A stretch of 47,153 bases of DNA from a virus. Taxonomy: Duplodnaviria > Caudoviricetes. A program made the translations under genes and the position numbers. How positions within the stretch are numbered: the first letter of the stretch is position 1; each line of letters starts with the position of its first letter. The stretch lies in IMG/VR virus record IMGVR_UViG_3300030372_004498, positions 1-47,153 of that record; one strand, given 5' to 3'. This document shows positions 1 through 47,153 of this stretch, piece by piece. The notes under the pieces are model-generated. The model ran no database searches. It saw only the letters and a program-made list of their open reading frames with translations, and was not told where the DNA came from.

Positions 1-99
1 TCGCAGCAAATACTTTCATAGCTGCCCACCTCGCCGTCCCCATCAAATGGCACATCAAGCCCCCAAAGGCGGCAGTCGACCAGCTTGCAAGAGGACGCC
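1..99 (+). repeat. Terminal direct repeat copy 1 (assembly circularisation overlap)
   Basis: Identical to 47055-47153; falls in the middle of an ORF; 99 is a common assembler k-mer size. Confidence 0.95.
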
Positions 100-1190
100 T
101 TACGGAAAAATACCGCCTTAGAGCCTACAGTGCGATCCCCGGAAGTTGTCAGGCCTTTGATAATGACGCGGTTCTTGGCGATAGTTGAGGGCGTACCGTT
201 GGCTTGCTGGCCAATGATGAAGATAGGATTGCCGTTTCCTGTCCGGTCGAAAACGCCCTGGCAGTCGATGACAAGCCCGGTGTGGTCGATATAGACATTA
301 TCCGCCCACCACGCACCATCAGGCACAATGACACACCCCTCGGCCCCTACGGTATTTACCGCAAGTTGGAATGCGGCGCTGCTGTCAGTAACCCCGCTGC
401 TGTCGGCGTTAAATGCCAGCACATTGTACGCCCCATCCGCCCCCGGCAGCACCTCCAGCTTCACCCCGCCCGCTGTAATGCGGTGGTAGCCTGTCGGGTT
501 AGTCGTCGCATGGAACGGGTCCGCACCTTCTGCCAGCACGCGAAAGCTGGACCTGTCCTCGCGGGTCTGCACGGTGTCGCCCTCAGCCACACCCGAAGCG
601 CCGGGGCCGTATGACAAGGTTTCGTCGGTGTCGATTGCCGCGCTGTTGTCTAGCCATACGCCGTCATACAGCGCCGCCTGTGCTGCGCTTGTGGCTGCTG
701 CGGTGGCTTGGTCGCCTGCATCCTCCGCGTGTTCCTGCGCTGACTTCGTGCCGGGACCGCCGGGTTCCGTGCCTTCCGCCCATGCTTGGGAGAGCTCAAC
801 CGCTTCAATCGCCGCGTCGTATTCCGCTTGCGTGAGGGTTGACCAGTAGGAGGTCGTCGCGGGCGGCAGTTCCTCGCGCAGAAGATCAGCCAGCGAATAC
901 GGGCCATCTTCGCCAACCTGAATGCGCCCGTATGTCTCGACAGGATAGCCCCTTTCGCTAATGAGTTCAACAAGATACGTTGTTCCGCGCAGGCCCGCCG
1001 TATTCGGCCAGAGTTCAAGCGCGATAGAGCCGTCAGCCTGCAATTCGGCTTCGATCTTGCGCGAGGCCGCAATCACGCCGTTGTCTGTTGCGTCATATTT
1101 GCTAAGCGCAAACCGGACGCTGCCGGTCGTGATAGGATCGCCGTCAGGCTCGGACAAACGCCCGGTGATGATTTGGGTATCAATCGCCAT
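1..1190 (-). CDS. Tailspike/depolymerase, 5' part (continues at 47054-46094; about 716 aa in total)
   Basis: ATG at 1190 after AAGGAG; open frame MAIDTQIITGRL... to base 1, joining the 46094-47107 ORF in frame; YNVLAFNADSSGVTDSSAAFQLAVN resembles the start of a pectate_lyase_3 beta-helix. Confidence 0.85.
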   Translation of the reverse strand, partial: MAIDTQIITGRLSEPDGDPITTGSVRFALSKYDATDNGVIAASRKIEAELQADGSIALELWPNTAGLRGTTYLVELISERGYPVETYGRIQVGEDGPYSLADLLREELPPATTSYWSTLTQAEYDAAIEAVELSQAWAEGTEPGGPGTKSAQEHAEDAGDQATAAATSAAQAALYDGVWLDNSAAIDTDETLSYGPGASGVAEGDTVQTREDRSSFRVLAEGADPFHATTNPTGYHRITAGGVKLEVLPGADGAYNVLAFNADSSGVTDSSAAFQLAVNTVGAEGCVIVPDGAWWADNVYIDHTGLVIDCQGVFDRTGNGNPIFIIGQQANGTPSTIAKNRVIIKGLTTSGDRTVGSKAVFFRKASSCKLVDCRLWGLDVPFDGDGEVGSYESICC

Positions 1191-1191
1191 C

Positions 1192-1374
1192 TCAGGCTCC
1201 TTTGAAAATGAGGTTCAGTTCGGCCAGCGTCAGGCCGTACTCTGCAATGGCAGCGATCACGACAGAGGACGTGCGTTTAACCGGAAGATCAGCGCCCGCC
1301 GCAATTGCCGTTTGCGCATAGCCGAGCCGGGCCAATCCCGATTGGAATTGGCCGTAAGTGATTGTTTCTCTCAT
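1192..1374 (-). CDS. Small hypothetical tail-region protein
   Basis: 60 aa ORF tightly packed in the operon. Confidence 0.65.
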   Translation of the reverse strand: MRETITYGQFQSGLARLGYAQTAIAAGADLPVKRTSSVVIAAIAEYGLTLAELNLIFKGA

Positions 1375-1383
1375 GGTTGGCCC

Positions 1384-1779
1384 CTAGGTGATCTTTCCGG
1401 CTTGACGGAAAAGGTCGTCTTTGGCCGCTTCATCTAAGCCCATAACGTCCCCGATGGCGTCAATCAGCCAGTGCTTGCGGCGCAACTCGGTCGCGTATTC
1501 CCACTCGATCCGCGCTTCGTCGCCTGCCGTACCTGTCATTCCAGAGATTGCAGTTTCAGCATCAGCCAGCAGCCCCGCACGCGACAAAGCAAGGCGCGCT
1601 TGGCGCATAGACACGGCGGCAGGGACAGCCTCGGGTTCAGGGGGCGGGGGCGTGAATGCCTCCCCGTCATATGCCCAGCCGATCTGAGCGCTACCTGCTT
1701 CAACCCAATTCTCAGCAAGCGGAGCGTCAGCTACAGCGATATTCGCGACAACGCCGCCTTCAATGATTGCGTAATTCAT
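1384..1779 (-). CDS. Putative tail fibre assembly/accessory protein
   Basis: AGGAG SD before ATG 1779; motifs IGWAYDG..FTPP, VSMRQARLAL and IEWEYATE..R are typical of proteins following tail fibres. Confidence 0.75.
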   Translation of the reverse strand: MNYAIIEGGVVANIAVADAPLAENWVEAGSAQIGWAYDGEAFTPPPPEPEAVPAAVSMRQARLALSRAGLLADAETAISGMTGTAGDEARIEWEYATELRRKHWLIDAIGDVMGLDEAAKDDLFRQAGKIT

Positions 1780-1789
1780 GCCCATCTCC

Positions 1790-3040
1790 TTACCAAGCCC
1801 AGATACGGACGCGCCCCGGCGCACCGTCACCCCCGCCGCCGTCATTCATCGAACCACCTCCGCCACCGCCGGGGACAGAGCCGTTGCCTGCTTTTGTTGA
1901 TGCAGAGTTATTGCCTGCCCCGCCATTGCCTGCGAATGTCGATGAGCCGCCAACACCATTCAAACCGCCAGCCACACCACCGCCCCCACCGCCTCCGTAG
2001 ATTGAAGGACCGCCCGCTAGGTTTGCTGCGAAAGTGCCGCCTGCGCCACCGTACCCAGAATGCGCCCCGACAGCCCATGACGGGTAGGTAATGGCGTCAC
2101 TGATCGTCGCCGCCGCAGCGCCCGCTTGGCTGGCAAAGGTATCTCCGTTAGGAACCCCCGGCTTGCCCGGTCTGGCGGTCAGATGAGCACCGAATGAGCT
2201 AGCCCCTCCAGAACTGCCGTTATTATTCCCACCGCTTGCCCCACCTGCACCGCCTGATCCGATAGTGACAGTTTCAGTTGCACTAAGGTCAGAGGCTTGG
2301 AAAAGGTAGAAGACGCCCTCGCCGCCTGATGCGCCACCGGCTTCGTTCGAGCCGTCAGAACGATTGCCGCCCCCACCGCCTCCGGCTACAGCCTCAACAT
2401 AGACGAAGTTTGCCCCGTCTGGCTTCGTCCACGTCCCAGATGTGAGAAATTCCTGATAATCAAACTTGGCTGCAATCGCCTGCGTCACACGGAGGGGGGT
2501 CATTAGTTTTTCGTTGTCGGTGCCTTCTTCGGCGTCAGCCTCGGAAGCCAGTGCAGGACCGCCCACCAGATCATCATAGTTGCCTGTGAAGCTGATCCGC
2601 ACCCACCGTGTCGCATCGTTCGCTGGGTCAGTCGCAACACCGCTATGCGAGAGAATGCAGCGGTATGTCTGACCGTTTACATTGGAGACAGCCGCGCTTG
2701 CAGGGTTGCTTGCGGTATAGGCGGCGTTTGGCACGTGCACATCAGCACCTGCTGCCGCAGCACCGCCGCTGATCGACAGCGCCGCGCTTAGGGCCGCGTC
2801 GTCTGCGCTGTCGGATGCTGCCCCTGCGCTTCCCGCTGCTTCACCTGCGCTATCGCTGGCCGCGCCTGCGCTGTCTGCCGCATTAGACGCTTGCAAAGCG
2901 AACCAAGATACCGAAGACGACAACTCATTGCGGAACGTCTTTTCCCAAGCGATGAACGGGTCTGTAAGGGCTGAGAATGTGGAAGGTGCCGCCCGGCTAG
3001 GAACTTGGGCCGGTGCCTCTGTGAACGTAGGATCGGGCAT
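1790..3040 (-). CDS. Tail fibre with C-terminal glycine-rich domain
   Basis: 416 aa; F.TSGTWTKP..A..V.VE..GGGGGG...GRVRIW glycine-rich domain; position distal to the tape measure gene. Confidence 0.8.
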   Translation of the reverse strand: MPDPTFTEAPAQVPSRAAPSTFSALTDPFIAWEKTFRNELSSSVSWFALQASNAADSAGAASDSAGEAAGSAGAASDSADDAALSAALSISGGAAAAGADVHVPNAAYTASNPASAAVSNVNGQTYRCILSHSGVATDPANDATRWVRISFTGNYDDLVGGPALASEADAEEGTDNEKLMTPLRVTQAIAAKFDYQEFLTSGTWTKPDGANFVYVEAVAGGGGGGNRSDGSNEAGGASGGEGVFYLFQASDLSATETVTIGSGGAGGASGGNNNGSSGGASSFGAHLTARPGKPGVPNGDTFASQAGAAAATISDAITYPSWAVGAHSGYGGAGGTFAANLAGGPSIYGGGGGGGVAGGLNGVGGSSTFAGNGGAGNNSASTKAGNGSVPGGGGGGSMNDGGGGDGAPGRVRIWAW

Positions 3041-3942
3041 TAGACTAGGCTCCTGATTTCGAGGTCCATGATTGTTTTATTCGCGTACTGGTAAAGAAAG
3101 TTGAAACTGCGATAGAACCCGAGGTAGGCGAGTTCGTTGTCGCCATGCTTGGTGTCGAACGCCCACACGGTCGGGACGCCGCGCTGGTCTGCTAGGCGGC
3201 GCTCAAGGTACGTGACACGGTAGGTATCGACCGCGACTGCTGGGGTTGCCGTCCGCGCGTAGCCTCGAATAACGGGGGTCGTGCGCCCAAATGCGTCTTC
3301 GTTCAGGCGGGTGTAGTCGTCTATCCCGAGCGGCACCTCATCCAGCGTCGTGCCAAATATCTCAGGTTGCCCGAAGGCGATCTGCCCCACCGCAGCGGTT
3401 GCGCTTGGGTTGTTTACGGTCACGCTGATTTCAGCGGAGGCGTAGGGCGGCAGGTCGGTGACGCACAGGGTGTCTTTCGTCACGATAGGCGAGAAAAAGT
3501 AGCTGTAGGCGTCAAGGACGTTGGTGTTGTCGGTCAGGTCATAAGTTTCATCATAAACCACGCCCTCCACCGGGTCTGTCACGGTGATCTGCACAGTCGC
3601 CCCGGTGATGTTGAACAGCGAAACGGCTGAGACAATCGCCCCCGGCGTTACCACCCAAGTTGCACTCTCTGCCCGCGTTGCCTGCGTCTGAATGATGCCA
3701 TCAAAGACCTGCCAGCGGTTTGTCGCGCCGAGGTCCGTCCACCATGTGCCATCATCGTCTTCGGGGTCGTTGTCAGTGTTACCCGCTTGGACGCTTTCCC
3801 ATACTCTGTGCGCCTTGATAACCTTGTCCTCAAGCGCGTAGGTGGTGCCGCTATCCCATGCGCTATAGTCGTCCTCCGTAATCGTGCTGCTGGTTAGGGT
3901 CGCGTCGGTGACCGGAACTACCGGGATCATTTTAGCGCTCAT
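3040..3942 (-). CDS. Tail tip/distal tail protein
   Basis: 300 aa, directly after the tape measure gene; N-terminal CBM-like AWDSGTTY...W..LGATNRW motif. Confidence 0.7.
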   Translation of the reverse strand: MSAKMIPVVPVTDATLTSSTITEDDYSAWDSGTTYALEDKVIKAHRVWESVQAGNTDNDPEDDDGTWWTDLGATNRWQVFDGIIQTQATRAESATWVVTPGAIVSAVSLFNITGATVQITVTDPVEGVVYDETYDLTDNTNVLDAYSYFFSPIVTKDTLCVTDLPPYASAEISVTVNNPSATAAVGQIAFGQPEIFGTTLDEVPLGIDDYTRLNEDAFGRTTPVIRGYARTATPAVAVDTYRVTYLERRLADQRGVPTVWAFDTKHGDNELAYLGFYRSFNFLYQYANKTIMDLEIRSLV

Positions 3943-6900
3943 GATGCTGCCCTCGTGCGCAGGGCATCTTCTTCGCCCGATATGTCAATCAAGGTGTCGT
4001 CCCACTTCTGCGCTATGGCTGCGCTCTTGCCTGTATGACGGGCAGTGCTGCGGTTGATTGCGGTCAGTTCGTCAACCTTGGCCGAAAGCTGCGCCACTAG
4101 CGCCTCTAGCCTGCCGTTCCCGCCCTTCGTGTGATCCGTGACAGTCTCGCGCGGGTGCAGCATTGCCATGAAGCCGCCCTTGCCGTCCAAACCGCCAGAG
4201 CGAGGACCATTGCCGGTGTAGCCGCCGCCGTCATAGCTACTGACGCTGCGCATGTACTCTTGCCAATCGCTGCCATCGCCGCCGTCGCTGCCGGAGAAGT
4301 CATAAACTGGTGCGCTGCCTGCGCCACTGCCCCCGCCACTTGTCGCCGCCTGTGTTGCTTGGAACCCTGCGATTGCACTCTTGAGTGACAGGACGCTATC
4401 GTTGACCCCAAGAAGCGCATCAAGCTGCTGCTGCAACATGTCCACTTCACGGTCGGCTTGCGTTTCCATCGCGGCGATCTGCTGCTCCAGCAGCAACACT
4501 GACCGCTCATCGGCGCTCAAGGCAAAAGCAGCCGTCTTTTCCAGCGCACGAATAACACCGGAGGTCCGGTCAAAGTCGCGGCGGTAGTCTTCAAGCGTCT
4601 CGTAAGTATCCGCAGAGGGGTTCGCCACCGCCTGTAGGGCCGCTTGCAGCGCGTCTAGGTCGTTTATCTCGCCCTGCCCCACGAGAGACCGCAGGTACTC
4701 CGCAGCGCGGTCCTGCGCCTGCCGTTCGGCCTCCACGCTTGGGAAGATGCGCGACTTGAGTGCGCTCTCCAATGCGTTCGCGATTGCGCGAGAGGACGCC
4801 AGACGTTCACGCGCTCCTGTAAGGCTGTTTTGCAGGCCACTTATGGCCGCTTGCGATGCCGCCCGCGTTGCTTCCATCTCACGCGCAAACGCCGCTTGCA
4901 GGTCTTGCGCTGCCTTGTCCTGCAACGCCTGCTGCCCGTCGATCATGCCCGCAAATGCGCCGGACATGCCGATGAGAGAAGCGACTTGCTCCATATTCCC
5001 CATGCGCTCAGCCTGCTCAACAAGCGCCCGGAAGCCTTCAATCGTCGCAGGCATGATAAGGCCAAGTTCAGCCATCGCCTCGCGCATGTTGCGGGTGGCG
5101 TTCGTCACTTGCTCTGCATCGGTGTAGAACCGCTGGTAGTAAGCCGAGGTCGCCTGCGCCATCTGCTCAACGCCGCCGAATAGGTCAGCAAACTCACGCG
5201 CCGCCACACCGCCCGCAACGCTGGTTTCGTACATCGTGAAGCCGAGGTCGCGGAATGCGATGTTTGCCGTTTGCAGCGAACTCGCCAGCGCCGATAGAGC
5301 CTGATCCGCCGTCTCGCCCTCGCGAATGACGTTGCCCAATTCCTCTTGGAAATGTCCGAGCGCCGCATAGCTGAACTGCTCGGCCAAAACGCCGAAAGCC
5401 CGCTGAATTTCCGCCTGCGCTTCTTCTTCCGACAGGTCTTTCAGGGATACGCTGATCTGGCTGGCAAAGCTGCTGAAATTATCAGCCGAGAGACCTAGCA
5501 CATCGCCCATTGCCAGCGCGCTATTCTTGATCTCGTCTACCGCGTCCTTGATTGGGCCATCATCCTCCATCGGGGAGTAATTCGTGCTGCGGCTCTTGCT
5601 CAGCCCCCAGAAGCGCGACTTTTCAATCTTCTCAAACTCCTCCACCAGCGTAGAGGTGGCGTCAGCCGTGATGCGCAGCCCCTTGTCGAGAATCTTTGTT
5701 TTGCTGGAGAAGAAGCTAAAGACCGCCGCGACCGCAGCCACGGGGAGAGCAACCGCGCCGATGGCCGTGCCAAGCCCTGCAAGTCCCGATGTGGCCTGCG
5801 TAGCCATCGCGCCGACCGCACTTAGCCCGCCACCGATGCCGCCGCTTGTGAACGCCCCCAGAGCCGCAGACGCCCCGCCGAGGATGCCAGAGCCACCGCC
5901 CCACGCCCCTAGCAAGCTGCCAAACATGCCCCCCGCGCCACCGCCGATGCCCATGAGGTTGCCAAGCCCACCCCCGCCCGGTGCTGCGGCCTGTGCTGCG
6001 GTGCCACCGACACCCCCGGCACTGATGCCCATACCGATCATAATGCGGTTCTTAGCCGCCATTGCGATCATCTGGCTCAGCATCCCCTTGAACGTGTCTA
6101 AGATACTGCTCGCGAAGTCCTTGAAGCTGCTAAAGCCATCGGCCACAAAGTCACCGAAAGCGTTAGCCACGCCATCAATCCCGCTCACAAGGATGTTTGC
6201 CTTTTCGGTCCCCATGTCCTCGGCGGTAAACGCGGCCTCTTTTAGAGCATCGTTGAAGGCTTCGGCCTCTGTCTTGGCCCGTTCAAGTTCGTCCGCCGCC
6301 GCGCCTGCGCCTTTTGCCGCCTTAGCCCCTGCCCCGCCTGTATCCTCTAGCGTGTCGTTTAAGCCCGACCCGGTGTCCTCAAGTTCGCTTGCAGCCGCTT
6401 CGGTTTCCTCAACGCTGCCGCCAAGTGCGGCAAGCGCCTCACGCGCAGGGCCAAAGGCTTCCTTGATGGTTCCCGCAGCGGTTGCGAAAGCACCAGACGC
6501 CGCATCGCGAGCCGCATAACCCGACCGTGCCAAAGAACCAGACGCTTCATCCGCGCTATTGGCTACATTCATCAATGCGGCGCTCATGCCCTCAAAGGCT
6601 GGCACGCCTGACATCCCGTTGGCCATCTTCCAAACAAAGTCAAAGAACCCGGTCGCCATGTCAGAGAGAGCGAGCAAGAACCCCGACTTCATCAAGTTCC
6701 AAACGCCATTGAGCGCCGGGGGAATTGCCGCAGCGGAATCCACAATCCCCTGCCACACTGCGCCAGCGACGTTGCCCAATTGGACGAATGCCTTGCCAAC
6801 GCCTCCGGTTGTCTTAACCAATTCAGTGAATTGGTAGATCATCTCCCCTGCCAGCACGACAAGCGCACCGATGCCAGTGCGAATGAACGCTTTGCGCAGT

Positions 6901-7922
6901 GTGATAAGGGCGCGGGAAAGCGTTAGCGTCTTAGCCGCCGCCGTGACCATCGCAGCCACATACGCCCCGCCGATCACGCCCGCTGCTGTGGCCGCATAGA
7001 TTGCAATTCGGTCGATGTTTTCCGCTAGCAGAATGATGCCCTCTGCCAAGGCAGCACTTGCGCCAAGCGCAGAATCCAATTCCCCCACGAACAGCGTGAA
7101 ACTTGTCCCAAGGACTGAGACAGCCTGCGACACGGTCGGAACTGTGCTGCCGAACGCGGCCTCCAATGCCTCTGTAGAAGACATGATTGCATCGAAGAAT
7201 TCCCGGCTGCTGATCTCGCCTTCAATAACCATCGCACGCAGCCTGCCGACCGAACCCGCCGCTCCGTCGATTGCGTTAGCTGCCGCCTGGGCGATGGGAT
7301 ATGCGCCCTCAAGGATGCTGTTAAATTCTTCGGCTCTAATCACCCCGCCTGCCATGGCTTGGGAAAGCTGCAAGAGCGCACCAGATGCCGCCTCGGCGCT
7401 GCCCCCTTGTTGGGCCAACGCCAAATTCACATTTTCTGTAAATCGCAGAACGTCAGCCTGAGACGCCCCCAAATCTTTGCCCGCGATGCTAATGCGCTGA
7501 TAAAGTTGCGCTGTGGCCTCAAGCGGGGCGCGTGTGCGAATTGCAATATCGCCAATCGCCTGAATTTGCGCGGGAACTTGCCCCGCATCGACACCTAACG
7601 CGCGAAGGCTGTTGCCGATCCGCGCATATGCTTGCGATGCTTGCCCAACTGCCCGCAAAGATGTGAAAGACGCGGCCAAACCCGCCAGAACCTTAGTCGC
7701 CGCAAGAGCCATCGCCCGTGTCTGGTCTGCCGCCGAGTTGAACCCCTTGATCTGGGGGGTTGCCTGCCCCGCGCCACGACCGGCACGAACAAAACCGCGC
7801 TCAGTGCCGCCAACCGCCTTTTCGGTACGCGCACCAGCCCTCGTGGTTTCATCAAGGACTTTCTTGCCGCGTTCTAGGCCGGTCGTGTCAGCCTTCAGCA
7901 GAAGTGTAGCAAATTCGGCCAT
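3939..7922 (-). CDS. Tail tape measure protein
   Basis: 1327 aa, Ala/Gly-rich; tape_meas_nterm-like motif (ALLQLSQAMAGG..RAEEFNSI); C-terminal GGYTG.GPRSGGLDG.GGF. Confidence 0.95.
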   Translation of the reverse strand: MAEFATLLLKADTTGLERGKKVLDETTRAGARTEKAVGGTERGFVRAGRGAGQATPQIKGFNSAADQTRAMALAATKVLAGLAASFTSLRAVGQASQAYARIGNSLRALGVDAGQVPAQIQAIGDIAIRTRAPLEATAQLYQRISIAGKDLGASQADVLRFTENVNLALAQQGGSAEAASGALLQLSQAMAGGVIRAEEFNSILEGAYPIAQAAANAIDGAAGSVGRLRAMVIEGEISSREFFDAIMSSTEALEAAFGSTVPTVSQAVSVLGTSFTLFVGELDSALGASAALAEGIILLAENIDRIAIYAATAAGVIGGAYVAAMVTAAAKTLTLSRALITLRKAFIRTGIGALVVLAGEMIYQFTELVKTTGGVGKAFVQLGNVAGAVWQGIVDSAAAIPPALNGVWNLMKSGFLLALSDMATGFFDFVWKMANGMSGVPAFEGMSAALMNVANSADEASGSLARSGYAARDAASGAFATAAGTIKEAFGPAREALAALGGSVEETEAAASELEDTGSGLNDTLEDTGGAGAKAAKGAGAAADELERAKTEAEAFNDALKEAAFTAEDMGTEKANILVSGIDGVANAFGDFVADGFSSFKDFASSILDTFKGMLSQMIAMAAKNRIMIGMGISAGGVGGTAAQAAAPGGGGLGNLMGIGGGAGGMFGSLLGAWGGGSGILGGASAALGAFTSGGIGGGLSAVGAMATQATSGLAGLGTAIGAVALPVAAVAAVFSFFSSKTKILDKGLRITADATSTLVEEFEKIEKSRFWGLSKSRSTNYSPMEDDGPIKDAVDEIKNSALAMGDVLGLSADNFSSFASQISVSLKDLSEEEAQAEIQRAFGVLAEQFSYAALGHFQEELGNVIREGETADQALSALASSLQTANIAFRDLGFTMYETSVAGGVAAREFADLFGGVEQMAQATSAYYQRFYTDAEQVTNATRNMREAMAELGLIMPATIEGFRALVEQAERMGNMEQVASLIGMSGAFAGMIDGQQALQDKAAQDLQAAFAREMEATRAASQAAISGLQNSLTGARERLASSRAIANALESALKSRIFPSVEAERQAQDRAAEYLRSLVGQGEINDLDALQAALQAVANPSADTYETLEDYRRDFDRTSGVIRALEKTAAFALSADERSVLLLEQQIAAMETQADREVDMLQQQLDALLGVNDSVLSLKSAIAGFQATQAATSGGGSGAGSAPVYDFSGSDGGDGSDWQEYMRSVSSYDGGGYTGNGPRSGGLDGKGGFMAMLHPRETVTDHTKGGNGRLEALVAQLSAKVDELTAINRSTARHTGKSAAIAQKWDDTLIDISGEEDALRTRAAS

Positions 7923-7986
7923 TTACGGAATCCTTGCGAGACAAGGGCCGCGCCAGTACGTTTAGCGCGAACCATTGGAGATATTC

Positions 7987-8373
7987 ATGAGAATGCTATT
8001 GATTGCGTTGGCGCTGGCTGCGCCTGCACATGCGGACATTTCAGACAAGGTGTCGGTCGCCGGGTGCGATTTTTCAGATATGAGCCGTAGCTGGATATTG
8101 TGCGATATTACCAATCACACCGAACACTCGATTGCCTCAGTTTCAGTGCAGCACATTTATACGGAGCCGGGCCGGACCATCCCGTGGGTTGATACCAGAG
8201 ATAGCGACTTGCCTTACGGAACTGGTGATATTGCTGGCGGGATAGAGCCGGGTGAAACGATAAACCACATCGTTCGGACGCCCGGCCTGTCGAGCCGTGC
8301 TGACCCCAAGGCCGTTGAGTTTGCAATTACCCCGATCAAAGCCGTTACGGCTAACGGTGACGTTTTGGAATGA
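7987..8373 (+). CDS. Secreted moron protein with signal peptide
   Basis: MRMLLIALALAAPAHA|D Sec signal; GGAG SD; opposite strand to the tail operon. Confidence 0.8.
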   Translation: MRMLLIALALAAPAHADISDKVSVAGCDFSDMSRSWILCDITNHTEHSIASVSVQHIYTEPGRTIPWVDTRDSDLPYGTGDIAGGIEPGETINHIVRTPGLSSRADPKAVEFAITPIKAVTANGDVLE

Positions 8374-8426
8374 CGTAGGACACCCCCGAAGGGATGCCCA
8401 AGGCGGCTAGGCCGCGTTTTTGTCGA

Positions 8427-8831
8427 TTAGCCCGGCGTATTGTGCCTGCGAAAAGCGGCGAAAGCGTCCTCTAACGGCATTTTGAAGTAATCCCGCATGG
8501 CCTGAGCCGCGATATCACAATAGGCGGTGTGCTTCGGCCCACCGTAAGCACTGACTGCCCCATCCCGGTTATCAAGCGCTCCGGCCAGCCCCTGCGCGAT
8601 AGGATGCGCAACGATTGTGACGATACTGCCCTTAAAGCTGACTGCTTTCACCAAGTCACCTCCGTCTGGGAACCGCTGGCACAAGCGGACAATCGCATCA
8701 TCTGGATATGGGCTGTCGAGCGCCGCAGCCAGTTGCAGGATATCCACCCAAGGAAAGTCAGGCACCCCGATCAATGGCGACTTGTGAAAAGTGACGGGCA
8801 TCCCATTGAGTTGAAGTGTAGCGGACTTCAT
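8427..8831 (-). CDS. Hypothetical protein (antirepressor operon)
   Basis: 134 aa; ATGA overlap with the upstream gene. Confidence 0.7.
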   Translation of the reverse strand: MKSATLQLNGMPVTFHKSPLIGVPDFPWVDILQLAAALDSPYPDDAIVRLCQRFPDGGDLVKAVSFKGSIVTIVAHPIAQGLAGALDNRDGAVSAYGGPKHTAYCDIAAQAMRDYFKMPLEDAFAAFRRHNTPG

Positions 8832-9565
8832 TCGTCACCGCCTTTGGCAAATATTTTAGCAAGCCTAGTCAAACCCTTAGGCGTAATCATTAACGTGATG
8901 CTGATCCCCTTCTCACCATCACTCTTGGTGTACTCACCGTGCTTGTGGTCGAGATAACCCACGTTTCTCTTGTCCGTGTAGGCTTGCAGTGGTCCCTTCC
9001 CGCTCTGACGGAATGCCCAGCGGTTAACCTGTAACCACGTTTTCAGCTTGTGCTCTGGAATGCCCAGAACCTTTGCGGCGGGGCGAACTGACAGGCTTCC
9101 ACTCATGGCCTCGATCTGTTCAAGTGCGGCGACATCACCCTTCATGGATTCGATTTGCTTGGCTTGCGCTTCCATAGTCGAGTTGGCTTCGATTAGCGCC
9201 GCTGCGATCAGTTGCTTGCCAGACAGAACTGCCGAGTGCTTTTGCTCACCCTCCAATTCTTCCAGCCGCTTCACCACACGATAGCGTAGGTCGGCCCGAT
9301 ATCCGGTGATCAACGTCACTGTCAGGTCTTTAGGTAACCGATACTCTTTTCGAGCCTCACCCTTCGCGTCCCTGTACTCGGCTGTGAAATCGACCGCCCC
9401 AAAGTTGGGGGCGTCAATATCTCGTAGCATCTTCTCGATATCACGCAATACGTGGTCATGCCGCTTCTCACATAGGGTGGCAATTTCACGGCTGCTCATG
9501 GTAAGGGCCTCACCGAACATGGCTGGCATCGCGGCGGGGCTTCTGATTTCTGCTTGCTGCCCCAT
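8828..9565 (-). CDS. rha: Rha-family antirepressor with C-terminal ANT/KilAC domain
   Basis: MSSREIA..CEKRHDHVLRDI (Rha) plus LSVR.AAK.LG...L..WL....W...ITPKGL..L (ANT). Confidence 0.9.
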   Translation of the reverse strand: MGQQAEIRSPAAMPAMFGEALTMSSREIATLCEKRHDHVLRDIEKMLRDIDAPNFGAVDFTAEYRDAKGEARKEYRLPKDLTVTLITGYRADLRYRVVKRLEELEGEQKHSAVLSGKQLIAAALIEANSTMEAQAKQIESMKGDVAALEQIEAMSGSLSVRPAAKVLGIPEHKLKTWLQVNRWAFRQSGKGPLQAYTDKRNVGYLDHKHGEYTKSDGEKGISITLMITPKGLTRLAKIFAKGGDE

Positions 9566-9957
9566 TACGCCACCCCCGCCTTGAGAGCGCCAAGCAGGTT
9601 GGCGAACAACTTGCTATCCAGATCGCGCCAAATATTGCCGGTCACATAATCCCCGAAGTCGTCTAGCGCATACTCAAGCTGAGCAACCGCGCCCGCCATC
9701 GTCTTGGGCTGCGTGGTGCAGATTTTCTCTTCAATTGCGTGAAGCTCGGCTTCCAGCGTGTCGTCGCCATCATCCAGCTTGTTGATGTCGTCGCGCAGCG
9801 CTTTCCATTGCTCCCACCAGTTGGGGATCGGGTCGTCCTGCACCGGGGTATCCGGCATCTTGAACGCATGGGCCGCTGTAGCTGTTGCCGCGAGGGCCGG
9901 AATTGCCGCGAAGATCGAACGGCGGTTGATTTTCTTCTCGGTTGAACGTATATTCAT
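9565..9957 (-). CDS. Hypothetical protein with twin-arginine-like N-terminus
   Basis: INRRSIFAAIPALAATATAAHA; translationally coupled to rha. Confidence 0.75.
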   Translation of the reverse strand: MNIRSTEKKINRRSIFAAIPALAATATAAHAFKMPDTPVQDDPIPNWWEQWKALRDDINKLDDGDDTLEAELHAIEEKICTTQPKTMAGAVAQLEYALDDFGDYVTGNIWRDLDSKLFANLLGALKAGVA

Positions 9958-10035
9958 GACTGAAAGTCCTTTTGATTTCCGTCGAAGGTTTCACTAAAGA
10001 CCGTTGGAGTGTCCGCTCCGGCGGTCTTTCTCGTT

Positions 10036-10182
10036 TCAGGGGGCAGCATCACCCGCCTCCATCTTTTCACGCAGAGCCATTACGATCTCGCTGCTTTGGC
10101 TGCGCATGTTCTTCTTAGCTTGGTTCGCAAGCCAGTCCTTAACATCCCGGGGGATCACTAGCTTGAATTGCTTCTGTTCCAT
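10036..10182 (-). CDS. arc: Arc-family ribbon-helix-helix repressor (48 aa, not in ORF track)
   Basis: MEQKQFKLVIPRDVKDWLANQAKKNMRSQSSEIVMALREKM; AGGAGAGG SD. Confidence 0.85.
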   Translation of the reverse strand: MEQKQFKLVIPRDVKDWLANQAKKNMRSQSSEIVMALREKMEAGDAAP

Positions 10183-10190
10183 TTCCTCTC

Positions 10191-10256
10191 CTTTGTACCT
10201 TTAATGTACCCTAGGTACAATTGATGTACCCTTGCGTCAAGTACATTTTTTGTACA
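10191..10256. promoter_or_regulatory. Operator/promoter region between divergent Arc-family genes
   Basis: Six GTAC cores (10195, 10206, 10215, 10226, 10241, 10252), mostly as TGTACC/GGTACA. Confidence 0.7.
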
Positions 10257-10266
10257 AACGGGGTTC

Positions 10267-10719
10267 ATGTCCGAAAAAGATCGAGTTCAGTACAAATTCA
10301 TGATTCCGACCGATCTAAAGGCTCGGATAGAAAATGCTGCGCATGATCACCGCAGGAGCCTCTCCGGGGAGATTATTCACGCCCTTGAAGAGGCGTACCC
10401 TGACCCCCTTTCTAAGGAGGCAGAACTGAGGCTCGCGGCGGGCGCGGCGATGATGCTCAAGCCCGTGAAGCCTAATTCAGAGTTCACCGAGCAATATGAT
10501 CTTGTACTCGCCTATATCGTAGAACGCTTTGGCTTGGACGACGCCCAGCAGGCTGAGCGGCTCATCAATGAAGTGTGGCGGGACAAGGCCACCCGGCAGT
10601 CGATCCTCATTGATCAAGTCCATGGCTGGATTGAAAACACGCTGACCCCTTGGATCATCAAGGTTAGCCAGGAACCCTCCCCCCTTGGCGTTCACCCCGA
10701 CGACCTAGCCAAGACCTAG
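10267..10719 (+). CDS. Arc/Mnt-family DNA-binding protein
   Basis: QYKFMIPTDLKARIENAAHDHRRSLSGEIIHALE Arc motif plus C-terminal extension. Confidence 0.85.
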   Translation: MSEKDRVQYKFMIPTDLKARIENAAHDHRRSLSGEIIHALEEAYPDPLSKEAELRLAAGAAMMLKPVKPNSEFTEQYDLVLAYIVERFGLDDAQQAERLINEVWRDKATRQSILIDQVHGWIENTLTPWIIKVSQEPSPLGVHPDDLAKT

Positions 10720-10728
10720 CCCTCCATA

Positions 10729-11136
10729 CTATGGAGGGAGGCGTAACGAGTGACCCCGATCCACCGGGGCGATTGAAAACGGGCTTGTGCCTTCGCTTAG
10801 GCCCGCTGCGTACGCTTGGCTCATGCGCCGCAGAAGGTTGGCTTCCCAGCCCTCCACATCGTCAACCGTGAGCGACAGATAGGCATGGATATCGACCCAA
10901 TCCAACGCCTCCCTGCCGCCCATTGGCGATGATTTAACCGGCCCCGCTTCGTAGAGCATTTGCAGTAAGTAACTGCCCTCGTCCAACTCGACAAACGGGG
11001 GCGCGACCTTGGCCGCTTGATACTGCATGGCCCTGCTTTCAGGCTTGCGAGTGCTGTCCTTGTCTCCGTGGTCAATCGTTGCGTTGAGCCATCCCGCTTG
11101 ATGGGCGGCGAGGATTAGCCGCTCTTGGCGTTTCCC
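10729..11136 (-). CDS. Tail assembly chaperone gpT-like segment (reached by -1 frameshift)
   Basis: The -1 frame from GGGAAAC is open to 10729 and includes the 10729-11028 ORF; LDWVDIHAY...WEANLLRRMSQAY. Confidence 0.8.
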   Translation of the reverse strand, partial: GKRQERLILAAHQAGWLNATIDHGDKDSTRKPESRAMQYQAAKVAPPFVELDEGSYLLQMLYEAGPVKSSPMGGREALDWVDIHAYLSLTVDDVEGWEANLLRRMSQAYAAGLSEGTSPFSIAPVDRGHSLRLPP

Positions 11137-11627
11137 AAGAAGTTCGCTTGCTTACCGGCAAACTCGCCAATTTGCCTTGCAAACGGGCTGTTTTTCATCT
11201 CAAAGACGGGGGAGCCGTCCTTATCGGTGATCGTGTTGCCGTCCTTGTCCTCTTTCACGCCCATTTCGGGGAATGTCAGGTCAAGGAACCACTCAACATC
11301 GTCCACCGTTGCGGGCTTCCCATCGCGCTCGACGTTCTCAAAGCCGACAACGAACGGCGCAGCGCCTTCGATAAGCTGCATATGGACATCCTCCATGACG
11401 CGGGCTTCGTCCTCTTCGTCGTCGCCCTTCGCCTTCTTGGACATCATCGCGGCTTTTTGCTTGGCACGTAGTTTGGCCTGCATCGACTTGGACGCCACAC
11501 CGCGAACGATCACGCGGCAAGGCTTGTCGCCGTCCATGATAGGCTCGCCTGTAATCGGGTCCAGAATTTGCATCGGCGCGCCAGCTTCGGCGGCGGCGCG
11601 GCTGTTGTATTTGGCGTTAAAATCCAT
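11115..11627 (-). CDS. Tail assembly chaperone (gpG-like)
   Basis: 170 aa after the major tail gene; ends NFLGNAKSG over a slippery site. Confidence 0.85.
   Translation of the reverse strand: MDFNAKYNSRAAAEAGAPMQILDPITGEPIMDGDKPCRVIVRGVASKSMQAKLRAKQKAAMMSKKAKGDDEEDEARVMEDVHMQLIEGAAPFVVGFENVERDGKPATVDDVEWFLDLTFPEMGVKEDKDGNTITDKDGSPVFEMKNSPFARQIGEFAGKQANFLGNAKSG
11130..11136 (-). other. Programmed -1 frameshift heptamer G GGA AAC
   Basis: X XXY YYZ in the correct phase at the end of the chaperone gene. Confidence 0.85.
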
Positions 11628-11708
11628 CGTTCATATCCTTTGGTTCGGTCCATTGGTGGGGTGGCAAGCTGAACCAAACTCGCCACCCCGGTTCTGCGCA
11701 GAATTCGG

Positions 11709-12188
11709 TTAGGGTGTCGGCTCAGTCGCAACTACGGTGGCGGCGTTCTGGCGGAAGCCGACAGAGAAACCTTCGTAGTTGCTGTTATCGCCTTGGTTCG
11801 GCTGATAGCTGTGCGCGATGCCGGTGGCATACTCGACGGGATCGCCAGACGCCGGGGCGTTGTCCGTGCCGGAGCCATCAACGATCTTGAAGGAAATGAT
11901 GCCATCCTGCGAGTTGGCAGCAGTTTTCAGGTTGTCTTGGCCTGTGTCGCTAGGCACGTTGCGGAACGTCGCGGTGGTATCAACGCCCTGCCCTGCGCCC
12001 TTCACAGCACTGGTGAAGCCTGTTTGCAGGTCCGGCACATCAATCATCGAATGAGTGACGCCAAGCTGCGGCAGCGTGATAAGGCCGTTGACCTTAACCC
12101 ACGTCAGCGCTTCGAAGCCTGTATTGTCGTTAGTGGCAGGGGCCGCGTCTGCCATGTAGATCGTGCGGCCAATAAAATTGTCGGTCAC
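11709..12188 (-). CDS. Major tail (tube) protein
   Basis: 159 aa; GFEALTWVKVNG..TLPQLG motif; synteny. Confidence 0.8.
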   Translation of the reverse strand: MTDNFIGRTIYMADAAPATNDNTGFEALTWVKVNGLITLPQLGVTHSMIDVPDLQTGFTSAVKGAGQGVDTTATFRNVPSDTGQDNLKTAANSQDGIISFKIVDGSGTDNAPASGDPVEYATGIAHSYQPNQGDNSNYEGFSVGFRQNAATVVATEPTP

Positions 12189-12296
12189 GGTGTCTTTCCT
12201 TTCAGGAACGCTAGAAACCCCGCTCGCGGGGCTGTTTCGTGTTGAGTTTTGGGGAACTCGCTTCAGCCCTTTAGGCTACCCCGCGAGCGGAGGGGG

Positions 12297-12473
12297 TTAC
12301 TCGGCCTTCCCGGCCTTATTGACACGTTTCCAGCCTTTCGCTGTCCACTTATCAATGTCCTTCTTCCAGACGTGCGCCCTGCCCGCCATTTTCGGGTGCT
12401 CGATGGCAATCCGCTTTGGCTTGGCCTTGGGTGCTACCTCTTGTGCCGCCGGGGCGGTTTCGTTCTCTGCCAT
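12297..12473 (-). CDS. Small hypothetical protein
   Basis: AAGGAGG SD before ATG 12473; MAENETAPAAQ... Confidence 0.7.
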   Translation of the reverse strand: MAENETAPAAQEVAPKAKPKRIAIEHPKMAGRAHVWKKDIDKWTAKGWKRVNKAGKAE

Positions 12474-12490
12474 GTCGGCCTCCTTGGTGG

Positions 12491-12895
12491 TTAACTCGCC
12501 CAATAGTCAATCTGGACAGGAACCCGCCAATCGCTGCCATCGCGCAATGCGGGCAGGATGCTAGGCGCTTCCATGATTGTCACCTTGCCGCCGCTTTCTT
12601 CCAGCTTGGTGCCTTTGACGAAGTAGGCGGCAATAGCGTCTGCTGTTTCCTCAGCCGAGGTGGCGAACTGGTCCAGATCAGAGACAATCGTGATCTGCAT
12701 ATAGCCGCGTGCGATTGTGCCAGCAGAACCGCCCGCCAGATCGGGGTTGCGGCGCGATACGCGGACCATCTGCACCGAAAGATAAGGGCGGGCAGTGCCT
12801 TCCGGTACGTTTTGGTTTTCCCAATAGATCGGGGGCGCATCAGCCATGCCCATAAGGTACTGGCCGAGTGCCTTGGAGATATCTGCTTCCCTCAT
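12491..12895 (-). CDS. Tail terminator-like protein (DUF4128-like)
   Basis: IYWEN...P...RPYL...GYMQI...ADAIAAYF..GT.L; synteny. Confidence 0.8.
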   Translation of the reverse strand: MREADISKALGQYLMGMADAPPIYWENQNVPEGTARPYLSVQMVRVSRRNPDLAGGSAGTIARGYMQITIVSDLDQFATSAEETADAIAAYFVKGTKLEESGGKVTIMEAPSILPALRDGSDWRVPVQIDYWAS

Positions 12896-13299
12896 TTTCT
12901 CACCTCAGCCGCACGGGCCTCAACAAACTCAGGGAACCTACGAGCGTTCGCGCCCACGAACTGACGGCCCTGCATTTTGCTAGTCCCAACTTCAACGGCG
13001 TATGCGTGAGGAGCCGTCCAAGCAAATTCCAGCTTATCGCCCACCTCATAGCCTGCAATGGCAACCGTGTAGCTATCCGCGCCCTTCACGCCTTCGCTTG
13101 TGAGGCTGTTAATCAGTTCCGAGGTATCAACGGGTATCTTGCCCTCAACAAAGCCTGTAGCGCCCTGCCCAATGCCTCTCTGGGGCGTCTGAGCGGCTTC
13201 TACAACGTCTTGGATGGATTCCGCCGCGACATAGCGCATGTTTTTGACGGTCATTTGCTCGAAGTCGGCCAATTGAGCGGTGAAAGATTTGCCAGCCAT
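12892..13299 (-). CDS. HK97 gp10-like neck protein
   Basis: IPVDTSELINS, YA..VEVGTSKMQGR.FV. Confidence 0.8.
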   Translation of the reverse strand: MAGKSFTAQLADFEQMTVKNMRYVAAESIQDVVEAAQTPQRGIGQGATGFVEGKIPVDTSELINSLTSEGVKGADSYTVAIAGYEVGDKLEFAWTAPHAYAVEVGTSKMQGRQFVGANARRFPEFVEARAAEVRK

Positions 13300-13301
13300 G
13301 C

Positions 13302-14321
13302 TCAGTCCCTCGCATATTTCACGCGGTAAATTGCCACGCAGCCGCAATACATGTTGTGCTCTGGACCCCCGGCGGGATCGTGCGGCCCATCCATCGCTAC
13401 GTCTGCAAACTGGAATTTCTCATTCAGCGGGATAGTCACCCCATCCATTGCTTTGTGGTCTTCGCGGTCGTGGCGGCGCGGGCTTTTCTGCCAGCGCTTC
13501 GTGATGCTTTCCACCTCGTCGCGGTCCATCAATTGGCGGTATGCCTCGGCTCGGCCCTGAGCGATTGCAGAGTTGGCTTGATCCAACGCAACGCCCTTCG
13601 CCCGGTTGCCGCTGGCCTTGCTTTTGTAGGCATCGGCCACGCGGTCAACGTCAGCAGCGGGCAGCGCCTTGCCGTTCTTGATCGCCCGCCGGACCATTGC
13701 GTCAAAGCGGCGGTCGCTTTCCTTGTAGCGCGGTATCTTCATATCCGCGTCTTTGAAGTATTCCCCGATGCGGTCAGGATCGCTCAGCATGGAGCGCAGG
13801 TTAATCATTCGATCGGTCTGAGGCTCTGTCAGGCCAATCACGCCCCCTACCCGCTGCCGCCCCACCTTGCGCCCCACCAGATCGCGGGCAACGCTGTTCA
13901 GGCTGCGGTTTGTGTTCAGCCCGTCAACGATCACCTTGCGGGCATTTGCGATTGCGTCCTCGCTGATATTCGTCACCAGTTCCGCCGCCTGCCGCTCTGC
14001 CAAGGCAACCGCCCTATCGTGCCGCCCGTCGAAGCCAAACACGCCCGACAGGCCCTTGGGCAGTTCGTCCGCCACTGCCAGCCCGCCGCCTATGAAGGCA
14101 TCGCGGATAGCCTCGGATAGCGGGAACATCGTGCCGCGCTCAATGCGGAACAGCGCCGCCGCCCGTTCAATGTCGCCAGCCTCTAGCAGCCGGATTAGTT
14201 CAGCCCGGTCAACCGCGTTGGTGGCCTTTTGCATTGCCTCAAGAAAGGCTTTGCGCACGGCTACCGATTGGCGCTGTAGCAGGGCTTCGATCTTGCGTTG
14301 CTGTAGTGACTTTCGGGCCAT
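13302..14321 (-). CDS. Head morphogenesis/minor head protein (Mu gpF-like)
   Basis: C-terminal KRW...R.DH..MDG...P..E.F...PHDP......CGC motif. Confidence 0.8.
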   Translation of the reverse strand: MARKSLQQRKIEALLQRQSVAVRKAFLEAMQKATNAVDRAELIRLLEAGDIERAAALFRIERGTMFPLSEAIRDAFIGGGLAVADELPKGLSGVFGFDGRHDRAVALAERQAAELVTNISEDAIANARKVIVDGLNTNRSLNSVARDLVGRKVGRQRVGGVIGLTEPQTDRMINLRSMLSDPDRIGEYFKDADMKIPRYKESDRRFDAMVRRAIKNGKALPAADVDRVADAYKSKASGNRAKGVALDQANSAIAQGRAEAYRQLMDRDEVESITKRWQKSPRRHDREDHKAMDGVTIPLNEKFQFADVAMDGPHDPAGGPEHNMYCGCVAIYRVKYARD

Positions 14322-14385
14322 TGTCGCTCCAACGCAAATGACCCCGCTTAACGGGGCCGGTTCGTTAATTGTGAGAGGTTACGGG

Positions 14386-14574
14386 TTAGCCCCGTCCGTT
14401 CATCTGCCCCAGCCAATACGCCCAGAGGATCAGCCCCGCGTCTCGCTCCCAATCCCTCGGCTCAGTGTAGGCCAGCAGGGCGTCTGTGGGGTTGCTCTGG
14501 CACTCAGCCCACCAACGGGGCAGGATCGCGCTTAGAGCGGCTATTTCGAGCGCGGAGGGCGGGTTAATCGGCAA
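14386..14574 (-). CDS. Small hypothetical protein
   Basis: 62 aa, TTG start, fills the gap between genes. Confidence 0.45.
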   Translation of the reverse strand: MPINPPSALEIAALSAILPRWWAECQSNPTDALLAYTEPRDWERDAGLILWAYWLGQMNGRG

Positions 14575-14577
14575 GCA

Positions 14578-14703
14578 TTATCGCCCGCGCAAGTGTTGCT
14601 TCGTGTCTTCGGGCATATCGTTCAATACGCGACCAAGTTCTTTGAATGCTTCCGCCGCTTTGGTGAAGCCACTTACGTCTAATTCTTTAACCGCTTTAGT
14701 CAT
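14578..14703 (-). CDS. Small hypothetical protein (41 aa, not in ORF track)
   Basis: MTKAVKELDVSGFTKAAEAFKELGRVLND...; overlaps the stop of the upstream gene. Confidence 0.5.
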   Translation of the reverse strand: MTKAVKELDVSGFTKAAEAFKELGRVLNDMPEDTKQHLRGR

Positions 14704-15097
14704 TGAGCCAAACCTTGTACATCAGCGCAACCCCCGCTGGCGATACCATCTCAACGTCTGCAATCTCGTGAAAGCGCGTATCGCTGTCCACGTCTGCTTG
14801 ACGCAAGTTAACGCTCACGTAATCGCTTTTCAATGGCACAACGCCCGTAGCATCCACAAGCAGCACCGTCCGCGTCTCGCCTATCAACGTGCCGGACGCA
14901 TCGCGGATGTGCTTTTGCGTCTGCACCGCTGTCACCTCGTGATAGGTCGGCCCACTTCCGCCACCGCCCCAAGGATCAGTCGGCCCGCCTGCCGCAGGAC
15001 GGCGCAGGGTGCAGATCATCGGCCCGTTTCCGGTCGCCTCGCCTGCCTCTGCCAGCCCCGCCAACACTTCGGCGGCAATGTCGGTGCCAGCGCTCAT
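14696..15097 (-). CDS. Head-tail joining (stopper) protein
   Basis: 133 aa; synteny; GP.DPW motif. Confidence 0.7.
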   Translation of the reverse strand: MSAGTDIAAEVLAGLAEAGEATGNGPMICTLRRPAAGGPTDPWGGGGSGPTYHEVTAVQTQKHIRDASGTLIGETRTVLLVDATGVVPLKSDYVSVNLRQADVDSDTRFHEIADVEMVSPAGVALMYKVWLND

Positions 15098-15489
15098 ACG
15101 ACCGTCACCGCAGCCCCGTAGAGGCGCGATCCTGCAAACAACGCCTCAATGGCTGGGGAGATTGGCAACTGCGCGTCAGACCCCTTCATTCCGGTGTCTG
15201 TGACGGTCCATTGGATCGCGTCAACCTTGGTCAATACTTTGGCCTGCGCCGGGGTATAGGTTTTCTGCCAAAAGCCGGGGTTGGCGAGGTCCAGTGACGC
15301 CGCGATATACGTTGCCTCAATCACGTTGGGATCGTCAGATTCCAGCCCGTTGCGGATCACATAGCGGGTGCGGATGTAATCGCTTGCCCGCTGCAATGAT
15401 GCAGTAGCATCGCCATCGCTTGCGGCTGTCGGGGCGCTATCACCCCGTGCCAGAGCGTATGCTCTCCACGGTTCTATTGTTCCGTACAT
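15094..15489 (-). CDS. Head-tail adaptor (DnaT-like ssDNA-binding family annotation)
   Basis: AYALARG....A...L.RASDYI..Y motif; GAGGTGG SD before ATG 15489. Confidence 0.75.
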   Translation of the reverse strand: MYGTIEPWRAYALARGDSAPTAASDGDATASLQRASDYIRTRYVIRNGLESDDPNVIEATYIAASLDLANPGFWQKTYTPAQAKVLTKVDAIQWTVTDTGMKGSDAQLPISPAIEALFAGSRLYGAAVTVV

Positions 15490-15491
15490 TC

Positions 15492-15520
15492 TTGCCACCT
15501 CTGATTGATCAGGGTATAAA
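15492..15520 (+). promoter_or_regulatory. Sigma70-type promoter of HNH moron 1
   Basis: TTGCCA-17 bp-TATAAA. Confidence 0.65.
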
Positions 15521-15589
15521 AGCAAACCCGCTGAGCGTTGGCGCGCTCAAGCGGGTTCTAACCAGACCAGACCGTAGGAGGGTCCGAGA

Positions 15590-16297
15590 ATGGCTAAACC
15601 CAAGCGTATATGTTCAATCCCAGAATGCGGCAATCCGCACTTTGGAAAATCTTTCTGCCAAAAACACTACCAGCGCCTACGCTTCCACGGCGACCCACTG
15701 TACGAGCGCCCCAAGCGCTCCCCCGCAAAGTGCTCAGTCGAAGGATGCGACCATCCGGTTTACGGCTTGGGGTGGTGCAGCAAGCATTACAGTCGTCACT
15801 ACCGACATGGCTCCCCTTTAGAAGGGGGCACAGAAATTGGCCAACCACTTGAATGGCTAAATGAGCACACTTCGCATTCAGGCGACAAATGCTTGATATG
15901 GCCATTCTCAGCCCGAAATGATGGTTACGGAAAGCTATGGCTTGACGGGAGGCTTGAGGTCGCAAGCCGCGCAATGTGCGAGAAGGTTAATGGCCCACCC
16001 CCGACGCCAGAACACCATGCGGCCCATTCCTGCGGCAAAGGGCACGATGGCTGCGTAAATCCAAAGCACCTCTACTGGGCGACACCAAAGCAGAACGCAC
16101 GTGACAAGATCACGCACGGCACATCCAATCGCGGAGAGCGGCATGGAAACGCCAAATTGACTCGCGATGCCGTGACCGACATTCGGTCAAATACCACAGA
16201 CAGCAAAGATCAGCTTGCGGCAAAATATGGCGTCACACGCACCACCGTAAACGACGTGATAGCCGGTCGCAGATGGAAGTGGCTTTTGGAGCCGTAG
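15590..16297 (+). CDS. Free-standing HNH homing endonuclease
   Basis: Two CS..EC......G.C.KHY.R zinc-finger repeats, HSC......CVNPKHL.WAT..QN HNH core, C-terminal HTH; opposite strand within the head operon. Confidence 0.9.
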   Translation: MAKPKRICSIPECGNPHFGKSFCQKHYQRLRFHGDPLYERPKRSPAKCSVEGCDHPVYGLGWCSKHYSRHYRHGSPLEGGTEIGQPLEWLNEHTSHSGDKCLIWPFSARNDGYGKLWLDGRLEVASRAMCEKVNGPPPTPEHHAAHSCGKGHDGCVNPKHLYWATPKQNARDKITHGTSNRGERHGNAKLTRDAVTDIRSNTTDSKDQLAAKYGVTRTTVNDVIAGRRWKWLLEP

Positions 16298-16321
16298 GCC
16301 AATCTGCAATATTGCCGTAAA

Positions 16322-16546
16322 TCACTTGTCAGCCTTCGCGCTGTCGGATTTGCGCTCTTGCTTGGGCTTTGAGCCTTTCACTTCGCCGCTTTCTGTCAAC
16401 TTCTTTTCAACGAACCATGCCTTAACAACCGGGCTTTTCTTCGCCTCGGAAAGCGCTTCATTGCTGATCTCGATAGAGCCGCCCGCTGGAACTACGGTTT
16501 CAGCATCAAGGCCTAGGTCGCTCTTTGTCGTATTAGTGATCTTCAT
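16322..16546 (-). CDS. Small post-capsid hypothetical protein
   Basis: AAAGGAG SD; MKITNTTKSDLGL... Confidence 0.75.
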   Translation of the reverse strand: MKITNTTKSDLGLDAETVVPAGGSIEISNEALSEAKKSPVVKAWFVEKKLTESGEVKGSKPKQERKSDSAKADK

Positions 16547-16567
16547 GGGGTTCTCCTTTGCGCTCAT

Positions 16568-16592
16568 AAAAGGGGGCAGTCGCCCGCCCCCT
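16568..16592 (-). terminator. Rho-independent terminator after the capsid gene
   Basis: GGGGGCGG-gcga-CTGCCCCC-TTTT on the minus strand. Confidence 0.75.
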
Positions 16593-16604
16593 CGCAGAAA
16601 GCAA

Positions 16605-17552
16605 TTAGATGCCGTCCAAATAGCTGCCAGCCTTGGGCAAGCGCCAATCCAGACCGCCGAGGCGGAACATGCCGGGGATAGTGAACTGGAAGCCCTCGAT
16701 CTGCACCGGAAAGAAGCGGTGGACCATCGGGATATGCAGTTTCAGCACGTCAGGCGCGCGACGGTAGGCCACCATACGCGCAGTGGAGCCGGACCCAGCA
16801 GTCAGCAGGCCGCGCTTACCACGGATCATCAGGGGTTGCCCTGTCTGCGCCGTGTAGACGTTGGCCTTCTGGAGGAATTCCAGAATAGTCATGCTGGTGT
16901 CTGTCAGGCGGGTGGACGCGATGTAGTTGAAACGCTCAGTGGGCAACACCAGAGTATCGGCCAGTTCGGTTTCCTTGGTCGCGGTCACAATGCCTGTCAG
17001 GCCGTTGTTCACATCACGGATGATCTGATCCGGCGTCTTGGTCGCCCAAGTGGTTGCCGAACCGGTGCCATCAGCAGCAACGGAAGCCTGCGGAACGCCT
17101 GTGTAATTGTACAGACCTTCAAAGCCTTTTTCGGTGTCACCAGAGAGGGCCACGTTGTAGACCATCTGCTCATAGGCACGGCGCGCAATCGCGGCCTTGT
17201 CCGAAGCAAGGTTCTGGCCAAGCATACGCGCTTGGTTGACCTCTTCCAGACCGTAGCCGTAGCCGATGCCTGCCGAGTAAACGGCAGTCTCATGCTGCGC
17301 GGTGGATGTACCGACGACAGGCACGTCTTTGCCGTTGCCGTTGAGCCACTTTGCAGCGCCCGCGCCATCCATCGAGTAGTAGGTAACCGACTTGGCCCAC
17401 TCGCCTGCGCTGGTATCGACCGGCACAAGTTCGGCGTAGTTCAGTTCGGGGTAGCGTAGCGCATAAACGCCCGCCTCGATGTGAGACGTTTGTTTCTGGG
17501 CATAGCCAAGGGACGCCTGCACAGCGTCGGTGAAGTTTTGGTGCATTGTCAT
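16605..17552 (-). CDS. Major capsid protein (DUF2184/encapsulin-like)
   Basis: 315 aa; YPEL.YAELVPV, GYGYGLEE...AR, GL.N, YLDGI terminus. Confidence 0.9.
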   Translation of the reverse strand: MTMHQNFTDAVQASLGYAQKQTSHIEAGVYALRYPELNYAELVPVDTSAGEWAKSVTYYSMDGAGAAKWLNGNGKDVPVVGTSTAQHETAVYSAGIGYGYGLEEVNQARMLGQNLASDKAAIARRAYEQMVYNVALSGDTEKGFEGLYNYTGVPQASVAADGTGSATTWATKTPDQIIRDVNNGLTGIVTATKETELADTLVLPTERFNYIASTRLTDTSMTILEFLQKANVYTAQTGQPLMIRGKRGLLTAGSGSTARMVAYRRAPDVLKLHIPMVHRFFPVQIEGFQFTIPGMFRLGGLDWRLPKAGSYLDGI

Positions 17553-17564
17553 CTCATTCGCTCC

Positions 17565-18044
17565 TTACGCGCCTGCGACCGCTGGAACATCCAGATCGAC
17601 GCGAATTTTTGCCAGTTCGCCATCGGCGGCACTGCTTTCCCAACGGCAACCTGCCAACTGGATCGAACCACTTGTGCCAACATCCGCATTGGAGAAAGTG
17701 CCGTCTGACAGCTTCACCCAAACGGGGTCACCGGCAGCAACGCCGCCCGCATCAGTCACGGTTACCCAGATCACGCCAGAGCGCATCAGAAGGGCGCTGT
17801 CGTTCTCTGCGAACGTGTCGTCAGTGGTGGATTGGTCGCGCACGGTAATGCCGACGCAAGCGGTAGCGCCTGCGGCCATAACCTTGCACTGATTGTCAGC
17901 GGTGCCTTGCTGGACGGGAACGCCGAAGCCAATGCCCGCAGCCGTTTCAACTTCACGGCTAATCAGGTTGTTCGGCTCAGTGTTTGCAATCATGCCGACG
18001 AAGGCCGCAGGCATCTGATCGAGGTAGGTGGATTGAACAGCCAT
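17565..18044 (-). CDS. Head decoration/cement protein
   Basis: 159 aa between the protease and capsid genes; GIGFG.PV, G.IWV. Confidence 0.75.
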   Translation of the reverse strand: MAVQSTYLDQMPAAFVGMIANTEPNNLISREVETAAGIGFGVPVQQGTADNQCKVMAAGATACVGITVRDQSTTDDTFAENDSALLMRSGVIWVTVTDAGGVAAGDPVWVKLSDGTFSNADVGTSGSIQLAGCRWESSAADGELAKIRVDLDVPAVAGA

Positions 18045-18047
18045 TGC

Positions 18048-19196
18048 TTAGGCCTCCTTAATTGCTGGCGCGCTGCGGTGCGCTGTCTCAAGGTACGTCA
18101 GGTTGTCCCGATATGCCTTGTCCGCAGGGTTTGCGCCGTCATTGGTGACAGTGCCGCCCTTCATCGCGTCTGCGAAGGGGTCAGCGTTGGCCGCATCTTC
18201 CGACAGGATGTCAAAGCGGGCGTCGATGTAGGCTTCCGACTTGCCAGCAACCGCGTCACCCAACTTGGCAACAACGACAGCCTTGCGGATCGCCGCATCG
18301 GACAGGCCTTCGGTTTTCACGTCAGCCACGATTGCCTTTGCCTTGCCAATCAGGTCGGCACGGTCGGCAACGCGCTTGTCAAGGTCCGCGTCGGAAAGCA
18401 CTTTCCCCTCGGCTGCGTCCTTGGCGGCTTCCAGCTTGGCAATCTCGGCGTCTTTGGCCGCGATCTCCGTGGCGTGTGCCGTTTCCATGTCGGCAACGCG
18501 CTTGTCAGCGTCAGCCTTGAATTTTGTGATAGTTGCAACGTCAGAAGCGGTCACTTGAACCGCCTGATCGCCCAGCACCACAGTAGTAAGAGCATCAGAC
18601 ATAATTGTCTCCTTTTTTGGGTTGCTCACGGTGGAGGGCGTAGCGCCCCACTTGCCCGCATTGTCGCCAATACGAAGGTTCTCCCCGCCACGCGCTTTAG
18701 GCACGATAGCGAGGTGGTTAATCTTAATCGGGCCGGTCTGAACCGCCTGATACGGGGTGCCGTCAGGTGCTACCCCGTCGCGCATTTCAACGCCGGTTGT
18801 GTAGCCCATCGAGATTTCGCGGGTGCCGTCCTGCACTGCTTTGATAGCAGCAGCATCCATCAGCTTGATTGACACGCGGATGCTCTCGCCGTCACGCGCC
18901 ACCTCTTCGCCGATGTCGCCCACTGCGTGATCTTTCCAGTTATCCGCAGTCACCGGCTCAGCAGGGTGACCAACAGTCACGGGCTTGCCTGCGAATGTCG
19001 CCATGCTCGCCTTGTCAAAGACCACTTCGTCAGAGCGGTAGACGTTGACCATGCTGTCACCAATCAGCCCCATTTCTGCGGCGGTGTAGGCTTGGCAACC
19101 AGTACGGGCGCAACGCACATCAGCGACAAGGTAACCCGCCTCTGTAATGCGGGTGCCTGTCAGTGTGGCGCTGTCTGTAAACCTTAGCTCGCTCAT
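18048..19196 (-). CDS. DUF2213 prohead protease/scaffold
   Basis: GYLVAD...ARTG.Q.Y, GKPVT.GHP, EISMGY, NHLAIV..ARGG; coiled-coil C-terminus. Confidence 0.9.
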   Translation of the reverse strand: MSELRFTDSATLTGTRITEAGYLVADVRCARTGCQAYTAAEMGLIGDSMVNVYRSDEVVFDKASMATFAGKPVTVGHPAEPVTADNWKDHAVGDIGEEVARDGESIRVSIKLMDAAAIKAVQDGTREISMGYTTGVEMRDGVAPDGTPYQAVQTGPIKINHLAIVPKARGGENLRIGDNAGKWGATPSTVSNPKKETIMSDALTTVVLGDQAVQVTASDVATITKFKADADKRVADMETAHATEIAAKDAEIAKLEAAKDAAEGKVLSDADLDKRVADRADLIGKAKAIVADVKTEGLSDAAIRKAVVVAKLGDAVAGKSEAYIDARFDILSEDAANADPFADAMKGGTVTNDGANPADKAYRDNLTYLETAHRSAPAIKEA

Positions 19197-20962
19197 TCTT
19201 CTGTGATCCTTTCCGCCCAATCCTCTTTGATCTCGGCAAACACTTCCGGGCCAAAGATCAGCGGGCCGGTATACGGCTCGATGTCCGCAATATCCGGCGC
19301 GTCAGGGTCATAGCTGATCGTGACGTGGGGCTGATACTCAGGATGATCCCAAGACGCCCCAGCGTCCTTAATGCGCTCGTGACGCCATTTCAGTTCGTCG
19401 GAGGCAAACAGCAGAACCCGCGCCTCCCCGAATTGCTCCATCTGGCGCGGCCCGCCCGCCCCCAATTCAAGGCGCGGCGTCCAGCTTTCGCCCACGTCCA
19501 TCCAATCAACCGGGTTGCGGCTGAATGCGATTGTGACGTGCATGTCGCCTTCCGGCAGGGTTGTCTTGAACCCCTGAGCCTTAGCCCAACGGATCACGTC
19601 CTTAGCGTTCAGCAGCTTGCGGCTAACATAGAGGGTCTGAGGCTTGGCGTCGGTAATTCCGACATCATCCGCGCCGAAGTCGTCTTCATCGACCGGGAAT
19701 TCCTCCGCTGCACTCTCTAGGCCGGGGAATGCGCCGCTTTCCGTCAGAGCGTTAATCAGCGCCTTGCCGCCCGCCTCAACAGACACTGCGTCAATCTCGA
19801 CCGCGTTTTTCATGGTCTCCGAAAGCGCCTTGCCGGTCTCTGCCCGCTCTTTCGCAGTTGGCTGCCATAGCGGACGCCAGTTGTAGTAAACATCAGCAGG
19901 GCGAGACCCCAAAGCCGACCTGATCAAGCATTCATCCAATACGCCCATTGCGGGCTGCATCTTGAGTGTCTGGTGCACCTTCACGCGGTCATAGTACCCG
20001 CGAGTGTCCGCATCACCGGTCGCGTTAAGCCCGCCGGGTGACATGCCAAACAGAAGCGTCATAGGAATGCCCGACGCTGCGCTGGCAAGCTGCATCATCC
20101 GGTCGGCGATGTTGTCCAAGCTACCGAAGGACGCGCTTTTCTGCTCATACGCCTCTTTTTCATCAAGGATCATCGCGCCGTTGATGCCCTTGGCGGTAGC
20201 CGCGAGCGTGAGGCGATGAAGAAGCTGTTGCTCAAATTTAGTGCCGCCCTGCTCAAGCTGTCGCATGAGGTCAGGAATCTTGATTACGTCAATCTTGGCC
20301 TCATAGACCAATGACAGGATGTTGCCCGCCACTTCATCCACGCGCTTTACAGCGTCGATCATACCCGCCAGTGCGCTATCGCCCCAGCCGCCTACGTTCG
20401 TATTCTGACGGTCGGCCATTGGCTGGATGCCGTGAAACACCACAAGGCGAGACGGGTGAATAGTTGGCGTAATTTCATTCCCAACCGCCAGTGACCATTC
20501 CTTGGGTGACCCAAACCACGGCTTGCGGGGGTCAAGTTCCTGCTCACCCGCGCTCAGGTCGGTGTCGCTCAGTACCGTGAGATACTTCACCCCATCCTTG
20601 CCGAGGTTTGCCGGGTTGAGCGGCTTGGCCATGTCTTTTTCGTTCGTTACGATCAGGATAGCAGAGCCGCCGTAGAGCCGCGCTAGGCGCGATGCCTCCA
20701 AGACCTTACCCTGCACCCCTAAACGGGCCTCAGTGGCCTCTATCGCGCTAATATCGGCGCTTTCGGCCTGCCATTCACGCCATTCCCGGCAAGCGTCCTC
20801 TGCGGGCAGGTCAATGACGCGCTGCACAAGCGAAGATGCCTGATAAGCGGCCCATAGCTGCTGACGGTTATGCGTCCCCGGCACATACTCGGCCTGCCCA
20901 CCTTTGTCGCGGGTCGTGCCGAGATTGGCGACGACATTGCGCAGGCTGTCGAACATCTGCAT
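19193..20962 (-). CDS. DUF1073-type portal protein fused to a C-terminal Acb1-like 2H phosphoesterase
   Basis: Portal motifs (ARLYGGS, GIP.T.LFG.SP.GLNATG..D...YYD); last ~150 aa carry two HVT motifs (19532-19540, 19319-19327). Confidence 0.88.
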   Translation of the reverse strand: MQMFDSLRNVVANLGTTRDKGGQAEYVPGTHNRQQLWAAYQASSLVQRVIDLPAEDACREWREWQAESADISAIEATEARLGVQGKVLEASRLARLYGGSAILIVTNEKDMAKPLNPANLGKDGVKYLTVLSDTDLSAGEQELDPRKPWFGSPKEWSLAVGNEITPTIHPSRLVVFHGIQPMADRQNTNVGGWGDSALAGMIDAVKRVDEVAGNILSLVYEAKIDVIKIPDLMRQLEQGGTKFEQQLLHRLTLAATAKGINGAMILDEKEAYEQKSASFGSLDNIADRMMQLASAASGIPMTLLFGMSPGGLNATGDADTRGYYDRVKVHQTLKMQPAMGVLDECLIRSALGSRPADVYYNWRPLWQPTAKERAETGKALSETMKNAVEIDAVSVEAGGKALINALTESGAFPGLESAAEEFPVDEDDFGADDVGITDAKPQTLYVSRKLLNAKDVIRWAKAQGFKTTLPEGDMHVTIAFSRNPVDWMDVGESWTPRLELGAGGPRQMEQFGEARVLLFASDELKWRHERIKDAGASWDHPEYQPHVTISYDPDAPDIADIEPYTGPLIFGPEVFAEIKEDWAERITEE

Positions 20963-22425
20963 TATAATGCGCCCTCATAGGAGAAGCCGTAACCACCCAG
21001 CATGTCCGCGATAGCGTCCATCATCGGGTCAATCTGATCGTCAAAGCCGGTGCCGAGGCCGTCAAATGTCTGCATCTCGTACCTCAAGCTTTCCGTGAAC
21101 GCCGCGTCTTTGGGCAGCCACACTTGGCCGGTTGCGACCCATGGGGCAGCGTCGAGACCGCGCGTGTACTTGTCTTTCGTGTTGCGCTGGATGCCCTGAA
21201 CCGGGATGCCTTGGCGCTTGAGTGACTGGATCAGCCCGGTGCCTGAAACCTTGTCCTCAACCCAGAGGCCACGAACATTCCGCCCGGCGTCTTTGTGCTT
21301 CTGCCAGAAGGCCATCGCGCTCTTTTCAAGGTCGGGCGCTTCCCACTTGCCGCGCACCAGATCGATCAGGCCTGCACCGCCGCCCTTGAACTTGGCCCAT
21401 AGCTCTATGACAGAGTAGTCGTTCCGTTCGCCCGTTTTTTGAGCCGTGTCCGCGTACATGCGGTAATAGTCGATCTCCGGCAGGTCGCCCTCAACGTACC
21501 AGCGAACCCCGCTCATATCGAACAGCGCACCCTCGATAGAAACGGGTCGCTGCATGTACTGGCTTGCGAAAGTGTAGGCGTCTGCCCGTAGCACCTCGAT
21601 CTGCTCTGCGTCCTGCTTTGCGGGCCATAGGGGGCCGTCTGGCAGGTTGTGTTCTATCGGCCTGCCGTGCGTCCATTCCGCCGGGTAGTCAGCGCTCTTG
21701 TCGATCAGAACGGGCAGGTCTAGGTGATCCCAAACCTCGCCCGTGCCGCCTTTGAGCAAATGCCCCACGAAGTCGTCACCGTGTAGGCGCTGCATAATGA
21801 CAACGATAGGCACCCGCTCATGCGCTAGGCGGCTGCGGAAGGTGTTAGTCGCCCTCTTGTTAACCGCTGCCCGCTTGGCGGGGCTGAATGCGTCGTCGGG
21901 CTTTAGTGGGTCGTCAATGACAAGCGCGCCGGTGAAGGCGTCCTTATCCATGCGCCCTGCCCTAAAGCCGGTGATTGGTCCGCCTGCCGCCTTGGCAAGC
22001 ATCCCGCCGCCCTGATCCGTCTTCCAGCGGTCTTTCGCGCTAGTGTCTGTCTTGATCGTGACCGTCTGCATTTCCCGAAATTCGGGCAGTTCAATCAGTC
22101 CCTTGATCTTGTCGCTGTTTTCGCGCGCCAGATCGTCAGAGAACGTGGCGTGTATAAAACGGCTTGCCGGGTTGATCGCAAACCCACGGGCAATGAAGTT
22201 AACCACCGCCGCCTCTGTTTTCGTGTACCCCGGCGGAAGCGTGATGATCACCCGGTGCCGCTTGCCCGCCAGAACATCGTCCAGCACATCACCGATCACC
22301 GCGTGGTGCGGCCCCTCGATAAACTCCATACCCTCACGGGCCGGAAAGAAGTGCTTGGCGAATGCAAGCGTCTTACGTCTTGCCCACTCCGTCTGAATTT
22401 GCTGCTTTGTTGGTAAGGCGTTCAA
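20962..22425 (-). CDS. terL: Terminase large subunit
   Basis: Walker A LPPGYTKT, Walker B LVIDDP, IMQRLH, DTA.K....D, EDK.SG, DDQID nuclease motifs. Confidence 0.95.
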   Translation of the reverse strand: MNALPTKQQIQTEWARRKTLAFAKHFFPAREGMEFIEGPHHAVIGDVLDDVLAGKRHRVIITLPPGYTKTEAAVVNFIARGFAINPASRFIHATFSDDLARENSDKIKGLIELPEFREMQTVTIKTDTSAKDRWKTDQGGGMLAKAAGGPITGFRAGRMDKDAFTGALVIDDPLKPDDAFSPAKRAAVNKRATNTFRSRLAHERVPIVVIMQRLHGDDFVGHLLKGGTGEVWDHLDLPVLIDKSADYPAEWTHGRPIEHNLPDGPLWPAKQDAEQIEVLRADAYTFASQYMQRPVSIEGALFDMSGVRWYVEGDLPEIDYYRMYADTAQKTGERNDYSVIELWAKFKGGGAGLIDLVRGKWEAPDLEKSAMAFWQKHKDAGRNVRGLWVEDKVSGTGLIQSLKRQGIPVQGIQRNTKDKYTRGLDAAPWVATGQVWLPKDAAFTESLRYEMQTFDGLGTGFDDQIDPMMDAIADMLGGYGFSYEGAL

Positions 22426-22855
22426 GTTGCTTCAACTCCTTATCCGACAGGTTGGATAGGACCACGGCAGGCGCTGGTGTCATGCTGCCGTCTGGGCTGC
22501 TGACCTCCAAACGGCTAGGCTTATCCAGTCCAAGCAGTTTGATCTTGGCCGTTGTCGCCCCGACCATTGCCGACGACTGCGCGTTTTTCTTCGCCTCAAG
22601 CCGCGCCTCTTCCAGTTCCTCCATTGCCCTATGTCGGGTGTAGATTGAAAGCTGCGCCGCCTGCTCAGAAAGCGCCTCAAGCCTTTGGGCTATCTTAGGG
22701 TTGTCTAGAAGCTGGCTTGCCTCGACATAGATCCACTCATCGCGGGCATTATCCTCCACATCATACGAGCGGCGGTATGCCTCTGCGGCGTTGCCTGTCT
22801 CGAAATAGGCCAGTGCAAACGCCTCTTGCTTTAGCGTTAGTGCACGCTCTGCCAT
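22373..22855 (-). CDS. terS: Terminase small subunit
   Basis: LT.KQE.FA..Y..TGNA.EAYR..Y...ASQLL.NPKI. Confidence 0.9.
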   Translation of the reverse strand: MAERALTLKQEAFALAYFETGNAAEAYRRSYDVEDNARDEWIYVEASQLLDNPKIAQRLEALSEQAAQLSIYTRHRAMEELEEARLEAKKNAQSSAMVGATTAKIKLLGLDKPSRLEVSSPDGSMTPAPAVVLSNLSDKELKQLERLTNKAANSDGVGKT

Positions 22856-23512
22856 ATCGTGTCGCCTCAGTTATTGGAGGTTGTGGGCTTCCCGCCCGTG
22901 GTGCGTATCGCCGCCGCGTTGCGCCTATGTGCGCTGAGAAAATGACCGGGCCCCATATGGCCTATATCGCCACATTTTGCCGCTAATGGCCTTATTTTAT
23001 TGACGCAAAGGGCCGGGCCCCAAATGACCCGCGCATGTCCGAGGCCGTAGCCAAGTGCAGAGGCGCGTGTCGTATGGTGGGGTATCCGGCTCATGGCTTG
23101 GGATAGCGGCCTTGCGTTCGCCCCGTTGCTGCCTTTGCCCAAGCGGTTCATAGCAGCGAATGTGTTTGAACGCGCCCCGGCGAGCTTATGCTACTGACGC
23201 TTGCCGGGTTATCATGCTGCCACATGGGGTAATGCCAGACGCGCTCTGGAGACGCCACTAACTTGCAAGTTTCAGTCGAGCTTCCCGACCTAGTGACGCC
23301 ACCAGAAAGCGGCTTAGAAAGCGCGGGGCGATGATTAAAGACCTTCGCTCTTACTATCGGGACGGTCAGGCGAGTCCGCGCCATAATCACAAAAGGCAGC
23401 ATTCCCGCCACCTCTTGCGATAAATCACACTCCCACGTTTAAGAGGTGCAGTCAACCCCGCGCGCGCGATTATGCGATTCTTTGTCGTCGGTCAATTGGC
23501 TCAGAAAGCCTC

Positions 23513-23665
23513 CTATTTGGACTGACCGGAAGGAACCCACACATACAGGGCAGGTCCACCGCGATACGCCCAGAACTCGAAACCGCCGCGCACCCACGCA
23601 AATCGCCGGAAGGGGCACTGCGGTCGGGTGAGGCGACGAATGTACTTAACTTTTCTGCCAAACAT
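23513..23665 (-). CDS. Small hypothetical protein flanked by cassette-junction repeats (50 aa)
   Basis: AGGAG SD; MFGRKVKYIRR...SGQSK; both flanks carry CCARATAGGAG. Confidence 0.65.
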   Translation of the reverse strand: MFGRKVKYIRRLTRPQCPFRRFAWVRGGFEFWAYRGGPALYVWVPSGQSK

Positions 23666-23675
23666 GCCTTCGCTC

Positions 23676-24230
23676 CTATCTGGCCTTCCGCTCCAACTTA
23701 TCCGCCAGCCGATCAAGCGCCGCTGCCAGATGCTCTTTCCCCTTCGGCACCGCCTTGTAGCGATACTCGCGCAGATGGGCCACAGCGCGGCCCTCACAGG
23801 CCACCGCCTGCAAGATTGCCTTGTCCTCTGCCGCGACCAGCTTAGACACGCTGAGATAGGCGCTCATGCGGTCTATGCGTATATCAATCGCTTGGTCCGG
23901 CTTGGGGCTGCTGTCCACTACGGGGTCGCTGTAGTCCTTGCCCTGCCCCATTTCGGTCTTGGCCCATGCATCGCGCAGTGTCGCCCCGGCAGTTAGCTGG
24001 CGATTATCAATCACCCCGTCCTTGTGGTACTTCTGGAGCATGTCCACCCGGCGCATCCGCTTTACGTTGTTGGGGTTCACCTGCTCGCCCTTTTCGTTTG
24101 TCCACGTCACAGGCTCTTGCACGAGGTGAAGGCGGTTTGCCGGACCCCGTGCGCCCATGTCCCAATGCTCAGGCATCGCGGCCACTGTCACGGGCGTTTT
24201 CTTCTGTGCTGCCTTCTTACGTCTCGCCAT
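23676..24230 (-). CDS. DUF6456-like late transcriptional regulator (Q/GafZ-like antiterminator)
   Basis: DML..YH..G.ID.RQ..AG..LR..W...L..V.CEG...L..ALDRLA pattern; position at the end of the early operon, upstream of terS. Confidence 0.7.
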   Translation of the reverse strand: MARRKKAAQKKTPVTVAAMPEHWDMGARGPANRLHLVQEPVTWTNEKGEQVNPNNVKRMRRVDMLQKYHKDGVIDNRQLTAGATLRDAWAKTEMGQGKDYSDPVVDSSPKPDQAIDIRIDRMSAYLSVSKLVAAEDKAILQAVACEGRAVAHLREYRYKAVPKGKEHLAAALDRLADKLERKAR

Positions 24231-24465
24231 CTTTGAAAAACCTTTCTGCCTGCCCCTTGGGGTCTTCCAGTTCCGCGTTCCGCGCCCGCAACCAATTGAT
24301 TAACTCCTGCATCGGCACCGACCTGCCCCGTTCTTTCGCCAGCCGCCGCTTGATGCCCATGAATTGCCGCCGATACTTCTCCACCGTGCGGGTCTGCGTC
24401 TCGACCTGCTGCCGTAGCTTGGCGTTGTCTCGCTCTAGCTGGTGGATGCGCTGCGCGGGGGTCAT
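24217..24465 (-). CDS. Hypothetical coiled-coil protein
   Basis: 82 aa; coupled overlaps with neighbours. Confidence 0.7.
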   Translation of the reverse strand: MTPAQRIHQLERDNAKLRQQVETQTRTVEKYRRQFMGIKRRLAKERGRSVPMQELINWLRARNAELEDPKGQAERFFKDGET

Positions 24466-25001
24466 GCCGCCAACCTCCCGTAAAATTCGGTTGCACCCTG
24501 CCCGCGCTGGTCAAAAAGATACCAAGCGCAGTTGTCTTTCCCGGTCATTTTGCTGTCAGGAATCCACTTCACGCGCCCCACGCTCACGACCTTGCGAAGC
24601 CACGGCATGTAGGGGGCGGATTGCTTGGTGTGCATCCAATCGGCATCGAACAGCAGCCAAGCGGGCTGCGCGAAGCTGAACGCCTCAATCATCGGGTGCA
24701 GCAGCTTGCGATCCCATGGCGGGTTTGTGATGATGCAATCTGCCGAGGTGCCGCAGCATTGGTCGCGGTCCAGTTCCAGCGCGTCGGCCTGCGTAATGAA
24801 GTCGGCGCGGGGTTCAATGTCATAGGCCCACTGGCAGGACATGCCGACATGCTCCAGATGCCGCACAAGCGCCCCGTCGCCCGCGCATGGCTCTACAAAC
24901 GCGGTGCCATATTCCAGATGCGCGACAAGCGGCTTCACGGCCTCGAAAGGCGTAGGATAGAAGTCACGCGGGATGCGGTCGAAGTTGCTGCGCTTACCCA
25001 T
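24462..25001 (-). CDS. Orphan DNA amino-methyltransferase
   Basis: DFYPTP, EPCAGDG (SAM binding), IITNPPW (catalytic). Confidence 0.88.
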   Translation of the reverse strand: MGKRSNFDRIPRDFYPTPFEAVKPLVAHLEYGTAFVEPCAGDGALVRHLEHVGMSCQWAYDIEPRADFITQADALELDRDQCCGTSADCIITNPPWDRKLLHPMIEAFSFAQPAWLLFDADWMHTKQSAPYMPWLRKVVSVGRVKWIPDSKMTGKDNCAWYLFDQRGQGATEFYGRLAA

Positions 25002-25455
25002 GGGCTTCCGCCTTCGCCGCCGCTATCCGGTCCTTGCAGGAGACGTGGGGTTCGCGGGATAGGGACCAGACCGTGATATGCGACTTTCGGTCAAAAATGC
25101 GTGACGTCGATAACTCGCCCGCCTTCGTTTGAGCCTGCAAAGAATTGCGTACGTTCTCTCGCTCCGACTTGCAGTCAATGCCCAGCTTGCGGCAAACATC
25201 ATCCAGCGTCCGGCAGCGCCCGTCCTTCATCACGGATAGAACGCGCTCGTCCCGCAGCTTCTTATTCATGCGCTGCTCTGATATAATGCCCGTGGGCCTG
25301 CCTTCTGTCTCACGTGTGACAAGCGCCCGCATGGCCTTTGCGTATGCCGCCTCGTAGTGCTCTGGGTAAGGCTCATTGCGCAGAGTGAACACCGGGGCGC
25401 ATTTGGTCGCCTTGCGGTGTAGTTGTTCGGTGTGGTGGCGTATTGCGAATGTCAT
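24994..25455 (-). CDS. Hypothetical winged-HTH-like protein
   Basis: 153 aa; RTLDDVCRKLGI. Confidence 0.65.
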   Translation of the reverse strand: MTFAIRHHTEQLHRKATKCAPVFTLRNEPYPEHYEAAYAKAMRALVTRETEGRPTGIISEQRMNKKLRDERVLSVMKDGRCRTLDDVCRKLGIDCKSERENVRNSLQAQTKAGELSTSRIFDRKSHITVWSLSREPHVSCKDRIAAAKAEAHG

Positions 25456-25700
25456 TGCTTGGCGTCCTTCTCTGGTGCTGGCTTGGTGGGCGGTAGCGGG
25501 CCGTTGTTGGCTCCGTAGTTGCCGTGCTCGTCAAAACCTCGGTTGCTCATGCTGCTTTCCCTTCCTCCCACGTTGATCTTCTTGGCTAGGGTTGAATTGC
25601 TTAGAATGGGGTGAGAGCGTTTCAGATGGTGCGCTCCACTGGCAAAGTTCGCCTTTTCTAAGCAATCCTCGCCCTCCGCTGGGTGCAGACGGTCAATCAT
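25452..25700 (-). CDS. Hypothetical protein
   Basis: ATG 25700 overlapping the upstream gene end; start uncertain. Confidence 0.45.
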   Translation of the reverse strand: MIDRLHPAEGEDCLEKANFASGAHHLKRSHPILSNSTLAKKINVGGRESSMSNRGFDEHGNYGANNGPLPPTKPAPEKDAKQ

Positions 25701-26088
25701 AATTCCCGTCCTCCACCAGCATCGCCAAGTCGTCGAAAGCGCTCGGCGTATATTCCTGTTTAGTCTGCAAATCCTGCACCACCCCACATGCAAATTTTGC
25801 ACCACCCTTTAGGCGGTATCGGTTGCTCATATTCCGCTTGCCCCGGCCCGTTCGGATGGTGCGGTGCGTCGTCGTGATTAGCTTCTCAGCTTCTAGCTGG
25901 CGCAGGCTGTAGATCACGGCCCGATCTGACAGCCCGGTATCGCTGGCAATGGTCTCAATAGAGGGGTCGCAGCGGCCCGTTTCCTGATTGTGTCGGCTGG
26001 AAAGGGCGATTAGCACCAGCTTGGCACTGGGGCTAACCTTTGCCTTGGGGATGTTTGAAAGCGCGTTCTTGATTGCCGTGAAACTCAT
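25693..26088 (-). CDS. HTH_36-type replication initiator-like protein
   Basis: AKLVLIALS..HN...G.C.PSIETIA..TGLS.RAV...L..LE...LI...N.Y.L. Confidence 0.8.
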   Translation of the reverse strand: MSFTAIKNALSNIPKAKVSPSAKLVLIALSSRHNQETGRCDPSIETIASDTGLSDRAVIYSLRQLEAEKLITTTHRTIRTGRGKRNMSNRYRLKGGAKFACGVVQDLQTKQEYTPSAFDDLAMLVEDGNYD

Positions 26089-26480
26089 TTGGACACCTTC
26101 GCCAGAAACGCTTTCTGGCCCTTTTTGCCCATCGCTTCCCACAGCCCCATGAACACGCGCTTACGGGCCAATTCAGACAGCCCATGCTTGTTGAGCGCGT
26201 CGAGGCGGCGCAGGATTACGGATAGGTAAATTTCAATCTCAACGGGGGTTGCGCAGTCTGCCCACCATCGAGCGGTCTCGCGCATATCGCCAAACGCCTC
26301 ATAGCGCGGCGCACCAGCGGCCACCGTGTCTAGGGCGGCGCTAAGAGCCTCTCCTAGCGCCCTCTGCCCGTCCTGCATCTTGCTGGCGGCGTCTATGGAC
26401 ACGCTCAGCCCTTCGCGCACCATACGCCAATGTGCGGCGTCAGGGATTGCACTAATGTCGATCGGGGAATGCTTGGTCAT
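26085..26480 (-). CDS. Hypothetical protein
   Basis: 131 aa; ATGA overlaps. Confidence 0.75.
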   Translation of the reverse strand: MTKHSPIDISAIPDAAHWRMVREGLSVSIDAASKMQDGQRALGEALSAALDTVAAGAPRYEAFGDMRETARWWADCATPVEIEIYLSVILRRLDALNKHGLSELARKRVFMGLWEAMGKKGQKAFLAKVSK

Positions 26481-28039
26481 GCTGCACCCCTCCTGCGAAA
26501 CCGCCGGGTTTCCCGGTCGACAAGAGAATAGGCGTCTTGCCTGACGGCCCCGGCAGGCGGGATGCTCATGTCAAACCAGCCAAAGGGTAGCTTGCTTGTC
26601 GGGTACACCCCCCGGAAGATCCCGTAGGCCCATTTGCGGGCGTGCTGCTCGCCCTTGCGTGTCCTCTCAGACGTGTATGCAAGAGCGGCTTCCCAAACCC
26701 TGCGAGGCTCGTTAAGGCACTCAGCGCGAAGGCCAGCGCGGGGCTGCATCGCAGACTTCATGCTGAACTCTTGCAACTCACCCTCGACGACTTGGATGCC
26801 AGAACGTGCGGGCTTCTCGAAACCGCATACCGTGCAGGTCGGGCCGCGCATTGCGCCGCTGCACTCCGGGCAAACCACCTTTTCCCGCTCGACCTCGTTG
26901 CGCTCGCGGGGCTGGCTGTCTTTCTTGGTCGACTTGTCTAATTCGCCCGCGCCGTTTTCCCACACGTCGAAAGTGTCCAAGGCAAACCGCTCAATATTCC
27001 CTGAGTGGCAAAGCCATAGGGCTAGGCTCTTGTCAGGATGCGTTCGCATGATGCGCCCGATTTCCTGCATGTGGCTGGAAAGGCTTTTCCGGTACGGCTT
27101 GCAGGAAATGCCGACTTTCACGTCTGGCACGTCAAAGCCCTTGGTTAGAACGCCACACGACACCAGCCCCATGATGCTGCTGTCAGGCTTGCGGAACTCG
27201 GCAATCTTCTCGGCCCGCTCGCTGTCGTCTTTGTCCATGTAGCTGATCTGTTGGAAGTTGAACCCGGCCTCTTTGAAGGCGGCGCACAACTCCCGGCCAT
27301 GCTCAACCGTGGGGCTAAAGACGATGGTTTTCGCAGGCCCGCCAAAATGCTCGTTAGTCTTGCCAACCCACTCTGAAACCACATCACCGATGATCTGGAT
27401 GCCTGCCGCCGTGGCGCTGCTGTCGGAAAACTCGCCGTTGCTTTTTACGCCAAGGTCAGCGTCGTCAGGCGACTTGGCGACATAGATTTTCGGCTCGATC
27501 AGGTGGCCTGCGTCGATCAGTTGCCGAGTTGGAATGACGTTCACCACATCGTCCCAATGCTCGCCCATACCCTTCGTGAATGGCGTAGCGGTCAAGCCAA
27601 CCTTCACCGCGTCGGGATACTTAGCCATGTATTCCAGCGTTGCTTTATATTGAGCGTGACACTCGTCGACGACGATCAGGTCAGGGTCACGCGGAAGGCG
27701 GCGTTTTGCGAGCGTTTGGGCGCTGCAAATTTGGACGTTCTCATTCGGCAACCAGCGGTCATTGATACCCTGCACAATGCCGTGCGGGATGCCGTATTCA
27801 TCGAACACCGCGCTTGTCTGGTCCACCAGCGCCACACGGTCGACGATGAACAGCGCATAACGGCCCTTGTGGCTCGCTTCTTTTAGCAGATGCGCCGCCG
27901 TGAGCGTTTTCCCAGCACCGGTTCCTGCGCAAAGAATGAGGCGCTTCTTTCCGCCCCGGATTCCATCACGCAAGCCCTCGATTGCGGTCGACTGATAGTC
28001 GCGCAGGCAAATTTCCTTTGGGGGTGTGAAATTCATCAT
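26477..28039 (-). CDS. SF2 DEAD/DEAH-box helicase with C-terminal zinc ribbon
   Basis: LRDYQ, GTGAGKT, DECH, LTATP, GFDVP, Q.IGR.MR, CPEC..C..CG. Confidence 0.92.
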   Translation of the reverse strand: MMNFTPPKEICLRDYQSTAIEGLRDGIRGGKKRLILCAGTGAGKTLTAAHLLKEASHKGRYALFIVDRVALVDQTSAVFDEYGIPHGIVQGINDRWLPNENVQICSAQTLAKRRLPRDPDLIVVDECHAQYKATLEYMAKYPDAVKVGLTATPFTKGMGEHWDDVVNVIPTRQLIDAGHLIEPKIYVAKSPDDADLGVKSNGEFSDSSATAAGIQIIGDVVSEWVGKTNEHFGGPAKTIVFSPTVEHGRELCAAFKEAGFNFQQISYMDKDDSERAEKIAEFRKPDSSIMGLVSCGVLTKGFDVPDVKVGISCKPYRKSLSSHMQEIGRIMRTHPDKSLALWLCHSGNIERFALDTFDVWENGAGELDKSTKKDSQPRERNEVEREKVVCPECSGAMRGPTCTVCGFEKPARSGIQVVEGELQEFSMKSAMQPRAGLRAECLNEPRRVWEAALAYTSERTRKGEQHARKWAYGIFRGVYPTSKLPFGWFDMSIPPAGAVRQDAYSLVDRETRRFRRRGAA

Positions 28040-28962
28040 TTCGACGCCCCCTTCAATGCCGCGTCACGCTCCTTTTTCACCGCGTAAAGCTGGCGATTGA
28101 AGGCGTCCCGATCTTCCAGCGCTTTCCATTTGGCGTTTTCGGCGTTCTTTACCGATGCTTGCAGGCGGCGAATAACAGCGTCCTTGTCGTTGCCTTCAAA
28201 GTCTCGCAGTTGTGCCTTGAGTGCCTTGGCTTCGGCCTCTGCCGCTTTGCGCTTGGCGGTTTCGTCGTCGAGATCGGCCCGCAACCCGTTAGCAAGATCA
28301 AGCAACGCTTCATCGGTCAGCTTGGCATAGCCGTAGGGGTCGGGTTCCGGTTCCGGCTCTGGATCGTCGGCAGGGATAGACGCAACGGCTTCTGTCGCCT
28401 CTTGCTCCGCCTTTTCGCGCTCTTGCGCAGCCTCAGCGGCCCGCGCCTCTGCCTCTTGCCGCTCAGCGTCGTCGCTTGCGGTTTCCAAAGCCTGTTTTGC
28501 CTCAGCCTCTACAGCCGCTTTCTTCTCGGCCTCAGCTTTTGCCGCCTCGGCCCGTTCCGTTGCCGCCTTGCGATCTTCCTCGGCCCGGATTCGCATAGCT
28601 TCATCGTGCGCAGCCTTTTCGCGCTCGGCCTCGATCTCTTTCCACTTGGCATGGATGCCGCGAATGGTGCGAGGGTTGCCGCGCTGGCGGGCCTCCTCGA
28701 ACTGGTCGGCGTTGGCTGCGGCCCACATGGCGGCAGCGCGGTCGTGACGATCCGCTGTGTCAAGTTGGCACAGCGCGACCCACTCTCCAAACTCCCGATC
28801 GCCCCGGAAGATTGCCCGTGCCTCATTCAGCGCAAAGCCAACAGCAAGCCACCCGCCTATACTGTTTTCCTCGCCTTGAGTGACACGCTCCAAGCCTTGC
28901 TTGGCTTCATCTGCCAACATGCTCAGACGCACGGCGTTTTCATTGTGTCCGCGATTGCTCAT
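28036..28962 (-). CDS. Hypothetical coiled-coil protein
   Basis: 308 aa, Ala/Glu-rich; G..L.EAR..F..DREFGEW N-terminal motif. Confidence 0.75.
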   Translation of the reverse strand: MSNRGHNENAVRLSMLADEAKQGLERVTQGEENSIGGWLAVGFALNEARAIFRGDREFGEWVALCQLDTADRHDRAAAMWAAANADQFEEARQRGNPRTIRGIHAKWKEIEAEREKAAHDEAMRIRAEEDRKAATERAEAAKAEAEKKAAVEAEAKQALETASDDAERQEAEARAAEAAQEREKAEQEATEAVASIPADDPEPEPEPDPYGYAKLTDEALLDLANGLRADLDDETAKRKAAEAEAKALKAQLRDFEGNDKDAVIRRLQASVKNAENAKWKALEDRDAFNRQLYAVKKERDAALKGASK

Positions 28963-29083
28963 TTGCCGCCTGCCTTGGCCTTCGCGACCAATTCAGCGGC
29001 AAGAGCACCCACCGACTTCCAATTGTCCTTGAATTTTACGACAGAATCGTCATATTGCTTCTCAAGCGTCATACCCATTCCTT

Positions 29084-29425
29084 TCATAGCTGGGTTTGAT
29101 TTGAGGACCGGGGCTGCTCGAACAGCTTCGGTCCTTTTTCGTTTGCGGTAAGAACGGCGAGGGCATCTTCCGCGCTGGTGACAACGCAAGCCTGTCCACA
29201 CCATACGCGGTGCCACTTCTCCTGCCAGCTTGTCAGCTTCTGCGCAGAAGGCACCTTGTCGCCGTCTTTGATCTCCATGAGCAGGTTGGCCCCGCGAAAG
29301 CCCACCAGCAGGTCAGGGCAACCCATGCCAACGCCATGCAGCGGCTGGACGGATGCCCCGGCCTTTCGTAGCGCCTGCATGATCTCGGCCTGATTGCTGT
29401 CTACCTTTGCCGCGCGTCTAGCCAT
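29084..29425 (-). CDS. VRR-NUC/PD-(D/E)xK Holliday-junction-resolvase-like nuclease
   Basis: D.NQ..I..ALR..GA.V...G.PDLLVG.....L.E.K. Confidence 0.82.
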   Translation of the reverse strand: MARRAAKVDSNQAEIMQALRKAGASVQPLHGVGMGCPDLLVGFRGANLLMEIKDGDKVPSAQKLTSWQEKWHRVWCGQACVVTSAEDALAVLTANEKGPKLFEQPRSSNQTQL

Positions 29426-29627
29426 GTGCCTGCGCCTCCATCGAATAGCTTGCGACCCGCGCCCCGGTGTCTGTCTCGACGCGGGCGGTGTGGATCTTGT
29501 GGCCAGCTTGCTTGAGGTCATACACACGCGCCCCAAGGCGAAAGCAGCCGAACTCCCGCAGCGCGTCCATCGGCGTGATGTGACGGCCTGCCTTGAGGGC
29601 GGAGAGGATTTGGTCGGTCTGGGTCAC
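29418..29627 (-). CDS. HTH_39-type DNA-binding protein
   Basis: TQ..QIL..L..G..IT..DAL..FGC.RL.AR..DL...G..I. Confidence 0.8.
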   Translation of the reverse strand: MTQTDQILSALKAGRHITPMDALREFGCFRLGARVYDLKQAGHKIHTARVETDTGARVASYSMEAQAHG

Positions 29628-29893
29628 TACTTGCCCTCAAACTTGGTGCAGGCACGTGCGCGAGGGCCGTCAAACAGCGCCCCCGGTTTCCGCGTGTGGG
29701 CTTTAACCAGAGCGCAGCGGCCAAAGCCCTTAGACTTGCCCTGCGTGACCTTGCCATCCTGATAGAATTTGCAGGCCGTGCAGGTCTGGCGCTTAGACAG
29801 GTCAACCCATGTGATCTGCCCTGCCATGGTCAGCGACATGCGGGATGCGAGGTTACTGCCCTCTAGCGGTGCGTTGGTTAGGTGCTGGGTCAT
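29627..29893 (-). CDS. Cys-rich hypothetical protein
   Basis: TCTACKF...GRC...AC.KF. Confidence 0.7.
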   Translation of the reverse strand: MTQHLTNAPLEGSNLASRMSLTMAGQITWVDLSKRQTCTACKFYQDGKVTQGKSKGFGRCALVKAHTRKPGALFDGPRARACTKFEGK

Positions 29894-30243
29894 TCCGATG
29901 CCTCCAGCGCTTCTTGCAGGCGGGCAACCGCATCGTCAGCAAAGTCGCCAGCGGTCAAGAAAGCTCGGACTTCATCGCGCAGAGCGGAAAGCAGGCTTTC
30001 AGCCGCGTCCCGGTCTTCCTCTGCGGCTCTTACCTCGTCGCGCAACTCGTCAATCTCGTCGCCCAATTCCTTAACTTCGGCTTCAAGGCCCCCAACCTGC
30101 GCTTCTAGTTCGTCGTCAACCTCGTCGCGGAACCACTCGCCCTTGAACTCGGAAGGGAACGGGCTGTGAAACTTGATTTCGCCAATCGGGAGGTATTGCT
30201 GAATGACTGTGCCATCCGCGCGAATTTCAATCGAACTCGACAT
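29890..30243 (-). CDS. Hypothetical coiled-coil protein
   Basis: AGGAG SD before ATG 30243; acidic coiled coil. Confidence 0.7.
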   Translation of the reverse strand: MSSSIEIRADGTVIQQYLPIGEIKFHSPFPSEFKGEWFRDEVDDELEAQVGGLEAEVKELGDEIDELRDEVRAAEEDRDAAESLLSALRDEVRAFLTAGDFADDAVARLQEALEASE

Positions 30244-30575
30244 GCTCAAAGCTCCTGTGATGTGATGAAAGGACGGGGCCAGCCGAAGCCAGCCCCGCAA
30301 GTTGGCGCAGGCGAATGCGCAGGGAGGAGCGCCATGAATGACGCGGTAACGTGCCGCCGCGCCTCGGATGCTGTGGGGGTCATGCTCAACGCCATTCCTC
30401 CCAATTGCCCTCTTGCACGTCCAAGGACACCGCCCCGCGCTTCGTCCCGCCATCCTTGGGGATGAAGTGAGGCGGGTGAGTGCGCTTGCCCGAAGCGTGA
30501 ACCTCGGCGCAGGTCGGGCATTCATCGGCTGAGAAGATTGTGCAGCAGTACCGGCATTGGCGTGTGGTCATTGCG

Positions 30576-30830
30576 CTACACCCCTTGCGAAGAAGTGCTT
30601 GCATTCACATCTTCTTTGTGCCGGGCGGCACTTGCCCCCTTCTCAGGAGGATTACTGCGCATGAACTTTTCCAGCCTAGAAACATCTGCATCCGTTTGCG
30701 CGGCGCGGCGTTTCAGGCGATCATATAGGCGCGGGTTGCGGGTTGCGGCGCGGCAAACAGCCTCCGGTGTAAGTCCGGTGCTTTCTGCATACGTCTCGAC
30801 TTTGCGGAGGAGCTTGTGAAGATCATTCAT
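30576..30830 (-). CDS. cro: Cro-like repressor
   Basis: LL.KVE.YA..TG..PE.VCR.A..NPRL.DRL; divergent from the CI-like gene. Confidence 0.7.
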   Translation of the reverse strand: MNDLHKLLRKVETYAESTGLTPEAVCRAATRNPRLYDRLKRRAAQTDADVSRLEKFMRSNPPEKGASAARHKEDVNASTSSQGV

Positions 30831-30840
30831 ACTTCGCAAT

Positions 30841-30904
30841 GTGCCAAAAGGCACGAGGAAAAGCAAGTGCCAATTGCCACATTGCGCAATATGCCCATTG
30901 GCAG
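30841..30904. promoter_or_regulatory. OR-like operators (3 copies)
   Basis: GTGCCAAAAGGCAC 30841, GTGCCAATTGCCAC 30867, ATGCCCATTGGCAG 30891; palindromic consensus GTGCC-N4-GGCAC. Confidence 0.8.
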
Positions 30905-30917
30905 TCTAAATCACTGC

Positions 30918-31259
30918 ATGGACAGAGATTTTCGCACCGCTCTCGAATGGCACATGGAACGCGACGGCACGACCATCGCCGACCTTGCGCGGAAAACTGG
31001 CGTTTCTCGTGACATTATCAACAAGCTGCTTGGCCGGGGCCGAGACGTTCAAAAGAAGTCGTCGACAGCTGTTGAGAACGCCATACTTATTGCCGCATAT
31101 TACGGGAAAACTGTTGAGCAGTTCATAAACATGGATGAAGGCGCGTCGGTTAGCCGCCTGAACAGCCTTGCTGGAATGTTGAGTTCTGACGAAGCAGAAT
31201 TACTTGAGATTCAAGCGCGGGCGATCCTGCAAAGGCGCGGCGTTCAAGTCGCTGATTAA
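30918..31259 (+). CDS. cI: CI-like XRE HTH repressor lacking an S24 peptidase domain
   Basis: TIADLARKTGVSRDIINKL HTH; only 113 aa; flanked by operators. Confidence 0.75.
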   Translation: MDRDFRTALEWHMERDGTTIADLARKTGVSRDIINKLLGRGRDVQKKSSTAVENAILIAAYYGKTVEQFINMDEGASVSRLNSLAGMLSSDEAELLEIQARAILQRRGVQVAD

Positions 31260-31402
31260 TCCACACCATCAGCGCTTTAACGTCTGGTTCGTCTAACTTA
31301 TCGACGTGCTGCATGTACTAAAATCCCCACACCTTCTGATTGAATAAGGACAGACTAGGGCGGCGTTCTAGTTATGTCCATTTCTTTGTTAACTAAGATG
31401 AT

Positions 31403-31446
31403 GTGCCAATAGTCACATTTTTCTCTTGCAATGTGCCAAATGGCAC
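31403..31446. promoter_or_regulatory. OL-like operators (2 copies)
   Basis: GTGCCAATAGTCAC 31403, GTGCCAAATGGCAC 31433. Confidence 0.8.
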
Positions 31447-31503
31447 GCTACCTTGTCCATACAGGCCACAACGGCCAGCCACAAGGCACATGGAGAGAAC
31501 GCA

Positions 31504-31767
31504 ATGCAAATCACTGAACTGACAATCAAGTCGAAATACTCTTGGAAGGCGATAGCGGAGGACAACCCCCTGCAAGCTGTCGTCAAGCTGAGCAGCCGGG
31601 AGGCGTCGGTTGAGACGATCATCCCCGAAGAAATGATGCAGCCGCTGATCGAGATGGTTTCCGGCATCGTGTCGGACGCCGCCCAACGGAACGTCGCAGA
31701 ATTTGCGGCCCATGTTTCTGCACTTCCCGCTTCTAAGCAAGCCAGCCTTGAAGGGAGCGTGTCGTGA
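31504..31767 (+). CDS. Hypothetical early protein
   Basis: GGAG SD; first gene after OL. Confidence 0.75.
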   Translation: MQITELTIKSKYSWKAIAEDNPLQAVVKLSSREASVETIIPEEMMQPLIEMVSGIVSDAAQRNVAEFAAHVSALPASKQASLEGSVS

Positions 31768-31952
31768 AACATTCAGCCTTCGACACCAACGACCCCGCCA
31801 GCTTCCTCGCACTCACGGAGGCAGGCTTGCGGGCCTTTGACCGCTACCACCGCAATCTCGAAGCGCGGACCGTCACGCTATCCCAAGCAGACTGGCACCG
31901 CGTAGACGACGAGCAGACGCCCCCTAGTGCGGCGCAGGCGGTGGCGTCGTGA
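31764..31952 (+). CDS. Hypothetical protein
   Basis: GTGA-coupled. Confidence 0.6.
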   Translation: MKHSAFDTNDPASFLALTEAGLRAFDRYHRNLEARTVTLSQADWHRVDDEQTPPSAAQAVAS

Positions 31953-32461
31953 CCCATTACCGCACATGCAACGGATGCATCCTTGAGGGCAAGAAGTGCG
32001 AGCGCCGAGAGGCTTTGCGCGACAGCATCAAGGGGCTTGGCGTCACGTCGATCAAGTTCAACTGCGCCGCACGCTCCCCTCTTTACCACACGGGTCAACG
32101 CGTTTCATTCCAGTGGTGGGCGCTCGGAGAGCCGGACCACTACGGCGAATGCGACAGTTATGAACTTCGCTTTCTCGGCACGGTCATTTCGGAGACAGCA
32201 AACGGGAACGCCTATGTCGTTAAGGTTGACGCTGGCGAGAGCCTAGAGTCCGACGAAGATCCTTTACTGGCCGAAGATGTTTTCCGCAACAAAGACCTAA
32301 TCATCAAGGTCAAGCGCCGGAAGATGCGACCGACCGGCGAGCCTAGCGTTGTTGCTTGCGCTGTCTGCGCCGGGATTGGCCCCGATAGCGACCGATGCTT
32401 TGCGGGCCAAGAGTACATGACCCCCGGCCCTAACGCACTATGCGCAGAGGCAACCCAATGA
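31949..32461 (+). CDS. Cys-rich hypothetical protein
   Basis: 170 aa; GTGA-coupled. Confidence 0.7.
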   Translation: MTHYRTCNGCILEGKKCERREALRDSIKGLGVTSIKFNCAARSPLYHTGQRVSFQWWALGEPDHYGECDSYELRFLGTVISETANGNAYVVKVDAGESLESDEDPLLAEDVFRNKDLIIKVKRRKMRPTGEPSVVACAVCAGIGPDSDRCFAGQEYMTPGPNALCAEATQ

Positions 32462-32646
32462 CCCCCCGCTGGACCGCCCAAGGCGACGGGCTGTTCACCG
32501 CCCCCGGAGGCTACGCAGCAGAGCAGCAGCACAGCCCGCTGAGTGACGTTTACACGCTGATCCTGCCAAGCGGTGCCAAGCATACCGGGACCGCGCAGGA
32601 ATGCCGCCAGATCGCGGCGCAACACGCACAGGAGAACGCAGCATGA
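32458..32646 (+). CDS. Hypothetical protein
   Basis: ATGA-coupled. Confidence 0.6.
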   Translation: MTPRWTAQGDGLFTAPGGYAAEQQHSPLSDVYTLILPSGAKHTGTAQECRQIAAQHAQENAA

Positions 32647-32906
32647 CTTGCCCGAATTGCAACCTAGACAACCTCAAGACGGTTGATAGCCGCCCGAAAA
32701 AAAAGCCGATCCTGAGGGCGCGACTCAAGCTGTGCCTCGAATGCGGCCACAAGTTCACCACTCACGAGCTTATCGTTGGCGAGGGCGGCGAAGGGGTGGC
32801 GCACAGTAAGTTGGCGACGGTTAGGTTTCTGAGGGACTTGGATGCTGCCGCGCGTGAACACTTTGGAGATGAAAATGGGTTTCTTAGAGTTGGGGGGCGC
32901 GTATGA
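32643..32906 (+). CDS. NrdR-N-like zinc-ribbon protein
   Basis: M.CP.C......VDSR......R...C.ECG.KFTT.E; no ATP cone. Confidence 0.75.
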   Translation: MTCPNCNLDNLKTVDSRPKKKPILRARLKLCLECGHKFTTHELIVGEGGEGVAHSKLATVRFLRDLDAAAREHFGDENGFLRVGGRV

Positions 32907-33226
32907 CCCTTCACCAGCCTATCCCACCGGTGCCGCTATCACAGCCCGCGCCGATGTATCTCAAGCAAGCCCCGCTGTCTGACAGTGAATGCGACGTAAC
33001 AGACGCATGGAACGAGCGGAGCGATCCTGAGAACGAGGAAGGCGCGATTGTGACAGCCTTCTTTGAGCACGCAACCGACCACGGGCAGACGCAGGCCACC
33101 ATGATCGGCCTGTCGATCGAAGAAGACGGGCTGACGCTATTTTACACCGGCTATGGGGCGCTCGCAATGCTTGGAACGCAGGCAGTTTGCTGGATTGAGC
33201 AAGTTCACGGGGAGACGCTGCAATGA
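32903..33226 (+). CDS. Hypothetical protein
   Basis: 107 aa, coupled. Confidence 0.7.
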   Translation: MTLHQPIPPVPLSQPAPMYLKQAPLSDSECDVTDAWNERSDPENEEGAIVTAFFEHATDHGQTQATMIGLSIEEDGLTLFYTGYGALAMLGTQAVCWIEQVHGETLQ

Positions 33227-33657
33227 CCGCGCAACGCTGCCGCCACTTTCTCGGCATGTACCCCGACGACCGCCCGTCATGTGCCATTGGCAGAGACGTT
33301 AGAGCGTGGGCCGTCCGCTGCAATGGCGGGTCAGAGCATGGCATCGCACTGCGCCTGCCTTGCACCAAGATTGGCGACGAAAAGCCACTCTTTAATTGCC
33401 CGCAGGTTGACAGAAAAACAGAAGCTGAAGTCGCAGCCGACCGTGAGGCAATGTCTAAGCATATGGACCGCATCATGGGCGGTATGGAGGCAATTAACCG
33501 GCTCAAGCGAAAGATGATCGACGGGCAGCACAGAAGCGCCAAAGCGACTTGCCCATGGTGCGGAGAGAAAGGTGCCCTCCGGCTTTCCTGCGCTATCGGC
33601 GTCAATAACCACATCCACGCCAAGTGCACCGCCTGCAATGAAGGAATTATGGAATGA
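33223..33657 (+). CDS. Zinc-binding hypothetical protein
   Basis: CPWCG...NNHIHA.C..C. Confidence 0.7.
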   Translation: MTAQRCRHFLGMYPDDRPSCAIGRDVRAWAVRCNGGSEHGIALRLPCTKIGDEKPLFNCPQVDRKTEAEVAADREAMSKHMDRIMGGMEAINRLKRKMIDGQHRSAKATCPWCGEKGALRLSCAIGVNNHIHAKCTACNEGIME

Positions 33658-33839
33658 TCACCCCCTCACAGCCTTCCCGCGCAGTCCGCGACCAAGACGC
33701 CCCCGCGCCCACATTCGGCTTTGCTATGGCTGTTATCATCGGCTTGGGCATTGCGGTTCTGCTGCACCACATCGACGCCCGCAGTGAACACGCGCGATGG
33801 GAGGCGACTTTCGCCCCCTGCACATCGGCGCGGTGCTGA
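33654..33839 (+). CDS. Small membrane protein
   Basis: Single hydrophobic segment FGFAMAVIIGLGIAVLL. Confidence 0.65.
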   Translation: MITPSQPSRAVRDQDAPAPTFGFAMAVIIGLGIAVLLHHIDARSEHARWEATFAPCTSARC

Positions 33840-33840
33840 C

Positions 33841-34044
33841 ATGAAACACGCTGCCGACTTCACACCCGCAGTCACGCGCCACCCTACGCCAGCACAGATA
33901 CGCGGCGAGATAATGGACCGGCTCATGGCTGACTACGCAAAGCACCCGCAAGGCGGAGACGTGGCATTCATCCCTAACCGGGTTCATCGGCTGGTGAATG
34001 ACGCAATCACCGCAGCCTGCGAGAAATACGGGGTCTACCCATGA
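33841..34044 (+). CDS. Hypothetical protein
   Basis: MKHAADFTP..., packed in the operon. Confidence 0.6.
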   Translation: MKHAADFTPAVTRHPTPAQIRGEIMDRLMADYAKHPQGGDVAFIPNRVHRLVNDAITAACEKYGVYP

Positions 34045-34247
34045 AAGACCTGCCCCCCAACCGCACGTTTGGCCGCCGTGACGCCTTCCACAGCATAGCC
34101 CTACAGCCGCTCGAATGGATCACCAAGAGCCTGCGCATGGGTGATGGCTGGGACTTGGCCGAACTGACGCCCTTTGTGAACCGCTGCCGCGCTCTGGTGG
34201 CCGCATATGACGCCCGCATTGAAGCGGCGCAGGAGGAAAGCAAATGA
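34041..34247 (+). CDS. Hypothetical protein
   Basis: ATGA-coupled. Confidence 0.65.
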   Translation: MKDLPPNRTFGRRDAFHSIALQPLEWITKSLRMGDGWDLAELTPFVNRCRALVAAYDARIEAAQEESK

Positions 34248-34900
34248 ACTGGGAAACCGTAACCGAACAACTCAAAGCCCCGCTTGATCCGAAAGCTATC
34301 AAGCCGCCGCCACAAGGCAAGTACGGCGAGTATGTGGACGGGCTGCACGTGATCCGTGAGGCCAACCGCATCTTCGGCTTTAACGGCTGGTCTTATACCG
34401 TCGAACGGCTGGAGCGGACGCACTATGGCGAGGTCGAATTGAAGGGCCGCGACGGGCCATATACGCAGCTTCGTTGCTCCTACCTCTGCGCCGTTCGCGT
34501 CAACGTCGATGGCGTAACCCGCGAAGGGCTGGCCGTGGGCGTTGGCAACGGCAAGCCGGAGAACGCAGGCGACGTGATCGAAAGCGCCGTGAAAGAGGCC
34601 GAGACAGACGCGCTTAAACGCGCGCTTCGCAGCTTCGGCAACACATTCGGACTAGCTCTCTATGACAAAGACAAGAGCGCCCGCGAGGTCGGCACCCCGT
34701 TTGACGCAACGGAGAACCGCGACCGGATGCTTGCGGCAATCAACAGGCAAACCAACCCCGACGAACTGGACGGGCTTTGGAAGCACAAGGCGTTTACCGC
34801 GACTTTCGCCAAGCTACCCGAACCGATGCAGCACGAACTTAACGCTGCATACACAGCCCGCATGGGCGCAATCACCGAAGAAGAAAAGGACGCCGCATAA
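34244..34900 (+). CDS. sak: Sak (Rad52/22-family) single-strand annealing protein
   Basis: YVDG.HVI.EANRIFGFNGWS, REG...G.G, A.KEAETDALKRALR.FGN.FGL.LYDK. Confidence 0.92.
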   Translation: MNWETVTEQLKAPLDPKAIKPPPQGKYGEYVDGLHVIREANRIFGFNGWSYTVERLERTHYGEVELKGRDGPYTQLRCSYLCAVRVNVDGVTREGLAVGVGNGKPENAGDVIESAVKEAETDALKRALRSFGNTFGLALYDKDKSAREVGTPFDATENRDRMLAAINRQTNPDELDGLWKHKAFTATFAKLPEPMQHELNAAYTARMGAITEEEKDAA

Positions 34901-35205
34901 TGGCTACTACACACGTCTATGACCTCGCAGTGAAAACTGGCGAATACGAAAGCAACGGGCAAACCAAGTCACGCTATGAAAACGTGGGCAAGGTTCTGCG
35001 CAATGACAACGGCCAATTCATGCTGCTGAAAAAGACGTTCAACCCGGCGGGCGTCGATAGTAACGGCGATATGATTATGGTGTCGATGTTTGAGCCGCGC
35101 CAGCGTGACGGGCAGCAATCCCAAGGCGGGGGCCAGCAGCAGGGCGGATACGGAGGGGGCGGACAGCCAAGCAACCGCGACCTAGACGATTCCATCCCTT
35201 TTTAG
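34900..35205 (+). CDS. ssb: Single-stranded DNA-binding protein (phage type)
   Basis: Gly/Gln-rich linker and acidic LDDSIPF tail; follows sak. Confidence 0.75.
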   Translation: MATTHVYDLAVKTGEYESNGQTKSRYENVGKVLRNDNGQFMLLKKTFNPAGVDSNGDMIMVSMFEPRQRDGQQSQGGGQQQGGYGGGGQPSNRDLDDSIPF

Positions 35206-35227
35206 GTGATGAAATACCGCAAAAAGG

Positions 35228-35256
35228 TTGTCTAAATGTTTGATTTAGCTTACAAT
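35228..35256 (+). promoter_or_regulatory. Sigma70-type promoter of HNH moron 2
   Basis: TTGTCT-17 bp-TACAAT. Confidence 0.65.
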
Positions 35257-35325
35257 AAGGCGGCAGACAGGGGGTCTCTCACCACCCCCTGCCAACCTAA
35301 CCAATGTCGCCAATGGAGGGCGCTT

Positions 35326-35901
35326 ATGGCTATCGAACAGATAACCCCCAGGGGGGATGATTCACAACATCTCGGAACCGAAATCTGGAAACCTGTGCCA
35401 AGTGAGCCGGGGGTTCTGGCAAGTTCGTGGGGTAGAGTCCTGCTGGCACCGGGTTATGCGCCCCTGCCAAATGGAGGGTTTCGACTTTACGCGCCGGAGC
35501 CTCGGCTTGGGAATGTTTCGAAATCTTCGAAGACAGCGCGACATGAATACAGGCTTGTCATGGTGAAAAGGTATGACGATCACCGGAGGCAAGCGCCGCG
35601 AAAGGTTCACCAGCTTGTTTGCGAGGCGTTCCATGGCCCTAAACCCTTTGAGACTGCGGTTGTTATCCACAAGGATGAAGACGCTCTAAACAATCGCCCC
35701 GAAAACCTCAAATGGGGCACCCAGAAAGAGAACCTGAACGCGCCGAAGTTCAAGGCATCCAAGCTAAAGGCCCCTCTAATCAAAAGGTGCATTCATTGCG
35801 GGTCGGACTTCCGCCGCAGGGATAAGGCGCAAAAATACTGCTCAAGCAAATGCTACGGGGCATCAAATCGAAAGTCTGGGGTCGCCCCTGAATGGCGGTG
35901 A
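35326..35901 (+). CDS. NUMOD4-HNH homing endonuclease
   Basis: EIWKPVP.....LASS.GRV (NUMOD4); VHQLV.EAFHGP......H.D....NN..ENL.WGT.KEN; C-terminal C..CG...KYCS..C. Confidence 0.9.
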   Translation: MAIEQITPRGDDSQHLGTEIWKPVPSEPGVLASSWGRVLLAPGYAPLPNGGFRLYAPEPRLGNVSKSSKTARHEYRLVMVKRYDDHRRQAPRKVHQLVCEAFHGPKPFETAVVIHKDEDALNNRPENLKWGTQKENLNAPKFKASKLKAPLIKRCIHCGSDFRRRDKAQKYCSSKCYGASNRKSGVAPEWR

Positions 35902-36119
35902 CACCCCACGGGCGGGCCTACCTGATCCGCCGGATAAACAGCGCCCGCAGCGTGAAAGCGTTGCGGGAGTGGTGGGCGAATAATCTTGGCGACACCTACC
36001 GAAACGACCCCGAATTGATCGCAGCGGCAAAGGCAAAGAAGGACGCACTAGATGGCAACGCGAACCGTGACCAACCCAGAGCAGCTAGACAGCCTGATCG
36101 CCCTTCTAAGAGCGCGTGA
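35892..36119 (+). CDS. Hypothetical protein
   Basis: 75 aa in the operon. Confidence 0.6.
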   Translation: MAVTPHGRAYLIRRINSARSVKALREWWANNLGDTYRNDPELIAAAKAKKDALDGNANRDQPRAARQPDRPSKSA

Positions 36120-36492
36120 CCTGCCGTTTACCGCCAGCATTGCAGCGGGCAAGGGGCGCAGCGCCGAGCAGAACAGGCTTCAACGCCGCTGGATGCTGGA
36201 AGCCGCCGAACAGCTAGGCACCGACACCGCAGAGGGCTTTCGCGGATACGCCAAGTTGCACTTCGGCATCCCGATCCTACGCGCCGAGAACGAACACTTC
36301 GCCGCCGAGTATGACGCCGTAATCCGCCCCCTGCCCTATGAGCAAAAGCTGCGCCTGATGATGGTGCCGTTTGACTTCGGAGTAACCCGCCAAATGACGA
36401 CCAAGCAGAAGACGCAATACCTCGACGCCGTAGCGGCCCACTTTCGGAGCCTTGGCGTTGTCCTGACCATGCCAACGGAGCGCAACCAATGA
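36052..36492 (+). CDS. NinB/Orf-like recombination protein
   Basis: RS.EQN.L..W...A.Q, T..MT.KQ...YLD.V.......GV.L. Confidence 0.75.
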   Translation: MATRTVTNPEQLDSLIALLRARDLPFTASIAAGKGRSAEQNRLQRRWMLEAAEQLGTDTAEGFRGYAKLHFGIPILRAENEHFAAEYDAVIRPLPYEQKLRLMMVPFDFGVTRQMTTKQKTQYLDAVAAHFRSLGVVLTMPTERNQ

Positions 36493-36929
36493 GGGCCACA
36501 GTAATCACAGACGCCAGCTTTTGCCCCCGCACTAAGGCCGCAGGATGGGCCGCTTGGATACGCATAGACGGCATGGACACGCCGATCAAGAAATACGCCG
36601 AGTTCAAGACCCCTGTCAGGACTGCAATGCAGGCGGAAATGCTTGCCGCTATCAACGGCATTTGGCTGGCAAAGCAGCATGGCGCGACCACGATTTTACT
36701 GCAAACGGATTGCTTGGCCGTGGTTCACATGGTCGAAGGCCGGACTAAAAAGCAGCACCTGAAGGACGGGTTCACCCGCGCCGCTGCATCGGCTGGCATT
36801 CTCGGCCTTAATTACACCGCCCGCCATGTTCGCGGCCATACCGATGTTGCGGACGCCCGCTCATACGTCAACAGGTGGTGCGATGGACGCGCGAAAGCGG
36901 CAATGCGCCGTCAGCGGGTGGCAGCATGA
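36489..36929 (+). CDS. Ribonuclease H-like protein
   Basis: ITDAS....AGWA, AEM.A..NG, QTDC, HV.GH, N.WCD..AK (D-E-D-H-D catalytic set). Confidence 0.85.
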   Translation: MRATVITDASFCPRTKAAGWAAWIRIDGMDTPIKKYAEFKTPVRTAMQAEMLAAINGIWLAKQHGATTILLQTDCLAVVHMVEGRTKKQHLKDGFTRAAASAGILGLNYTARHVRGHTDVADARSYVNRWCDGRAKAAMRRQRVAA

Positions 36930-37252
36930 ACAAGCCCCTCCGCCGCACCCCCATGCGCCGCAAGTCGGCAGGCACCACGAAAGCCCGCACCGCCGCGCGT
37001 GGCGAGGACTGCCAACTGCGCCTGTCCTGCTGCAACCACGACCCTGAGACAACCGTGCTGGCACATATCCGCATGTTTGGCTGGGCAGGCACCGCACAGA
37101 AGCCGCCTGACTATCTCGGCATCTTCGCTTGCAGCAACTGCCATGACGCGCTCGACCGCCGCTCTAACGACGCGGAATGGGGCTTTGACGATGTATTGCG
37201 GGCAACGGGGAACACCCTGATCCGGCAATTTGAGAAAGGCGCATGGAAATGA
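36926..37252 (+). CDS. DUF1364 (YbcO-like) protein
   Basis: ARGE.CQLR...C..DPETTVLAH......G...KP.D....FACS.CHD..D. Confidence 0.85.
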   Translation: MNKPLRRTPMRRKSAGTTKARTAARGEDCQLRLSCCNHDPETTVLAHIRMFGWAGTAQKPPDYLGIFACSNCHDALDRRSNDAEWGFDDVLRATGNTLIRQFEKGAWK

Positions 37253-37413
37253 CCCCGACCAACGAAGTGATGCAACGCAACCTGTCTATCCAGCAGGGCC
37301 GCAACGCCAAGAAGCAGGCCGAGATTAACCGCTTGTGGAAGGTGGTGGAACGCCTGACCGCAGACAAGGCCGCGCTATTGGCCGATTTGAAAAAAGCACG
37401 AGGTGAAGCATGA
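37249..37413 (+). CDS. Small hypothetical protein (54 aa)
   Basis: ATGA-coupled at both ends. Confidence 0.6.
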   Translation: MTPTNEVMQRNLSIQQGRNAKKQAEINRLWKVVERLTADKAALLADLKKARGEA

Positions 37414-37781
37414 CCGTGGATATTTCAAGCGAGGCGTTTGATTGGAAAGCCGCATGGCACGCGCTGGACGAAGAACACCGCGCCCAAGCCGAGCGCATCA
37501 AGGAGCTGGAGCTAAGTCTTAGTGTTTCAACAGAGGAGGCCGTTTTATGGTTTGACGTGGCACAGCGCAAAACCGCTAAAGCTAGAATCGCCCGCAATGA
37601 CGCGCTGCGGGAGGCGGCTCAGCATATCCGAGACCATGCCGAAGTCGCCCGCAAGAAAATGCGTGAGGCATATGAGCTTGGTTCTAGGGATATAGCCAGC
37701 ACATGGAGCGCGATCATTTCACACCTAGACATCGAAGTAGATGCAATCCTCGCCCTTATCGAAGGAGCTACCAATGACTGA
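37410..37781 (+). CDS. Hypothetical protein
   Basis: 123 aa; RNDALREAA motif common in phage early genes. Confidence 0.7.
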   Translation: MTVDISSEAFDWKAAWHALDEEHRAQAERIKELELSLSVSTEEAVLWFDVAQRKTAKARIARNDALREAAQHIRDHAEVARKKMREAYELGSRDIASTWSAIISHLDIEVDAILALIEGATND

Positions 37782-38139
37782 GCAAGTAGAGCGTGATGGG
37801 TATGACCAGTTTTGGGACGTAGTGGAATCTGCGCCGGTGCATCAAGGGCATATCGCGCAACCGATAGATGCCCTTCGATCAGCTTGGCTGGTTCGTGACT
37901 TGACGGAGGATGACTTCCGCGCAGCCCGCGCCGCTATCGCCGCCCTTACCGTGACACCGCAGGAGGCGGCGAAGGTGCGGGAAGCCGTAGGCGAGCAAGC
38001 AACCGAAGTGAACCGAGCGTTCATAATCGCCGCCAACGCAAGACCAGCGGGCGGACCGCAGGCAATCTATGAGGTCGAGTTAATATTGGAGCGGGCCGTG
38101 AAAGCCTTACGCGCTATCTCGGAGGACAGCCATGAGTAA
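37774..38139 (+). CDS. Hypothetical protein
   Basis: GAAGGAG SD before ATG 37774. Confidence 0.7.
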   Translation: MTEQVERDGYDQFWDVVESAPVHQGHIAQPIDALRSAWLVRDLTEDDFRAARAAIAALTVTPQEAAKVREAVGEQATEVNRAFIIAANARPAGGPQAIYEVELILERAVKALRAISEDSHE

Positions 38140-38458
38140 CGCACTAGACGGCTATGATGCGAGTGAATACCACCGCCTGAACATGCAGGTTGCGCGGGTA
38201 ACTGGAGCCAAGGCTGCCGTCGATCAGGCTCTTGAGCGGGCGCGAGAGATAAAGAGCATCCCGAAGTGGATGATCCGGTATCTTGAGAGCGCAGCAGAAC
38301 GATTGCCTGGCCTTTCCACAGACCTAGCCACGTTGCGGGATGGGTGCTGCGATGCTGAAATATGGAAGCCAAGACCCGCCGTTCGCTGTGAGCATTGCGG
38401 GGCCATTACGGGCCACCATCTGCGATGCCCGAACTTGAAGGAGGGGAAGGACGCATGA
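38132..38458 (+). CDS. Hypothetical protein
   Basis: GGAGG SD; C-terminal CEHCG...H...CP. Confidence 0.7.
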   Translation: MSNALDGYDASEYHRLNMQVARVTGAKAAVDQALERAREIKSIPKWMIRYLESAAERLPGLSTDLATLRDGCCDAEIWKPRPAVRCEHCGAITGHHLRCPNLKEGKDA

Positions 38459-38555
38459 CCGACGAAGACCGCAAACGCATTCTGCGCGAGTTAGCCCGTG
38501 CCAAAGCTGCATTCCAGCTTCGCACGATCCGCGCCGTTATTTAGGAGGGGAAACC

Positions 38556-38765
38556 ATGCCAGCAAGACTGATGAAAATTCACGACGCCGCAACCTATCTT
38601 GGCATGAGCGTCACCAAGCTAAAGTCAAAGGGGCTACCCGTTCGCCGGGATGGCGGCAACGTCCTGTATGACCGTCTCGACCTTGACGATTACGCGAACA
38701 ACCTGCCGTATGATGGCAAAAAGCAGACGGGGAGCGTCGAAGAATGGCAAAAGGCGTTCGACTAA
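38556..38765 (+). CDS. xis: Excisionase-like HTH protein
   Basis: RLM...DAA.YLG.S......G.....GG.VLYDR.DLD; overlaps int. Confidence 0.8.
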   Translation: MPARLMKIHDAATYLGMSVTKLKSKGLPVRRDGGNVLYDRLDLDDYANNLPYDGKKQTGSVEEWQKAFD

Positions 38766-39775
38766 AGGGCATCAAGGTTGTCACCAAGCCCAACGGCAAG
38801 CGATACGTTTACCGCCGCGTAAGGGGGCAATTCGTATCTCTGCCGGACCTACCGGAGAACCACCCCGACTTTCTGCGGGCATATGTGGACGCCGAGCATT
38901 ACGCCCCGACTGACGGAACGCTCGCCAGCACGATTAAGCTATTCATTGCCTCAAACGACTTCAAACAGCGCAAGGAAAGCACCCGCAAGGTATGGCGGCG
39001 CAGGCTGGAGAAGATCGCCATGCAGTACGGCACATCGCCTATCGACAAGCTGACGACTGATCTAGTCAACAAGGCTATTCGGAAAGTATCACCCGGCGCA
39101 CAGCGGGGGGAGCGCACAATCTGGCGGGCTATCTTTGCCTTTGCACAGTCTGAGTTCCTACGCAGTGACAACCCGGCCAAGGATGCGATGATAGGCAAGA
39201 CAAAGGCCGTACCGCACGGCACATGGACACCGGATGATGTGGCGGTGTTTCGCGCCCGCTGGCCCGTAGGGACACCAGAGCGCCAAGCGTTCGAGGTGAT
39301 CTATTGGACCGCCGCCCGGTGCATTGATGCCGCCGTGATAGGCTGGCAGCACGTCAGCGACGGCGTACTGGAGTTTGTACAGGAGAAAACCGGGGGAACG
39401 GCTGTTGTGCCAATCACCGCGCCCGTAGCGCCGTATCTGGAGAATGACAGGCGCATGTTCCTAGAGGCCGCGTCACCTGACCTGCTGTTCATCCTCACAA
39501 GCACAGGCAAGGGCCGATCTGTGAAGGCTCTAAGCCAGTTCGTAAGCCGCGCTGCGCGTGATGCTGGCCTAGAGAACCGCACCGCCCATGGGCTGCGCCG
39601 CGCCCGCGCCGTTGTGCTGGCTGAGAACGGCTGGACACCTCACCAGATTGGCGCATGGACGGGGCATGAATCCTTGGCCGAGGTCAGCCATTACACCCGC
39701 GATGCGAACAAACGGAGCATGGTTGTTGGAAACCACGTTGGAAACTCCGGCAATGTGAAGCGGTTTCCGTCATAA
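38744..39775 (+). CDS. int: Tyrosine integrase
   Basis: TAAR..D, QEKTG, HGLRR, GH, HYT catalytic residues. Confidence 0.95.
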   Translation: MAKGVRLKGIKVVTKPNGKRYVYRRVRGQFVSLPDLPENHPDFLRAYVDAEHYAPTDGTLASTIKLFIASNDFKQRKESTRKVWRRRLEKIAMQYGTSPIDKLTTDLVNKAIRKVSPGAQRGERTIWRAIFAFAQSEFLRSDNPAKDAMIGKTKAVPHGTWTPDDVAVFRARWPVGTPERQAFEVIYWTAARCIDAAVIGWQHVSDGVLEFVQEKTGGTAVVPITAPVAPYLENDRRMFLEAASPDLLFILTSTGKGRSVKALSQFVSRAARDAGLENRTAHGLRRARAVVLAENGWTPHQIGAWTGHESLAEVSHYTRDANKRSMVVGNHVGNSGNVKRFPS

Positions 39776-39799
39776 AAATAAGGGGTGCTATAGACATTG

Positions 39800-39815
39800 T
39801 GGCGGACCCTAGAGG
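39800..39815 (-). other. attP core resembling a tRNA 3' end (CCTCTAGGGTCCGCCA)
   Basis: Parses as T-arm half + acceptor half + G discriminator + CCA; 25 bp after int; flanked by TTGGAAAC arm-type repeats (39726, 39738, 39901). Confidence 0.75.
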
Positions 39816-39910
39816 TCTGCGCGAAACCTGCGCCCGCCATGCACTTACGGGGAAACCGGATGCATCGCGGGGCTATGGTTGCCGATGGTTAGCGGGGGGA
39901 TTGGAAACGG

Positions 39911-40081
39911 TTAGTCCGAAACCCGCTTGATGCCGTGAGTGTCTTGAAGTTCATACGCCACGTTATGATCCCCCTCCCACTCGCCAGCCTCAAACTTGGC
40001 CCACGCTTCTTCTTCGGTTTCAGCCTCAACTGTCACCAGATCAGATGCGATGTATGTTGCCTTAATCTCAAATTCGGCCAT
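39911..40081 (-). CDS. Small acidic protein (56 aa, not in ORF track)
   Basis: MAEFEIKATY...VEAETEEEAW; ATAGGAG SD. Confidence 0.75.
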   Translation of the reverse strand: MAEFEIKATYIASDLVTVEAETEEEAWAKFEAGEWEGDHNVAYELQDTHGIKRVSD

Positions 40082-40115
40082 GTCTATCTCCTATGTTGAG
40101 GGGGGCTTAGCCCTC

Positions 40116-40349
40116 CTATGTGGACTTGAAGCGGGCGAGATAAGCCCAAGCTTCATCAAGTTGATCATCATCAAGCCGCAGCGCGGCCAGAGCCTCCACC
40201 AGCGCCCGCGCCTCTTTGGTCATCCGCTTCGGTGGCTTTGGGCATTGGCAATCCGCATGGTCTCCGCCGACAGCCCGGCTCCAACAGCCCGGCACGAGAA
40301 ACTTCCCGCCCGGAACATCATCAGCCTTATGCCACCGACAAACCTGCAA
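40116..40349 (-). CDS. Cassette hypothetical protein (TTG start)
   Basis: AGGAG 7 nt before TTG; CRW....PGC......DC.C. Confidence 0.7.
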   Translation of the reverse strand: MQVCRWHKADDVPGGKFLVPGCWSRAVGGDHADCQCPKPPKRMTKEARALVEALAALRLDDDQLDEAWAYLARFKST

Positions 40350-40359
40350 ACCCGCGCTC

Positions 40360-40611
40360 CTATTCAGACTCGCCAGTAAGGCCGGTAGCCATCGCGGCAT
40401 CCCACCCGTCGTTGTGGCCAAGAACGTAGCAGCGATCTGACTTGAACCGCTCAATCGCGCGCGCCTGCTCTTTCAGCTTGTCGCTCACTTGATCGAGGAT
40501 GTGCGCGTGCAACCCCATTGCGGCCAGCCCTTCACGCATCTTGTGCAGGTCTTGGCACATGACGCGCACTGCCGCGTCCTTGGGATTGTGCATTTCAACT
40601 GTATCAGCCAT
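40360..40611 (-). CDS. Cassette hypothetical protein
   Basis: 83 aa; AGGAG SD. Confidence 0.75.
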   Translation of the reverse strand: MADTVEMHNPKDAAVRVMCQDLHKMREGLAAMGLHAHILDQVSDKLKEQARAIERFKSDRCYVLGHNDGWDAAMATGLTGESE

Positions 40612-40620
40612 CGCTTTCTC

Positions 40621-40881
40621 CTATTCAGACTCACGGCGCGCGCGGGTCATGCGCGCCAATTCCTTCATTGTGACCTCGACCGCGCCAGCCTCAACGGCAA
40701 GCGCCCGCTTTGACATGGCTATGTCGAAATGCTCCCGCGCTGTTCCCGCGCTCTGTATCCACTTGCGCGCGACACCGATCCGGTCGGCCATTGCTAGCAA
40801 TTCCTCGGTGCTATCCGCTATCATGTGGCACATTTTCATCCGTCCGAACTGCGCCTGCATGTTGTCGACATAAACCGCCAT
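40621..40881 (-). CDS. DUF4031 family protein
   Basis: MAVYVD......GRM.MCHMIADS.EEL.AMA.RIG..R.W.Q......HFDI..SKR..AV..GA. Confidence 0.85.
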   Translation of the reverse strand: MAVYVDNMQAQFGRMKMCHMIADSTEELLAMADRIGVARKWIQSAGTAREHFDIAMSKRALAVEAGAVEVTMKELARMTRARRESE

Positions 40882-40891
40882 CGCCATTCTC

Positions 40892-41086
40892 CTATCTGGA
40901 CTCGGCGCTGTCGAGAAAATCGACGTGCGCGCCCTTCTTCGTCACCACGCAATCCGAAGCCCGCGCGCGGCACGGTGGCCACCCCGCAGGCTCAACAAAT
41001 TCGCCGGCCCCATCGGTTCCTGCACGCAGAACAACCCAGTCCTCACCTGTCGGCTTGTGATGGACCTCATCGCCTCGCTCAATCAT
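40892..41086 (-). CDS. Cassette hypothetical protein
   Basis: GD.V.H.PTGE.WVV...GWP......SDC; AGGAGG SD. Confidence 0.75.
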   Translation of the reverse strand: MIERGDEVHHKPTGEDWVVLRAGTDGAGEFVEPAGWPPCRARASDCVVTKKGAHVDFLDSAESR

Positions 41087-41096
41087 ACTGCACCTC

Positions 41097-41891
41097 CTAT
41101 TTGGATTTAGGTTTCATCGATAGGATACGCGCCGCCGCTTCGGGGCTTACATCCTCGACCATCCGCGCCGCTTGCTCGATGAACGCGCCAGCGTGAGGCT
41201 CTACCACCCGCTTATTATGGGCGGGGTTCTCGAAGTATATCGCCACGCGTTCAGCCGCCAACGCCTCGCGCATGGTGCCGTAATACTCGACATCAACGCG
41301 CGCGCTGTCCGGCCACCAATCTGACTGGCTTTTGTGCTGCTGTTCGCGGGTCCGATGATTGATGCAGGCACCCACATAGAGTAGCGCACCATCTGCATCG
41401 AAATGCCGATAAACGCATGGGCGGCGATCCGGCAGCGGCGGGCCTTGAACCTCGACCACCTTCTTGCGTTTGCGCTTCTTGCCAACGCGACGGCTCTCCG
41501 AGACGTGAAAGACATTTTGGCGGCGCGCGACCTCGGCCACGAAAGCCGCTTCGTCTTCGGGCGTGGTGATCTCTCCGCCGCCGACCACAAGGCGAACCTC
41601 CTGCTCCGCCACTGCGTCAATCAGCCAGCGCGCGTCGTTCTTTGACACGGCGGCGCAGAACTCGGAATGAACGTGGATTTCATCACCCGGCAGCGCGGCG
41701 AAAAGAAGATCGTTGCGCCCGACCAACTGGTTTTGAGGGCGGGTCGATCCACGCGAAATATCATCTTCCCAGATCGGCCCGAACTGGTCGTCAGAGACGC
41801 CGGAAGCGACCAAATGCGCTATCTGATCCTTGCGAGAAGGACGCCCCGGCGCGGCGAGGATGTAGCCCCACTTTATGGATTCACCGACCAT
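41097..41891 (-). CDS. Degenerate resolvase-fold domain fused to a GIY-YIG nuclease
   Basis: N-terminus aligns to the resolvase pattern (GY...S...Q...L...G...IWED..S...R..LL...PGD.I.V) without the RVS/DRL residues; C-terminal VYR.FD....LLYVG......R..QH...AE..AI..ENP.HN. Confidence 0.75.
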   Translation of the reverse strand: MVGESIKWGYILAAPGRPSRKDQIAHLVASGVSDDQFGPIWEDDISRGSTRPQNQLVGRNDLLFAALPGDEIHVHSEFCAAVSKNDARWLIDAVAEQEVRLVVGGGEITTPEDEAAFVAEVARRQNVFHVSESRRVGKKRKRKKVVEVQGPPLPDRRPCVYRHFDADGALLYVGACINHRTREQQHKSQSDWWPDSARVDVEYYGTMREALAAERVAIYFENPAHNKRVVEPHAGAFIEQAARMVEDVSPEAAARILSMKPKSK

Positions 41892-41895
41892 CTTC

Positions 41896-42099
41896 TTAAC
41901 ACCCCTCGGCGTCGGGGGGTGTCTGATCACCTTCTTTCATCGGGCCATTTTGCCCCGCCAAGAACTGGCGAAGCGCGGCGACGATCACCGCAGACCGCGA
42001 AGGCGGCACGGGTTGCTGGGCGATCCATGCGTCCAAATCCGCAAGCAGATCGGGCGGCAGGGTCGTGTTCACGGGTTTGTTTATACGCGGCATATTCAT
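41896..42099 (-). CDS. CopG/RHH transcriptional regulator
   Basis: VNTTLPPDLLADLDAW......SRSAVI..ALRQFL. Confidence 0.85.
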   Translation of the reverse strand: MNMPRINKPVNTTLPPDLLADLDAWIAQQPVPPSRSAVIVAALRQFLAGQNGPMKEGDQTPPDAEGC

Positions 42100-42106
42100 G
42101 CCTTTA

Positions 42107-42182
42107 CCGATAGCGCACACACAAAGCAACGTCAACACTTGTGCGCACACATGTTGACGAGTGCGCACACATCGGCTAGAAA
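42107..42182. promoter_or_regulatory. Back-to-back promoters with GCGCACACA operator repeats
   Basis: Plus TTGACG(42154)-17-TAGAAA; minus TTGACG(42135)-17-TATCGG; GCGCACACA at 42113, 42143, 42163; GTCAACA/TGTTGAC inverted repeat. Confidence 0.75.
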
Positions 42183-42213
42183 GGGTGCAAATCCACCAAT
42201 CCCCGGAGGCACC

Positions 42214-42405
42214 ATGGCAGAGGAAACGTACAGCACAGACGGGCCGGAATGCCCCTACTGCGGCCACCAGCACCAGCCGAGCGAAGACCCCGGCCACTAT
42301 TACAACGAGGGCAATGACAGCAGCACATGCGAAAGCTGCGACAAGGACTTCAAAATGTCGGTCTATGTCTCGCACTCTTGGACCTGCGAAACCTTTGACG
42401 ACTGA
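42214..42405 (+). CDS. Small zinc-ribbon protein
   Basis: CPYCG...CESC.K.F; GGAGG SD. Confidence 0.8.
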   Translation: MAEETYSTDGPECPYCGHQHQPSEDPGHYYNEGNDSSTCESCDKDFKMSVYVSHSWTCETFDD

Positions 42406-42429
42406 ATCCAACAATCCCCGGAGGCACCC

Positions 42430-42630
42430 ATGAAGATCAACGCGGATACGGCAGAGGGCGGCGGGCGCGTCGAAGTTGAAGCCACAGAGGATGGCAACGT
42501 CCTCCTCTCATGGCTCGCTGCGGACGGCGAAACGTTTCGCTGGTGGAAGCTCGGCGCAGAGCAAGCCGACCACCTCGGCGACATCATCAAGAACCACGCA
42601 CGGAAGGCGGCGGAAGCCGCGTCCAGCTAA
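42430..42630 (+). CDS. Cassette hypothetical protein
   Basis: 66 aa; GGAGG SD. Confidence 0.75.
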   Translation: MKINADTAEGGGRVEVEATEDGNVLLSWLAADGETFRWWKLGAEQADHLGDIIKNHARKAAEAASS

Positions 42631-42644
42631 CCCCGGAGGCCGAT

Positions 42645-42953
42645 ATGATTTCAAATATCAGCGAAAAGATAGGGCCAGCGCGCAAGCCGCACCGCTGCGA
42701 AGAATGCGGGCGCACGATCCCGAAGGGCGAGGTTTATCTGCGCCAAGTCAACGCGGACGGAGCGCAGGTTTGGACATTTAAGGCTCATACAGATTGCGCC
42801 GAGTTGGGCGTTGCCTACCGGACAAAGCATAGGCTGTGGGACGAATACGATTGGCTTCCGATGTATGAACTCGCGGACGACGACCACCTCTTAGGCCAGT
42901 GGCGAGGGCGCTATCCTCACGCCGTTTGTCGCCTCGAATTTAACCAGTCCTAA
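42645..42953 (+). CDS. Cassette zinc-binding protein
   Basis: ARK.H.C.EC...I.KGE.Y.......H..C motif; GGAGG SD. Confidence 0.8.
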   Translation: MISNISEKIGPARKPHRCEECGRTIPKGEVYLRQVNADGAQVWTFKAHTDCAELGVAYRTKHRLWDEYDWLPMYELADDDHLLGQWRGRYPHAVCRLEFNQS

Positions 42954-42970
42954 AAACCCCCGGAGGCACT

Positions 42971-43207
42971 ATGACCGACCTAGATATAATCAAAGCCCTG
43001 CAAGACGGGGACCGACCCACCTTCGGCATCCATGGCCGAAACATGGAGGTTATGGGCCTAATGTCGCGGATGGAGGAAGCGGGGCTGATAAGTACCGACG
43101 ACGCCAGCCTGTCGCAAGAAACCCGCCGCCGCGCGATATGGGTTGCAGAGGACCGGCGCGGGGAACAGCCCGCGTCAATTCTCGCGTCCCTGTCGCAATC
43201 CAACTAA
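42971..43207 (+). CDS. Cassette hypothetical (winged-helix-like) protein
   Basis: 78 aa; GGAGG SD. Confidence 0.75.
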   Translation: MTDLDIIKALQDGDRPTFGIHGRNMEVMGLMSRMEEAGLISTDDASLSQETRRRAIWVAEDRRGEQPASILASLSQSN

Positions 43208-43228
43208 CCCCCATCACAGGAGCCACAC

Positions 43229-43497
43229 ATGACTGAGACAGCACCGGAACGGATATGGGCGACACATAGCGAGACGTGGGCGCTGTTGAGTTGGGGCAAT
43301 GGGCTGACACAGTTCGCCATAAAGGCGGAACCGAATACGTCCGCGCCGATCTGCTGGATGATGCGGTGAAGGCGCTGGAACGTGCGCTTGATTGGGCAGC
43401 ATGTCACCGCGACCACCCCGGCACGATCAACCATAATGCAATTCTGTTTGACCTAGAAGCGCGGGAAGTCCTCGCCAAGCTAAGGAGCAAGCCATGA
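43229..43497 (+). pseudogene. Frameshifted APERIW...EYVRADL-type phage gene
   Basis: MTETAPERIWATHS in one frame, GQW...TEYVRADL in another; shift near 43270. Confidence 0.6.
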
Positions 43498-43658
43498 AGG
43501 TATCAGGACCATATATTGAGTACGCCCGCCACAAGTGCGGCGTCTTGGTTTCGGAAAAGGTGAACCCAAACACTGACAAAATCAAAGCGCGAATGGACGA
43601 GGTTCGTGAACACAACGATACCGCCGTTTGCGCCCATTGCCAAGGACAGCACCCATGA
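43494..43658 (+). CDS. Small hypothetical protein (54 aa)
   Basis: AAGGAG SD; ATGA overlaps. Confidence 0.65.
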   Translation: MKVSGPYIEYARHKCGVLVSEKVNPNTDKIKARMDEVREHNDTAVCAHCQGQHP

Positions 43659-43972
43659 CCAATGCAAACGCATTACCGATACAAGCGCGGCTGCGAGGTT
43701 CAGTAGCCGCCGCAGCGCAGGCATACACCGATGCATGGTTCAACAACCCCGGAACCGCCCGCCCGGTTCATTGCATCCCAGCAAAGGAAACCGACACAGA
43801 CTTGGTTTTAGCGCAAGGCATCAAAGAAGCCGCCGACCGCATAGACGCGCTAGAGAAGGCGCTGCGGGAGGGTCGTGACCTTATTGCAGGCGATGCAACA
43901 GGCGCAGAATGGAAGCGGGGATGCAGTGCGTTTCTGCAATCCGCCCGCGCCGCGCTTGGGGAGGGGGAGTAA
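43655..43972 (+). CDS. Hypothetical protein
   Basis: EAADRI..LE.ALR...ARAAL, a common phage motif. Confidence 0.7.
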   Translation: MTNANALPIQARLRGSVAAAAQAYTDAWFNNPGTARPVHCIPAKETDTDLVLAQGIKEAADRIDALEKALREGRDLIAGDATGAEWKRGCSAFLQSARAALGEGE

Positions 43973-44112
43973 TGGACCGCCTAATCTCATGGCTTTACAC
44001 GCGCCGGATATGGGGGCCGCGCTGCCCTGACTTTGACCCGGACTGCCGCGTTTGCCGCCGATGGGCAGAGCATGACGATATGTTTGGCGATAGCAGCACT
44101 ATCCCCCTGTAA
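43972..44112 (+). CDS. Small Cys-containing protein
   Basis: WG.RCPDFDP.C..C..W. Confidence 0.6.
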   Translation: MDRLISWLYTRRIWGPRCPDFDPDCRVCRRWAEHDDMFGDSSTIPL

Positions 44113-44126
44113 CGGGCAATAACAGC

Positions 44127-44408
44127 CTAGCCCCGATCAAGCAAAATGCGCGTGTCTAGGTGGATAGCCTCGGTCCGGCGGTCAACATCGCTCATGTGGC
44201 CCTCTATCTCGGTCAGCCGCACGTTGATTTGCCGCACCTCTGCCAAGACGTATTCCGTCCTATCCTCCGGCGGGGTGCCGTGGCCCACTTCGATGGGGGT
44301 TTTCTTCGCCCCCTTACGAACCGCGAAAACCGCGCTAACGATCCCCGCGATAAGGCCCGCGATGCCAGCCCATGCTTCCGGCTCAATGCTGTTTATAAAA
44401 TGAAGCAT
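44127..44408 (-). CDS. Membrane protein (holin-like, 1 TM + coiled coil)
   Basis: AWAGIAGLIAGIVSAVFAV TM segment; end of the lysis operon. Confidence 0.65.
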   Translation of the reverse strand: MLHFINSIEPEAWAGIAGLIAGIVSAVFAVRKGAKKTPIEVGHGTPPEDRTEYVLAEVRQINVRLTEIEGHMSDVDRRTEAIHLDTRILLDRG

Positions 44409-44820
44409 CAGCAGCAGACCTATACGCAGCGAGAACATCAAAGGCCGCAAGCGCGAGATACACGCCAGCGCCGGTTGTGAGGGCGGCAGATTGCCCACTG
44501 AGCGCAGGTACTGCAAAGAGAACGGCCAAGCCCGCGAATAGGCCCGCGCCGAGAACGGCACCGACACAGCGCAGGATTGGCGAGCGCCGCCAATTGCCGT
44601 TGATAAATAGCCCCGCCATCCGCATAATTGCTATGACAGTCAGAGGCACGGCTAAGGCCACCTCATCTATGCCAAGCTGGCGGAATGCCGCGAATGCAAC
44701 GCTGGTGGAAAGGGTATCGCCGGGGAGCGCCAGCGTTAGGGCAAAGATCAGGATGATAATGCTGTTTTGCCATTCCATGCCCCGGCCATGCTGGAGGAAT
44801 GTGTCGGAGATACGGGTCAT
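44383..44820 (-). CDS. Multi-TM membrane protein in the lysis cassette
   Basis: About 4 hydrophobic segments; R.MEW motif. Confidence 0.75.
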   Translation of the reverse strand: MTRISDTFLQHGRGMEWQNSIIILIFALTLALPGDTLSTSVAFAAFRQLGIDEVALAVPLTVIAIMRMAGLFINGNWRRSPILRCVGAVLGAGLFAGLAVLFAVPALSGQSAALTTGAGVYLALAAFDVLAAYRSAADASFYKQH

Positions 44821-45011
44821 TTGCATCCCGCTTTCAGCTTAGACAAAAGCCGCTCGCCCGTGTCTCTGGATAGCGCCCCGCCGTCATACAGAAGCGCCCC
44901 TGCATGGGTCTTGCGGTCCTGCTCAGTGCCACGGCAAAGCGCGGATTCACTTACTGAGGTCGCGCAGGCGGTCGTTGATAGCGTTAGGGCTACGATCATC
45001 GCTAGGCGCAT
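44817..45011 (-). CDS. o-spanin-like lipoprotein
   Basis: Lipobox-like LSTTAC; overlaps the upstream i-spanin-like gene. Confidence 0.65.
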   Translation of the reverse strand: MRLAMIVALTLSTTACATSVSESALCRGTEQDRKTHAGALLYDGGALSRDTGERLLSKLKAGCK

Positions 45012-45144
45012 CGCTCATCCTTTCTAACGTGTCAGTGTGTTGGATTTGCTCGCGCAGGTCTTCGCGGGCCTCTTTGCCGCCGAGCCAGTACAGCCAGCCC
45101 CCTACGGCGCAGAGGATCACGACCACGACGACAACGCGCGTCAT
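44947..45144 (-). CDS. i-spanin-like protein
   Basis: N-terminal TM VVVVVVILCAVGGWLYWLG plus charged helix; follows the endolysin. Confidence 0.65.
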   Translation of the reverse strand: MTRVVVVVVILCAVGGWLYWLGGKEAREDLREQIQHTDTLERMSDAPSDDRSPNAINDRLRDLSK

Positions 45145-45674
45145 TGCAGCGCCTCTAGGCACAGCTTGCGTTCGGCCCCGCGACGATTGGTCAGGCCGCG
45201 CACTACACGCCCTCCGGCGCGGTTCCAGCGCGGTAGCTGCTCACATGCGCCGCGCAGGTCGCCCGCGTTGGCTTTCCGTGCCAGCGTCGATTTACAGGCC
45301 GCGCCCGTGCCGACATTGTAGGACCATGAGGTAAACGCCACTTGGACGCCTTCGGGGTATGTCGGCAAGCCGGGGATGCAGGCCGCAAGCTGCGCGTGAA
45401 ACTGCTCAACAGCCTTCGCAAGCATGGCATCGCATTCCGCTTTGGTGTATACATCGCCTAGCTTCACGCCCCGCGTCTCGCCATAGCAAACCGTAGGAAT
45501 ATTACGGGCCAGCGCGTCAGGATAGGCCGTTGTTCTCAGCCCTTCCCACGGGCCGATAAACGCAACGGACGCCGCGATAACAGCAGAGATACCCGCCGCC
45601 CCGCGCTTGGTCTTTGGCTTGGTCTTAGAAAACAGGCTTCGCAGCCACGCCATTATCTGCGCAAGGAACTTCAT
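45141..45674 (-). CDS. GH24 lysozyme (SAR-type endolysin)
   Basis: WEGLR..AY.D......PTVCYGET, FTS.SYNVG, GL.NRR..E..LC; Gly/Ala-rich SAR segment. Confidence 0.92.
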   Translation of the reverse strand: MKFLAQIMAWLRSLFSKTKPKTKRGAAGISAVIAASVAFIGPWEGLRTTAYPDALARNIPTVCYGETRGVKLGDVYTKAECDAMLAKAVEQFHAQLAACIPGLPTYPEGVQVAFTSWSYNVGTGAACKSTLARKANAGDLRGACEQLPRWNRAGGRVVRGLTNRRGAERKLCLEALQ

Positions 45675-45883
45675 TCGTCGTCCTCCATGTCGGATTGAGC
45701 CGCCACACGGGCGAACAAGGCCACCGCCGAGATAGCGCCAGAGAACGCCGCTAGGACGCCATCAGGCCAATCGGGGAGCCATAGCTGGGTTGCCACCTCA
45801 ATGCCGCTCAGAGCGCCAGCAAGGATGATTAAACGCACCGACCACGCACGGGTCAGCACTTTGCGCCAGTTCGTCACAAACAT
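45671..45883 (-). CDS. Holin
   Basis: NWRKVL.RAWSVRL, 2 TM segments, directly upstream of the endolysin. Confidence 0.75.
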   Translation of the reverse strand: MFVTNWRKVLTRAWSVRLIILAGALSGIEVATQLWLPDWPDGVLAAFSGAISAVALFARVAAQSDMEDDE

Positions 45884-45893
45884 ATGTCACCTG

Positions 45894-46091
45894 TTATTTA
45901 GGAAAGCGCCGCTCATAGCTGCTGCGGCAGTGGTTCCGCTCATCACGGCGAAACACGCGGTCAAAGGTCAGCACCCACACTCACCACAATCCCCGGTCAC
46001 GACGCCACCACGCAAACGCGCATAGCGTCATGTCCCAGCCCGTCAGCCAGCGACACAAGCGGCGGCTAACGGCTTCGCAGAGGGGGAGCAT
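45894..46091 (-). pseudogene. Small phage gene with an in-frame TGA at codon 37
   Basis: MLPLCEAVSRRL...GLW*VWVLTFDRVF...NHCRSSYERRFPK; the frame stays open past the TGA at 45981-45983. Confidence 0.55.
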
Positions 46092-46093
46092 TA

Positions 46094-47153
46094 TCACGCC
46101 CGCTGAATAATTTCGGTGACGAAGTTCCAGTTCCGCGACGTTGAGAGGTTTTGCGCCTGCAAGTCACCGCCCGACATAGCGAAAGTCAGCGCTGTCGGAG
46201 AACCCAGATAATCTGATACAATCGTGGTATTCGACAGCGTACCGTTGCCCTCAATGGTCACATAAGCCACGAAGGAACTTGAGCCTGAAGAACTCGCCCG
46301 CCCGATCCCAGTCACCTTTGCGATCACTGTTGCGCTGCCACGCTGCGCAGCGGTTAGAACCGTTTGATTTGCCGCCGTGTTGCCGTTCACAAAGAAGTTT
46401 TTCAGGTGGTTGTTGAATAGGTCCAAACCGTTGACCGCAAGCAGACTGCCGATGTTGGCATTGGAATTGGTATGCAAGCCGCTTGCTCGGTCATATTGCA
46501 AATAAGTTGAACCAGAGCCGAAGGTCGCGCCGTTCTTAACTAGGCGTTGCGCATCCGCCCAAGCGGGCAAAACAACAATCTCACTATTCCCCGACAGAAC
46601 GGCGCTCACCCAATTCTTGAAGGTGGTATATTGCCCGCCCAAGAAAGAATAGCCCTGCGTGTTCACCGATTCAGACTTTACCAAATACCGGGAGGCCGCG
46701 TTGTTGGCGAATACCTCGCCGCCGATGAATTGCACCTTGGGGGCATCCCCACTAGCCCCGGCATTGGCAAATACTTCAACCACACAATCAACAGTGTTGC
46801 CCCCCGCCACCTCGATATAACACTCGGAAAGCGTCAGGATGCCCCCAGCACCATAGCTGATTTCTGGCTTGGTGCCATCGGCCACGCTGTTACCCTCAAT
46901 CGTGGTGCCGATGAATTTGATGTTCCGTGAAGTCGAGTAAATACCCTGTTGCTGGTTTTGCTCAATCCGGCCCCCAAAGAACTGACTGCCCTGAAATGAT
47001 CCGGCTGGATCATTAAAGCCGATAGTATTCCCGCGCAGGTCTATGTTGTGAAATTCGCAGCAAATACTTTCATAGCTGCCCACCTCGCCGTCCCCATCAA
47101 ATGGCACATCAAGCCCCCAAAGGCGGCAGTCGACCAGCTTGCAAGAGGACGCC
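46094..47153 (-). CDS. Tailspike/depolymerase, 3' part (right-handed beta-helix)
   Basis: Asn/Gly/Ile-rich beta-helix-like repeats (FFGGRIEQN, FIGTTIEGN, LSECYIE); in frame with 1-1190 across the junction. Confidence 0.85.
   Translation of the reverse strand, partial: ASSCKLVDCRLWGLDVPFDGDGEVGSYESICCEFHNIDLRGNTIGFNDPAGSFQGSQFFGGRIEQNQQQGIYSTSRNIKFIGTTIEGNSVADGTKPEISYGAGGILTLSECYIEVAGGNTVDCVVEVFANAGASGDAPKVQFIGGEVFANNAASRYLVKSESVNTQGYSFLGGQYTTFKNWVSAVLSGNSEIVVLPAWADAQRLVKNGATFGSGSTYLQYDRASGLHTNSNANIGSLLAVNGLDLFNNHLKNFFVNGNTAANQTVLTAAQRGSATVIAKVTGIGRASSSGSSSFVAYVTIEGNGTLSNTTIVSDYLGSPTALTFAMSGGDLQAQNLSTSRNWNFVTEIIQRA
47055..47153 (+). repeat. Terminal direct repeat copy 2 (assembly overlap)
   Basis: Identical to 1-99. 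Confidence 0.95.

Follow-up and report, generated by a model that had tools for sequence, protein, structure and literature searches.

The marine phage analysed here carries two divergent rows of tiny genes, and its relatives gain, lose, duplicate and reorder such genes at a short repeated site. The sites, the changes of gene content and order at them, an intact clade of recombinases at the centre of related arrays and a cassette pool common to loci with intact and with disabled recombinase genes were all observed directly. We read this phage system as gene-cassette arrays that exchange genes one at a time, at the short site that closes each gene; on balance, the catalyst is probably the small serine recombinase that is intact in some relatives, with the phage of the window (the whole stretch of 47,153 nucleotides analysed) being non-autonomous and served in trans. 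That a recombinase catalyses the exchange is what we infer from sequence comparison.

Phage genomes are mosaics of tiny genes, the boundaries of which are usually ascribed to chance recombination and selection. Here a conserved site linked to one recombinase clade forms the boundaries, which makes a dedicated phage gene-shuffling machine directly testable. If the serine-recombinase reading is true, cassette arrays have arisen twice, the second time with serine chemistry, giving an integron-like gene-collecting system on another enzyme, and its sites, short enough for stop codons and ribosome sites, would be useful in gene assembly. The junction site also serves to recognise a pool of mobile phage genes, most of them uncharacterised (8 of 33 sampled have a Pfam match). 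The cassette behaviour is solid even if the enzyme is not responsible, and no description of such a system was found in the literature available without subscription.

Layout of the two arrays

The left array lies on the minus strand, headed by a left-type site (41094..41106) at whose last base identity with the close relative L040 stops. Three further sites (40889..40901, 40618..40630, and 40357..40369) were recognized by pattern match and breakpoint comparison, and behind the fifth (40113..40125) come a hairpin and another ribosome site. The first cassette (40892..41086) encodes an unknown protein of 64 aa and recurs with 100% identity in L054, among different neighbors; the second (40621..40887, DUF4031) has an identical copy in L054 that precedes the first, a third gene intervening; the third (40360..40611, 83 aa) is 99% identical to a cassette immediately 3′ of an intact recombinase in L073; and the fourth (40116..40349, 77 aa) has homologues in L040 and L052. 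The last left gene (39911..40081, 56 aa, phrog_12843) has another gene in its place in L040 and L020. The module had been described as self-contained, which it is not, as a solitary left-type cassette (23509..23683, minus strand, 50 aa) sits 16 kb away from the arrays at a secondary site and shares 94% identity with a cassette in an array of L105.

The right array, on the plus strand, begins with a site (42191..42204) that directly follows a promoter rather than a stop codon, and identity with L040 ends at 42204. Four more right-type sites (42406..42419, 42621..42634, 42947..42960, and 43198..43211) were found by pattern match, and the four cassettes of this stretch (42215..43207, comprising 42215-42405, 42430-42630, 42645-42953, and 42971-43207) are all missing in L040, where the right array is nearly empty. 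The rightward run had been taken as a series of motif-bearing cassettes; the five sites (42191-43198) agree with this, but 43229..43497, the fifth right gene, is a single gene, frameshifted near 43260-43280 and the same in the copy L039, and the three plus-strand genes of 43494..44112 have ordinary start-stop overlaps, lack the site and are not cassettes of this system.

Between the arrays, a minus-strand gene for an RHH-type repressor (41896..42099) has 43% identity to the gene upstream of the intact recombinase in L074. Beside it (42107..42182) are promoter-like elements arranged back to back, with predicted promoters readable in the sequence both leftward (TTGACG-17-TATCGG) and rightward (TTGACG-17-TAGAAA). 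The preliminary description had named these promoters; a consensus scanner did not list them, returning three promoter-like sites (2.2 expected) and one terminator-like site, none of which mark the junction series. Three GCGCACAC repeats (42113, 42143, and 42163), the sole copies in the genome, are likely the RHH operators. A candidate attP, a tRNA-end-like 16-mer near 39800, had no match in five genomes.

The junction site

The left-type site RTCYNNNTAGGAG matches the window six times and the right-type site RTCCNNNWAWCCCC five times, against 0.16 expected for each; six left-type matches were reached in 0 of 100 shuffles, a test that is partly circular because both patterns were derived from the same sites. 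As an independent check, TCY stands at a set position 5′ of the ribosome site in 177 of 297 array-locus sites versus 1 of 53 control-locus sites. Left-type sites occupy 5/5 junctions downstream of the resolvase-like gene, the sixth match being at 23510-23522. A motif had been reported at nearly every junction of both arrays; it is present at 10 of 13, but the final three on the right (43494, 43655, and 43972) are plain overlaps, and the site at 42191 stands apart as described. Among the early genes (31.5-38.6 kb), put forward earlier as a negative control, 1 of 22 junctions matches a relaxed pattern. Scans with the motif alone gave mostly single chance matches: 119 loci had no recombinase and fewer than two sites, and L132 and L153, with three sites each, are not arrays.

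Intergenic gaps at the junctions measure 10-25 nt, and within each array the sites are co-oriented as direct repeats. The base before TCY is a purine in 176 of 177 sites and never C; RTCY lies upstream of the usual breakpoint, and exchange therefore does not homogenize it. A hairpin sequestering the ribosome site was ruled out as the reason for TCY by this preceding base, although TCC can form a 3-bp stem with the ribosome site at 4 of 10 window junctions (pair probability 0.47-0.89). A protein-level signal (Ser-x-stop) was rejected because the site is also found out of frame or past the stop. The window junctions hold no inverted repeats and no Rfam match, and neither a tRNA nor a known RNA family was found.

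Exchange of single genes among relatives

In related loci, 40 of the 48 internal ends of blocks with at least 97% identity are no more than 20 nt from a site, compared with 2.9% of bases. Cassette loss, duplication and reordering are all seen: L052, L053, and L054 have in common an 800-bp core of 100% identity, yet the first cassettes flanking it differ on either side, the breaks falling at sites, and L033, L054, and L105 contain internal duplications of 97-100% identity. The proposal that one-gene cassettes are exchanged, breaking within the motifs, is thus upheld by the comparison of relatives, in which ends cluster at sites and neither gene content nor order is fixed. Contigs from 8 of the 20 listed sequencing runs gave no clear excised cassette circle; cover in run X4 was scattered, and one diverged contig of run X2 has a joint that goes back from 42969 to 42622 across unread letters.

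At finer scale, all 12 left-type 3′ ends lie at or beyond AG, 7 of them precisely on it, and 28 of 40 breakpoint ends are compatible with one fixed crossover dinucleotide. The fit is poorer for right-type 3′ (8/12), right-type 5′ (3/9), and left-type 5′ ends (5/7), a shortfall that counts against the recombinase reading. The 12 misfit ends represent about five or six events, some right after RTCC and some at ATG, and run X2 adds one further misfit at 42950.

These misfits, spread over several positions, favor an account that we consider rather unlikely, in which the site serves expression or protein binding (as stop codon, ribosome site or binding motif), swaps arise by short-homology or illegitimate recombination with selection for intact genes and without a dedicated enzyme, and the recombinase, intact or dead, is a regulator. 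The arrays of L009 and L027, which have no resolvase at all, point the same way, as do the disabled gene standing alone in most arrays found and the folding of TCC onto the ribosome site at some window junctions. However, site pairs in the window have 6-17 identical bases in common, below the 23-27 bp that Red-beta needs for pairing (PMC3945230), and no annealing protein of the types searched (Rad52/Sak, RecT, and ERF) is common to the array phages. The intact clade retains its catalytic motifs, and RTCY is conserved beyond the exchanged part and never extended to a stem, which likewise argue against this account.

As mobilizing activity, the preliminary description had offered the resolvase-fold/GIY-YIG fusion, the phage integrase or Sak. 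We regard it as very improbable that the fusion nicks the sites or that the integrase or Sak performs the exchange. A GIY-YIG domain does recur next to the central gene (fused in the window and L028, separate in L030 and L079, N-terminal in L024), and the window encodes both an integrase and a Rad52-type protein; but the fusion is found in just 8 of 56 disabled-clade representatives, 4 of 17 array records, AmM-1 included, have no integrase match (13/17 do), and Rad52/Sak occurs in 1 of 27 array-bearing records. With RecT in 2/17 and ERF in 0/17, none of these is common to array-bearing phages.

The central gene and its intact counterparts

The central gene (41097..41891, minus strand), the 3′ end of which forms the first left-type site, encodes a fusion of two domains, a catalytically dead one of the small serine recombinase type (about 41472-41891) and a GIY-YIG domain (about 41199-41420). 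Its catalytic-domain fold matches Tn3 resolvase (E 4e-4), and the model (pLDDT 94.6) retrieves 1zr2 in Foldseek (E 1.7e-6, TM 0.74). The catalytic residues of small serine recombinases include Y6, R8, S10, D36, R68, and R71 (PMC2794168); the window protein has no equivalents of R8, S10, R68, and R71, and no resolvase HTH. Across 41 aligned rows, the S10 column is never S, the R8 column is L in 40, the R68 column is C in 39, and the R71 column is hydrophobic, while Y6 and D36 are kept. The earlier reading of a catalytically dead resolvase fold is therefore well founded. The window recombinase domain, searched alone against viral contigs, gave no matches.

In relatives, an intact small serine recombinase clade (PF00239) occupies the same central position. 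Both RxS and DR(L/M)xR are present in 79 of 91 homologues, most others being partial, and the C-terminal domain has three helices (165-176, 182-191, and 198-209; HTH). A tandem RTCY pair lies upstream of the gene in 15 of 17 intact loci, compared with 1/35 disabled loci, 1/15 loci of other resolvases and 10% of random windows, a pattern picked after viewing the data and among intact loci that are related to one another. Three or more sites occur in 25/35 disabled, 8/17 intact, and 1/15 other-resolvase loci, and in one genome (G023) an intact array coexists with a disabled one. Intact-clade genes are rare, occurring in 4 of 401 genomes sampled, none of which is among the 4/401 with the disabled clade, and GenBank phages and plasmids gave no match at E 1e-30 or 1e-45. 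A quick tree did not show that the disabled clade arose from the intact one.

No intact resolvase was found in the window, nor in 20 further virus records that bear arrays and have a disabled or no recombinase, and most arrays found carry only the disabled gene; that such arrays still shuffle counts against the recombinase reading. The absence of the intact enzyme in cis would also suit an improbable history in which the intact recombinase built the system and the arrays of disabled-gene phages now change solely where homologous recombination joins cassettes or flanks that they have in common. Loss of the tandem promoter sites in the disabled clade, the frameshifted gene and siteless tail of the window and the depleted right array of L040 fit such a relic, whereas the identical cores of L052, L053, and L054 with their different first cassettes, the near-identical internal duplications, and the site that still ends the disabled gene in 24 of 35 loci (strict pattern) speak against it.

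A possible mechanism

Under the reading of a serine recombinase acting in trans, the window phage would borrow the intact enzyme from related phages, since its own copy has lost both catalytic residues and DNA-binding domain. The HTH of the intact enzyme may bind RTCY-NNN-WA, as tandem copies of this motif overlap the enzyme's own promoter; these copies could act as operator and accessory site, comparable to Sin site II. Each junction would comprise one conserved half-site borne by the upstream cassette, a crossover at AG (left) or CC (right) and the ribosome site as a poorly conserved other half, and the differing central dinucleotides would stop the two divergent arrays recombining together. 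The junction sites do resemble one half of a Hin/Gin site, although the TC-to-crossover spacing of 10-12 nt, versus 9 in the Hin core, counts against this reading. Known small serine recombinases require two-fold crossover sites, and no inverted motif was found downstream of the central dinucleotide at the junction sites, a further point against this reading.

The weakest step is that the disabled protein may pair with the intact enzyme at the R interface and so regulate it. A model of the intact and disabled domains as a pair scored 0.74 against 0.00 for the best control, a mark reached by 116 of 157 solved pairs and by 2 of 215 mismatched ones; at least 75% of contacts recur between runs, with partner pLDDT of 85-86, and contacts fall at positions equal to Tn3 R2, R32, K54, and E56. 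Similar contacts are present in solved crystals, which the model may simply reproduce; the R-patch positions are variable across the disabled clade, which also tells against the proposal. Taken to its full extent, the system would be a phage "serine integron": a resolvase-family enzyme recombining 13-bp half-sites within stop codon and ribosome site, two arrays kept orthogonal by their central dinucleotides, a cassette pool common to alphaproteobacterial phages and, in non-autonomous phages, a catalytically dead paralogue without DNA-binding domain that docks on the borrowed enzyme through its regulatory interface and switches it on or off. We put this forward tentatively, as a possibility.

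Comparison with known systems

In the PeSL cassettes of T4-type phages (PMC2839356), small genes are likewise shuffled, at conserved elements lying between them. A PeSL, however, is a promoter with a terminator, whereas our sites are far shorter, promoterless and travel with a recombinase family; the promoter and terminator scan found no sigma-70 promoter with terminator stem-loop at each junction.

With the Tn3/gamma-delta and Sin resolvases and their res sites (PMC9943657, PMC2428073, and PMC2794168), the system shares the fold and, beside the intact gene, a head-to-tail pair of predicted binding sites like Sin site II. Resolvase subunits that act non-catalytically via the R interface offer a model for the disabled protein. 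The phage junctions differ in lacking a symmetric site I and in numbering many per element, and the window protein in its missing active-site residues and HTH.

The Hin/Gin invertases, acting at hix/gix sites, belong to the same enzyme family. The right-type WAA-CC-NN-GG equals the inner part of the Gin/Hin cores in Table 1 of PMC3985619, in which one A-to-T change per half-site is tolerated, and the 2-bp crossover would be a further likeness. Inverted two-fold sites around an invertible segment were not found in the arrays; the phage sites are in direct repeat with a single conserved half, and genes are gained, lost and reordered instead of inverted.

Integrons (IntI, attI, attC) and CALINs (PMC8618304) have in common with the phage arrays tandem promoterless one-gene cassettes that each end 3′ in a site, an array head with promoter and recombinase gene, enzyme-less arrays and solitary cassettes at secondary sites. 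The integron-like logic without attC hairpins or IntI that had been proposed agrees with these findings, single genes being exchanged at a 3′ site and the array head having a serine-resolvase fold in place of the IntI tyrosine recombinase. Unlike integrons, the phage-borne system has no folded attC; its site, about 13 bp long, overlaps the stop codon and ribosome site, and it combines two divergent arrays with a small serine recombinase as the associated enzyme.

Cassettes and their junction sites

The genes of both arrays are almost certainly cassettes, with exchange occurring at the short sites that end them. The left-type site, RTCY-NNN-TAGGAG, lies at 5/5 junctions past the resolvase-like gene and the right-type site, RTCC-NNN-WAW-CCCC, at 5/8 gene starts of the right array, with 0.16 matches expected for each of these patterns, which were derived from the same window sites. 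A count made without presupposing the motif places TCY at a fixed position upstream of the ribosome site in 177/297 sites (57 array loci) versus 1/53 (31 control loci). The recurrent motif of the preliminary description is thus present in both arrays, and its motif-poor control also holds, the relaxed pattern matching at 1/22 junctions of the early genes. The final three right-array genes have plain overlaps and no site.

The proposal of exchangeable one-gene cassettes with breakpoints at the motifs is borne out by related loci. Across 60 loci, 40/48 internal block ends are no more than 20 nt from a site, sites making up 2.9% of bases (blocks of 100–1500 bp at ≥97% identity, duplicate loci removed beforehand; ends were counted pairwise and hence are not independent events). 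Locus L040 is 99.8% identical to the window across 41094–42204, with divergence setting in at the head site on either side, an arrangement also found in metagenome runs X7, X8, X13, X5 and X9. Left cassettes 1 and 2 are 100% identical in L054, in reversed order and with another gene in between; L052, L053 and L054 have a 100% identical core and three different first cassettes per side. Cassettes are duplicated within L015, L027, L033, L054 and L105. A sixth left-type site (23510–23522) ends a solitary 50-codon cassette (23509–23683, minus strand), inserted past the gene at 23676–24230 at a near-match site; it shares 94% identity with a cassette of the L105 array and has homologues in the L105 and L004 arrays.

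Several local features accompany the arrays. The gene at 43229–43497 is frameshifted: the same frameshift occurs in L039, runs X1 and X2 show no indel there, and relatives have kept nothing of it but a shared block, the final 27 bases. A hairpin and a second ribosome site, common to L020 and L040, occupy 40079–40119, between the last left gene and left cassette 4, and may serve transcript termination or attenuation. The 101 bp at 39808–39908 are 98% identical in L020 and L040, two loci with integrases that differ from that of the window, and terminate in a tRNA-3′-end-like sequence, a candidate attP. In L033, L070 and L082, a longer right-type variant, AACCCGCAACC(C)GTTCGTCAGAGG, comes back at intervals of a few cassettes.

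Position of the crossover

The Gin and Hin cores are CTGT AAA CC GA GG TTT TGGA and TCCT AAA CC AT GG TTT AGGA, and their half-sites tolerate one A-to-T change at positions 6–4 (PMC3985619). Written on this frame, the right-type site reads NNNN WAA CC CC GG and the left-type site NNNN ATA (or AAA) GG AG. Left-type 3′ ends extend to AG in 12/12 cases, seven ending exactly there, and informative left-type 5′ ends begin no later than 3 bases before AG, so that in these cases the crossover must lie within AGGAG. The upstream half of the site, including the variable NNN, remains with the upstream cassette, so RTCY is conserved outside the exchanged part. A role for RTCY as a stem against the ribosome site is ruled out, since the base before TCY is a purine in 176/177 and never C.

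A strict site-specific model is opposed by 12/40 misfitting ends, from about five or six events: right 3′ (4/12), right 5′ (6/9, one being a single-base offset within a C run) and left 5′ (2/7). Also against it are a diverged contig of run X2 that breaks directly past GTCC at 42950, the lack of an inverted motif in the downstream half of the site, and a TC-to-dinucleotide spacing that varies from 10 to 12.

The disabled central protein

Sequence search and structure modelling give the N-terminal 140 residues of the central protein (41097–41891, minus strand) a γδ resolvase-like fold. Tn3 resolvase has six catalytic residues, Y6, R8, S10, D36, R68 and R71 (PMC2794168). The clade of the central protein retains the equivalents of Y6 and D36 and has lost those of R8, S10, R68 and R71 in all 41 aligned homologues, as the earlier reading of a dead resolvase fold had it. 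With four catalytic residues lost, the protein, judged by sequence, cannot be a serine recombinase; an HTH is likewise absent from it. GIY-YIG is fused in 8/56 disabled-clade representatives, and a quick tree gives the clade as one long-branch group without placing it among relatives. In the resolvase-like part (41472–41891, minus strand), residue 79, at the catalytic R68 position, is Cys in 39/41 disabled-clade proteins, and together with the conserved R17-P18 this Cys may point to a new function. A small helical gene occupies the array centre in L024 (5890–6601) and L027 (6448–6645), and in L024 the next gene joins GIY-YIG to a truncated domain of the intact clade: a second, independent recombinase loss.

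One lead is that the disabled protein may contact the intact enzyme through the R interface, by which non-catalytic subunits activate crossover subunits (PMC9943657). The modelled pair of catalytic domains scores 0.74 versus 0.00 for the best control (a mark attained by 116/157 solved and 2/215 mismatched pairs), with ≥75% contact agreement between runs and a partner pLDDT of 85–86, and residues 6, 39, 65 and 67 of the disabled domain, aligned with Tn3 R2, R32, K54 and E56, take part in the contact. The pass may stem from the predictor having learnt this interface, which is present in solved crystals, and these positions vary within the disabled clade.

An intact recombinase at the same position

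Motif scans also reached loci with a complete small serine recombinase as central gene (L008, L013 and L022), and a scan with these three returned 12 intact-clade loci and 15 unrelated resolvases. Both catalytic motifs are conserved in 79/91 intact-clade homologues. At least three strict sites are found in 25/35 disabled-clade loci, 8/17 intact-clade loci (three further ones have two) and 1/15 unrelated resolvases, by a pattern that overlooks visible arrays such as L081. The L073 cassette directly 3′ of the intact recombinase gene matches left cassette 3 of the window at 99% identity, and the RHH gene of the window has 43% identity to the gene preceding the intact recombinase in L074. L102, an outer member, has no array; palindromic GTCC sites upstream of its recombinase may be an ancestral res site.

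The intact genes are preceded by copies of the junction motif arranged head to tail, 12–13 bp apart, often one pair per direction across the divergent promoter region, and in L081 the pair continues into the first junction. Such a tandem pair is present in 15/17 intact, 1/35 disabled and 1/15 other resolvase loci and in 10% of random windows, for a pattern picked after inspection of the loci and intact loci that are related to each other. In the disabled clade the HTH and the tandem copies are lost together, as would be expected of an HTH that binds the motif. It is very probable from these sequences that the intact recombinase binds the junction motif; that it also catalyses cassette exchange is a reading towards which we lean slightly.

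Enzyme supply and distribution

The window has no intact resolvase, and none was found in 20 further virus records that have arrays and whose recombinase is disabled or missing. A resolvase-family gene of some kind is present in 5/5 host genomes, and genome G023 has both an intact (L232) and a disabled (L038) array. Among 401 sampled genomes of one family, four have the intact clade and four others the disabled clade; on these counts an enzyme supplied in trans would be available only now and then. The window phage encodes an integrase and a Rad52-type gene, and both had been proposed as the mobilising activity; neither stands as a common factor, Rad52 (Sak) being present in 1/27 and phage integrase in 13/17. 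RecT (2/17) and ERF (0/17) were rejected likewise. Site pairs in the window share 6–17 identical bases, below the minima of 23–27 bp for Red-β and 31–34 for RecA given in PMC3945230.

The window is a complete 47 kb virus record with direct terminal repeats, found in marine metagenomes; related to it are alphaproteobacterial phages and prophages (Aurantimonas phage AmM-1; Alloyangia, Salipiger, Leisingera, Amorphus, Devosiaceae). The module occurs in unrelated phage types, such as AmM-1 (contractile tail, ParA, no integrase), and in L004 amid structural genes. Prophage left arrays (L038, L076, L232, L034) carry cargo that is longer and bacterial-looking (DUF2971, DUF2513, beta-flower, Trypco2). 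The 98% complete provirus L009 gives no resolvase hit; its region 3570–7489, with a cassette duplication and ten right-type sites, is an array without its own enzyme.

Comparison with known systems

We found no account of this cassette system in the literature; it is real and apparently undescribed. New here are the match between the junction site and the promoter repeats of the intact enzyme, a map of crossovers and the unrelated-resolvase control. The arrays do not qualify as an inversion system, and a PeSL array, as described in PMC2839356, was rejected. They work like an integron but have neither IntI nor attC, as first described, and so fail the defining tests set out in PMC8618304. The pair of motif copies beside the intact gene has the head-to-tail form of the regulatory site II of Sin (PMC2428073).

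Follow-up and report, generated by a model that had tools for sequence, protein, structure and literature searches.

A probable cassette boundary made of stop codon and ribosome site in alphaproteobacterial temperate phages, and a candidate recombinase

How phages gain and reorder tiny accessory genes while expression remains unbroken is a long-standing question. "Boundary sequences" have already been proposed for phage gene exchange; to our knowledge, few of them come with a candidate enzyme. Integrons comprise the tyrosine recombinase IntI, the attI site, and attC cassettes, and their recombinase gene lies beside promoterless one-gene cassettes; integron arrays without the enzyme are known as CALINs. 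The PeSLs of T4-type phages are described, in the accessible part of Arbiol et al. (2010; PMC2839356), as promoter–terminator units of about 100 bp. The SAS of Cluster K mycobacteriophages are proposed to act in translation, and the accessible part of Pope et al. (2011; PMC3203893) mentions no link to exchange or to a recombinase. The sites of DNA invertases consist of 12-bp halves ending in AACC and a 2-bp center, followed by GG (Table 3 of PMC3241671, a paper accessible in part).

The DNA analyzed here, a complete temperate-phage record of 47,153 bp with direct terminal repeats (hereafter the window), contains an island of small genes in two divergent arms (Table 1). The island works like an integron or a PeSL array yet lacks defining features of either of them, and also of SAS and invertase systems. 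It resembles integrons in that relatives of the phage carry a recombinase gene beside promoterless one-gene cassettes, each with a 3' site and in shuffled order, and in the presence of duplicated and non-coding cassettes and of enzyme-less arrays (like CALINs). By contrast, there is no IntI-type tyrosine recombinase at the array, and the adjoining enzyme of the relatives is a small serine recombinase; the junctions are stop–SD sites of 20–25 bp without an attC-like long hairpin (nine of nine behave like shuffled sequences), and the cassettes form two divergent arms carried by a phage. The intact enzyme of the relatives, which is not encoded in the window genome, is closest to Gin, one of the Hin/Gin/Cin/Pin/Min invertases, and the right junctions share TC...AACC-nn-GG with hix and gix halves (according to the accessible parts of PMC3241671 and PMC3985619). 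However, 26-bp near-palindromic inverted sites are absent; a single conserved half occurs in direct repeats along each arm, its spacing varies by 1 nt, and the outcome is gain, loss, or replacement rather than inversion.

Like PeSLs, as far as the accessible text of PMC2839356 describes them, the junctions are repeats that separate non-essential genes and where individual ORFs come and go, but they are only 20–25 bp long, overlap coding ends, and are tied to a recombinase. An excess of PeSL-type promoters or terminators was not found at the junctions (promoter-like, 3 vs 1.8 expected, one of them overlapping junction 2; terminator-like, 1 vs 4.5). With SAS, the junctions have in common a short asymmetric ATAGGAG repeat in a single orientation just before the starts of non-structural genes; by contrast, ATAGGAG is all that they share with the 13-bp SAS consensus, and the 17-bp inverted ESAS repeats are missing (both as given in the accessible part of PMC3203893), and the conserved part lies 5' of the SD and moves with the upstream gene.

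The same divergent island, with junction motifs and a DUF4031 gene, is present in a cultured phage, Aurantimonas phage AmM-1 (AB967974, genes 36–44). Its central gene encodes a non-catalytic resolvase-fold protein with 35% identity to that of the window, but a repressor gene and a GIY-YIG fusion are missing from the center. In AB967974, genes 36–44 are almost all hypothetical, and the island is not annotated as a system. No account of this island turned up in a search of the literature that was limited to main texts, with few subscription papers among them. Boundary, swaps, and a candidate recombinase are all identifiable here, and AmM-1 offers a cultured phage with the island.

Junctions in the window and in related phages

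All copies of the junction motif reported for the left arm in an earlier note on this DNA are confirmed at the minus-strand positions given there, as are the last residues of the five upstream ORFs, KSK, ESR, ESE, ESE, and KST before the stop. Its statement that every gene of the left array ends in the motif holds for five of six genes; the last one (39911–40081) ends in RVSD, without the motif. A scan of the window for TCYRNATAGGAG with at most one mismatch yielded nine matches vs 1.18 expected, a number reached in none of 100 shuffles: six in the left arm, two around a 50-aa ORF at 23.5 kb, and one isolated on the plus strand. The exact matches (six) are all on the minus strand, and a backwards control gave none. 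The consensus of the core is RTCYRRMWR, after which the ribosome site of the next gene follows.

Table 1. Features of the island and other genes of the window (L, loci in relatives; E, E-value).
Feature	Position	Strand	Remarks
Left junction 1	41094..41107	-	Core + TAG + GGAG; left boundary of conserved island center; relatives diverge at 41094
Left cassette 1	40892..41086	-	64 aa, no family
Left junction 2	40889..40903	-	Motif scan
Left cassette 2	40621..40887	-	DUF4031, PF13223 (E 3e-26)
Left junction 3	40618..40632	-	Start of identity to L008/L219
Left cassette 3	40360..40611	-	83 aa; 99% identical copy in L008/L219 with other neighbors
Left junction 4	40357..40371	-	Relatives rejoin window inside, at 40361; end of L219 identity
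Left cassette 4	40116..40349	-	77 aa, TTG start at 40349; homolog in L188
Left junction 5	40113..40127	-	Motif scan
Left-arm end piece	40088..40112	-	Conserved, own SD
Last left-arm gene	39911..40081	-	56 aa; no motif at end; replaced in relatives
Central protein	41097..41891	-	264 aa; resolvase-fold N-terminal domain + GIY-YIG-like endonuclease domain
Small repressor-like protein	41896..42099	-	67 aa; phrog_4738 transcriptional repressor (E 2e-4); weak YlcI/YnfO match
Divergent intergenic region	42100..42190	.	Repeated GCGCACAC palindromes; no tandem core
Right junction 1	42191..42208	+	Core + CCCC + GGAG; right boundary of conserved center; relatives diverge at 42204
Right arm	42214..43211	+	Cassettes of 63, 66, 102, 78 aa; junctions 42406, 42621, 42947, 43198
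Outlying cassette	23510..23686	-	50-aa ORF (23513-23665) between two junction copies, after 184-aa gene
Rad52-family single-strand annealing protein	34244..34900	+	PF04098 (E 7e-30)
HNH endonuclease gene	35326-35901		Among early genes; PF13392
Tyrosine integrase	38744-39775		Generic phage integrase

A search for relatives of the 64-aa gene of the first left cassette found none. Because the fifth gene of the left arm encodes 77 aa from the TTG at 40349, there is no non-coding gap at this point. The last two motif copies, which are 25 bp apart, had been taken for an empty or deleted cassette, an interpretation that is not supported. The same 25-bp piece recurs in L028/L142 with a different cassette before it and a different gene after it, and relatives in the public runs X5, X7, and X9 match the window through the piece to position 40079; it is therefore a conserved arm end.

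Beyond the view of the earlier note are the right arm, which belongs to the same system, the copies at 23.5 kb, and the intact serine recombinase of the relatives. The divergent right arm is punctuated (42191–43211) by a sister motif, RTCCWVMWRWCCCCGGAGG, which has the same core followed by CCCC-GGAGG, and its 63- and 102-aa cassettes recur in changed order in L188. The outlying junction copies (23510–23521 and 23673–23684) are outside the array; a homolog of the 50-aa ORF between them is located in the left arm of L139, and the X5 relative diverges from the window at 23671, by the outlying cassette. Downstream of the right arm, overlapping ORFs of 46 and 73 aa (43229–43497) correspond to a single 89-aa gene in the L142 relative, a possible frameshift; the lysis genes begin at 44.1 kb. 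The early small-gene run at 37750–38460 has other conserved junctions (one, for example, ending in KEGKDA before the stop), which are common to relatives as 20–40-bp matches although the genes differ.

The conservation of the 7–8 nt upstream of the stop had been ascribed to a signal in the nucleic acid, and this reading is borne out. The motif falls into three reading frames or outside genes altogether, and cargo homologs away from arrays have other ends, which points to a DNA-level signal. Comparison of the sequences thus supports a core that would be explained neither by SD function nor by a protein tail. The survey comprised 183 array sites in 37 loci; in the 136 sites with a called gene end, the stop is at +10 (75 sites), +7 (20), 0 (12), +1 (11), +6 (8), +9 (5), or earlier (5), and the other 47 have no called gene end. 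Since the site pattern requires TCY, a count of serine codons would be circular and was not used. The tail also depends on location in an array, a point raised in the earlier note: the non-array DUF4031 homologs of the phages LagS-V1, D3, and Rb1 end otherwise, and the fourth homolog from a cultured phage, that of AmM-1, belongs to an array, with a junction that is degenerate. In the 83-aa family, five loci show ends of the junction type, and two loci outside arrays (L011/L012) show ATGA overlaps.

A C-terminal tag of the proteins is ruled out by the stop frames and by the different tails outside arrays, and a CcrM site was rejected with GANTC in only 46 of 176 sites. Pairing of the core with the 3' end of 16S rRNA would be out of register. 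In five other phage records, all 19 exact matches of the left motif are inside arrays (control, 0). Among the 45 matches of one search for relatives, most are lone matches in unrelated taxa, and 99 of the 106 loci in one locus search are singletons, mostly due to chance.

That the core is a translation signal like the SAS of mycobacteriophages, coupling termination to re-initiation, perhaps via a 3-bp UCY/GGA hairpin over the SD, is highly improbable. The junctions do contain AGGAG at the starts of non-structural genes, as SAS do, and the 3-bp stem appears in several predicted folds, but the nine junctions of the window fold no better than shuffles (z from -0.4 to +1.8 with RNA parameters). 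Moreover, there are cores that lack an SD, upstream of the recombinase gene, and cores that no gene follows, at arm ends (L219, L218, L225, and position 23510 of the window), and the core is linked to the gene before it, not to the gene after it.

Exchange of cassettes at the junctions

The motif is very probably real, widespread in this group of marine phages, and a true cassette boundary. The units between the motifs behave as the cassettes that the earlier note had taken them for: they are replaced and reordered among relatives. The center of the island (41094–42204; 1.1 kb) is common to four public runs from four studies, with two differences (99.8% identity) in X7 and X9, and is matched in pieces in X5 and X6. 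In all four runs, three left cassettes (732 bp, 41094 to 40361) are replaced by 195 other letters, and other cargo is present beyond 42204, inside the first right junction. Because the four runs apparently contain one allele seen four times, they were counted as one event.

In L219, identity to the 83-aa cassette is 99% over the whole stretch bounded by its two junctions; the flanks are unrelated, and the copy lies between scaffold and capsid genes. The list of gene families whose flanks vary has 31 entries, largely array cargo. In L173 and L222, cassettes are duplicated within the arrays, and one of the duplicates is non-coding; an Rfam search of the two loci gave no match. A non-coding unit of about 200 bp is found twice, as a cassette, in L026 (880–1100 and 1500–1710), in an array that is shared with L222 and whose other genes are AT-richer than this unit. 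The evidence for exchange comes from assembled contigs, among which no cassette circles were seen. A joint in X2 that "goes back 348" was considered as a cassette circle; it is ambiguous, could be a whole-genome unitig, and was not counted.

Comparison of homologous genes with different neighbors locates the exchange more closely. The core after the gene exceeds the background (0.81 vs 0.62; 18 non-independent pairs, p 5e-6), as does the SD spacer before the gene (0.67 vs 0.45; 16 non-independent pairs, p 1e-4). The core before the gene is likewise above background, more weakly (0.74 vs 0.62; pairs again non-independent, p 0.008). Each core thus mostly accompanies the gene that precedes it, and each SD spacer the gene that follows, suggesting that most crossovers occur between core and SD spacer. 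Breaks off that position lie within the core (L143/L173; a loose end at 42950 in X2) or at the ATG (L145/L153, 97–99% identical).

Such a spread of breakpoints, from -3 to the ATG, and the enrichment of the core also before the gene would be expected if the junctions were homology linkers, the main rival to a recombinase acting on them. According to this explanation, which we regard as unlikely, a short stop–SD–start repeat is recombined rarely by RecA or phage annealing proteins, as in the PeSLs of T4-type phages (a precedent documented in the accessible part of PMC2839356); common junctions would have spread as their genes move more, and the recombinase gene would be a passenger and local regulator. 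It is favored further by cargo that varies beside non-catalytic or absent recombinases, by the Rad52-family protein of this phage and a RecT in the phage record G807, and by other junction families in small-gene runs (L244; the short matches at 37.7–38.5 kb). However, the exact identity between junctions (median, 7–9 nt) is far shorter than the 23–27 nt quoted for Red-beta in the accessible part of PMC3945230, and exact matches of at least 23 nt are rare (among pairs between loci, 2 of 2913 for left junctions and 22 of 4967 for right ones). In addition, the phage records G802, G803, and G806 are without Rad52, RecT, and ERF, the three annealing families searched.

Recombinase genes and putative half-sites

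In many relatives, the central slot of the island is occupied by an intact serine recombinase with catalytic residues invariant in 17 of 17 aligned sequences and Gin as the best PDB match (E 5e-38). The 264-aa protein in the same slot of the window has an N-terminal domain whose predicted fold (pLDDT 85) matches that of gamma-delta resolvase (1zr2; E 1.7e-6, TM 0.75), but it lacks the catalytic R-x-S motif, with GYILAA aligned where active enzymes have GYARVS. It also matches a PHROG endonuclease (E 7e-19), and a Pfam match to GIY-YIG is below the cut-off. The putative kinship of the non-catalytic central proteins with the intact recombinases rests on the predicted fold; comparing the profiles of the non-catalytic family and the intact clade gave no significant match (probability 0.4%). 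The same slot is filled elsewhere (L028/L142, L139, L021, L031, AmM1_42) by resolvase-like proteins of at least two families, which are non-catalytic and have no C-terminal HTH. The adjacent 67-aa protein of the window is probably of the ribbon-helix-helix type, and the GCGCACAC palindromes next to it appear operator-like. A second, putative HNH-like ORF of the window (15590–16297) is on the strand opposite to the head genes.

A search of the window genome found no intact recombinase. It is likewise absent from the phage record G001 and, of five other array records, from all but one, which has only a weak partial match. A blind draw of 401 genomes of the G001 family contained three with the recombinase, all three with adjoining arrays; the right motif is present in seven of the 401 (control, 0), in two of them at recombinase loci. 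A larger set of homologs, seeded from a recombinase that had been found via the motif and including near-copies, was reduced from 107 loci to 63 that are distinct and sufficiently complete by dropping short, late-starting, and identical matches; the tallies were made by hand and the tree is a quick one. At least two outward sites within 1.5 kb accompany 25 of the 31 homologs with at least 54% identity vs 1 of the 32 below, and five of the six exceptions among the close homologs have less than 400 bp of downstream flank. The sites of close homologs are oriented outward in 93 cases and inward in 2, vs 4 and 5 for distant ones. A tandem core upstream of the recombinase gene is found in 20 of 31 close vs 3 of 32 distant homologs; these cores have no SD, and some loci also possess a mirror pair facing the other arm. 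Neither this association of recombinase and arrays nor the SD-less tandem cores are explained by repeats recombined through homology.

In 12 of the 20 cases, the tandem core stands directly behind a TTG hexamer, and a -10-like hexamer comes 17 nt later. This placement, the asymmetry of a core oriented with transcription (93 vs 2), and the precedent of stoperators (in the accessible part of PMC9283540) would fit a core that is bound at the promoter and at each gene boundary by the DNA-binding domain of the recombinase or by another repressor, which silences the arms, with exchange as a by-product. Such an operator role is quite unlikely, given that the catalytic residues of the recombinase are kept, that tandem cores remain where the TTG hexamer is lost (L218, L251, L212, L181), and that cores remain where the central protein has no C-terminal HTH (L021, AmM1_42).

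Right junctions (core-CC-CC-GG) fit the inner CC-nn-GG of hix and gix sites in 36 of 104 strict cases, and one junction of L258 is exactly the left half of hixL; left junctions read core-GG-AG. Because the site pattern requires TC and a nearby GGAG, part of this likeness is built in. The spacing of the inner GG is variable, at +14 in 53 of 104 right sites, and the GGAG of left sites is at +9 in 47 and at +10 in 32. As judged from the sequences, a single conserved half per site and a varying spacing would speak against a recombinase, unlike the rigid 26-bp sites of invertases.

That the junctions are recombinase-recognized half-sites for cassette exchange, used in trans in the phage of the window, is the best single reading, at about even odds. 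In this scheme, a Gin-like serine recombinase would bind the core as a half-site and, with a cut immediately 3' of it, release cassettes or insert them; such binding is suggested by the tandem core pair upstream of its gene, often over a likely promoter. The crossover would take place at a 2-bp center (right arms, CC; left arms, AG) some 12–13 nt after the core begins, and the different centers would keep the cassette pools of the two arms apart. Excised cassettes would be circles. As a stop codon and an SD come with every site, an inserted cassette would be expressed immediately from the central divergent promoters. Neither candidate enzyme, recombinase or annealing protein, is encoded in cis everywhere. 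The cargo differs despite the lack of a recombinase in the window, G001, and four array records, which calls for action either in trans or through homology. Co-resident prophages that encode the enzyme may be the source of new cassettes for phages whose recombinase is non-catalytic or missing, and homology-driven exchange may add some more.

What this analysis adds is the clade of intact Gin-like recombinases, with their tandem cores, and the geometry of the putative half-sites. Taken together as a platform for gene capture that resembles integrons but relies on a Gin-type serine recombinase in alphaproteobacterial temperate phages, with one-sided stop-codon/ribosome sites, arms separated by central dinucleotides, anti-defense cargo, and non-catalytic phages that use the pool in trans, the proposal is tentative and somewhat doubtful. 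If exchange by the recombinase is true, the island would be a phage counterpart of bacterial integrons, and a recombinase acting on one-sided sites would be of interest as a tool.

A member of the intact clade was not found among cultured phages; one match with 49% identity is on a Phaeobacter plasmid. In one recombinase subclade (L258, L260), the recognition helix differs in sequence, and the cores are of the TGAAA type, upstream as well as within the arrays, a possible co-variation. The recombinase of L244 (5666–7544) is more distant, and the array after it has another type of junction, its genes ending in xEGE before the stop; in L236/L243, co-directional arrays lie upstream.

Cargo and distribution

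Through the motif, a pool of over 130 small proteins comes into view; most are unknown, and only 12 of the 128 scanned have any Pfam match. The first cassette after the intact recombinase in L274 (5625–6170) matches the CBASS inhibitor Acb3 (PF25187, E 5e-23). This match suggests that the arrays may carry anti-defense genes, for which the small-protein pool would be a focused place to look.

Relatives are present in Salipiger, Sulfitobacter, Thioclava, Phaeobacter, Brevirhabdus, a MAG of Hyphomonadaceae, and phage AmM-1. The island or single cassettes occur in very different phage backbones (L007, L008/L219, L010, L013): some adjoin lysis genes, others lie between scaffold and capsid genes or separate two large genes of the head region.
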